Source of the DNA: a virus
Lineage: Duplodnaviria > Caudoviricetes
Strand: one strand, 5' to 3'
Length of the DNA stretch: 29,003 nucleotides
IMG/VR virus record: IMGVR_UViG_3300032225_000841
Location: 1-29,003 of that record
Shown here one piece after another: positions 1-29,003 of this stretch. A program made the translations under genes and the position numbers. The notes under the pieces were generated by a model, which was not told where the DNA came from, searched no databases, and saw only the letters and a list, made by a program, of their open reading frames with translations. The stretch's first letter is position 1, and every line of letters starts with the position of its first letter.

Positions 1-73
1 CATGCCTATACTTAGGCTTGCTTGTCTTAACAATGGCACGGCTGTCACTCATTACGATTGGTTGCTTTAACAT
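1..73 (-). CDS. partial hypothetical protein (runs off window start)
   Basis: ATG at 73 with AAGGAA RBS upstream; open frame MLKQPIVMSDSRAIVKTSKPKYRH to window edge. Confidence 0.55.
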   Translation of the reverse strand, partial: MLKQPIVMSDSRAIVKTSKPKYRH

Positions 74-87
74 TTGTATAGTTCCTT

Positions 88-960
88 TTAGAAGTTGAAT
101 TTATCCAAGATGCTATCAACATCTTTCTTAACGGCTTGTCTTGTGTCGAGGTCTTTGCGTAGGTCATCAACTTCCAAACCATTGATAGCCTGATATAGTG
201 CGATTCGTGCATCTTCTAACTCCTTGTCTTCTGTGATGTTTAAGTCCTTGGCTAATGAACACAACTCCTGCGCAGTATCAAGTAACGAAGCGTGGAACAT
301 ACGTGGTTGTGCCTTACGCCCTGTGTAGTCTACTGTTAGTCTATCCGACATTCTTTTCAGGTGATCTTTCAGTCGGGTCTTGATGTCGCTCATAGCGTTC
401 TCGATACGCTCATCCGCTAAGCTTGCTAACTTCTTACGTAGTTCTTCTTGTGCATCATTACCTACGTCAACCCTAAAGTCACCCGAGGTAGGTACAGGCA
501 TATAGTTCACTCGAAAATCAAAGCGATGCTTGATGTCATCAGGGGTCGGGTATTCGTTGCGGTTAAACATATCACCGAGAGCCATAGCCTGTGCAGTAAT
601 CAAGGTTGGGTAAGTCGTTACGAAGTCATCCACTAGCGCATTGAACTTATCCTCAAACTCTTGCATACGTTGATTGAACTCCATGAATTTAGCGGTAGTC
701 AACAATCTTAAACCACTATCAGACCAAGGCAACGTGACGTCATATAGATAGGTGCGGATAGCGCCTACACATTGGTTAATCGTTTCAAGTTCGGGCCTTC
801 CTGCTAAAAGATTCTTGTTAACTCGAGCCGCACCTTTACTGCCAGCACTCTTGTTTACTAGCACCTCGTCAGTTGTTGTCTTGTCTAGCTTACGTGCTGT
901 CCATTGGCGAACATTAACTTCTACCAACATAGCACAGGTATCAATGTTAAAGCGTGTCAT
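88..960 (-). CDS. conserved phage helical protein (DUF3150-like), third gene of AAA/VWA module
   Basis: 290 aa ORF, AAAGGAAA RBS, largely helical/coiled-coil; directly downstream of the VWA-metallopeptidase. Confidence 0.7.
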   Translation of the reverse strand: MTRFNIDTCAMLVEVNVRQWTARKLDKTTTDEVLVNKSAGSKGAARVNKNLLAGRPELETINQCVGAIRTYLYDVTLPWSDSGLRLLTTAKFMEFNQRMQEFEDKFNALVDDFVTTYPTLITAQAMALGDMFNRNEYPTPDDIKHRFDFRVNYMPVPTSGDFRVDVGNDAQEELRKKLASLADERIENAMSDIKTRLKDHLKRMSDRLTVDYTGRKAQPRMFHASLLDTAQELCSLAKDLNITEDKELEDARIALYQAINGLEVDDLRKDLDTRQAVKKDVDSILDKFNF

Positions 961-986
961 ATTATTTCCTTTCAGTTGTTTTTTGT

Positions 987-2183
987 TTAGCTATAAATTC
1001 TTACAGTCTTACCCTTGTTAGATACAAAGTGGTCATTGTCAACCACACCAAATAGAATCGGACAGTCGGGTAATATGTAGTCTGGTTCTATGTAGCCATC
1101 TGACAATACGATGGTAGCCTTGGGCTTGATTTTGTTGGCAGTCATATACTCTGACACGCACGTTAACCTAGTACCGCCACCACCTTTGGGTTGAAGCATC
1201 TCAGGTATGCGGTGATAGTCTTGCGGTTTAAATATCTGCTCGCCTTCGATGTCGCACTCCCACCATAAGACACGCACTTGCTCAGGCTTAACATTCTCAC
1301 AGATGCGGGCGATCTCACCAAACACAGTACCGTACAAGCCCATCATGGAACCCGAGGTATCGCAAGCAACGACAAGTTCACCAGTAGATTCAGAGAAGTG
1401 ACTAGGCATAAGAATACCCTGAGGTAGTAAGCGTTTGTTAGGTGGTGCAAATCGTGAGTAGTCATCGCCCTCGCATAGCTGAGTAACAAACTCACGTAGA
1501 TGCTCTCGCCAATTAGTGTCACGCTTCATGGTCAGTCTATCTAATGCACTACCGCCACGAGCAGTACCGCGTTCTGCAATACGCTTGGCTAACATCTTGC
1601 CTTGATGCAACGCTTCGCTAATCTCCTGTGCAGTCTTGTCAGCTAACGCTTCTTTGAGTTTGCCCATGATGTGTGAGTCTAACGCATTGCCGTCACCGCC
1701 AGCAGTCGGATCACCGCCTGTTTCCTCACACTCTTTGATTAAGTCTTGCAATACCTCAACGAATGACCAACCAAAATACTTCTTGTCGAGTAATGGTGCG
1801 ACTGCGGTTGGATGTTCTACAAAAGAATGAGTCGGGTCGGTTTCCTCAATAGTGCCATTGACTACATAATCCATAGCCTGATTGCATAGCATAGGATACT
1901 TATCACATAAAGACTTATAGCTAGTGCAATGATGTAGTGCTTTGTGTAGTGACTCATGCAAAACTAAAAACCGCAACTGCTTACGTGTCATGTCTTGAAT
2001 AAAAGCTGGAGAATAAACAACATTACGACCGTCAGTTGCCGCAGTCTTAATGTCATCATCTAGCCTAACATCGCCGACATACACAATGCCTGACAACGTA
2101 GCGAACAATGCGCTGTTACTGATGTCCACATGACACGCTATGATGCGGTCGTTAAGCGACATCTTTTCCCATACTGAACTCAT
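987..2183 (-). CDS. HEXXH metallopeptidase-like + VWA domain protein (DUF2201-like)
   Basis: TAATDG and LHESLH (HEXXH) in the N-terminal half; MIDAS motif DTSGS...GGGT...SDG in the C-terminal half; AGGAG RBS. Confidence 0.88.
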   Translation of the reverse strand: MSSVWEKMSLNDRIIACHVDISNSALFATLSGIVYVGDVRLDDDIKTAATDGRNVVYSPAFIQDMTRKQLRFLVLHESLHKALHHCTSYKSLCDKYPMLCNQAMDYVVNGTIEETDPTHSFVEHPTAVAPLLDKKYFGWSFVEVLQDLIKECEETGGDPTAGGDGNALDSHIMGKLKEALADKTAQEISEALHQGKMLAKRIAERGTARGGSALDRLTMKRDTNWREHLREFVTQLCEGDDYSRFAPPNKRLLPQGILMPSHFSESTGELVVACDTSGSMMGLYGTVFGEIARICENVKPEQVRVLWWECDIEGEQIFKPQDYHRIPEMLQPKGGGGTRLTCVSEYMTANKIKPKATIVLSDGYIEPDYILPDCPILFGVVDNDHFVSNKGKTVRIYS

Positions 2184-2193
2184 AGTAATCTCC

Positions 2194-3315
2194 TTACTTG
2201 CCTGTGAAGTAAATCTTGTTATCTTGCAACATGGTTTGGAATGGCTTGACAGTCACGAAGTTAGATACCCTTGATGATTGTGCAAGGTTGTGACAGAACA
2301 TAGACTGCATCTCTCTACGCATACGCAAGATGTATTCGCATACTGCCTCGGCTTCCTCACGACCGTTAGTTTGTGTAATGCACTTAAGAACTGTAATGAT
2401 CTGCGCCATAGGATTCTCAGGAACAGGGCAAGTCTTAGGTTCTTTAAGGATGCGTGGGAATGGAGGTGTCTGCTCACCGAACTGAATGAAAGACTTGAGC
2501 GACTCAGCACCAGCCTCACCCATCGTGCCTGATAACGCAGACAGCATTGTGTCTGTGTCCATACCATCCTTAGAGTAAACAATGTCTGACGAAGCGTGCA
2601 AGCTACGAGGTGTTACATAAGAAGTCTGCGCCACACTAGGGTTGAAGATGTATGCGTTGTGTGCTTCTTGTCGTTGCCCGTCATACTTAGCGCCTGACTG
2701 ATAGTCAAGGAAGCTATCGAACAATGTCTGACCTATCTCGTCAGTCCATGCAATAACCTCGGGTGCAACACCCTTGTCAATGGCCCACTCACGCCACTCT
2801 AACTGCGTAGGCTTACGCATTTTGACAAACACTAAACGATTGCGGAGGTGCGCTTGAATGGAATCGCCAAGACCCTCGACTGATAAGTTAGTTGCACAGA
2901 AGATTACAGAACCCTCGGGTGCGTGGTAGTTGCCTACTCGTCTTTCGTAAACGATTGGTGCTAGCACATCCTTGATATACTGCCGAGCCTTAGCGATCTC
3001 GTCTAAGAAGATAAGTGCTGGTCGTGAACCGTTGATGCCCTTCTGATTGGTCTTGCTGATACCAAAGCGTTCGTTAGGTAACTCTCGGCTAACACCTTGC
3101 TCACGATCAATGTCAGGCATCCACACCGAGCCGTCAGATAACTGAGTGCAGTCAATGGGGTCAACGTGAATGTGATTGGCAAAGAATGGGTCGTTAGCTA
3201 GGTGGTAGAACAAGCCAGTCTTACCGATACCATTCTCACCCTCGACAATGATGGTGCGCTTGTGACCTACTGCTTTGATGAGTTGTGTAACTTGTTTGAA
3301 TGAAAGCATTTGCAT
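2194..3315 (-). CDS. MoxR-like AAA+ ATPase
   Basis: Walker A GENGIGKT, Walker B LIFLDE, sensor ATN, Arg finger LRNR, sensor-2-like TPRS; adjacent to the VWA gene. Confidence 0.9.
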   Translation of the reverse strand: MQMLSFKQVTQLIKAVGHKRTIIVEGENGIGKTGLFYHLANDPFFANHIHVDPIDCTQLSDGSVWMPDIDREQGVSRELPNERFGISKTNQKGINGSRPALIFLDEIAKARQYIKDVLAPIVYERRVGNYHAPEGSVIFCATNLSVEGLGDSIQAHLRNRLVFVKMRKPTQLEWREWAIDKGVAPEVIAWTDEIGQTLFDSFLDYQSGAKYDGQRQEAHNAYIFNPSVAQTSYVTPRSLHASSDIVYSKDGMDTDTMLSALSGTMGEAGAESLKSFIQFGEQTPPFPRILKEPKTCPVPENPMAQIITVLKCITQTNGREEAEAVCEYILRMRREMQSMFCHNLAQSSRVSNFVTVKPFQTMLQDNKIYFTGK

Positions 3316-3397
3316 AATGAACTACCTTTCTATGTTGTTAATGAACTGCGTGAGGTACTACTTATAGTTGTTTTGGGTGTTACCCCATGATGATACT

Positions 3398-3421
3398 CCT
3401 GTGTCCATAGTTAGACACAGG
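3398..3421. promoter_or_regulatory. palindromic operator-like site CCTGTGTC-N8-GACACAGG (core TGTCCA-N4-TAGACA)
   Basis: 8-bp perfect inverted arms in intergenic DNA upstream of the AAA gene; related site at 8191-8206, half-site at 7487-7495. Confidence 0.5.
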
Positions 3422-3456
3422 TACAAACCCTAATACTACGGGTAGTGCTACTGATA

Positions 3457-4431
3457 CTAGGTGAAGTATTTTCTAGGTACTGTTTCCATGAACTGACCCC
3501 AAGGTGTCTTGACTGTGCCTGTCTTGAGGTCTGCAACACCGAGTAATCTGCTGGTCATTGCTTTCTTGAACTCCTCGGCGGTGACTTCTTCTGCTACCTC
3601 ATGTTGTTTCTTAAAGAGTGCTTGTTGCTCGTCATTAGACTTACCCCACATACGGAACAGACTGCCTTGCCAACGCTCACCCTCAGGTATGTAGTTGTAA
3701 ACCTTGTGGCTAGCCGAGATGTTGAACACCGCTTGCCCTAAGTCTAAGAACGCTTCGATATAACGTGGGTCTTCGGTGTTAGCTTCACCTACACTACGGG
3801 CAGTTTCCTCAAACCTACTGATCTCGATTGGTGCGTTGCGCCATGCAGTACCGAATGGCTGACCGAGTTCTTCTTTGATCTGCACGCTGGCTCTGTACTC
3901 AGGTAGCCTGAACATGGCAAGCGTCATAAGGGTGTCGAGTTTAGCTTTGAACTCTTTGCGTCTTTGCTTATCCTCTGCGCTTGACTTGTATGTGTAGATG
4001 TCTTTGTGCCATGACTTGCCTTTGATTAGTAGTCCGTCTTGATTGAAGTAAAGGGTTGCAGATGGTGTATGTTGTCCTTGTGAACTATCCCAGCTAGCTA
4101 CGTAAGGAACCACAACTTGCTTGCCCTCTGTCGTTGTTAAGTTATGGTAGTTAAGACCTTGCTCATACATAAATATGTTAGTGGTTTGGCTAGCGTAGTA
4201 GTTCATTTCTACATAGCGTGTACCGTCTGCTTCGGGTGGGTAGAAGGTTGCTACCTTGGTGTTGTACAAGCGATAGTAGATAGCGCCGTCTGATGTTTTG
4301 TGTATGCCCATATGATCTGCCGATACGTTTCTTAAATACCTTGGGCTATCGGGCATAGACAACCACTTCTTACTGCGTGTTGGTTGCTTGCTGTGTTCGT
4401 ACTGTCCTAATGCTTCTTCGTATGTTCTCAT
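3457..4431 (-). CDS. hypothetical protein (324 aa from MRTYEE)
   Basis: ORF track gives 3457-4515; ATG at 4431 has a strong RBS (CAACGAAAGGAAA) and is the likelier start. Confidence 0.75.
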   Translation of the reverse strand: MRTYEEALGQYEHSKQPTRSKKWLSMPDSPRYLRNVSADHMGIHKTSDGAIYYRLYNTKVATFYPPEADGTRYVEMNYYASQTTNIFMYEQGLNYHNLTTTEGKQVVVPYVASWDSSQGQHTPSATLYFNQDGLLIKGKSWHKDIYTYKSSAEDKQRRKEFKAKLDTLMTLAMFRLPEYRASVQIKEELGQPFGTAWRNAPIEISRFEETARSVGEANTEDPRYIEAFLDLGQAVFNISASHKVYNYIPEGERWQGSLFRMWGKSNDEQQALFKKQHEVAEEVTAEEFKKAMTSRLLGVADLKTGTVKTPWGQFMETVPRKYFT

Positions 4432-4545
4432 TTGATTTCCTTTCGTTGAGTTTGCTTCTAAAAATTTTAAGTGTCGTAGGTATATCGTTTGTCTTGCATA
4501 GTAATAGTAACTCACACCATCTCTCCCTCCTCGTTGTGTTTGGTT

Positions 4546-5178
4546 TCAGTTAAATGAGATAGATATGTTCTGTAACTTCTCCTCTATCAGTTCTGCTAGC
4601 TTTTCTTCTACAACACCGTCAATCACGCTATCTACTTTGTCCTGCACTATGTCATGAATGTCGCAATGATCCTCGATGTTGAAGTTGTATGAGAAGTAGT
4701 TGTCCACCTCATCACTAACCTTATCCGATACTGCTTCGCTAACCAACTCATCAAAGTCTTGAGCATCTACGGCTTGCCCCACCGTTTCTGTAAACCATTC
4801 AGCATTTTGAAGCACAGTATCCACAGCCTCACGCAGGCCCTCGCCCCCTGACACTGGTTGCTCTTGCTTATTATTAGTCTGTGTTTGTAGTTCTAGGATG
4901 GCGTTGACAAGGGTAGTAAATGATTGTGTAAGTTGTTGTGCTAGTTGATGTATGTTTGGTTTTGCTTGGGGTGATGTATCTACCGCCCTATACTGCGCCC
5001 CTGTTGCGCCTTGTATGATTGTGCTTGTGTCTGTGGTGGAGGTATTCTCCACGAAGGTGTTGCTCTTGCCTTCACCCATCTTCTCTAGTGTAGCTTTCCC
5101 TAATTCAATCATCGCTTCTTCTTCCTCTCTTGTTGGTATGTCGGTTGGTGTTAAGTCCTGCATTGTGAATGTTGTCAT
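4546..5178 (-). CDS. hypothetical acidic protein
   Basis: 210 aa, RBS AAAGGAAA, very Asp/Glu-rich helical C-terminal half. Confidence 0.75.
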   Translation of the reverse strand: MTTFTMQDLTPTDIPTREEEEAMIELGKATLEKMGEGKSNTFVENTSTTDTSTIIQGATGAQYRAVDTSPQAKPNIHQLAQQLTQSFTTLVNAILELQTQTNNKQEQPVSGGEGLREAVDTVLQNAEWFTETVGQAVDAQDFDELVSEAVSDKVSDEVDNYFSYNFNIEDHCDIHDIVQDKVDSVIDGVVEEKLAELIEEKLQNISISFN

Positions 5179-5318
5179 GCTATTTCCTTTAGTTTTACTT
5201 GTTCAAGAATGTGTGATGCTAGTGCTACCAAGTCAGGGTCGTTTATAAAATAGAACTCAACCGCCCTATTTAATGCTTGTATGTCGCCTTCGTTTAGTGT
5301 TAGTTGTATTGTTGTCAT
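5175..5318 (-). CDS. small hypothetical protein (47 aa, MTTIQLTLNEGDIQALNRAVEFYF...)
   Basis: Not in ORF track; ATGA overlaps with both neighbours; AAGGA RBS. Confidence 0.7.
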   Translation of the reverse strand: MTTIQLTLNEGDIQALNRAVEFYFINDPDLVALASHILEQVKLKEIA

Positions 5319-5506
5319 GCTGTCATTTCCTTTCTTACTGCGTTGATTGCATCCATCGGGTCTTTTGCCATGATCTGCACTACGTGTGGTTGCCAGTCCC
5401 CACCTGATTCTTTAAGTTCAAACTCAACCTCATGTAGCGCCATTTCGTCAATACTATCCTTGTCTATACATCTGCCATATACATTTCTAAACTCGACCAT
5501 ACTCAT
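5315..5506 (-). CDS. hypothetical protein
   Basis: 63 aa, AAGGAG RBS, ATGA coupling to neighbours. Confidence 0.7.
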   Translation of the reverse strand: MSMVEFRNVYGRCIDKDSIDEMALHEVEFELKESGGDWQPHVVQIMAKDPMDAINAVRKEMTA

Positions 5507-5916
5507 GCTAGTTCTCCTTCGGTTGTTAAGATTGGTTTCATTTGGTTCTCATCTACGCACACATCTATGCTTCGGTTAATACTGGTGTAGTCCCACAGGT
5601 CGTCATAGTCCCCGTCTTCCTCGATCTCTATGTCCTCTAGTTCTTCACCGATACGGGTAAACCTATACCCTGCGCCCTCGAATAACTCCACCGCCTGTAA
5701 GAAGATTTGGGTATGCGCCTTGACATCAGGGTATGAGTCATACCACTTCACATCATCAGCGTGGAAGAACAGCTTGTTATCTTCTAGTTTGCTAAGTTCT
5801 TTGAGAGCCTGTGCGGTGTGCTCGTCGTTTGCCACGATCAGCATATTTATATACGCTTCCCTATCTGCGCTATCTTTGAACGCTACTACATATGCTACCT
5901 CTGATCTATACCCCAT
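5503..5916 (-). CDS. hypothetical acidic protein (MGYRSEV... early phage protein)
   Basis: 137 aa, GGGGG RBS-like element, acidic RIGEELEDIEIEEDGDYDD stretch. Confidence 0.8.
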   Translation of the reverse strand: MGYRSEVAYVVAFKDSADREAYINMLIVANDEHTAQALKELSKLEDNKLFFHADDVKWYDSYPDVKAHTQIFLQAVELFEGAGYRFTRIGEELEDIEIEEDGDYDDLWDYTSINRSIDVCVDENQMKPILTTEGELA

Positions 5917-6001
5917 AAACCCCCCTGATTGAAAGACGAACTACTGATAAAAGAATAACTAAAGCTACGATAACTACTCCAAACACTAATCTATCTGCCA
6001 T
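5906..6001 (-). CDS. 31-aa single-pass membrane peptide
   Basis: Not in ORF track; GGAGG RBS; MADRLVFGVVIVALVILLSVVRLSIRGVYGV. Confidence 0.55.
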   Translation of the reverse strand: MADRLVFGVVIVALVILLSVVRLSIRGVYGV

Positions 6002-6089
6002 AAAAACCTCCTGTATAAAAAAAGATATGTGCCAACATGAAGGCCCATATCAACGCCAACGCTATCCTAGTAATCCAATCGCCATTCAT
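5991..6089 (-). CDS. 32-aa hydrophobic membrane peptide
   Basis: Not in ORF track; ATGA overlap with the upstream gene, GGAGG RBS; MNGDWITRIALALIWAFMLAHIFFYTGGFYGR. Confidence 0.6.
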   Translation of the reverse strand: MNGDWITRIALALIWAFMLAHIFFYTGGFYGR

Positions 6090-6304
6090 AACATTACCCT
6101 CCGTAAGCCTAGTTTAAAGAAGGTCTGCGTGGTGTAGAGATACCCGTCATCCCCTGTTAGATACCGCACCCTAGCTTCCTCGCTTTCCTCATGTAGTTCT
6201 AGTAGTTCGTAGCGTGAGTAGAATCCTTTCCTATCTTTTAGTGTGACCCACTCGTTTTCTTGTACCTCTCTGCCTGTTTTGTTATTGATTACCATTGTCT
6301 TCAT
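6086..6304 (-). CDS. hypothetical protein
   Basis: 72 aa, AGGAG RBS. Confidence 0.75.
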   Translation of the reverse strand: MKTMVINNKTGREVQENEWVTLKDRKGFYSRYELLELHEESEEARVRYLTGDDGYLYTTQTFFKLGLRRVML

Positions 6305-6818
6305 GATGTTTCTCCTGTTGTGTAAGTTGTTTGGGTAGTTGCTTTGGTCGTGGGAATAGCTTGCGTTTGGTAGAGAACTTAGTTCGATATGGTATTGCTT
6401 CGTATCTTTCTAGTAACTTAGCTTTCTCTACGCTATCAACCCAATCAGTCCAGTCCCGTTTAGTTCTGTCTGTGTTTATCGGAGTTGCCTCTCGCTTCTG
6501 TTTGTAGGTGTTTAGTATGTGTCGTGTGTTGAGTAGGCAGTCCAAGTAAGCTAAATAAAACAAGTGCAGTTCGGGGTTGTGCTTTGCGTGGTATTTAGTA
6601 TTGATCTTGATGATGTTGATGTGGTTAGTTAGTGGCCTTATGAGATCGCACCACCTTCGGTATCTGACTTTGTTTTCAATGCGTTGCTTATTGATTTGTT
6701 TCTTACGCTTGGTTACATCTTCTTTTATTTGTTCGATTGTGTTTAGTGGTAGGTTTCGTTTAGTTAGTAAGTTGTGTAACTTGTTTTTTGAAATCTTTGT
6801 GTAAGATGTGTGCCTCAT
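6282..6818 (-). CDS. hypothetical basic protein adjacent to putative origin
   Basis: 178 aa, Lys/Arg-rich, AAAGGAA RBS. Confidence 0.7.
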   Translation of the reverse strand: MRHTSYTKISKNKLHNLLTKRNLPLNTIEQIKEDVTKRKKQINKQRIENKVRYRRWCDLIRPLTNHINIIKINTKYHAKHNPELHLFYLAYLDCLLNTRHILNTYKQKREATPINTDRTKRDWTDWVDSVEKAKLLERYEAIPYRTKFSTKRKLFPRPKQLPKQLTQQEKHHEDNGNQ

Positions 6819-6849
6819 TTGTTCCTTTCAGGTGGAGAAATCCTCCACT

Positions 6850-7165
6850 TGTCCTAGTTTTGTCCACTTTTGTCCACTTCTGTCCTAGCTTTATTAGCTT
6901 TTGTCCCGTGCTATGGACACCCGCTAGCCCTTATTGTATATGCCTTTGTTGATAGTGTGTTCCGATTTCCAGTAGTTTTTAGGAAAAGATAAACACCAAG
7001 AGGAAAGGGAAGTTCCAAGAATGTCCACTTATATAAGCCTATATATATAAATATCTTTATCTTTAATTATATATATACATTGTGGACACAAGTGGACAGG
7101 ACTCATATAGAATAAGGGTTAGCGGTTGACCATCGGTTTGTCTGAGGGCTAATAAAGCTAGGATT
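6850..7165. other. putative replication origin: iterons, AT-rich core and symmetric inverted repeats
   Basis: TGTCC repeats at 6850/6861/6871/6881/6902/7022 and inverted GGACA at 6915/7084/7094; AT-rich TATA tracts 7030-7080; two inverted-repeat pairs with a common centre at 7023. Confidence 0.6.
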
Positions 7166-7170
7166 TTGTC

Positions 7171-7198
7171 GGACTACTGTATATAACACCAGTAGTCC
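7171..7198. terminator. hairpin GGACTACTG-N10-CAGTAGTCC
   Basis: 9-bp perfect stem just downstream of the 7208-7450 gene; no clear U-tract. Confidence 0.35.
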
Positions 7199-7207
7199 CA
7201 TGTTTCA

Positions 7208-7450
7208 CTATACTCTCGCCATTTCCCATTCCTTTCTGTGTATCTCTGCGAGCCTTATAGTGGTCATAGCGACCCATTCGCCATCGAGTTGATCCTCCCC
7301 CCTTAACTTCATGACAGCGTTGATAGCGGGCTTGCTATGGGCATAGATTTGGGGTTTGTTTTTTGTGTTGCGCTTGAACTCCATGATGAGTCCATCTTTT
7401 TTGTATACAACTACAAAGCCTACGGGGTTGCGTTTAGTTTGGTTTAGCAT
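7208..7450 (-). CDS. hypothetical protein
   Basis: 80 aa, AAAGGAG RBS. Confidence 0.75.
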   Translation of the reverse strand: MLNQTKRNPVGFVVVYKKDGLIMEFKRNTKNKPQIYAHSKPAINAVMKLRGEDQLDGEWVAMTTIRLAEIHRKEWEMARV

Positions 7451-7493
7451 GGTGTTGCTCCTTTAGTTGAGTTTAGTGATGCGAGGTTAGACA

Positions 7494-7531
7494 CAAAACG
7501 AAACAGCGCAGAAGCCTCGCACTCCTGCGCT
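7494..7531 (-). terminator. intrinsic terminator/attenuator after first early gene
   Basis: Minus-strand stem AGCGCAGGAG/CTTCTGCGCT followed by GTTTCGTTTTG. Confidence 0.5.
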
Positions 7532-7556
7532 TTCCTAACTTCTTTGTAAAGCATGA

Positions 7557-7970
7557 TTAAATCTTCGCTAAGAAAGCCTTGCGTTGTGTTGGTGTGAGTG
7601 CTTTGAACTGTGTAAGTAACTTGGTAACTACATCAGGCTTAGCTTTCGTAGTCGGTTTGGTGGAGGTTTTCTCCACTTGGCTTGGCATATAGTATTTAAG
7701 CATAGCCCTTGCACACTCACTCTCATCACTCGCACCGTTCTTCTTAGCTTCAAAGCCTAGCGAACCTGCATAACTACCTTTGGTAATCTCGATTGTGGGA
7801 ACTCGTTTCTTAATACTGATGAGCCTTGCTATGTTGCTACGCACCTCTAGCTGTGCGTTGATGGTCATGCTGTTAAACACAGGGGCAAACTTCTGCATAG
7901 CATCACCGAGATCAAACCCTGCGTTGATGTGCTTCTCTACTGCATTGATGTAGTTAGTAACTTGTTTCAT
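7557..7970 (-). CDS. first gene of early (leftward) operon, hypothetical
   Basis: 137 aa, AAGGAG RBS, directly behind an extended -10 promoter. Confidence 0.8.
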   Translation of the reverse strand: MKQVTNYINAVEKHINAGFDLGDAMQKFAPVFNSMTINAQLEVRSNIARLISIKKRVPTIEITKGSYAGSLGFEAKKNGASDESECARAMLKYYMPSQVEKTSTKPTTKAKPDVVTKLLTQFKALTPTQRKAFLAKI

Positions 7971-8025
7971 GGTATAGCTCCTTCGTTGTGTATCGGCTTA
8001 GCACAATGCCTTACTCGATACCTCT

Positions 8026-8034
8026 ATTATACCA
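8026..8034 (-). promoter_or_regulatory. extended -10 sigma70 promoter (TGGTATAAT) for leftward early genes
   Basis: Perfect TGnTATAAT about 55 nt upstream of ATG 7970. Confidence 0.6.
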
Positions 8035-8190
8035 AATGGGCTACTAGCCGTAGTATAGATTTAGCCTATTCTGACCCCACTACACCCCCACCAAGCCTAA
8101 TTTGGCTGACCATGCCCACTGCGCCCTAACACTATTCCTCAGCCATAATTTAATTTTTTGTCAAATTTTGTAAAAAAATCACGCAGTCTA

Positions 8191-8206
8191 TGTCAAATCT
8201 TAGACA
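8191..8206. promoter_or_regulatory. operator-like imperfect palindrome TGTCAA-N4-TAGACA
   Basis: Same architecture as the site at 3402-3417. Confidence 0.45.
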
Positions 8207-8336
8207 CAAAAATAGATAATGGGGGTATAAAAGGTACCCATAGGTACCAAAAAGGAACCTTAACTACAACCTGTAGGTATCAAAAGTTTCCCGATCAAGC
8301 AATTCTGCTAAAAAAATAGGCAAAAACAACTAAATA

Positions 8337-8350
8337 TTCCCGATCGGGAA
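8337..8350. promoter_or_regulatory. perfect 14-bp palindrome TTCCCGATCGGGAA
   Basis: Seen directly; partial copy TTCCCGATC at 8288-8296; abuts the promoter below. Confidence 0.5.
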
Positions 8351-8351
8351 A

Positions 8352-8382
8352 TGTTGCAGTGCAACAAAATGTAACGTATACT
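8352..8382 (+). promoter_or_regulatory. sigma70 promoter TTGCAG-N17-TATACT overlapped by palindrome TGTTGCAGTGCAACA (PhaR-box-like)
   Basis: -35 at 8354-8359, -10 at 8377-8382; 15-bp palindrome 8352-8366 with TGC-N3-GCA core. Confidence 0.65.
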
Positions 8383-8428
8383 ATACAAAATGGGAAAATA
8401 GTTTCCCAAACTAAACAAAGGAAAAATC

Positions 8429-8563
8429 ATGTACACACAATTTGAAAAAGCAGTTAAGCAGTACGAAGAGCTTGTAGACCGCGTAAAAGAAGTAAATGAG
8501 TTTTGGCTTCAGTCGACTTTGTCGACAATGAAAGAGTTTTTCAAAATAGCTAAAAACAAATAA
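8429..8563 (+). CDS. 44-aa amphipathic helical protein, putative mini-phasin
   Basis: Not in ORF track; AAAGGAAA RBS, own promoter; MYTQFEKAVKQYEELVDRVKEVNEFWLQSTLSTMKEFFKIAKNK with 3/4 hydrophobic periodicity. CDS is likely; the phasin call is inference. Confidence 0.7.
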   Translation: MYTQFEKAVKQYEELVDRVKEVNEFWLQSTLSTMKEFFKIAKNK

Positions 8564-8572
8564 AATAAATAA

Positions 8573-8660
8573 GGGCAGTTAAGCCGACACAGAAGGATGT
8601 AGCAAGTTAAAATTTTTTCGGCTTTCCTTTTAACGCGCAGTAGCTACCAAATTCTTGCCC
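8573..8660 (+). ncRNA. putative pseudoknotted structured RNA (~88 nt)
   Basis: Nested pairs GGGC/GCCC, AAGGAT/ATTCTT, GTAGC/GCTAC, GTTAAAA/TTTTAAC plus pseudoknot AAGCCGA(8581-87)/TCGGCTT(8618-24). Confidence 0.6.
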
Positions 8661-8667
8661 AACAAAT

Positions 8668-8698
8668 AAAAAACCCCCGGGCGTTTTAAGTCCGGGGG
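8668..8698 (-). terminator. intrinsic terminator of the sRNA
   Basis: CCCCCGG...CCGGGGG stem followed by UUUUUUAUUUG on the minus strand. Confidence 0.75.
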
Positions 8699-8746
8699 CA
8701 AACCTCACACCGATGGCACAACGAAAGGAGAAGTAAAACCACCGGT
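8668..8746 (-). ncRNA. putative anti-Shine-Dalgarno sRNA (~79 nt)
   Basis: Extended -10 TGCTATACT (8761-8753); 5' stem ACCGGUGG/CCAUCGGU with loop UUUUACUUCUCCUUUCGUUGUG; GC hairpin + U6 terminator (8698-8668). Confidence 0.7.
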
Positions 8747-8829
8747 AAAGAAAGTATAGCAAAATAAAAGCAAGTGGTGTACACTACACCCAATCGTGAA
8801 CCCATCCACGCAACCAAAGGGATTAAGAC

Positions 8830-9432
8830 TTGCTACTAGACCATCTAGTTTCAGCAAAAGCAGCAGACTACGCTCCGGAAACACTACCGGACGAGACCCT
8901 TTTCGTCCCCATTAAAGACGCTAGCGTAAAAGAAACTATCGACGCCCAGGTAAATACGGCAGATTGGCTAAAAACCATAACAGATGACGACGACGAGTTG
9001 CTAGATAGAGCGCAAGAACAGCGGGTAGGCGAAGCATTTGGTGCATTAATAACGCAAAGTCCTGATACAAAAGAAAAATTTCTAGAATTAGAACTTCCAG
9101 AAGAGGTAAAAAGCGCTGTGTCTATGGTAACGGCGTATCAATGGAAGTTTGTAGAGCAAGCCCAAGAGTTACGTTCAATGAGCGTGGCCAAAATAGTCAA
9201 AGAAACCGATCACCCCGACGCTCGGATAAGATTAAAAGCATTGGAGTTACTTGGTAAAGTAACCGAAGTAGCGCTATTTACGGATAGAGTTGAAGTAAAG
9301 AAAACAGAACTAAGCGACGAAGACCTAGAAGCGCAAATTAAGAAAAAGTTAGAAAAATACATGGGTGTGGTAGATGTTACAGACGTAACAGACATAGAAG
9401 ATGTAGAAATACCACAAAAAGAAGACAAATGA
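8830..9432 (+). CDS. terS: terminase small subunit (probable)
   Basis: Directly upstream of and ATGA-coupled to terL; C-terminal RLKALELLGK...LFTDRVEV motif typical of TerS; TTG start. Confidence 0.75.
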   Translation: MLLDHLVSAKAADYAPETLPDETLFVPIKDASVKETIDAQVNTADWLKTITDDDDELLDRAQEQRVGEAFGALITQSPDTKEKFLELELPEEVKSAVSMVTAYQWKFVEQAQELRSMSVAKIVKETDHPDARIRLKALELLGKVTEVALFTDRVEVKKTELSDEDLEAQIKKKLEKYMGVVDVTDVTDIEDVEIPQKEDK

Positions 9433-10961
9433 ATCTTGACTTTTTAACCCCGCAAGAAGCTATGGCTGCGCGATTAGCTTTGAAAGACATGACAACAGAA
9501 GAAAAAGTTGCGTTTTTAGAAGAGCTAGAAGAAAAAGAAAGACGGTTTGAATTAAAAAAAGCGCAGACTGATCCAATTTCTTTTGCTAGGGCCGTGTATC
9601 CGGGTTTCAAAGTGGGGCCCCACCACCGCAAACTAGCCAAGATATTTCAAGATGTAGTTGATGGTAAGAAAAAGCGCGTAATTATTAATATTGCACCACG
9701 TATGGGCAAAAGCGAATTCTCAAGCTATTTGTTTCCGGCATACTTTCTAGGTAATTACCCTAATAAAAAAATTATCATGGGAACCCATACGGCAAGCTTG
9801 TCAGAAGATTTTGGACGGCGAGTCCGAAATTTAATTGAGAGCGAAGACTATGAAAAGATTTTCCCAAACACAGTTATATCAGACGATCAAAAAGCCGCAG
9901 GTAAGTGGAGCACTGGTGCTGGCGGGCAGTATTATGCTGCTGGCGTCGGGGGTGCCTTGGCAGGACGAGGCGCTGACTTGTTTGTTATTGACGATCCCCA
10001 TTCTGAACAGGACATGAAGGCAAACAGCCGCTTAGCATTTGACTCGGCGTGGTCTTGGTTTCAAACAGGCCCACTACAACGTCTAATGCCAGGCGGTGCG
10101 ATTATTGTCATTATGACAAGATGGAGCTTGCTTGACCTTACGGGTCGCTTAATTGATTATCAGATTAAAAACCCAAACACAATTCCATGGGAAATAGTAG
10201 AACTGCCAGCAATTGTTAATGCAGACACGGAAGATGAGAAATCGTTGTGGCCTGCGCAGTGGAGTTTAGAAGCACTAAAAAACACCAGAGCGTCTATTGA
10301 CGCACGCTTCTGGAACGCGCAATACATGCAAAACCCAACCGGGGATACTAGTGCCATCATTAAACGCAGCGACTGGCAAATTTGGGAACCTGAAGACCCG
10401 CCTCAAGTAGAATACGTAATTCAGTCTTGGGATACTGCGTTTGAAACAAAAACAACATCTGACTACAGCGCATGCACAACTTGGGGCGTTTGGTATAACG
10501 AAGAAGACGGCAACTCCCCCAATTTAATTCTTCTTGATGCTTTTAAAGACCGGATGACCTTTCCAGAACTAAAAGCTACAGCGCTTAAACACTACGAAGA
10601 ATGGAAGCCAGACGCATTTATAGTGGAGAAAAAGGCCAGTGGAGGTCCACTGATTCAAGAATTAAGGCGTATGGGTATACCCGTAGATGAGTACACACCA
10701 AGCCGCGGTAATGATAAGTTGGCTAGGGTTAACGCGGTATCTGATTTATTTGCCTCAAAAAAAGTCTGGGCTCCAGATAGGCGGTGGGCCAAAGACGTGA
10801 TAGAAGAAATGGCAGCTTTCCCGGTGGGCGAACACGATGACTTTGTGGATACGACAACGCAAGCATTATTAAGATACAGAAATGGTGGGTTTATTAGTTT
10901 AGATACTGACGAGCGTGACGAGCCGTCATACAAATACAGACGAAAGGCAGCGTACTACTGA
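9429..10961 (+). CDS. terL: terminase large subunit
   Basis: Walker A-like APRMGKS, Walker B FVIDDP, coupling motif MTRW, RNase H-like nuclease SWDTA...HDDFVD. Confidence 0.95.
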   Translation: MNLDFLTPQEAMAARLALKDMTTEEKVAFLEELEEKERRFELKKAQTDPISFARAVYPGFKVGPHHRKLAKIFQDVVDGKKKRVIINIAPRMGKSEFSSYLFPAYFLGNYPNKKIIMGTHTASLSEDFGRRVRNLIESEDYEKIFPNTVISDDQKAAGKWSTGAGGQYYAAGVGGALAGRGADLFVIDDPHSEQDMKANSRLAFDSAWSWFQTGPLQRLMPGGAIIVIMTRWSLLDLTGRLIDYQIKNPNTIPWEIVELPAIVNADTEDEKSLWPAQWSLEALKNTRASIDARFWNAQYMQNPTGDTSAIIKRSDWQIWEPEDPPQVEYVIQSWDTAFETKTTSDYSACTTWGVWYNEEDGNSPNLILLDAFKDRMTFPELKATALKHYEEWKPDAFIVEKKASGGPLIQELRRMGIPVDEYTPSRGNDKLARVNAVSDLFASKKVWAPDRRWAKDVIEEMAAFPVGEHDDFVDTTTQALLRYRNGGFISLDTDERDEPSYKYRRKAAYY

Positions 10962-11203
10962 TGTTTAAATATTTGAGAAGATGGTGGAAAGTTAAAAAAA
11001 TGAAACGGGCTATTTGGAGACAGGTAGCGCTAGAGAAAAAACGTAACTTAAAACCTATAGAGCATACACAAGAGGGCGTTAAAGAATGGCTAGAACGCAA
11101 TGAGTTTGGGTTGACGCTTGAGCAGCTTAGCACCCATTGCGTGAGCAAAGTGCCAAAAAACGGAGCTAGAGATTTAAATAGGATGTTAAAAAATGCTAAA
11201 TAA
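10961..11203 (+). CDS. hypothetical basic protein
   Basis: 80 aa, TGATG coupling to terL. Confidence 0.6.
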   Translation: MFKYLRRWWKVKKMKRAIWRQVALEKKRNLKPIEHTQEGVKEWLERNEFGLTLEQLSTHCVSKVPKNGARDLNRMLKNAK

Positions 11204-11744
11204 CTTTTTTTGGGTGTATCCCAGCGCTATCTCTTCTCCCCTATGCGACTATATGGTTAAAACAGCTCCGTGGCACAATCAATATAAAGCCGAACTATCA
11301 AAAGATAATAAGCATTTGTTTGTGGATAGTGAAATTCGCAAGACTGAAGTTACGTTTACATCTGAGTATTCTCCACTTGGCTGTATATTGCAGGCTTATA
11401 CACAACTTGCCAACAAAGAAGCTACTTGGAATTTTGATATTGATGGGTTTGAGAAGATTCAGGTAGGCAAATACGAAGACGGGGGTCATTATGACTGGCA
11501 TATTGACTGTTTTACGCCAGATCAAAACAATAAACAAAGAAAACTGAGCGCTATTGTTTTTCTATCTGACCCAGAAAGCTATGAAGGTGGGGTTTTTGAG
11601 TTTAAAATTGCGCTATTACCGGAAAAAATGCCGAAAGGCACCATTATTGTTTTTCCATCCGTTTTAGAACATCGAGTAACAGCCGTAGAAAACGGCGTAC
11701 GATACACTGCAGCAAGCTGGGCTTTTGGTCCAGCCTTTAGATAG
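11193..11744 (+). CDS. 2OG-Fe(II) oxygenase (PKHD/prolyl-hydroxylase-like)
   Basis: HxD (YDWHID), RKLS, YEGG, distal His (LEHRV) and 2OG-binding Arg (GVRY). Confidence 0.9.
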   Translation: MLNNFFWVYPSAISSPLCDYMVKTAPWHNQYKAELSKDNKHLFVDSEIRKTEVTFTSEYSPLGCILQAYTQLANKEATWNFDIDGFEKIQVGKYEDGGHYDWHIDCFTPDQNNKQRKLSAIVFLSDPESYEGGVFEFKIALLPEKMPKGTIIVFPSVLEHRVTAVENGVRYTAASWAFGPAFR

Positions 11745-11752
11745 GACAAATT

Positions 11753-14233
11753 ATGGCAATAGATAAGGGTTTATACCAAGCACCTAGAGGTTTAGCAGAA
11801 GTAGCGCAAGACCAAGCACCAGATATTGAAATTGAAATTGAAGGTGATGACGCTTTTGAATTAGAAATTCAAGACATGGAAGAGGTCGACGGTAGCGAAG
11901 AGTTTAATAAAAACTTAGCCGAGGAAATGGACGATGGAGACATTCAGTCTTTAGCTTCTGAACTATCTGGTGATGTAGACAATGACATCGCTGCCCGTAA
12001 AGACTGGGAGCAGATGTACAAAGACGGTATTACTTTGCTGGGCCTTAAATTTGAAGAACGCGTAGAACCATGGGACGGCGCTTGCGGTGTATTTCACCCA
12101 ATGATTACTGAAGCAGTTGTTCGTTTTCAAGCAGAAGCAATTATGGAAACGTTCCCAGCACAAGGTCCTGTAAGAACGCAGATTGTTGGTAAAGAAACAC
12201 GCGAAAAAATGGAAGCAGCACAGCGTGTTGAGCAAGACATGAATTACCAGCTAACAGAAAAAATGCCTGAGTTTAGAAATGAACATGAGCGCATGCTTTG
12301 GAACTTACCTTCAGCCGGTTCAGCATTTAAAAAAGTGTACTTTGATCCAAACATCGGTCGTCAAATTTCTATTTTTATTCCTGCAGAAGATATTATCCTG
12401 CCATACGGAGCTAGCGAAATTGCATCGTGCCACCGTGTTACGCATCGTATGCGCAAGACCAAACAAGAATTAATTAAACTACAAAAAGCTGGGTTTTATA
12501 AAGATGTTGAGTTAGGCGAACCACAAAAGTTCCGTACTGAAATTCAAGAAAAGAAAGACAAAGAAACAGGTTTTTCTGCGTCTTACGACGATCGGTTTGA
12601 GTTATATGAAGCGCACGTCGACCTTGATCTACCGGGTTTTGAAGATAAAGACGATAGCGGAGAAATGACAGGTATTGCTCTGCCATACGTCGTAACTATG
12701 GTTAGGGGCACAAATGAAATTCTTGCAATTCGTAGAAACTGGAAAGAAGAAGATCCTCTCCGCCTTAAGCGCCAGCACTTTGTTCATTACCAATATATCC
12801 CCGGATACGGCGCTTATGGCTTTGGTTTGTTTCATCTTATTGGTGGGTTTGCTAAATCCGCAACTTCTATTCTCAGACAATTGGTTGATGCGGGTACTCT
12901 TTCCAATTTACCGGGTGGTTTAAAGTCTAGAGGACTGCGCATTAAAGGTGACGATACACCGATTGCCCCCGGAGAATTCAGAGACGTTGATGTTGGTAGC
13001 GGCACAATCCGTGATAATATTCTTCCACTGCCGTACAAAGAACCGAGCGCAGTATTAGCTGGTTTAATGGACAAGATCATTGAAGAAGGTCGTCGCTTTG
13101 CGGCTACTTCCGATATGCAGATTTCTGATATGAGTGCTAACGCACCTGTTGGAACAACGCTTGCAATTTTGGAAAGAACCTTGAAGGTGATGTCTGCCGT
13201 TCAAGCCCGAGTCCATTACGCCTTAAGACAAGAACTCAAGCTGCTTGCTGGCATTATCAGAGATTACACTGACGATGACTACAACTACGAACCAGAAAGC
13301 GGAGACTTCCAAGTCAAAAAGTCCGACTACAGTCATGTGGACGTGCTACCTGTATCCGATCCTAATGCGGCCACCCTATCTCAGAGAGTGGTCCAGTACC
13401 AGGCAGTTATCCAGCTGGCTCAGAGTGCCCCCCAAATTTATAACTTACCCGAGCTCCACAGGCAAATGCTTGACGTTCTTGGAATTAAAAACGCCGACAA
13501 ACTGGTGCCTTTGGAGGACGACCAAAAGCCACGCGACCCTGTAAGCGAAAATATGAACGCATTAAAGGGCAAACCGCTCAAAGCGTTTATATACCAAGAC
13601 CACGAAGCACACATCAAGGTGCATCAGATGGCTATGCAAGACCCATTAGTCCAGCAAATGATTGGCCAAAACCCACAAGCTCAAGCAATTCAAGGAGCTA
13701 TGATGGCGCATATAGCCGAGCATTTAGGTTTTGGATACCGTCAGAAAATCGAACAAGCCATGGGCGCACCGCTGCCAGCACCAGACGCAGAGATGCCAGA
13801 AGACATGGAGATTCAGATTTCTCAGTTAGTTGCACAGGCTGCCCCACAGGTACTAGCGCAATCACAAGCGGTTGTTGCACAGCAGCAAGCACAACAAAAT
13901 CAACAAGACCCAGTAATGCAAGCCCAGCTTATTGACCAGCAAGTTAAACAAGGTGAGTTGCAACGCAAGGTACAAAAAGACGCAGCCGACGAACAGTTTA
14001 GACAAAAAGAACTTGCCCTTAAAGAGCAGCAGCTTAAGCAAGAAGCGTTAAATAAAACTGCAAACATTATGTTGCAAGCAGAAGACAAACGCGTTGGCAA
14101 ACATAAAGCCACTGCAGACGTAGCTATACAAGCCGCCCAGCTACAGCAGACTGAAAAACAGCATAAAGCAGATACTGCGTTAGACGTATACAAGCATCAC
14201 ACCCAGACACCTAAAGGAGGTAGCACCGAGTGA
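11753..14233 (+). CDS. portal protein (P22-like, long Gln-rich C-terminal barrel)
   Basis: 826 aa after terL; acidic N-terminus, FKKVYFD motif, Gln-rich coiled-coil tail. Confidence 0.88.
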   Translation: MAIDKGLYQAPRGLAEVAQDQAPDIEIEIEGDDAFELEIQDMEEVDGSEEFNKNLAEEMDDGDIQSLASELSGDVDNDIAARKDWEQMYKDGITLLGLKFEERVEPWDGACGVFHPMITEAVVRFQAEAIMETFPAQGPVRTQIVGKETREKMEAAQRVEQDMNYQLTEKMPEFRNEHERMLWNLPSAGSAFKKVYFDPNIGRQISIFIPAEDIILPYGASEIASCHRVTHRMRKTKQELIKLQKAGFYKDVELGEPQKFRTEIQEKKDKETGFSASYDDRFELYEAHVDLDLPGFEDKDDSGEMTGIALPYVVTMVRGTNEILAIRRNWKEEDPLRLKRQHFVHYQYIPGYGAYGFGLFHLIGGFAKSATSILRQLVDAGTLSNLPGGLKSRGLRIKGDDTPIAPGEFRDVDVGSGTIRDNILPLPYKEPSAVLAGLMDKIIEEGRRFAATSDMQISDMSANAPVGTTLAILERTLKVMSAVQARVHYALRQELKLLAGIIRDYTDDDYNYEPESGDFQVKKSDYSHVDVLPVSDPNAATLSQRVVQYQAVIQLAQSAPQIYNLPELHRQMLDVLGIKNADKLVPLEDDQKPRDPVSENMNALKGKPLKAFIYQDHEAHIKVHQMAMQDPLVQQMIGQNPQAQAIQGAMMAHIAEHLGFGYRQKIEQAMGAPLPAPDAEMPEDMEIQISQLVAQAAPQVLAQSQAVVAQQQAQQNQQDPVMQAQLIDQQVKQGELQRKVQKDAADEQFRQKELALKEQQLKQEALNKTANIMLQAEDKRVGKHKATADVAIQAAQLQQTEKQHKADTALDVYKHHTQTPKGGSTE

Positions 14234-14442
14234 TTGACAACCTAACGGCTGATTTCATAGCCGCAATGCGCGACAAACTGCGCACAGATATGAATAACTA
14301 CACTGACGATTTGGCAAACGGGCAGTGCACAACTTTTGAGCAGTACAAAGAGCTCTGCGGCGTGATTCGAGGCCTAGCGTTTGCAGAGCGCCACTTACTT
14401 GACCTCGCTGAGTATTTACAGAAAGAAGACCACGATGAGTGA
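14230..14442 (+). CDS. small conserved head-module protein
   Basis: 70 aa, GTGA overlap, AGGAGG RBS, YKELCGVIRGL motif; between portal and GroES-like gene. Confidence 0.75.
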   Translation: MIDNLTADFIAAMRDKLRTDMNNYTDDLANGQCTTFEQYKELCGVIRGLAFAERHLLDLAEYLQKEDHDE

Positions 14443-14887
14443 AACCATCGCATTACCGTCAGAAGGGTTAATCCTTCCGCCGGGTGTCACAATGCCAGTC
14501 AAACAAGATGCGCCAACTGAAGAAGAGTTAGCAGCCATGGATGACGGTGAAAAAGCCACACAGCTACCAAACCCTACCGGGCACAAAATTCTTTGCGCTT
14601 TAATTGACGCAACGGATAGGTTTGAAAGCGGCATTCTCAAAGCCGATGAAACAAAGATGGTTGAGGAATTAACTTCCCCGGTCTTGTTTGTTATAAAGCT
14701 TGGTGTATCAGCGTATAAAGATAAAGAGCGTTTTCCAGATGGGCCTTGGTGCCAAGAAGGAGACTTTATCCTTACACGCCCATATACCGGCACTCGGATT
14801 AAGATTCACGGAAAAGAGTTCCGCATCATCAACGACGATCAAGTTGACGGTGTAGTTCTTGACCCCCGTGGCATTTCACGCGTTTAA
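14435..14887 (+). CDS. groES: GroES-like co-chaperonin
   Basis: PTGHKIL, ESGIL (mobile loop), VIKLG, EGDFIL, Y-G..I.I.GKEFRIINDDQV match the GroES fold; start moved to ATG 14435. Confidence 0.8.
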   Translation: MSETIALPSEGLILPPGVTMPVKQDAPTEEELAAMDDGEKATQLPNPTGHKILCALIDATDRFESGILKADETKMVEELTSPVLFVIKLGVSAYKDKERFPDGPWCQEGDFILTRPYTGTRIKIHGKEFRIINDDQVDGVVLDPRGISRV

Positions 14888-14900
14888 TTAAGGAGCTACC

Positions 14901-15878
14901 ATGGCTGATAATTTTAAATTTCCGGACGAAGATGAAAAATTCGACGCAGCACCGGAAGACAAAGAAGAGTTACACGTAACAACAGAGGGCGATGACGAAG
15001 CTGAGCTAGTTATTGAAGACGACACACCCGAGCGTGACCGTAAGGCACAACCGCTAAATCGTGAAGTTGAGGACCCTTCGGAAGAAGAAATTGAAGGCTA
15101 TACCAAAGGCGTTCAGAGCAGAATCAAGGAGTTAACCCACGCCCGTCACGATGAGCGCCGTGCAAAAGAAGCCGCACTGCGTGAGCGCGAAGAAGCGTTG
15201 CGTTTAGCACAAGTTGCAATTGAAGAAAACAAAAAGCTGAAACAGTACGTTCAGACTGGCGAGACTTCATATCAGGAAATGCTGCAAAAAGCCGCTGAAA
15301 GCGAAATGGATGTTGCCCGTCGTAAATTAAAAGAAGCGCAAGAATCTTTTGACACCGACGCTATCATTGAGGCAAACGAGGCTTTGACTTCTGCAATGTT
15401 TAAGAGAGAGGCTGCGAAAAATTTTAAGCCAACCCCTTTACAAACAGAGGAAAAAGATGTAACAATACAACCATCGGTACAAGAAGTCCCACGGCCCGAC
15501 GAAAAAACCTTGCGCTGGCAAGCAAAAAACCAGTGGTTCGGTAGCCCGGGATATGAAGAAATGACTGCCTTCGCACTTGGACTGCACCAAAAGCTAGTCG
15601 CCACGGGTATTGACCCGCGTAGTGAAGAATATTTCGAGCGCATTGATGCTCGCTTAAAGACGGTGTTCCCCGATGTATTTGAGGAATCGACACCTAGCCG
15701 TAAACAAACGGAACCTGCTAAAAAACCAGCAACAGTGGTAGCTTCAGCGTCCCGAACTACGGGAGCAAAGAAAACCGTCAAGTTAACAACAACGCAAGCA
15801 GCGTTGGCTGACAAACTTGGTATCCCTCGTGAATTGTATGCTCAGGAATTTTTAAAACAGGAGGCCCGCAATGGCTAA
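14901..15878 (+). CDS. capsid scaffolding protein (probable)
   Basis: Acidic N-terminus, long coiled coil, basic C-terminal helix; upstream of capsid genes; AAGGAG RBS. Confidence 0.7.
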   Translation: MADNFKFPDEDEKFDAAPEDKEELHVTTEGDDEAELVIEDDTPERDRKAQPLNREVEDPSEEEIEGYTKGVQSRIKELTHARHDERRAKEAALREREEALRLAQVAIEENKKLKQYVQTGETSYQEMLQKAAESEMDVARRKLKEAQESFDTDAIIEANEALTSAMFKREAAKNFKPTPLQTEEKDVTIQPSVQEVPRPDEKTLRWQAKNQWFGSPGYEEMTAFALGLHQKLVATGIDPRSEEYFERIDARLKTVFPDVFEESTPSRKQTEPAKKPATVVASASRTTGAKKTVKLTTTQAALADKLGIPRELYAQEFLKQEARNG

Positions 15879-16323
15879 TAGTCGTACACCCCGTGATTTG
15901 GAAACACGTGAAAAAAATCCAGCTCGTGCTGTCTATCAACCAGCTGCAACATTACCAGAACCTGCGCCAGAACCCGGATATAGCTTTAGATGGGTAGCAA
16001 TCGCAATTAACGGTCAGGATAATCCGACTAACGTGTCACAGAAATTCCGTGACGGTTGGGAGCCCGTAAAGGCAGAAGATCATCCAGAGTTAATGATTCC
16101 AGGTAATAAGGATGGTAACGTTGAAATTGGTGGTTTGATGCTTTGCAAAATTCTCACCGAAAGAATGGAAGCACGAAAAGAGTATTACGAGCAGCAATCG
16201 CAAAACCAAATGAATTCGGTGGATAACCATTTCATGCGGAACAATGATGCCCGTATGCCGTTGTTTACAGAGCGTAAAAGCACTGTTAGCCGTGGTAGCG
16301 GGTTTGGAAACGGATCAAAATAA
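15871..16323 (+). CDS. conserved head-module hypothetical protein
   Basis: 150 aa, GYSFRWV...GWEPV...GGLMLCK; GGAGG RBS. Confidence 0.75.
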   Translation: MANSRTPRDLETREKNPARAVYQPAATLPEPAPEPGYSFRWVAIAINGQDNPTNVSQKFRDGWEPVKAEDHPELMIPGNKDGNVEIGGLMLCKILTERMEARKEYYEQQSQNQMNSVDNHFMRNNDARMPLFTERKSTVSRGSGFGNGSK

Positions 16324-16337
16324 TTTAGGAGGCTTTA

Positions 16338-17021
16338 ATGTCTACAGTATTCAGTCCCTATGGACTAAAGCCGATCAGCCTGATCGGTGGTCAGTCTTTT
16401 ACTGGCGGTACAATCCGCGAGTATCAGTTGACCTACAACAATACAGCACCGATTTTTAATGGTGACTTAGTAGCACTCGGCACAACCAGCAATACACCTG
16501 GCCAGCCAACAGTAGTAACCGCAACCCCAACAACTAGCTCTGCTGGTATCGCTGGTGTTTGCGTAGGCGTTCGTTATCAATTAGCAGGTCAACAATTGGG
16601 CTATCCTTTGTTTGCTCAGTATTTGCCAGCTAATGCTATCACTGCCGGCTACACAAACGTGTTTATCCGTGTAATTGAAGACCCAGATCAGTTGTATCAA
16701 GTACAAGCTGCCGGTTCTGTAACTTATACTTCTATCGGTAAAACTGCTGCTTTAGGCAACTTTACTGGTGGTACAAGTTCTACTACAGGTAACACAACTT
16801 CTGGTGATTCAGTAATTAACGTAACTGGTTCTATTACCAGCGGCGTATTGACTGTTGCTAACACCAGCGCGCTTGCTGTTAAGATTGTTGACTTGGTTAA
16901 CTCCAGCTCTACATTCGGCGGCAATTTCCCTTCTAACCCCGGTGATGCGTACACTGATTTGATCGTCAAGTTAAACTTTGGCGTACATCAGTACTACCAA
17001 TCTGCTGGTACAGCTAACTAA
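16338..17021 (+). CDS. capsid decoration/minor capsid protein (probable)
   Basis: 227 aa Thr/Gly-rich beta protein directly before the MCP; AGGAGG RBS. Confidence 0.65.
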   Translation: MSTVFSPYGLKPISLIGGQSFTGGTIREYQLTYNNTAPIFNGDLVALGTTSNTPGQPTVVTATPTTSSAGIAGVCVGVRYQLAGQQLGYPLFAQYLPANAITAGYTNVFIRVIEDPDQLYQVQAAGSVTYTSIGKTAALGNFTGGTSSTTGNTTSGDSVINVTGSITSGVLTVANTSALAVKIVDLVNSSSTFGGNFPSNPGDAYTDLIVKLNFGVHQYYQSAGTAN

Positions 17022-17036
17022 TTAAGGAGCTAACAA

Positions 17037-17945
17037 ATGGCTATTTCACGTTCACAGCTCCTAAAAGAGCTACTCCCAGGCTTAAACGCTTTGTTCGGAC
17101 TCGAATACAAGCGCTATGGCGAAGAGCATAAAGAGCTCTACGAGATTGAATCTTCTGAGCGTTCATTCGAAGAAGAAACAAAACTGTCTGGTTTCTCGGC
17201 TGCTCCAGTCAAGAACGAAGGCGGTGCAATTTCTTACGATAATGCACAAGAAGCTTTCACAGCTCGCTACTCACACGAAACCATCGCTTTAGGTTTCTCA
17301 ATCACTGAAGAAGCGATTGAAGATAACTTGTACGACTCTTTGTCTGCTCGTTACACTAAAGCATTGGCTCGTGCTATGGCTTACACCAAGCAAGTTAAAG
17401 GTGCATCTGTATTGAACAACGGCTTTAGCTCCAGCTACAACGGTGGCGACGGCGTTCCATTGTTCTCTGCATCACACCCATTGGTAAACGGCGGCACAAA
17501 CAGCAACATTCCTCCAACACCAGTTGATTTGAACGAAACAGCTTTAGAAGCTGCAACAATTCAAATCGCTGCGTGGACTGATGAGCGCGGTCTGTTGATC
17601 GCTGCTAAACCACGCAAGTTGGTTATTCCTCCAAACTTGATGTTCGTTGCTACACGTCTGCTTGAAACTAACCTCCGTGTTGGTACAACAGATAACGACA
17701 TCAACGCTATTAAGAACAACGGTACCATTCCAGAAGGTTACACAGTTAACCACTTCTTGACTGATACAAACGGTTGGTTCTTGTTGACTGACGTACCTAA
17801 CGGTTTGAAAATGTTCGAACGTACTCCGCTGCAAAACAGCATGGACGGCGACTTTGACACTGGTAACGTACGCTACAAGTCACGCGAGCGTTATAGCTTT
17901 GGTTGGTCTGATCCACTCGGAGCATGGGGTTCACAAGGTTCTTAA
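17037..17945 (+). CDS. major capsid protein (HK97 fold, Mu gpT-like)
   Basis: 302 aa, PRKLVIPPNL and D-F-TGNVRYK...RYSFGWSD C-terminal motif; AAGGAG RBS; followed by a terminator. Confidence 0.88.
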   Translation: MAISRSQLLKELLPGLNALFGLEYKRYGEEHKELYEIESSERSFEEETKLSGFSAAPVKNEGGAISYDNAQEAFTARYSHETIALGFSITEEAIEDNLYDSLSARYTKALARAMAYTKQVKGASVLNNGFSSSYNGGDGVPLFSASHPLVNGGTNSNIPPTPVDLNETALEAATIQIAAWTDERGLLIAAKPRKLVIPPNLMFVATRLLETNLRVGTTDNDINAIKNNGTIPEGYTVNHFLTDTNGWFLLTDVPNGLKMFERTPLQNSMDGDFDTGNVRYKSRERYSFGWSDPLGAWGSQGS

Positions 17946-17963
17946 TCCAAGAACTTGTTCCAT

Positions 17964-17995
17964 AAAAAACCCAGCTCACAAGGCTGGGTTTTTTT
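17964..17995. terminator. bidirectional intrinsic terminator
   Basis: AAAAAACCCAGC...GCTGGGTTTTTTT between the convergent MCP and HNH genes. Confidence 0.85.
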
Positions 17996-18326
17996 CTTCG
18001 TAGTGGTGGATTCTGTGGCAGTTAGCGCATAGAACTATGCACTTTTTTATTTCTTCGTATGCTTTTTTAAATTGCTTGTTAGAGATTAAACGGTTAACGT
18101 TATGCTCTTTGGTGCGCGGGTCTTCGTGGTGAAAATCTAGTGCTGCTGTGTGGTTAAAACCGCATTTTGTACATTTAAGTGTACGTTTAAATGTATCCCA
18201 CTCTGCTTTTAACCGTGCTTTATTTTCACTTAACCGCTGCCTTGTTTCTTCTTGGTTAGCCAAGTAGTGTTTACGGCTGTACTCCGCATGTTTGGCTTTT
18301 CTTACGTTCGCGTCTTTGTACGGCAT
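17976..18326 (-). CDS. HNH endonuclease
   Basis: CTKCG...LDFHH...KCIVLCANCHRIHH; probable start MPYKD at 18326. Confidence 0.85.
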   Translation of the reverse strand: MPYKDANVRKAKHAEYSRKHYLANQEETRQRLSENKARLKAEWDTFKRTLKCTKCGFNHTAALDFHHEDPRTKEHNVNRLISNKQFKKAYEEIKKCIVLCANCHRIHHYEEKNPAL

Positions 18327-18759
18327 CTGGATGTACTTTATATTTCCAATAGATTGCGTTGCGAAAGCCCCACGGTTGTCCGGGCTGATAGATTTTGAAA
18401 CCCGCATTGATTAACGAGTTTGATGATGCTGGATTGTTTGTTGTATCGGTTATTAACCAATTCCATCCTAGCTTTCTTGCCTGTTTAACTCGCGCCAGTA
18501 TAAGTCTTTTTTGTAAACCGTGTCCAGTATATCCGTCTAATACGCCGGCTCTACATAAATAACCTGTATCGCTCCATTTGATCGAGCGGACCAAACCCGC
18601 AAAAGCGACAGGCTTTCCATCCTCCGCATACGCAATCCACCAATGACCCCGATCCGGTTGATAGGGTGTATCCATTGGAAGTATTTTCTTTTGCAAAAAA
18701 AGCAGTGTGGTTTGAACTGAGGGGACTCGGATGTCCACTTTTTTTATTGTAAATTTCAT
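18271..18759 (-). CDS. GNAT family acetyltransferase
   Basis: YLCRAGV...YTGHGLQKRL (acetyl-CoA motif A), NPASSNSLINAGF (motif B). Confidence 0.85.
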   Translation of the reverse strand: MKFTIKKVDIRVPSVQTTLLFLQKKILPMDTPYQPDRGHWWIAYAEDGKPVAFAGLVRSIKWSDTGYLCRAGVLDGYTGHGLQKRLILARVKQARKLGWNWLITDTTNNPASSNSLINAGFKIYQPGQPWGFRNAIYWKYKVHPDAVQRRERKKSQTCGVQP

Positions 18760-18813
18760 TGCCCATAATCCCCCAAAAAGTTACCTATTTCTACTTATTT
18801 TACTCAAAAATCC

Positions 18814-18841
18814 TTGCACAAAAACAAAAAAAGAGTAAACT
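18814..18841 (+). promoter_or_regulatory. sigma70-like promoter TTGCAC-N16-TAAACT
   Basis: Predicted start just before the structured leader at 18850. Confidence 0.5.
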
Positions 18842-18849
18842 AGCACTAA

Positions 18850-18914
18850 CTGGGTGATTGCCTATACCAACCGCCCCAGCGGATAATGCAAGAATGGTAT
18901 AGGGACTTTTGCAT
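18850..18914 (+). ncRNA. structured 5' leader: two hairpins with 9-bp loop-loop pairing
   Basis: CTGGG/CCCAG; ATGCAAGA/TTTTGCAT; CCTATACCA(18861-69)/TGGTATAGG(18895-903); abuts RBS AAGGA. Confidence 0.65.
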
Positions 18915-18927
18915 AAGGATACACATT

Positions 18928-19392
18928 ATGGGTTTCGCTACTCACTTAGGCCCTTGGTTATTGGGTTCAAATCGTTACACTACTGGTACTACAGCGGCTA
19001 CTACTGCTAATACAGGTTGCACAGTTGTTTCTCAATCTGCTCCTGTAGTTTTTGGTACATTGACAGGCAACTTAATTGCCGTTCCTGCTGGCGCACAAAT
19101 TATTGACGTTAAAGTTGTTACTACAACCGTATTTAGCGCTGCAACTACTGCAAAACTAAGCATCGGCGGCGTAGATTTTACTACTACAGGTACTATCACT
19201 AGCGTTGGTTCTGTGGCTTTGGGTGCAAATGCTACTACCCCTGGTGGCTGGTTAAACGTAGGTTCTACCGATACTTTCATTACTTACACATTGGCTGGAA
19301 CAAGCTTAACTACTGGCGCGGCAACTATTATTGTTACCTACGCAGTTCGTGATTCAAACGGTAATCAACGTCCGACCACATTTCAAAATTAA
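18928..19392 (+). CDS. virion structural protein (capsid cement/spike-like), 154 aa
   Basis: Start MGFATHLGP after the AAGGA RBS; VPAGAQIIDV...TTVF; Thr/Gly-rich. Confidence 0.75.
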   Translation: MGFATHLGPWLLGSNRYTTGTTAATTANTGCTVVSQSAPVVFGTLTGNLIAVPAGAQIIDVKVVTTTVFSAATTAKLSIGGVDFTTTGTITSVGSVALGANATTPGGWLNVGSTDTFITYTLAGTSLTTGAATIIVTYAVRDSNGNQRPTTFQN

Positions 19393-19397
19393 TCCTT

Positions 19398-19419
19398 AGG
19401 GGGTTTAGGCCCCCTTTTT
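19398..19419 (+). terminator. intrinsic terminator
   Basis: AGGGGG-TTTAGG-CCCCCT followed by TTTT. Confidence 0.7.
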
Positions 19420-19438
19420 AAAATTTAAGAGATTAATT

Positions 19439-19963
19439 ATGACAATGCAAACTGACGTTTTAGCGGCGCACCTAAATCAATCTGGTTTAGCGTATGTTGG
19501 ACGTACTCGTTTAAGGCAAATTACTTTAGCTGGCAATGCTAGCCAAAGCGGTAAAATTGTTTTCTTTGATTGCGTAACTGCTCCCGTTACAAATGCTACT
19601 TATGGGCGTTCTGGTAATACTGTTACCGTGTCTTTAAATGCACACGGGCTTGTTGCCGGTCAAAAAATAGGCATTTCTTATAACAGTTCTGGTAATGTTT
19701 CTGCTACTGACGGAAACTATATTGTTGATACGGCTAGCGCAAATTCATTTACGATCGTAGACCCTAACTCAGGCACTGTAACAAATGCCGGTACAAATTG
19801 CCAATACGTAATTGGCAATAATCGTTGGCTTTCTACATATGAAACTTTGACGGGTTCAACAGCTACTCAACAACTACTAATTCCGGGTGAAGGCATTTTG
19901 TGTTATCAAGGTCTTTACATTTATATGCTTAACATGGGTTTTACAACGATTCATTATGGCTAA
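19439..19963 (+). CDS. virion structural protein with internal FCCH-like beta domain
   Basis: AHGLVAGQKIGI...GNYIVDTASANSFTI resembles the E1-FCCH-like repeat of phage tail proteins; C-terminal IPGEGIL. Confidence 0.65.
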   Translation: MTMQTDVLAAHLNQSGLAYVGRTRLRQITLAGNASQSGKIVFFDCVTAPVTNATYGRSGNTVTVSLNAHGLVAGQKIGISYNSSGNVSATDGNYIVDTASANSFTIVDPNSGTVTNAGTNCQYVIGNNRWLSTYETLTGSTATQQLLIPGEGILCYQGLYIYMLNMGFTTIHYG

Positions 19964-20216
19964 GAAAAAAGGTCCTTCTCTTGCGGTTGGTCGCGGTGAA
20001 AAGCTGCCTGTATCTAAGGGTGCTGGGCTTACCGCCAAAGGTCGTGCTAAATATAATGCGGCAACAGGCAGCAATTTAAAAGCTCCACAGCCCGAAGGTG
20101 GACCACGTAAGAAATCTTTTTGCGCCAGAATGTCTGGAATGCCGGGACCTATGAAAGATGAAAAAGGCCGACCGACTAGGAAAGCGGCTAGTTTAAAACG
20201 GTGGAATTGCAAATGA
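19956..20216 (+). CDS. small basic protein (RKKSFCARM motif)
   Basis: Start MAKKKGPS; GLTAKGRAKYN, RKKSFCARM, SLKRWNC. Confidence 0.8.
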   Translation: MAKKKGPSLAVGRGEKLPVSKGAGLTAKGRAKYNAATGSNLKAPQPEGGPRKKSFCARMSGMPGPMKDEKGRPTRKAASLKRWNCK

Positions 20217-20464
20217 GTACGGATATTAACCCAATTGAAACCGCTAGAGAACTGGCAACACACGCTAATGACATCGAGCATTTACAGGCTGATATGGACA
20301 AACTTGTTAAAGATATGGAAGAAGTTAAAAGATCTTTGGCCGACATTCAGCGCATGTTGTCCGAAAGCGCAGCTAGCAAAAAAGTCTGGCATACAATTTT
20401 TACAGTTGGTGCAGGTTTGATTGGCGGAATTATTGTTTGGGCTTTAGATAGGATTTGGAAATGA
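20213..20464 (+). CDS. coiled-coil + C-terminal TM protein (holin/XhlA-like)
   Basis: Heptad coil then TIFTVGAGLIGGIIVWAL; ATGA coupling. Confidence 0.65.
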   Translation: MSTDINPIETARELATHANDIEHLQADMDKLVKDMEEVKRSLADIQRMLSESAASKKVWHTIFTVGAGLIGGIIVWALDRIWK

Positions 20465-20790
20465 AAGACGACTTAGAAGAAAAATATCCTGGCGCTAAAA
20501 TCACCAGGGGCGGAGCTCAACCTGCTCCTGAAGGATATAGCTCTAACAGAATAGGCGAAAACAAAGTTGAAATGGAAGCACCACGCAATCGTTCCGACGC
20601 CCGTACACTAGCGCCATATGAGGTAAAAGCAGCTAAATTTAGCAGAACTGGTGGTGGCGGTTCATCTGGCGTATTACCAAACGACAGTAAAAGCGGTTTA
20701 GATCGCCCACATTTGTACAATAAAGGCGGCAGAGTTAAGACGTTTAGGCATCATGATGGAATAGCTCAAAGAGGTAAAACCCGTGCCTAG
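20461..20790 (+). CDS. small basic protein with YNKGGRV / DGIAQRGKT motifs
   Basis: ATGA coupled; motifs shared with neighbours. Confidence 0.7.
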   Translation: MKDDLEEKYPGAKITRGGAQPAPEGYSSNRIGENKVEMEAPRNRSDARTLAPYEVKAAKFSRTGGGGSSGVLPNDSKSGLDRPHLYNKGGRVKTFRHHDGIAQRGKTRA

Positions 20791-21133
20791 TACATCTAAA
20801 AAACAACACAACTTTATGGCCGCTGTAGCCAAAAACCCAACTTTTGCTAAGAAGGTTGGAATTAAGTCGGCTGTAGGTGAAGAGTTTGTAAAAGCTGACA
20901 AAGGCAAAAAATTTAAGGAGGGCGGTATGGCTAAAGAAAAAATGCATTCTGAGAAATCAGAAATGGAAATGGACAAAAAACAAGACGTTGCCATGATTAA
21001 AAAAGCTTTTAAGCAACACGATGCTCAAGAGCATAAAGGTAGCAAGGGCACTACGCTCAAGCTTAAAAAAGGTGGCTCTGTAAGGGGCTGTGGTTGTGCA
21101 TCTAAAGGTTTAACCAAAGGAAAAATAGTATGA
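20783..21133 (+). CDS. small Lys-rich protein
   Basis: 116 aa, GTG start, FKEGGM and LKKGGSV motifs. Confidence 0.75.
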   Translation: MPSTSKKQHNFMAAVAKNPTFAKKVGIKSAVGEEFVKADKGKKFKEGGMAKEKMHSEKSEMEMDKKQDVAMIKKAFKQHDAQEHKGSKGTTLKLKKGGSVRGCGCASKGLTKGKIV

Positions 21134-21336
21134 AAATGAAAGAAACAATGGGCCCATCTACAATGGCAAAAGATGTTGAAAAATTTCCTAAATTTGCTAG
21201 TCATGAGTCTGCTACTGCTAAGCATGGCGCAGGCCACAAAGCACACCATGAGTTCTTTAAAGAGCGCGCAGCTGGTAACGCTTTGCACCACGATCATGTA
21301 CAAAAAATGTGCATGGGCGGTAAGGTTTCAAAGTAA
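21130..21336 (+). CDS. small His/Lys-rich protein
   Basis: 68 aa, ATGA coupling, MCMGGKV. Confidence 0.7.
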   Translation: MKMKETMGPSTMAKDVEKFPKFASHESATAKHGAGHKAHHEFFKERAAGNALHHDHVQKMCMGGKVSK

Positions 21337-21566
21337 TGAAAGCTTCTCGTGGAATGGGGGCAATGCTTCCGTCCAAAAGACCTAAATCTGGCAAGTCTGC
21401 AGTATTGCTTAAAAAAGGTGGGAAAGTTGGACTTTACGAAAATATTCATAAAAAGCAAGCTCGCATTGCAGCTGGTTCTGGTGAAAAAATGCGTCCTGTT
21501 GGGGCTAAGGGCGCGCCTACTAAAGCGGACTTTATTAAATCTGCTAAAACTGCAAGGAAAAAATAA
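21336..21566 (+). CDS. small Lys-rich protein
   Basis: 76 aa, TAATG coupling, LKKGGKVGLYENIHKKQARI. Confidence 0.75.
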   Translation: MKASRGMGAMLPSKRPKSGKSAVLLKKGGKVGLYENIHKKQARIAAGSGEKMRPVGAKGAPTKADFIKSAKTARKK

Positions 21567-21742
21567 TGGCCGAGAAGTGGATTCAAAAAGCAATTAAAAA
21601 ACCCGGTGCTTTAAAGGCGTCGCTAGGTGTTGCTAAAGACAAAAAGATTCCGTCAAGCAAACTAGCCGCAGCTGCAAAGAAACCCGGCAAGATGGGTAAG
21701 CGGGCTAGGCTTGCGGAAACCTTAAAAGGATTAAAAAAATGA
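21566..21742 (+). CDS. 58-aa Lys-rich protein (MAEKWIQKAIKKPGAL...)
   Basis: Not in ORF track; TAATG and ATGA coupling fill the gap exactly. Confidence 0.8.
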   Translation: MAEKWIQKAIKKPGALKASLGVAKDKKIPSSKLAAAAKKPGKMGKRARLAETLKGLKK

Positions 21743-21954
21743 GATTACGTTTTTTAGTTAATTGGGTTTTAGGTTTGTTTGAAAAGAAAAAAGATGAGAT
21801 TGATCCTAGAGAAATCGCAGCTTGGCCTTTTCCTGTTCCGAAGAAAAAACGTGAACGCCCCGCTAAAAAAGTTGTTACAAAAAAGCCAGCAGCTAAAAAA
21901 ACTGCAACTAAAAAACCTGCAGTCAAAAAGACGGTTAAAAAGAAAGCAAAGTAA
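21739..21954 (+). CDS. histone H1-like protein (PAKK repeats, AAWPFP motif)
   Basis: PAKKVVTKKPAAKKTATKKPAVKKTVKKKAK tail. Confidence 0.7.
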   Translation: MRLRFLVNWVLGLFEKKKDEIDPREIAAWPFPVPKKKRERPAKKVVTKKPAAKKTATKKPAVKKTVKKKAK

Positions 21955-22712
21955 TGACCACTACTGGCTTATCACAGTTTAATTTAGACTTAAGCGATCT
22001 CGTAGAAGAGGCATTTGAGCGTTGTGGCTCAGAGCTTAGGTCTGGTTACGACTTTAGAACAGCTAGACGTTCTTTGAATTTGCTCACTATTGAGTGGGCA
22101 AATCGCGGTATTAATATGTGGACTATTGAGCAAGGCACAATAAATTTGGTGCAGGGCGTAAATACATACGATCTTCCAATAGACACAATTGATTTGATAG
22201 AGCATCAAATTCGTACAAATGCCGGACAACAAGCAACACAAACAGATATTACTATTTCAAGAATCAGCGTTTCAACTTACGCTACTATCCCAAACAAGCT
22301 AAGCCAAGGTCGCCCAATTCAAGTGTGGATTCAACGCATGTCTGGCGCACAATATCCGACAGGTTTAGGCCCAAATGGTACAGACCCAATTACAGGCATT
22401 GATGCTCCTAAGATTACAGTTTGGCCTACACCAGATGGTTCGCAGCCTTACCAATTTGTTTATTGGAGATTGAGAAGAATAAATGACGCTGGTGACGGCG
22501 TTAATACTCAAGATATTCCTTTCCGTTTTATTCCATGTATGGTTGCTGGATTGGCTTACTATCTTTCCATTAAGCTGCCGGGGGTAGACCCGCAACGTGT
22601 AGCTGGTTTAAAAGCTGATTACGAACAGCAGTTCCAGTTAGCCGCTGAAGAAGATAGAGAAAAAGCGCCAGTTAGATTTGTACCGCGTAGGATGTTTTTG
22701 GGCGGGGGTTGA
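21954..22712 (+). CDS. head-tail connector/adaptor protein (probable)
   Basis: 252 aa; EEAFERCG...ARRSLNLL..EWANRG, VWPTPD, GLAYYL; position after the head module. Confidence 0.65.
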   Translation: MTTTGLSQFNLDLSDLVEEAFERCGSELRSGYDFRTARRSLNLLTIEWANRGINMWTIEQGTINLVQGVNTYDLPIDTIDLIEHQIRTNAGQQATQTDITISRISVSTYATIPNKLSQGRPIQVWIQRMSGAQYPTGLGPNGTDPITGIDAPKITVWPTPDGSQPYQFVYWRLRRINDAGDGVNTQDIPFRFIPCMVAGLAYYLSIKLPGVDPQRVAGLKADYEQQFQLAAEEDREKAPVRFVPRRMFLGGG

Positions 22713-22720
22713 GGTAGAAT

Positions 22721-23098
22721 ATGCCTAATAAGTTTGCTTCCGGTAAGTATGCAATTGCGCAGTGCGATCGTTGCGACTTTAGATATAAGTTAGTTGATTT
22801 GCGTATTGAGATTATTAAAACCAAACCATATCAGCTAAAAGTATGCCGTACTTGTTGGGACCCAGATCAACCGCAGTTGCAGTTAGGCATGTACCCAATT
22901 AACGATCCGCAAGCTGTTAGGCAACCTAGACGCGATAATAGTTACGTAGCTTCAGGTTTAACAGCAGCAGGGTATCAAGGCGGCGGTAGTAGAGATACTC
23001 AGTGGGGTTGGAATCCTGTAGGGCAAGGGTATGATTATGGGGAAACGCCTAACTATTTAGTCGGGCAAACGGCGGTAGGAACAGTAACAATTAACTAG
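22721..23098 (+). CDS. Zn-finger-like protein (CxxC...CxxC)
   Basis: CDRCDF...VCRTCWD; GAGG RBS. Confidence 0.75.
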   Translation: MPNKFASGKYAIAQCDRCDFRYKLVDLRIEIIKTKPYQLKVCRTCWDPDQPQLQLGMYPINDPQAVRQPRRDNSYVASGLTAAGYQGGGSRDTQWGWNPVGQGYDYGETPNYLVGQTAVGTVTIN

Positions 23099-23107
23099 GA
23101 GTAAAAC

Positions 23108-23302
23108 ATGGGATATAGAAGCGCAGCTGATGGCATCACCAAACAAGGCAGAACTAAGGGTAAAAACCTTGGTGACACTGGTTCACACGATGGCATTCAA
23201 GTAGGTAAAAAACCAGCTAAAGGTATTGCTGGCGGTAAAACTAATGACGATATGAAAGCTCTTGGTCGTGGTTTGGCTAGAGCTAAAGCGGATGGTAAAT
23301 AA
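23108..23302 (+). CDS. small basic protein
   Basis: 64 aa, AGGAG RBS, ADGITKQGRTKG. Confidence 0.75.
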   Translation: MGYRSAADGITKQGRTKGKNLGDTGSHDGIQVGKKPAKGIAGGKTNDDMKALGRGLARAKADGK

Positions 23303-23304
23303 TC

Positions 23305-23547
23305 ATGGCAAAAAATAACAAACCTGCTGAGGCATACGCCCAGCCACATACAATGAGCGGCAAAGGCGTTACTGGCGAGTTGCCAGCTATGTCTACTGAA
23401 TCCGGTGCAGACTATATAAAAAATATTGCTATCTCTGTTGGTACAGTAAGCAAAGGTAATTACCCCGCTATTAAAACAGACGGCATTACAATGCGTGGAC
23501 ACGGCGCTGCAATTAAAGGCATTAAATCACGCGGTCCTATGGCCTAA
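23305..23547 (+). CDS. small protein
   Basis: 80 aa, MRGHGAAIKG..SRGPMA C-terminus. Confidence 0.75.
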   Translation: MAKNNKPAEAYAQPHTMSGKGVTGELPAMSTESGADYIKNIAISVGTVSKGNYPAIKTDGITMRGHGAAIKGIKSRGPMA

Positions 23548-23559
23548 GAACAGACTGTA

Positions 23560-24483
23560 ATGAATTACGAACAGTTGTATAACAACATTCAGGCTTACGC
23601 TGAAAATACTGAGGCGCTCTTTGTAGCGTCTATTCCTGTTTTTATACAAGAAGCTGAAGACCGCATATATAACTCTGTAAATCTACCGTCTTTACGTAAA
23701 AACGTTACGGGCGTTATTACTTCTAACAACCAATACCTTTCTTTACCTAATGATTGGTTAGCCAATTATTCGTTGGCGGTGGTTGACAACACTGGAAAAT
23801 ATAACTACCTATTAAATAAAGACGTTAATTTTATTCGAGAAGCGTATCCCTCGCCAACATCTACGGGACTACCGCGTTATTACGCTCTTTTTGGTTCTCA
23901 ATACAACAATGTTAATGAGCTGGCGTACATTATAGGCCCCACTCCGGACCAAAGCTATCAAGTAGAAATGCATTATTTTTACTACCCACCAACAATTGTG
24001 CAAGGTCAAATTGCTACACTAAACACTATAATTGGTGGTTCGCTGTATACCAATGGTGTATACCAAAACGTAGCTTTAACAGGAGGTTCTGGTGCTAACG
24101 CAACTGCTGATATCGTTATCTCAGGAGGCGCAGTTATATCCTGTAGCCTTAAGTTTGGCGGTAATTTTTATGTCGTGGGCGATATTCTTTCTTGTTCTTC
24201 CCTTGGCAATACTGGTTCTGGCTTTTCTATTTTAGTAGCTTCTGTATCAAATGCAGCAGGCACAAGTTGGCTTGGCGATAACTACGACCCAGTATTGTTT
24301 TATGGTGCTATGCGTGAGGCTATGCTTTTTATGAAGGGCGAACAAGATTTAGTTAGTTATTACGAACAAAAATACCAAGAAGCACTTACTCAATTACGCC
24401 GTCTTGGTGATGGACTTGAGCGCGGTGATTTCTACAGAGACGGACAACTTAAAATTGACGTTAGTGGTAAAGGCGGTGCGTAA
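23560..24483 (+). CDS. head-tail/tail tubular-like structural protein with internal Gly-rich beta domain
   Basis: 307 aa; FIQEAEDRI, GLPRYY, GPTPD, WLGDNYDPVLFYG. Confidence 0.7.
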   Translation: MNYEQLYNNIQAYAENTEALFVASIPVFIQEAEDRIYNSVNLPSLRKNVTGVITSNNQYLSLPNDWLANYSLAVVDNTGKYNYLLNKDVNFIREAYPSPTSTGLPRYYALFGSQYNNVNELAYIIGPTPDQSYQVEMHYFYYPPTIVQGQIATLNTIIGGSLYTNGVYQNVALTGGSGANATADIVISGGAVISCSLKFGGNFYVVGDILSCSSLGNTGSGFSILVASVSNAAGTSWLGDNYDPVLFYGAMREAMLFMKGEQDLVSYYEQKYQEALTQLRRLGDGLERGDFYRDGQLKIDVSGKGGA

Positions 24484-24920
24484 TGTCAAACATTGTCCAA
24501 GGCCAAACAACCACGTTTAAAAAAAACTTGTTACAAGGTTTAGAAAATTTTGCTGTAGGCACTACATACACGTACAAAATAGCGTTGTATACGGGTAACG
24601 CCATATTAAACCAATCAACAGCAACGTATATAACTGCAAACGAAGTTTCTGGAACTGGCTACACAGCTGGAGGAAAAACCCTTTCAGTAATACCACCGCA
24701 ATCTGATGACCTATCAAGTACAGCTTATTTGTCTTTTTTGCCCGTTACTTGGGCAGGAGCGTCCTTTACTACCCGATGTGCTTTAATTTATAATAGCACT
24801 ACCAACGCATCTGTTTGCGTATTAGATTTTGGATCAGACAAAACTACTACACAAGCAGGGACATTTACAGTAACTTTTCCAACACCAACGGCGACTAACG
24901 CCATTATTAGAATCAGCTAG
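24483..24920 (+). CDS. tail structural protein
   Basis: YKIALYT...NEVSGTGYTAGG..ALIYN...VLDFGSDKT...FTVTFP. Confidence 0.7.
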   Translation: MSNIVQGQTTTFKKNLLQGLENFAVGTTYTYKIALYTGNAILNQSTATYITANEVSGTGYTAGGKTLSVIPPQSDDLSSTAYLSFLPVTWAGASFTTRCALIYNSTTNASVCVLDFGSDKTTTQAGTFTVTFPTPTATNAIIRIS

Positions 24921-24928
24921 GAGCAATT

Positions 24929-25534
24929 ATGCATAAAGAATTTGGAAGCTGTGGCGATAAAGCAGAAATTAGTCTGCAAGCTGGCGCCGCACAAGATGAA
25001 ATCCTTGGTATTGAAGGTCAATGGCACGTTGAGTGCCGTGATGCACAAGGCAACTTAAAATGGACTGAAGAGTTTCCTAACTTAGTGGTTGCTGCTGGTA
25101 AACAGTTAATGTTTGATACTTTTTTAAAGGGTAGCGCATATACTGTTACTGGTCCATTTTTAGGATTGACAAACGCAACACTAACACCCGCTGCAACAGA
25201 CACAATGACAACTTTGGTTGGCGGTGGTAAAGAGTTTACTAACTACACCGTTGGTGGTTCTGCAGTTCGTGGCACAGCTGTATTTGCATCTGCTACATCT
25301 ACCGGTACAACACCGTCTAACGTAACTTCTTCTACAGCATCTGCAATTACCTACACCATTACTGGCGCTGGTGGTACTGTATATGGTTGCTTCTTAGTAT
25401 TGGGAACAGGCGCAGTTAGCACCCAAAGCAATACTGGCGGTACTTTGTATAGCGAAGGAAACTTTAGTGTAGCAAAAGCAACTACTGCTGGAGATACTGT
25501 TAGCGTAACTTATTCGACTACAGCTACAAGCTAA
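24929..25534 (+). CDS. tail structural protein
   Basis: 201 aa Thr/Gly-rich; NLVV..GK, GTLYS, GDTVSVTY; AGGAG RBS. Confidence 0.7.
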   Translation: MHKEFGSCGDKAEISLQAGAAQDEILGIEGQWHVECRDAQGNLKWTEEFPNLVVAAGKQLMFDTFLKGSAYTVTGPFLGLTNATLTPAATDTMTTLVGGGKEFTNYTVGGSAVRGTAVFASATSTGTTPSNVTSSTASAITYTITGAGGTVYGCFLVLGTGAVSTQSNTGGTLYSEGNFSVAKATTAGDTVSVTYSTTATS

Positions 25535-25560
25535 TCTTAAACCGTTTTTAGGAGCAGTAT

Positions 25561-25944
25561 ATGGCACTAGTCATAAACGATAGAGTACGGGAAACCACAA
25601 CTGTAACAGGTACGGGGTCAGCTACGCTATTGGGTGCGGTTACTGGCTATCAAGCATTTTCGGTTATTGGCAACGGCAATACTACTTACTACACTATTGC
25701 CGATCAAGGCGGACCGAACTGGGAAGTTGGTATTGGTACTTACACTACTGGAACGCTTGCTCGTACTACCGTTTTATCTTCTTCTAACTCTGGCGCATTA
25801 GTTAACTTTACTACTGGGACGAAAGATGTATTTATTACTTATCCTTCAGAAAAAGCAGTTTATTTAGATTCGTCTGGTACTATACAACCGAATTCATTAG
25901 GTACAGCAACATTTCAAAACGGCTTATTTGGTGGGACTTTTTAG
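25561..25944 (+). CDS. tail fibre anchor-like protein
   Basis: DRVRETT..TGTG...WEVGIGTY...GTKDVFITYP; AGGAG RBS. Confidence 0.7.
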   Translation: MALVINDRVRETTTVTGTGSATLLGAVTGYQAFSVIGNGNTTYYTIADQGGPNWEVGIGTYTTGTLARTTVLSSSNSGALVNFTTGTKDVFITYPSEKAVYLDSSGTIQPNSLGTATFQNGLFGGTF

Positions 25945-25952
25945 GAAAAAAT

Positions 25953-26273
25953 ATGGCACGTTTAATTTCTGTAAGCCTAAATAGCGCTACATCTACCGCC
26001 CCCATCCCGCTTAACACAAACATTACGCCAGTTAACATTTCGTTGGCTGTAGAGTTGAGCCCCGGAGCAGTTTTAACATACACTGTTGAGCATACGTACG
26101 ACCCGATTGCGACTACGTCTGATGTGCAAAATCTTGTTTGGTTCCCTTTCCTTTCAAATCAAACGGCAAACAACGATGGATACTATGCTTTTCCAGTGGT
26201 TGCGGTAAGACTACGAATTTCAGCGTACTCATCAGGCACTGCAACATTGCGCATACTTCAGGCGGGGATTTAA
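25953..26273 (+). CDS. virion structural protein (beta-rich)
   Basis: 106 aa, YTVEHTYD...FPVVAVRL. Confidence 0.7.
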   Translation: MARLISVSLNSATSTAPIPLNTNITPVNISLAVELSPGAVLTYTVEHTYDPIATTSDVQNLVWFPFLSNQTANNDGYYAFPVVAVRLRISAYSSGTATLRILQAGI

Positions 26274-26276
26274 ACC

Positions 26277-26555
26277 ATGACGCAACAGTACTTCGCTAAG
26301 ACTTATGGTAAAGTCTATGGAACACCCGCCGGAGTAACAGGGTTTACACTTCTTACTGATGTGTATACTTTTCCAGAACCTGATACTACATGGGTTATAC
26401 AACATAACTTTAATACAGTTAATTTTTTAGTAACTTTGTTTGATAGCAACAACAAACAGTTTTTTGCAAACGCTAAAGCAACGTCAAACAGTGAAATTCA
26501 AATTAATTTAACCAAAGAAGAGACCGGTTACGTAAACGCTGTCTTTATTACGTAA
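26277..26555 (+). CDS. small protein with TWxIxHN domain
   Basis: 92 aa; TWVIQHNFN resembles the C-terminal THTIVHNLN of the 618-aa protein. Confidence 0.7.
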   Translation: MTQQYFAKTYGKVYGTPAGVTGFTLLTDVYTFPEPDTTWVIQHNFNTVNFLVTLFDSNNKQFFANAKATSNSEIQINLTKEETGYVNAVFIT

Positions 26556-26571
26556 AAGTAAGTAGCATTTT

Positions 26572-26778
26572 ATGGAATTTAAGATTACAATACATAAAAG
26601 AGAAATGCACTTCGCGGCATATATAAAAGCCAATGGGGGACAACTAATTGGTTTTAAAGACAATGAGTTTTCATTTAGTAGTAACATACCCGAAGTAGAA
26701 TGGCGAGTAAAGCATGCAAGTTCTGACTCGCTAAGAGTGGATCAAGAATTGCTAGTGTTGAGACGTTTTGTAGTTTAG
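26572..26778 (+). CDS. hypothetical protein (possible small nucleic-acid-binding fold)
   Basis: 68 aa, FAAYIKANGGQLIG. Confidence 0.6.
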   Translation: MEFKITIHKREMHFAAYIKANGGQLIGFKDNEFSFSSNIPEVEWRVKHASSDSLRVDQELLVLRRFVV

Positions 26779-26831
26779 AGAATTTGGGTCGTGTCGAGAT
26801 AACCTTAAACAATTATTTGGAGTAACGACTC

Positions 26832-28688
26832 ATGGCAAATTTTCCAGTATTTCACGGCATTACCCTTGCGGCTAATGCTTATGTCGAGAACTTAAATCTC
26901 GAAATCCTCTCAACAGATCCAACACCGGTTGCAGCTGGTCGTGTTTGGTTTAATTCAGTTGATAAAGTTGTAAAGTATTCAGCACTTAATGGTTCTGGTG
27001 CTGTTGTAGTTAAGACAATCAGCGACGTTGATTCTGCTGCTGCTGCTCTTGAAACTGTTCGTGCTTCTTTAGCTGCTAGCATTACTGCTGAAGCTGCTGC
27101 TCGTACAGCTGGCGACGCTGCTACTTTAGCATCTGCTGGTTCTTACACAGACGCTGCTTTAGTTACAGCCAAGGCTTACACAGACGCTGCTAAAGCTGAA
27201 CTATTAGGTGGTATTCCTCCTGCTTTATTGGACACAATCACTGAATTAGCTGCTGCACTGCAAAACAACCCAGATATCGTTAGCGTTATCGAAGGTATGG
27301 TTAACACAGTTCAAAGCAATTTGACTGCTGAAATCACTCGTGCACAAGCTGCTGAAGCCACAAACGCATCTGCTATTGCTGCTGAAACAACCGCACGTCA
27401 AAACGCTATTTCTTCTGAAGCTACTACTCGTGCTTCTGCTGATACTGCATTAGACACTCGTGTAACAAACTTAGAGAGCCAAACAAACGGTAAAGTTGGT
27501 AGCCTTTCTGACTTAACAACATCTAATAAGTCAACTATTGTTGCAGCTATTAATGAAGTTAAGGCTGATGGTGTAACTAACGCTACTGCTATTTCTTCTG
27601 AAACTAGCCGTGCAACTACTGCCGAAGCTGGTCTGGCATCAGATATTGCTGCTGAAACAACACGTGCTACTACTGCTGAATCAGGTCTGCATTCTGACAT
27701 TACTTCTGAAGCTACTGCCCGTGCAGCTGGTGATACAACTAACGCAAACGCAATTGCTGCAGAAACAACCCGTGCGCAAGCTGCTGAAGCTGGTCTGTCA
27801 TCTGACATCGCTGCTGAAGCAACTGCCCGTGCAGCCGCTGTAACTGCCGAAAAGAACCGTGCTGAAGCTGCTGAAGCAACATTAACAACAGCTATTGCTT
27901 CTGAGGCAACTGCTCGTGCTGCTGCCGTAACTGCAGAAAAGAATCGTGCTGAAGGCGTTGAGGCTACATTATCTTCAAGCATTTCTGCTGAAACAACACG
28001 TGCACAAACTGCTGAAGCTGGTTTAGCAAGCGACATCTCTGCTGAGACTTCTGCTCGTCAATCTGCTATTTCTGCAGAAGCGACTGCTCGTGCTGCTGGT
28101 GATGCTACAAATGCTTCTGCTATCTCTGCAGAGACAACACGTGCTCAAACTGCTGAGGCTGGTCTAGCATCTGATATTTCAGCTGAAGCTTCTGCTCGTA
28201 CTACAGCAATTAACACTGAGAAGACTCGTGCTCAAACTGCAGAAGCTGGTTTGGCAAGTGATATTTCTGCTGAAACTAGCCGTGCTCAAACTGCTGAAGG
28301 TGCATTGTCAACAGCAATTACTGCTGAAACAAACCGTGCTACAGCTGCTGAGACAACACTAACAGCGGCAATTTCTGCTGAAGTTACTCGTGCTCAATCT
28401 GCTGAATCTGCTGAAGCAACTGCTCGTGCCGCTGCTGATACTCAGATTCGTCACGATTACAACGCAACAATCTTCACATTTGAAGCTCAATCAGCTGCAA
28501 CAACACACACTATCGTTCATAACTTGAATGCTAGTTTTGTTGAAATCGCTGTTAAGGTTCAACGTGCTGATGGCTTGTATTACAACGACATCGTGTCTGT
28601 TCAAGAATTTGACGCAAACACAGTTAAAGTATACTTGTCTACAGCCTTGAAGGTTAAAGCAATTGTACGTAACGCAGTAACATTGTAA
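26832..28688 (+). CDS. long coiled-coil fibre protein
   Basis: 618 aa; N-terminal GRVWFN and LDTITELAAAL fibre motifs, Ala/Thr/Glu repeats, C-terminal HNLN domain; GGAG RBS. Confidence 0.85.
   Translation: MANFPVFHGITLAANAYVENLNLEILSTDPTPVAAGRVWFNSVDKVVKYSALNGSGAVVVKTISDVDSAAAALETVRASLAASITAEAAARTAGDAATLASAGSYTDAALVTAKAYTDAAKAELLGGIPPALLDTITELAAALQNNPDIVSVIEGMVNTVQSNLTAEITRAQAAEATNASAIAAETTARQNAISSEATTRASADTALDTRVTNLESQTNGKVGSLSDLTTSNKSTIVAAINEVKADGVTNATAISSETSRATTAEAGLASDIAAETTRATTAESGLHSDITSEATARAAGDTTNANAIAAETTRAQAAEAGLSSDIAAEATARAAAVTAEKNRAEAAEATLTTAIASEATARAAAVTAEKNRAEGVEATLSSSISAETTRAQTAEAGLASDISAETSARQSAISAEATARAAGDATNASAISAETTRAQTAEAGLASDISAEASARTTAINTEKTRAQTAEAGLASDISAETSRAQTAEGALSTAITAETNRATAAETTLTAAISAEVTRAQSAESAEATARAAADTQIRHDYNATIFTFEAQSAATTHTIVHNLNASFVEIAVKVQRADGLYYNDIVSVQEFDANTVKVYLSTALKVKAIVRNAVTL
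27320..28450 (+). repeat. degenerate coding tandem repeats (18-aa AETTRAQTAEAGLASDIS and 11-aa AEATARAAAVT units)
   Basis: Many imperfect copies visible in protein and DNA. Confidence 0.85.
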
Positions 28689-28706
28689 TAAAGAAGTAAT
28701 GTAAGG

Positions 28707-28726
28707 GAGGGGGAGAAATCCCCCTC
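28707..28726 (+). terminator. GC hairpin with GAAA tetraloop
   Basis: GAGGGGGA-GAAA-TCCCCCTC after the fibre gene; U-tract weak. Confidence 0.5.
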
Positions 28727-28733
28727 TACTGGC

Positions 28734-28943
28734 ATGCGAAAGCTACCTAACTTTAATTTTTTATCAATAACGACAATTCCTCAAGCATTAAGTAAAATTG
28801 AGACGCAGGTAAGAAAACTTGCCAATTTTATAGATACAAGTAAAGAATTAAGCGAGGAAGACAAGGCGCAGTTGATTAAAAATATTGACTGGCTTAAACG
28901 TTATTATGAACGTGCAGAGAAGGTGATTGCTGAGCATGAATGA
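28734..28943 (+). CDS. hypothetical protein
   Basis: 69 aa helical ORF. Confidence 0.6.
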   Translation: MRKLPNFNFLSITTIPQALSKIETQVRKLANFIDTSKELSEEDKAQLIKNIDWLKRYYERAEKVIAEHE

Positions 28944-29003
28944 TGCGGAGAGAATTAAAGAGTGGTTATATCGTGTCGGGGACGAAGTAAGCAAGTTAAA
29001 TGC
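28936..29003 (+). CDS. partial hypothetical protein (MNDAERIKEWLYRVGDEVSKLN...)
   Basis: ATG overlapping the end of the previous gene; open to window end. Confidence 0.5.
   Translation, partial: MNDAERIKEWLYRVGDEVSKLN

Follow-up and report, generated by a model that had tools for sequence, protein, structure and literature searches.

The left part of a 29,003-nt sequence from a lake phage (the window, by which we mean the whole stretch of DNA analysed) has been cleared of several restriction-type palindromes up to about position 8100, where the clearance stops within a conserved non-coding element. This purge is a trait of the clade to which the window belongs, and the set of words purged differs by lineage, even within orthologous genes. 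We consider it likely that the phage DNA has a fixed end near 8100, that the early arm is first to enter the cell and that an early function then makes the remainder safe. The general principle is already known from T5 and Murciavirus; the breadth of the purge, its gradient and its precise edge are new here. The open papers searched, without their supplements, contain no description of a regional purge in this clade.

The window and its relatives

Sequence comparison identifies the window as a fragment of an HTVC023P-related podophage genome. Its TerL is 49-53% identical to HTVC023P-type TerL and, when the Synechococcus phage MinM2 group is included, identities are 46-53% for TerL, 42-44% for the portal and 63-73% for the major capsid protein. 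GroES is present here as in both groups, and the set shared by HTVC023P-type phages (TerL, portal, capsid, GroES and family A polymerase) was found, the polymerase being seen as PF00476 in the relative G003. MinM2 also carries the DUF3150-VWA-MoxR module described below. However, HTVC023P has no purged block, MinM2 avoids GTAC and GANTC genome-wide without a purged block, and a profile of the conserved element has no match in either phage. Megablast of positions 1-9000 against cultured phages gave no match. Integrase PF00589 was found in none of the five relatives at least 90% complete (serine recombinases lie outside this search).

Early genes in the window are read leftward, and packaging and head genes rightward. 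The purge boundary is not a misassembly, because a 3,708-nt contig from a public run spans it (covering 5153-8860 with one difference) and because complete relatives have the same gene order as the window. That run may be the source sample itself; only assembled contigs were used for this read comparison, and two further public runs (X2 and X3), with small shares only, were left out of the evidence. Base 1 of the window is the end of the contig, not a second boundary of the purge.

Missing words and codon control

As the first-pass annotation had claimed from a manual scan, CCGG, GCWGC, CCWGG and GGWCC are all absent from positions 1-8670 and present in 8671-29003 (46, 80, 9 and 14 times, respectively), the first CCGG lying at 8677 and the first GCWGC at 8860. 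GCAG and CTGC, said to be still frequent on the left, occur there 22 and 46 times on the + strand. The only two GCNGC sites on the left are both GCSGC, at 827 and 2038, and fall in the two genes whose Ala-Ala dipeptides had been said to avoid GCWGC, an agreement at the level of sites rather than of codons read singly. More words are depleted in 1-8100, namely GAGAC/GTCTC (0), CASTG, CGWCG and CCAGA (1 each). The edge had been placed at 8670, which merely precedes the first CCGG; the true edge is at about 8100. The purged block (1..8100), nearly devoid of CGCG as well, runs off the contig at base 1.

Codon usage does not explain the deficit on the left. When 11 left genes were shuffled among synonymous codons (400 rounds), 7.0 CCGG and 6.0 GCWGC remained on average, against none observed, and no shuffle was that low; the corresponding counts are 0 against 5.2 for CCWGG (P 0.005), 0 against 5.0 for GGWCC (P 0.0025), 1 against 15.4 for CGCG and 5 against 30.4 for AATT. 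In the right genes (a control in which one 432-nt gene of 17,520 nt was taken on the wrong strand), CCGG (38 against 40.0), GCWGC (71 against 67.0) and GGWCC (12 against 15.6) stand near their shuffled counts, but CCWGG (7 against 21.4) does not and is therefore partly avoided on the right too. Decay of 5mC was rejected as a cause: its product CTGG shows no enrichment (0.34 vs 1.48), and other products are about at parity or mildly raised.

The purge across the clade

An unbiased scan of 586 words in 40 clusters of relatives (54 loci, clustered at 90% identity and not independent of one another) found a palindrome purged upstream of the conserved element in 33 clusters and downstream in two; seven clusters lack a palindrome purge. 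Palindromes are 48 of the 586 words yet 90 of the 168 upstream purge events, against 2 of 36 downstream, which bears out the first reading of the depleted words as restriction-type palindromes. A single lineage may purge up to eight different palindromes, throughout coding sequence.

The lineages can be compared within the orthologous DUF3150, VWA and ATPase genes, whose aligned differences are mostly synonymous. Observed against expected, ACGT stands at 12 against 13.8 in the window and 0 against 13.9 in G006, GATC at 0 against 15.0 in G008, and CCGG at 15 against 11.8 in G004.

On its far side, the purge in relatives is near-complete for about 10-13 kb and then fades over about 25 kb. In seven near-complete genomes, the ratio of observed to codon-shuffled counts is 0.19-0.69 at 10.5-14 kb upstream of terL, 0.09-0.82 at 14-18 kb, 0.25-1.01 at 18-22 kb and 0.76-1.21 from terL onwards, the first 10 kb being in-sample. 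Depletion reaches into core replication genes, and the CCGG-free stretch of G006 continues about 3.3 kb beyond the DUF3150 gene. The early arm is poor in AATT and in A/T runs as well, and a second, non-restriction pressure therefore acts there.

Could the early arm be an exchangeable module that brought along a codon usage or a mutational history of its own, the loss of words being a by-product? Codon usage does differ (AAG 96 vs AAA 67 on the left, 90 vs 226 on the right) and early gene content varies among relatives. Yet codon shuffles within the arm retain the words, orthologous genes lose different words by lineage, different gene sets show the same block (G001 and G002 have it without the ATPase module), depletion extends to core replication genes, and the purge is biased towards palindromes. 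The shuffles, the orthologue comparison and the 586-word scan thus largely refute this explanation, which we regard as having almost no chance of being right.

The edge of the purge and the conserved element

The purge stops about 25-30 bp into a conserved non-coding element, GACCCCAC-N-CCCCCACC ... ACACT (8073..8138, + strand), a putative packaging or terminus signal that is conserved in relatives and occurs also in betaproteobacterial islands. It was sought in cultured phages and not found, and no Rfam match was seen in 1-9500. An out-of-sample test in 34 loci located the edge closely: between -1500 and +25 of the element 8 sites were seen where about 410 would be expected, between +25 and +50 there were 6 against 6.7, and between +50 and +1000 there were 173 against 255. 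A TATAAT hexamer (8026..8031, - strand), conserved in relatives and absent from the promoter-scan list, is a putative early promoter upstream of the first early gene. Outside the purge, all on the + strand, lie a 44-aa ORF in the interval between element and terminase (8429..8563), a probable terminase small subunit (8830..9432), so called from its conserved position directly upstream of terL and with no family match in Pfam or PHROG, and the terminase large subunit (9429..10961; PF03237, PF17289, phrog_38). Contig ends lie near the element at -1, -21 and +31 (L209, L434 and L106), but the 214 family-like loci, many of which are cut at 300-bp flanks, show no clear pile-up.

We infer a fixed end of the virion DNA at this element or just beside it, at about 8075-8105 in the window. 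Packaging would begin at the element toward the terminase genes and finish with the early arm, which would therefore enter the cell first, progressively, from 8100 leftwards. Before early proteins accumulate, any Type II-like site of the host in the entered DNA would be lethal, so that selection would have cleared the leading 10-12 kb fully and the 10-15 kb beyond them less and less strictly. Some early function of the phage, presumably other than a DNA methyltransferase, would then render later-entering sites harmless; it would not cover all specificities, because CCWGG is avoided genome-wide in most relatives. The word set of each lineage would mirror the restriction systems of its host population. 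Besides the purge itself, this reading is favoured by the lack of CTGG enrichment, by the places where homologues of relatives' early genes lie in Autographiviridae and Caulobacter phages, and by the recurrence of the element near att ends of islands. Against it count the few contig ends near the element, the seven clusters that lack a palindrome purge, the missing block in MinM2 and HTVC023P, the pressure on AATT and A/T runs, the failure of early proteins to match known anti-restriction families, and the rarity of an HpaII-family enzyme in the Methylophilaceae, a candidate host family. The initial reading of the block as first-injected DNA is partly supported, by its palindromes, its early-type genes, its sharp edge on the terminase side with a graded far side in complete relatives, and its persistence across the clade. 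A methyltransferase, the edge at 8670 and a sharp two-step border like that of T5 find no support, the far side being a gradient.

The same selective agent could also act without staged entry, if the DNA entered fast and its late part were shielded, for example by a co-ejected LPD38 protein of 2,200-3,100 aa, leaving the early arm exposed for transcription. The relatives do encode giant LPD38 proteins, the gradient follows the leftward transcription unit no less than it follows the distance from the end, and DarA/DarB of P1 are reported as a precedent for shielding (PMC12455610). Such shielding seems unlikely, if not negligibly so, as the edge falls in non-coding DNA at the conserved element, upstream of the promoter and within about 30 bp; six LPD38 proteins scanned contain no methyltransferase-like domain.

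Genes of the early arm

All early genes are on the - strand. The first (7557..7970) encodes a basic 137-aa protein that is near-universal in the clade (profile match in 9 of 10 relatives, 6 of these 9 having been in the alignment) and has 126 distant relatives, with no named PHROG among the 63 scanned. A small basic protein of 80 aa follows (7208..7450), and then a non-coding AT-rich core flanked by inverted repeats (6820..7165; inverted arms I1, I4 and I10), which appears origin-like; GC skew did not locate an origin. Adjoining this element is a basic 178-aa protein (6282..6818), near-universal too (profile match in 9 of 10 relatives, all 9 having been in its alignment), for which no family was found. 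The AT-rich core and inverted repeats recur upstream of the 178-aa gene in 9 of 9 relatives examined, inside the block as in the window, and the purge might accordingly be thought to guard the neighbourhood of a replication origin rather than first-entering DNA. This is very improbable, since the block ends about 1 kb to the right of the origin-like element and runs more than 10 kb to its left, and since, before replication, a cut should do the same harm wherever in the genome it fell.

Beyond a small 72-aa protein (6086..6304) come an acidic 137-aa protein (5503..5916; net charge -20), a small acidic 63-aa protein (5315..5506) and an acidic 210-aa protein with no family match (4546..5178; net charge -28), the first and last being DNA-mimic candidates by charge only. 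The acidic 137-aa protein is present in 5 of 10 relatives and has 485 homologues, none named; in Atlas it leads to unnamed viral clusters. A 324-aa protein (3457..4431) has orthologues in 6 of 10 relatives and no match in Pfam, PHROG, NCBIfam or PADLOC. The module at the left end consists of a MoxR-like AAA ATPase of 373 aa (2194..3315; phrog_1297; about 24% identity to Vequintavirus MoxR ATPases), a DUF2201 metallopeptidase-like plus VWA-like protein of 398 aa (987..2183; PF13203, PF09967) and a DUF3150-like protein of 290 aa (88..960; PF11348 at E 2.5e-5, just under the cut-off). Early gene content differs among relatives. Homologues of their early genes lie at a depth of about 5-7 kb in many Autographiviridae records, and also in terminal repeats of Caulobacter phages. 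Searches for early-protein function in Pfam, PHROGs, NCBIfam, PADLOC, PDB profiles and Atlas gave no match.

Candidates for the protective function

A phage methyltransferase, including the C5 enzyme suggested at first, was rejected as protector, as PF00145, PF01555 and PF02086 (the C5, N4/N6 and Dam families) are each absent from nine records, seven of them at least 90% complete. Early proteins matched no known anti-restriction family in Pfam, PHROG, NCBIfam or PADLOC, and no Ocr or SAM hydrolase in Pfam, PHROG or NCBIfam. The MoxR/VWA/DUF3150 module, missing in the purged G001 and G002 and present in unpurged loci, is neither necessary nor sufficient. Support for it from restriction resistance in Vequintavirinae, which hold the closest cultured ATPase, was dropped, the BASEL paper stating the opposite, that these phages are exceptionally sensitive to restriction. 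The IncC protein Vcrx089, a MoxR-type AAA protein, is reported to counter Type I systems and some of the Type II (PMC7498323, PMC11602122). Unlike the vcrx089-090 pair, the proteins here show no CbbQ_C domain and a weak AAA_2 match only, and the best 15 of 58 plasmid matches to the ATPase are about 24% identical, none of them named IncC. We infer as candidates the two near-universal basic proteins (7557-7970 and 6282-6818) together with the group of acidic proteins at 4546-5916. Because the early genes to be considered number about a dozen, of which two are near-universal, an expression screen would be small.

GATC, CCWGG, CCGG and GCWGC are common targets of methylation. Words methylated by the host might themselves be avoided, either because the next host's modification-dependent (Type IV) enzymes cut methylated early DNA or because early expression is disturbed. 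Some purged words are reported as Type IIM/IV targets as well (PMC6286503), and an HpaII-family enzyme, one CCGG enzyme family, occurs in just one of 151 genomes of the Methylophilaceae, a candidate host family only. Against this, up to eight palindromes per lineage are purged throughout coding DNA, beyond regulatory need. Early exposure would still be required, and sequence alone cannot separate this alternative from a fixed end with staged entry; we rate it as improbable.

Comparison with known systems

In T5, sites are reported to matter only in the first-entering 10 kb or so, and the protector of later DNA is described as unknown (PMC10644984). In the first-step-transfer (FST) region of T5 and BF23 (Tequintavirus), restriction acts on the leading end, and the purge here is one-sided in a like manner. 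Unlike the FST, the far edge here is graded, and 14 T5 pre-early proteins (including A1, A2 and Dmp) show no homology to early proteins of 11 genomes (no BLASTP match at E 0.01 and no profile match). The FST itself retains CCGG, GCWGC, GATC, GTAC, ACGT and CGCG, GGWCC alone being absent from the first 10 kb of T5 among 16 words counted. T5 carries a terminal repeat of about 10 kb that equals its first-entering DNA, a kind of feature that circular assemblies, which collapse repeats, would hide.

Autographiviridae such as T7 and Murciavirus share a podovirus-type genome whose first promoter lies close to the presumed end and whose early genes run inwards. In Murciavirus, sub-genomic restriction was shown experimentally for a single Type I motif (PMC12455610), whereas here up to eight Type II-like palindromes per lineage are known from sequence. 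Experimental precedents for an effect at the leading end are reported in both PMC12455610 and PMC10644984. A phage single-subunit RNA polymerase was not found among the proteins scanned, a part of the genome. Leading regions of conjugative plasmids, also first-entering, are reported to have a distinct codon usage and, in some groups, to be depleted of motifs (10.1101/2025.04.03.647016), much as purge and distinct codon usage coincide here at putative first-entering DNA.

How T5-like phages tolerate Type II sites outside first-entering DNA is described as still open (PMC10644984), and the same logic appears far stronger in this clade. From sequence alone, the purge would indicate where the virion DNA probably ends (to about 30 bp), which way it enters and what restriction specificities its uncultured hosts have. 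A regional purge of this kind would escape whole-genome avoidance statistics.

Integrated islands and the host

The element recurs about 180 bp inside tRNA-integrated islands of Betaproteobacteria, and from these copies the host is probably a betaproteobacterium. The shared element also suggests that this virulent phage has satellites. Island L525 has an integrase, AlpA and a tRNA att repeat, and its copy of the element lies about 190 bp inward of the far att repeat. Gram-negative PICIs carry helper cos sites (PMC6092414), and the position of the element near att ends would fit a putative packaging signal of that kind. L525 resembles these PICIs in its tRNA att repeat, integrase, AlpA and phage element near att, but differs in having no match to a primase/replicase family and in that its putative helper would be a virulent podophage.

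A bolder proposal, possible though doubtful, is that this abundant clade encodes, among a dozen unnamed early genes, a broad Type II inhibitor that acts without DNA modification on many specificities but not on CCWGG enzymes, that the gradient of the purge can be read as a clock of DNA entry, and that islands of Betaproteobacteria, some with restriction genes, copied the terminus signal for packaging by virulent phages.

Restriction-type words are purged from the early arm

The window, a complete virus contig of 29,003 bases with a genome completeness estimate of 44%, is divided into two arms. Left of ~8000 every long gene runs leftward (minus strand), encoding a DUF3150-like protein, a DUF2201 peptidase/VWA protein, a MoxR-like ATPase and eight small unknowns, and from 8830 the genes lie mostly on the plus strand (probable terminase small subunit, terminase large subunit, portal, GroES, capsid, adaptors). 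Its large terminase shares 49-53% identity with those of HTVC023P-type podoviruses. Uncultured relatives are plentiful, and we compared ten records (G001-G010), seven of them at 95-100% completeness and 61-67 kb.

The first-pass annotation had claimed, from a manual scan, that four words are absent from 1-8670 and present beyond it, and counting confirms this for CCGG (0 left/46 right), GCWGC (0/80), CCWGG (0/9) and GGWCC (0/14). Codon usage does not account for the deficit, as codon shuffling of the left genes gives 7.0, 6.0, 5.2 and 5.0 expected sites respectively, against none observed for each. The right genes agree with their own shuffles, except for CCWGG (7 observed, 21.4 shuffled). The left arm is also low in CGCG, CASTG, CGWCG, GAGAC, CCAGA and AATT. 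AATT and A/T runs are two- to seven-fold rarer in 1-8000 than in the late arm, and the early arm prefers the codons AAG, ATC and TTC; restriction does not account for this second pressure, which counts against the entry reading given below. Since the relatives share a common gene order and a contig from a public run reads across the purge boundary, the window is not chimeric.

The purge is genuine and strong, and it holds across the clade. Each of G001, G002, G003 and G006-G010 lacks its own set of palindromes over the 9 kb preceding the terminase genes: CCGG and GCWGC in many of these, GATC in G001, G002, G008 and G010, GTAC in G003, G006 and G007, and ACGT in G006, G008, G009 and G010. G004 and G005 have short CCGG-free stretches only, and word counts revealed no purged block in the cultured relatives MinM2 and HTVC023P. 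All ten relatives but G009, which retains CCWGG, avoid that word throughout the genome, with observed/expected ratios of 0-0.02 outside the block. Avoidance thus has two tiers in G001-G008 and G010, CCWGG genome-wide and other words in the early arm only; GGWCC is likewise purged genome-wide in G001, G002, G008 and G010.

When 586 words of four or five letters were scanned without bias across 40 clusters, on either side of the conserved element described below, a palindrome proved to be purged upstream in 33 clusters and downstream in two; palindromes make up 48 of the words yet 90 of the 168 upstream purge events. The seven clusters where no such purge was seen count against a reading in which the early arm enters first and an early function then protects the rest. 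Within three orthologous genes, ACGT occurs 12 times in the window (13.8 shuffled) and not at all in G006 (13.9 shuffled), GATC is lost by G008 only (0 versus 15.0), and CCGG and GCWGC are retained by G004. Orthologous genes therefore shed different words in different lineages, and it is by position and lineage that the purge varies, rather than by gene or codon usage.

A step at one edge and a slope at the other

A conserved non-coding element lies at 8073-8138, ~100 bp upstream of the first early gene, and reads GACCCCAC-N-CCCCCACC, followed ~35 bp on by ACACT. By strict pattern it is present in the window and six of the ten relatives; G001 and G007 show variants of it, and the variant in G009 is weak. 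Among 93 unique element loci, most of them retrieved using the element pattern itself, 85 have a matching small terminase, always on the same strand and a median of 332 bp downstream. The edge was tested with word sets defined away from it, in 34 of 133 unique loci (many were too short, and the 34 are not independent): 8 sites were observed against ~410 expected from -1500 to +25 of the element, 6 against 6.7 from +25 to +50, and 173 against 255 from there to +1000. The edge thus falls at ~8100 in the window, rather than at 8670 as first annotated, and the first avoided word to its right is CASTG at 8117. Ahead of the terminase genes, the element is followed by a 44-aa ORF (8429-8563) and then by a GC-rich hairpin holding the first two CCGG sites.

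The far side is gradual. Across seven genomes, avoided words stand at 0-0.11 of shuffled expectation in the first 10.5 kb (0.25 in part of G009; an in-sample figure), 0.19-0.69 at 10.5-14 kb, 0.09-0.82 at 14-18 kb, 0.25-1.01 at 18-22 kb and 0.76-1.21 from the large terminase gene on, and six control palindromes are flat along the genome. If the DNA entered progressively from a fixed end, a step at one edge and a slope at the other would result; such a pattern is not expected of headful packaging with random first-entering DNA, as treated in PMC12455610. Less probably, late DNA is shielded rather than late to enter, or the agent behind the purge is modification-dependent restriction.

For the T5 FST and the early region of Murciavirus, to which we likened this clade, restriction is decided by site position, according to PMC10644984 and PMC12455610. 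The clade is not itself a T5-type system: a comparison of 14 T5 pre-early proteins with the early proteins of 11 genomes found no shared genes, and T5's own FST retains most four-base palindromes. Genome-wide avoidance surveys such as PMC6286503 are blind to position, as PMC12455610 remarks; further literature comprises PMC8594841, PMC9599517, 10.64898/2026.02.22.706922 and 10.1101/2025.04.03.647016. Our literature searches, supplements excepted, found no description of a regional purge in the HTVC023P-related clade. The underlying principle is already known; what this clade adds is a precise edge and a gradient, together with hints about the hosts and a few candidate protectors.

Candidate protectors and early-arm signals

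A phage methyltransferase, one of the two kinds of protector envisaged in the first-pass annotation, found no support, three families (PF00145, PF01555, PF02086) being absent from nine records; integrase (PF00589) is absent from the five relatives searched, each at least 90% complete. The ATPase module, which resembles IncC vcrx089-090 as presented in PMC7498323 and PMC11602122, is rejected as protector, being missing from the purged G001 and G002 yet present in unpurged loci. There remain the basic protein of the first early gene (7557-7970) and that of the gene at 6282-6818 adjoining an origin-like element, each found in nine of ten relatives, and a strongly acidic protein cluster common to close relatives, in place of which other relatives carry an acidic protein of 430-590 aa and an M28-like peptidase. 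Family searches matched none of the early basic and acidic proteins to a named family. An HpaII-family enzyme occurs in one of 151 Methylophilaceae genomes, which counts against the reading of early-arm-first entry.

The origin-like element has an AT-rich core (6820-7165) with three inverted-arm pairs, ~1 kb inside the presumed end, and its layout upstream of the gene at 6282-6818 (178 aa) is kept in all nine relatives examined. The operator-like palindrome GTGGAG-N5-CTCCAC occurs among the first early genes at 5036-5052, 6832-6848 and 7660-7676, two copies lying within coding sequence; G003 has four copies, G006 three and the other relatives none.

The element as a putative packaging signal

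Contig ends at -1 (L209), -21 (L434) and +31 (L106) of the element are suggestive of a genome end beside it, with no clear pile-up. Indirect support comes from bacterial and archaeal genomes, in which the element pattern has 38 matches; the ten best, by a profile built from 99 phage copies, all bear betaproteobacterial titles (Methylophilaceae, Methylotenera, Limnohabitans, Polaromonas, Comamonadaceae and others), which suggests where the phage hosts lie. Phage terminase and early genes are absent from all ten loci. Six of them contain a tRNA gene, with the element 177-185 bp downstream of it in three and 392 and 772 bp in two; a tRNA likewise ends 161-196 bp upstream of the element in 5 of 14 terminase-less metagenome loci. 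L525 (2652-10270) is a 7.5-kb integrase-AlpA island with the element ~190 bp inward of its far att repeat. Few genomes of these taxa have the element (3 of 251 and 1 of 127), as would be expected of accessory DNA. Because PICIs carry functional helper cos sites (reported in PMC6092414), the simplest reading of the element is a putative packaging signal, and the islands bearing it could be satellites, or else defence islands, that the virulent phages of this clade package.

Inward-pointing copies ~180 bp within tRNA-integrated islands were noted on seven betaproteobacterial contigs (L525, L526, L493, L511, L516, L518 and L498). The L526 island (7500-10342) is a 2.7-kb integrase island, and that of L516 runs on into a Type I restriction operon.

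Other genes of the window and its relatives

Within the structural operon, 17976-18759 encodes, on the minus strand, a GNAT acetyltransferase and an HNH endonuclease, both of which G006 also has. An alanine-rich repeat protein of 618 aa (26832-28688) is very dense in GCWGC (23 sites within one kilobase). LPD38 giants of 2,186-3,144 aa with no further Pfam domain, found in G001-G003 and G006-G008 (e.g. L137:2322-9758), are probably co-ejected with the phage DNA.

Follow-up and report, generated by a model that had tools for sequence, protein, structure and literature searches.

Does the short segment between the two divergent gene arms of this phage encode a small RNA and, if so, on which messages could it act? 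The window, i.e. the whole stretch of 29,003 nucleotides that was analyzed, is a 29-kb phage contig. Its leftward arm contains the genes for an AAA ATPase, a DUF2201 VWA protein, a DUF3150-like protein and small unassigned products; its rightward arm contains terL, portal, GroES and capsid genes. For the segment between them, an earlier note had proposed a minus-strand RNA, whose loop would pair with a ribosome-binding motif shared by early genes and shut off their translation. The left arm is taken to be the early, or replication, arm because of its gene content; in the relative G003 it encodes DNA polymerase A, a SNF2 helicase, DUF927 and nucleases. Judged by terL and capsid protein, the nearest named relatives are the pelagiphages HTVC023P/027P, DSL-LC04, 023Pt_psg01 and MinM2/Pag-Yong1, with a terL identity of 46–53%. 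Uncultured complete relatives are 61–68 kb long and feature two divergent arms per genome.

A nucleotide search of cultured phages with positions 7000–10000 gave no match, and a promoter-plus-loop pattern was found in 0 stretches of metagenome contigs. Relatives were collected at the protein level: with the products of terL and of gene 8830, which precedes it, as queries, 153 viral loci were obtained, 127 of them with sufficient upstream DNA.

Some features located elsewhere in the window may be recorded here. On the minus strand, repeated GGACA/GTGGAC words and an AT-rich palindromic stretch (6850–6900 and 7040–7100) are found in the gap between ORFs 7208–7450 and 6282–6818; this non-coding gap is a possible replication origin. 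An HNH endonuclease gene (17976–18407, minus) lies on the opposite strand directly after the major capsid gene, and in several relatives similar ORFs, also reversed, come after the capsid gene. A series of short lysine-rich genes (19887–21954, plus) comes after the capsid module.

The predicted RNA is 79 nt long and is encoded on the minus strand (8668–8746); all the coordinates that the earlier note had assigned to the element proved correct, when re-read from the sequence. Its putative promoter contains a TATACT -10 box (8758–8753), which in the window has the TG-extended form TGCTATACT (8761–8753). The extension, on which the note had relied, is not kept in relatives, while the TAnnnT hexamer is kept, and is invariant across 34 aligned loci. 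The predicted +1, A8746, is the first base of a stem, whose 5' arm (8746–8739) and 3' arm (8716–8709) are both indicated by covariation, the latter also by the folding preference of the strand. The 22-nt loop enclosed by them (8738–8717) is composed of the anti-Shine-Dalgarno core UCUCCUU and of a GUUGUG extension, which could pair with a CAAC element located upstream in the targets. The RNA would end at an intrinsic terminator (8698–8668), kept in relatives, where a GC hairpin (8698–8674) is followed by U6 (8673–8668); no U tract is present on the plus strand at this position. The terminator is missing from the list of the consensus scanner, because the loop limit of the scanner is 8. The strand folds into the structure given in the earlier note: the 79-nt sequence reaches -30.1 kcal/mol (z -2.24), and equally stable shuffles were 6 out of 200. 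The covariance model R1 recognizes it as a single copy in the window, with a score of 65.8 bits, the window itself belonging to the training set of the model.

The earlier statement that no ORF is present has to be amended: two mechanical minus-strand ORFs (8607–8762 and 8705–8884) overlap the element, both beginning upstream of the predicted +1. A small-peptide reading was rejected, as the transcript of the window has no start codon bearing a ribosome site and such a reading is not kept in distant loci. On the plus strand, an ORF of 44 aa (8429–8563) converges on the sRNA terminator; it has no Pfam match, and an Atlas lead, PF05233, is found at 0.88 only. Similar ORFs of 44–47 aa, with a strong ribosome site, lie beside the sRNA in several relatives (L045, 9220–9360; G003, 47133) and are phasin-like by eye.

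The whole unit, formed by -10 box, pyrimidine-loop hairpin and terminator, was extracted by an automatic rule from 87 of the 127 loci (64 distinct), and many of the 40 loci missed by the rule carry it, when inspected. Each genome has a single copy of the cassette, located upstream of the gene preceding terL. In an alignment of 25 rows, 7 of the 9 stem pairs are changed on both sides and 93.3% of the 225 cells are paired; none of 500 shuffles reaches the same score and slid controls are paired at 28–44%, values to be read considering that the structure was derived from the same sequences and that the rows are related. In aligned relatives the loop is conserved, while the stem sequence varies. 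Of 40 distinct 5' hairpins, 38 fold better as the minus strand than as the plus strand. Searches with R1 gave one on-site match in each of nine out of ten related records (7 strong, 2 weak; G010 was missed). When 100 of the 153 loci were searched, 58 on-site matches were found at E<=0.005, a number including 20 training rows and many near-duplicates, together with a further 21 weaker ones. Nothing better than E 0.78 was found in 39 kb from HTVC023P, DSL-LC04 and MinM2, consisting of stretches of these genomes.

Information on the active strand comes from two loci, L044 and L045, where the cassette is inverted to the plus strand after a tRNA-Pro gene, and features its own TATACT, an 11-pair stem and a terminator. 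In the inverted cassette the anti-Shine-Dalgarno strand folds with a z of -4.2, the opposite strand with a z of -1.2. Since the anti-Shine-Dalgarno strand moves along with its own promoter and terminator, this strand is taken to be the RNA; the inversion speaks for an RNA acting in trans, rather than for a leader or decoy on the plus strand. The seed is unpaired within the conserved structure, and, as far as the sequence can tell, the element has its own promoter and intrinsic terminator and is non-coding. Stem covariation, R1 matches and inverted cassettes bear out the proposed conserved minus-strand sRNA gene, and support the view that the element is a real RNA gene, presumably transcribed.

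Members of the family are not uniform. Some retain a bare UCUCCU loop, without the extension; many gain a second anti-Shine-Dalgarno patch 3' of the stem, outside any loop. In L119 and L128 the seed is located in a single-stranded linker that joins two hairpins, and extends across the spacer in the direction of the AUG. In L048 (1947–2028) and L052 (4618–4699), on the minus strand, the loop word is doubled right 3' of the stem, which would provide two seeds per RNA. A distant clade, including L149 (4961–5087, minus) and its relatives, has, at the corresponding position, a longer RNA with four hairpins (z -6.6); the anti-Shine-Dalgarno-like word of L149 is predicted to be paired.

The region facing the sRNA bears on the time at which it might be made. 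A divergent -10 box, TACACT (8780–8785, plus), probably serving the rightward operon, stands back to back with the putative sRNA promoter; in 18 aligned loci its T, A, A and T are invariant. The pair of boxes (8753–8785) has no recognizable -35 and a variable spacing, and becomes a palindromic TATACT pair in distant relatives: it is a candidate bidirectional promoter. The leader of the first rightward gene (8795–8821, plus) contains a 4-bp hairpin (8795–8798 with 8807–8810) and a ribosome site (8809–8820), 11 of whose 12 bases are pairable, by inspection, with the sRNA loop. The hairpin is conserved, with compensating variants, and is followed by CAAC and by the ribosome site; the start codon of gene 8830 may be TTG, GTG or ATG in relatives. 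The leader could be an element controlling the translation of the first late gene.

This gene (8830–9432, plus) is a putative terminase small subunit, by its position directly before terL only. The sRNA had been described as lying beside terS: it does adjoin the gene before terL, but the terS name is positional, the protein having no PHROG or Pfam match and no likeness to two annotated terS. Relatives of the protein are encoded in 76 viral loci. In the inverted loci L044 and L045 the RNA points in the same direction as the late genes; this orientation, along with the back-to-back promoters, would fit co-expression with the late operon.

Candidate targets were sought at the starts of both arms. 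The seven motifs listed in the earlier note are all found where it had placed them, each closely upstream of a leftward start codon. Pairing was evaluated by scanning a 25-nt seed against Shine-Dalgarno-anchored starts, produced by a simple custom caller, with one start per frame and accessibility ignored. Among the 27 starts, the best score belongs to the site at 4527–4538, before GTG 4515 (-22.3 kcal/mol, rank 1), followed by 7978–7990, at the start of ORF 7557–7970 (-21.0 kcal/mol, rank 2), and 5512–5526, at the start of ORF 5315–5506 (-18.1 kcal/mol, rank 3). Lower values are reported for 6310–6322, start of ORF 6086–6304 (-16.5 kcal/mol, rank 6), 7458–7469, start of ORF 7208–7450 (-15.8 kcal/mol, rank 7), and 967–979, start of the DUF3150-like ORF 88–960 (-15.1 kcal/mol, rank 9). 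The seventh candidate, 4438–4448, is an exact 11-base loop complement before ATG 4431; all seven are on the minus strand. Because the sites at 4527 and 4438 share one frame (GTG 4515, ATG 4431), the seven sites correspond to 6 leftward ORFs out of 12. The site at 4527 looks like the end of a coding sequence kept in relatives at that place, and may be a coding relic. A candidate early promoter, with the extended -10 TGGTATAAT (8026–8034, minus), can be read upstream of the first leftward gene.

As anticipated by the earlier note, early starts are in most genomes predicted to pair better than late ones. In the window, the seed pairs at -15.5 kcal/mol with the 12 left-arm starts and at -11.6 kcal/mol with the 15 right-arm starts (p 0.001); by duplex energies, early-arm starts outpair late-arm starts in 9 of 11 genomes (p<=0.05). 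Generic Shine-Dalgarno strength shows no difference between the arms in four of these nine (window, G001, G003, G004), while in the other five early starts are stronger in this respect too. No early-over-late difference was detected in G009 and G010, which have only 8 and 5 late starts.

A search for CAACNNAAGGA gave 18 matches, compared to a mean of 7.2 after shuffling, and none of 100 shuffles was as high. The three exact matches located at starts are all leftward, in line with the claim that rightward ribosome sites lack the arrangement; this claim is nevertheless only partly right, as one-mismatch copies precede rightward starts at 8811–8821 (gene 8830), 14208 and 21111. Two small rightward genes, 10961–11203 (after terL) and 14230–14442 (after portal), have start regions ranking 4 and 5 out of 27, and could be late-arm targets.

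The CAAC element was analyzed in five complete genomes. The pattern CAAC-N1-2-AAGGA-N5-11-ATG produces 15 matches (14 sites) on early strands and 0 on late strands, over a background of 120 early and 65 late plain AAGGA..ATG; the contrast corresponds to about p 0.002 by hand, for counts taken at the strand level and orthologues that are not independent. Five anagrams of CAAC score 2, 6, 0, 1 and 8, and half of the matches counted as 6 are the same CAAC sites, shifted; the anagrams are a control for an A/C-rich flank, weaker than a flank shuffle. In the five genomes the element is thus limited to early strands, as proposed, and commoner than its anagrams, and the anagram control supports its being early-specific, beyond mere A/C-richness.

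If loop and sites recognize each other, they should vary together in relatives, as the earlier note had predicted. In a double-centred seed-by-genome matrix, built on 11 genomes and four loop clades, cognate blocks are visible for the early arm but absent for the late one. A larger set comprised 43 loci, each with 6 or more early starts, and 12 loop types, after dropping 4 others, whose core or terminator was undetected: the mean diagonal is -0.70 (permutation p 0.006), for loop types and orthologous starts that are not independent. The signal is found with the core and 3' extension (p 0.006); the 5' side alone is not significant (p 0.10). Nine of the 12 loop types rank within the top four on their own genes, while L133, L140/L141 and L121 are near last. 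Single words behave unevenly: GAAAGG is commoner in clade A starts (27/100 vs 23/167, p 0.009), CGAAGG is not significantly enriched in clade B starts (18/167 vs 7/100, p 0.39), and the nested UCG-to-UCA loop change of L020 and L027 has no matching change in the sites. The predicted covariation is therefore retained as a clade-level tendency (p 0.006), and a loose one, 3 of the 12 types having no cognate preference.

The exact 17-base loop word is found in 39 viral stretches, 16 belonging to the sRNA family and 23 outside it. The latter correspond to about ten distinct contexts, in six of which the complement forms a ribosome site shortly before an ATG. The loop thus mirrors a generally favoured strong start region, so that host or foreign mRNAs could be hit too. 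The notion of a shared address code survives only at the clade level, some members having a bare UCUCCU, the loop complement being ordinary elsewhere, and the site of the first late gene itself matching the loop at 11 of 12 bases. In its strict, private form such a code is ruled out by the non-cognate loop types, by the unmirrored UCG-to-UCA change and by the presence of the loop complement in unrelated phages: the loop-site code is a tendency, not lock and key. Comparative support for the predicted pairing with the phage's own early start sites is good.

The reading towards which this evidence leans is that of a trans-acting anti-Shine-Dalgarno sRNA, lowering the translation of many mRNAs, early ones preferentially. 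An RNA of about 80 nt would be transcribed independently, from its own promoter, and its single-stranded loop would present the anti-Shine-Dalgarno sequence, seeding on AAGGAG and extending into CAAC. Base-pairing over the ribosome-binding sites of many mRNAs would then block 30S loading. Since the loop reaches past the core into the CAAC enriched on leftward genes, early mRNAs would be preferred and most virion genes spared. That a single loop mirrors early ribosome sites suggests that one RNA may turn down many early genes together. With less confidence, the RNA may be made along with the late operon, from the back-to-back promoters, helping to end the early phase; the sRNA would in this case act as an early-to-late switch.

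Other explanations share part of this evidence. The sRNA might chiefly silence host or co-infecting-phage mRNAs with a strong AAGGAG, as a general anti-Shine-Dalgarno weapon, its match to early genes being secondary. Consistent with this, the bare UCUCCU core is the most conserved part, the extension is absent in some members, unrelated phages commonly use the loop complement as a strong start region, and there is a weak likeness to a betaproteobacterial toxic sRNA family (18.4 bits vs a gathering score of 50). Early sites, however, drift towards the cognate loop, while unwanted collateral targets should drift away, and such a primary function appears unlikely. An RNA for latency or superinfection immunity, expressed constitutively from a resident or carrier genome and repressing early lytic genes and the first late gene, would be comparable to c4 of P1/P7, an immunity-type RNA that controls phage development by base-pairing. 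The first early gene (rank 2 out of 27) and the site of the first late gene are indeed among the predicted targets, and a plain -10 box is readable by host polymerase. Yet no integrase or clear repressor was found in the 41 proteins scanned (28 from the G003 early arm, 13 from the window), which include one weak winged HTH, and a terL search of bacterial genomes returned 4 short genome-bin contigs of mixed taxonomy, with no clear prophage; a role in latency is accordingly regarded as quite improbable.

The element could also act in cis, either as the by-product of a bidirectional promoter, with an insulating terminator, or as the antisense partner of a rightward leader coming from ORF 8429; in a variant of this explanation, the plus strand would bear a decoy or relic ribosome site. 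The -10 boxes stand back to back, forming one palindrome in distant relatives; the plus strand, which has no U tract, could allow rightward read-through; and four distant loci (L117, L120, L121, L124) have a plus-strand ATG after the site. The plus-strand peptides of these loci are mutually unlike, however, and no start codon is present there in the window; moreover, a cis function leaves unexplained the G-U stem covariation of the minus strand, the conserved loop and the inversion in L044 and L045. There is thus very little reason to expect a cis element, and its plus-strand variant, with a CsrB-like decoy or a relic ribosome site, is ruled out by the G-U pairs, the U tract, the -10 box and the inversion. 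It is hardly credible, finally, that the RNA is directed to a protein, its loop mimicking the 3' tail of 16S rRNA or binding a pyrimidine-loop protein, and that a third factor shapes both loop and sites. The loop resembles a 16S tail, and differing hosts could yield clade-specific ribosome sites, hence an apparent covariation; the late-arm starts, which are used by the same ribosomes, nevertheless show no cognate blocks. A trans-acting sRNA that prefers early messages is the reading compared below with known systems.

At the gathering threshold, Rfam 15 has 0 matches in the whole window and 0 in 20 related loci; the nearest weak matches rest on the UCUCC word and the terminator. One of them, RF02278 (Betaproteobacteria toxic small RNA), scores 18.4 bits (E 0.13–0.58), without reaching the gathering score of 50. 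According to the available part of its description (PMC4603805), this family shares with the phage sRNA the short length, the UCUCC motif and the intrinsic terminator, and the weak alignment covers both of the latter; it differs in being chromosomal and in having the motif at the extreme 5' end, without an enclosing stem. The c4 antisense RNA (RF01695) is absent from the matches up to E 10. Literature searches, run mainly on titles and abstract openings, retrieved no paper describing this sRNA. No mention of it was found in the available main text of PMC10690425 and of bioRxiv 10.64898/2026.09.22.753630; the family may sit unnamed among the 10,006 candidate viral RNAs from IMG/VR, listed in the supplements of the former.

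Phage RNAs that control development by base-pairing, in some cases at ribosome sites, include P22 sar, lambda OOP, aQ, PreS and VP882 VpdS. In the accessible sections of PMC12197685, these are cis-antisense to one gene, limited to one operon or host-targeting, and none reported there uses a single common loop to reach several start sites of its own phage. A closer likeness is found outside phages, in the alphaproteobacterial NfeR1/alpha-r14 (cuckoo) RNAs, which, in the portion of PMC10746234 available, expose an unpaired anti-Shine-Dalgarno sequence in hairpins with varying stems and repress several mRNAs at their starts. The phage sRNA similarly has an unpaired anti-Shine-Dalgarno loop, a varying stem and a predicted pairing over several starts. 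NfeR1 is chromosomal and contains three hairpins with CCUCCUCCC (same portion of PMC10746234). The phage sRNA, in contrast, is phage-borne, has one hairpin plus a terminator, features a UCUCCUU core with a clade-specific extension, and is apparently directed to its own early arm; several hairpins with CCUCCUCCC loops, as in cuckoo RNAs, are not found in the window RNA, whose one hairpin has UCUCCUUUCGUUG. In its mechanism, the phage sRNA family described here belongs to a known kind; as a family, it was absent from Rfam and from the literature searched.

A resemblance of another type concerns the SAS of cluster K mycobacteriophages. In the part of PMC3203893 available, SAS is an extended ribosome-site motif, limited to the non-structural half of the genome, with one reversed copy lacking a gene start; it is a tight 13-bp repeat, with consensus GGGATAGGAGCCC and 11–19 copies, and its binding by RNA or protein is left open. 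The layout is the same here, with 15 early-strand matches, 0 late ones and one reversed copy, corresponding to the sRNA loop. The consensus GGGATAGGAGCCC is absent from the listed start regions of window and relatives, where the motif is looser and different: the likeness is one of layout, not a sequence comparison. The reversed copy, in addition to what is described for SAS, has its own -10 box, a covarying stem and a terminator. As a separate observation, the early arm of the cultured phage MinM2 (L196, 3850–8560) features a palindromic repeat of the form CGGTTCAGnCTGAACC before many early-gene starts; this repeat is similar to the inverted repeats described for extended SAS, and could serve as a DNA-binding site. 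If true, the reading of an sRNA that pairs with early starts would offer a testable answer to the question raised by Pope et al. in 2011, namely what binds start-associated sequences and why one copy is reversed. The system is small, consisting of an 80-nt RNA and short leaders, and may be tested in a laboratory strain, with no need of phage culture.

Most of the developmental switches known in phages operate on transcription; an anti-Shine-Dalgarno RNA that targets several genes of its own phage, if confirmed, would add a translational layer to phage timing. T4 RegB is known to shut off early mRNAs through their GGAG Shine-Dalgarno sites. RegB is a protein endoribonuclease, while the phage sRNA is an RNA predicted to act by pairing. 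It may be suggested, tentatively and with more doubt than confidence, that the family represents an undescribed and widespread form of phage control, where an RNA of the late operon reads a co-evolved tag on early ribosome sites and shuts the regulon, as a counterpart of RegB and as the trans factor of an SAS-like motif.
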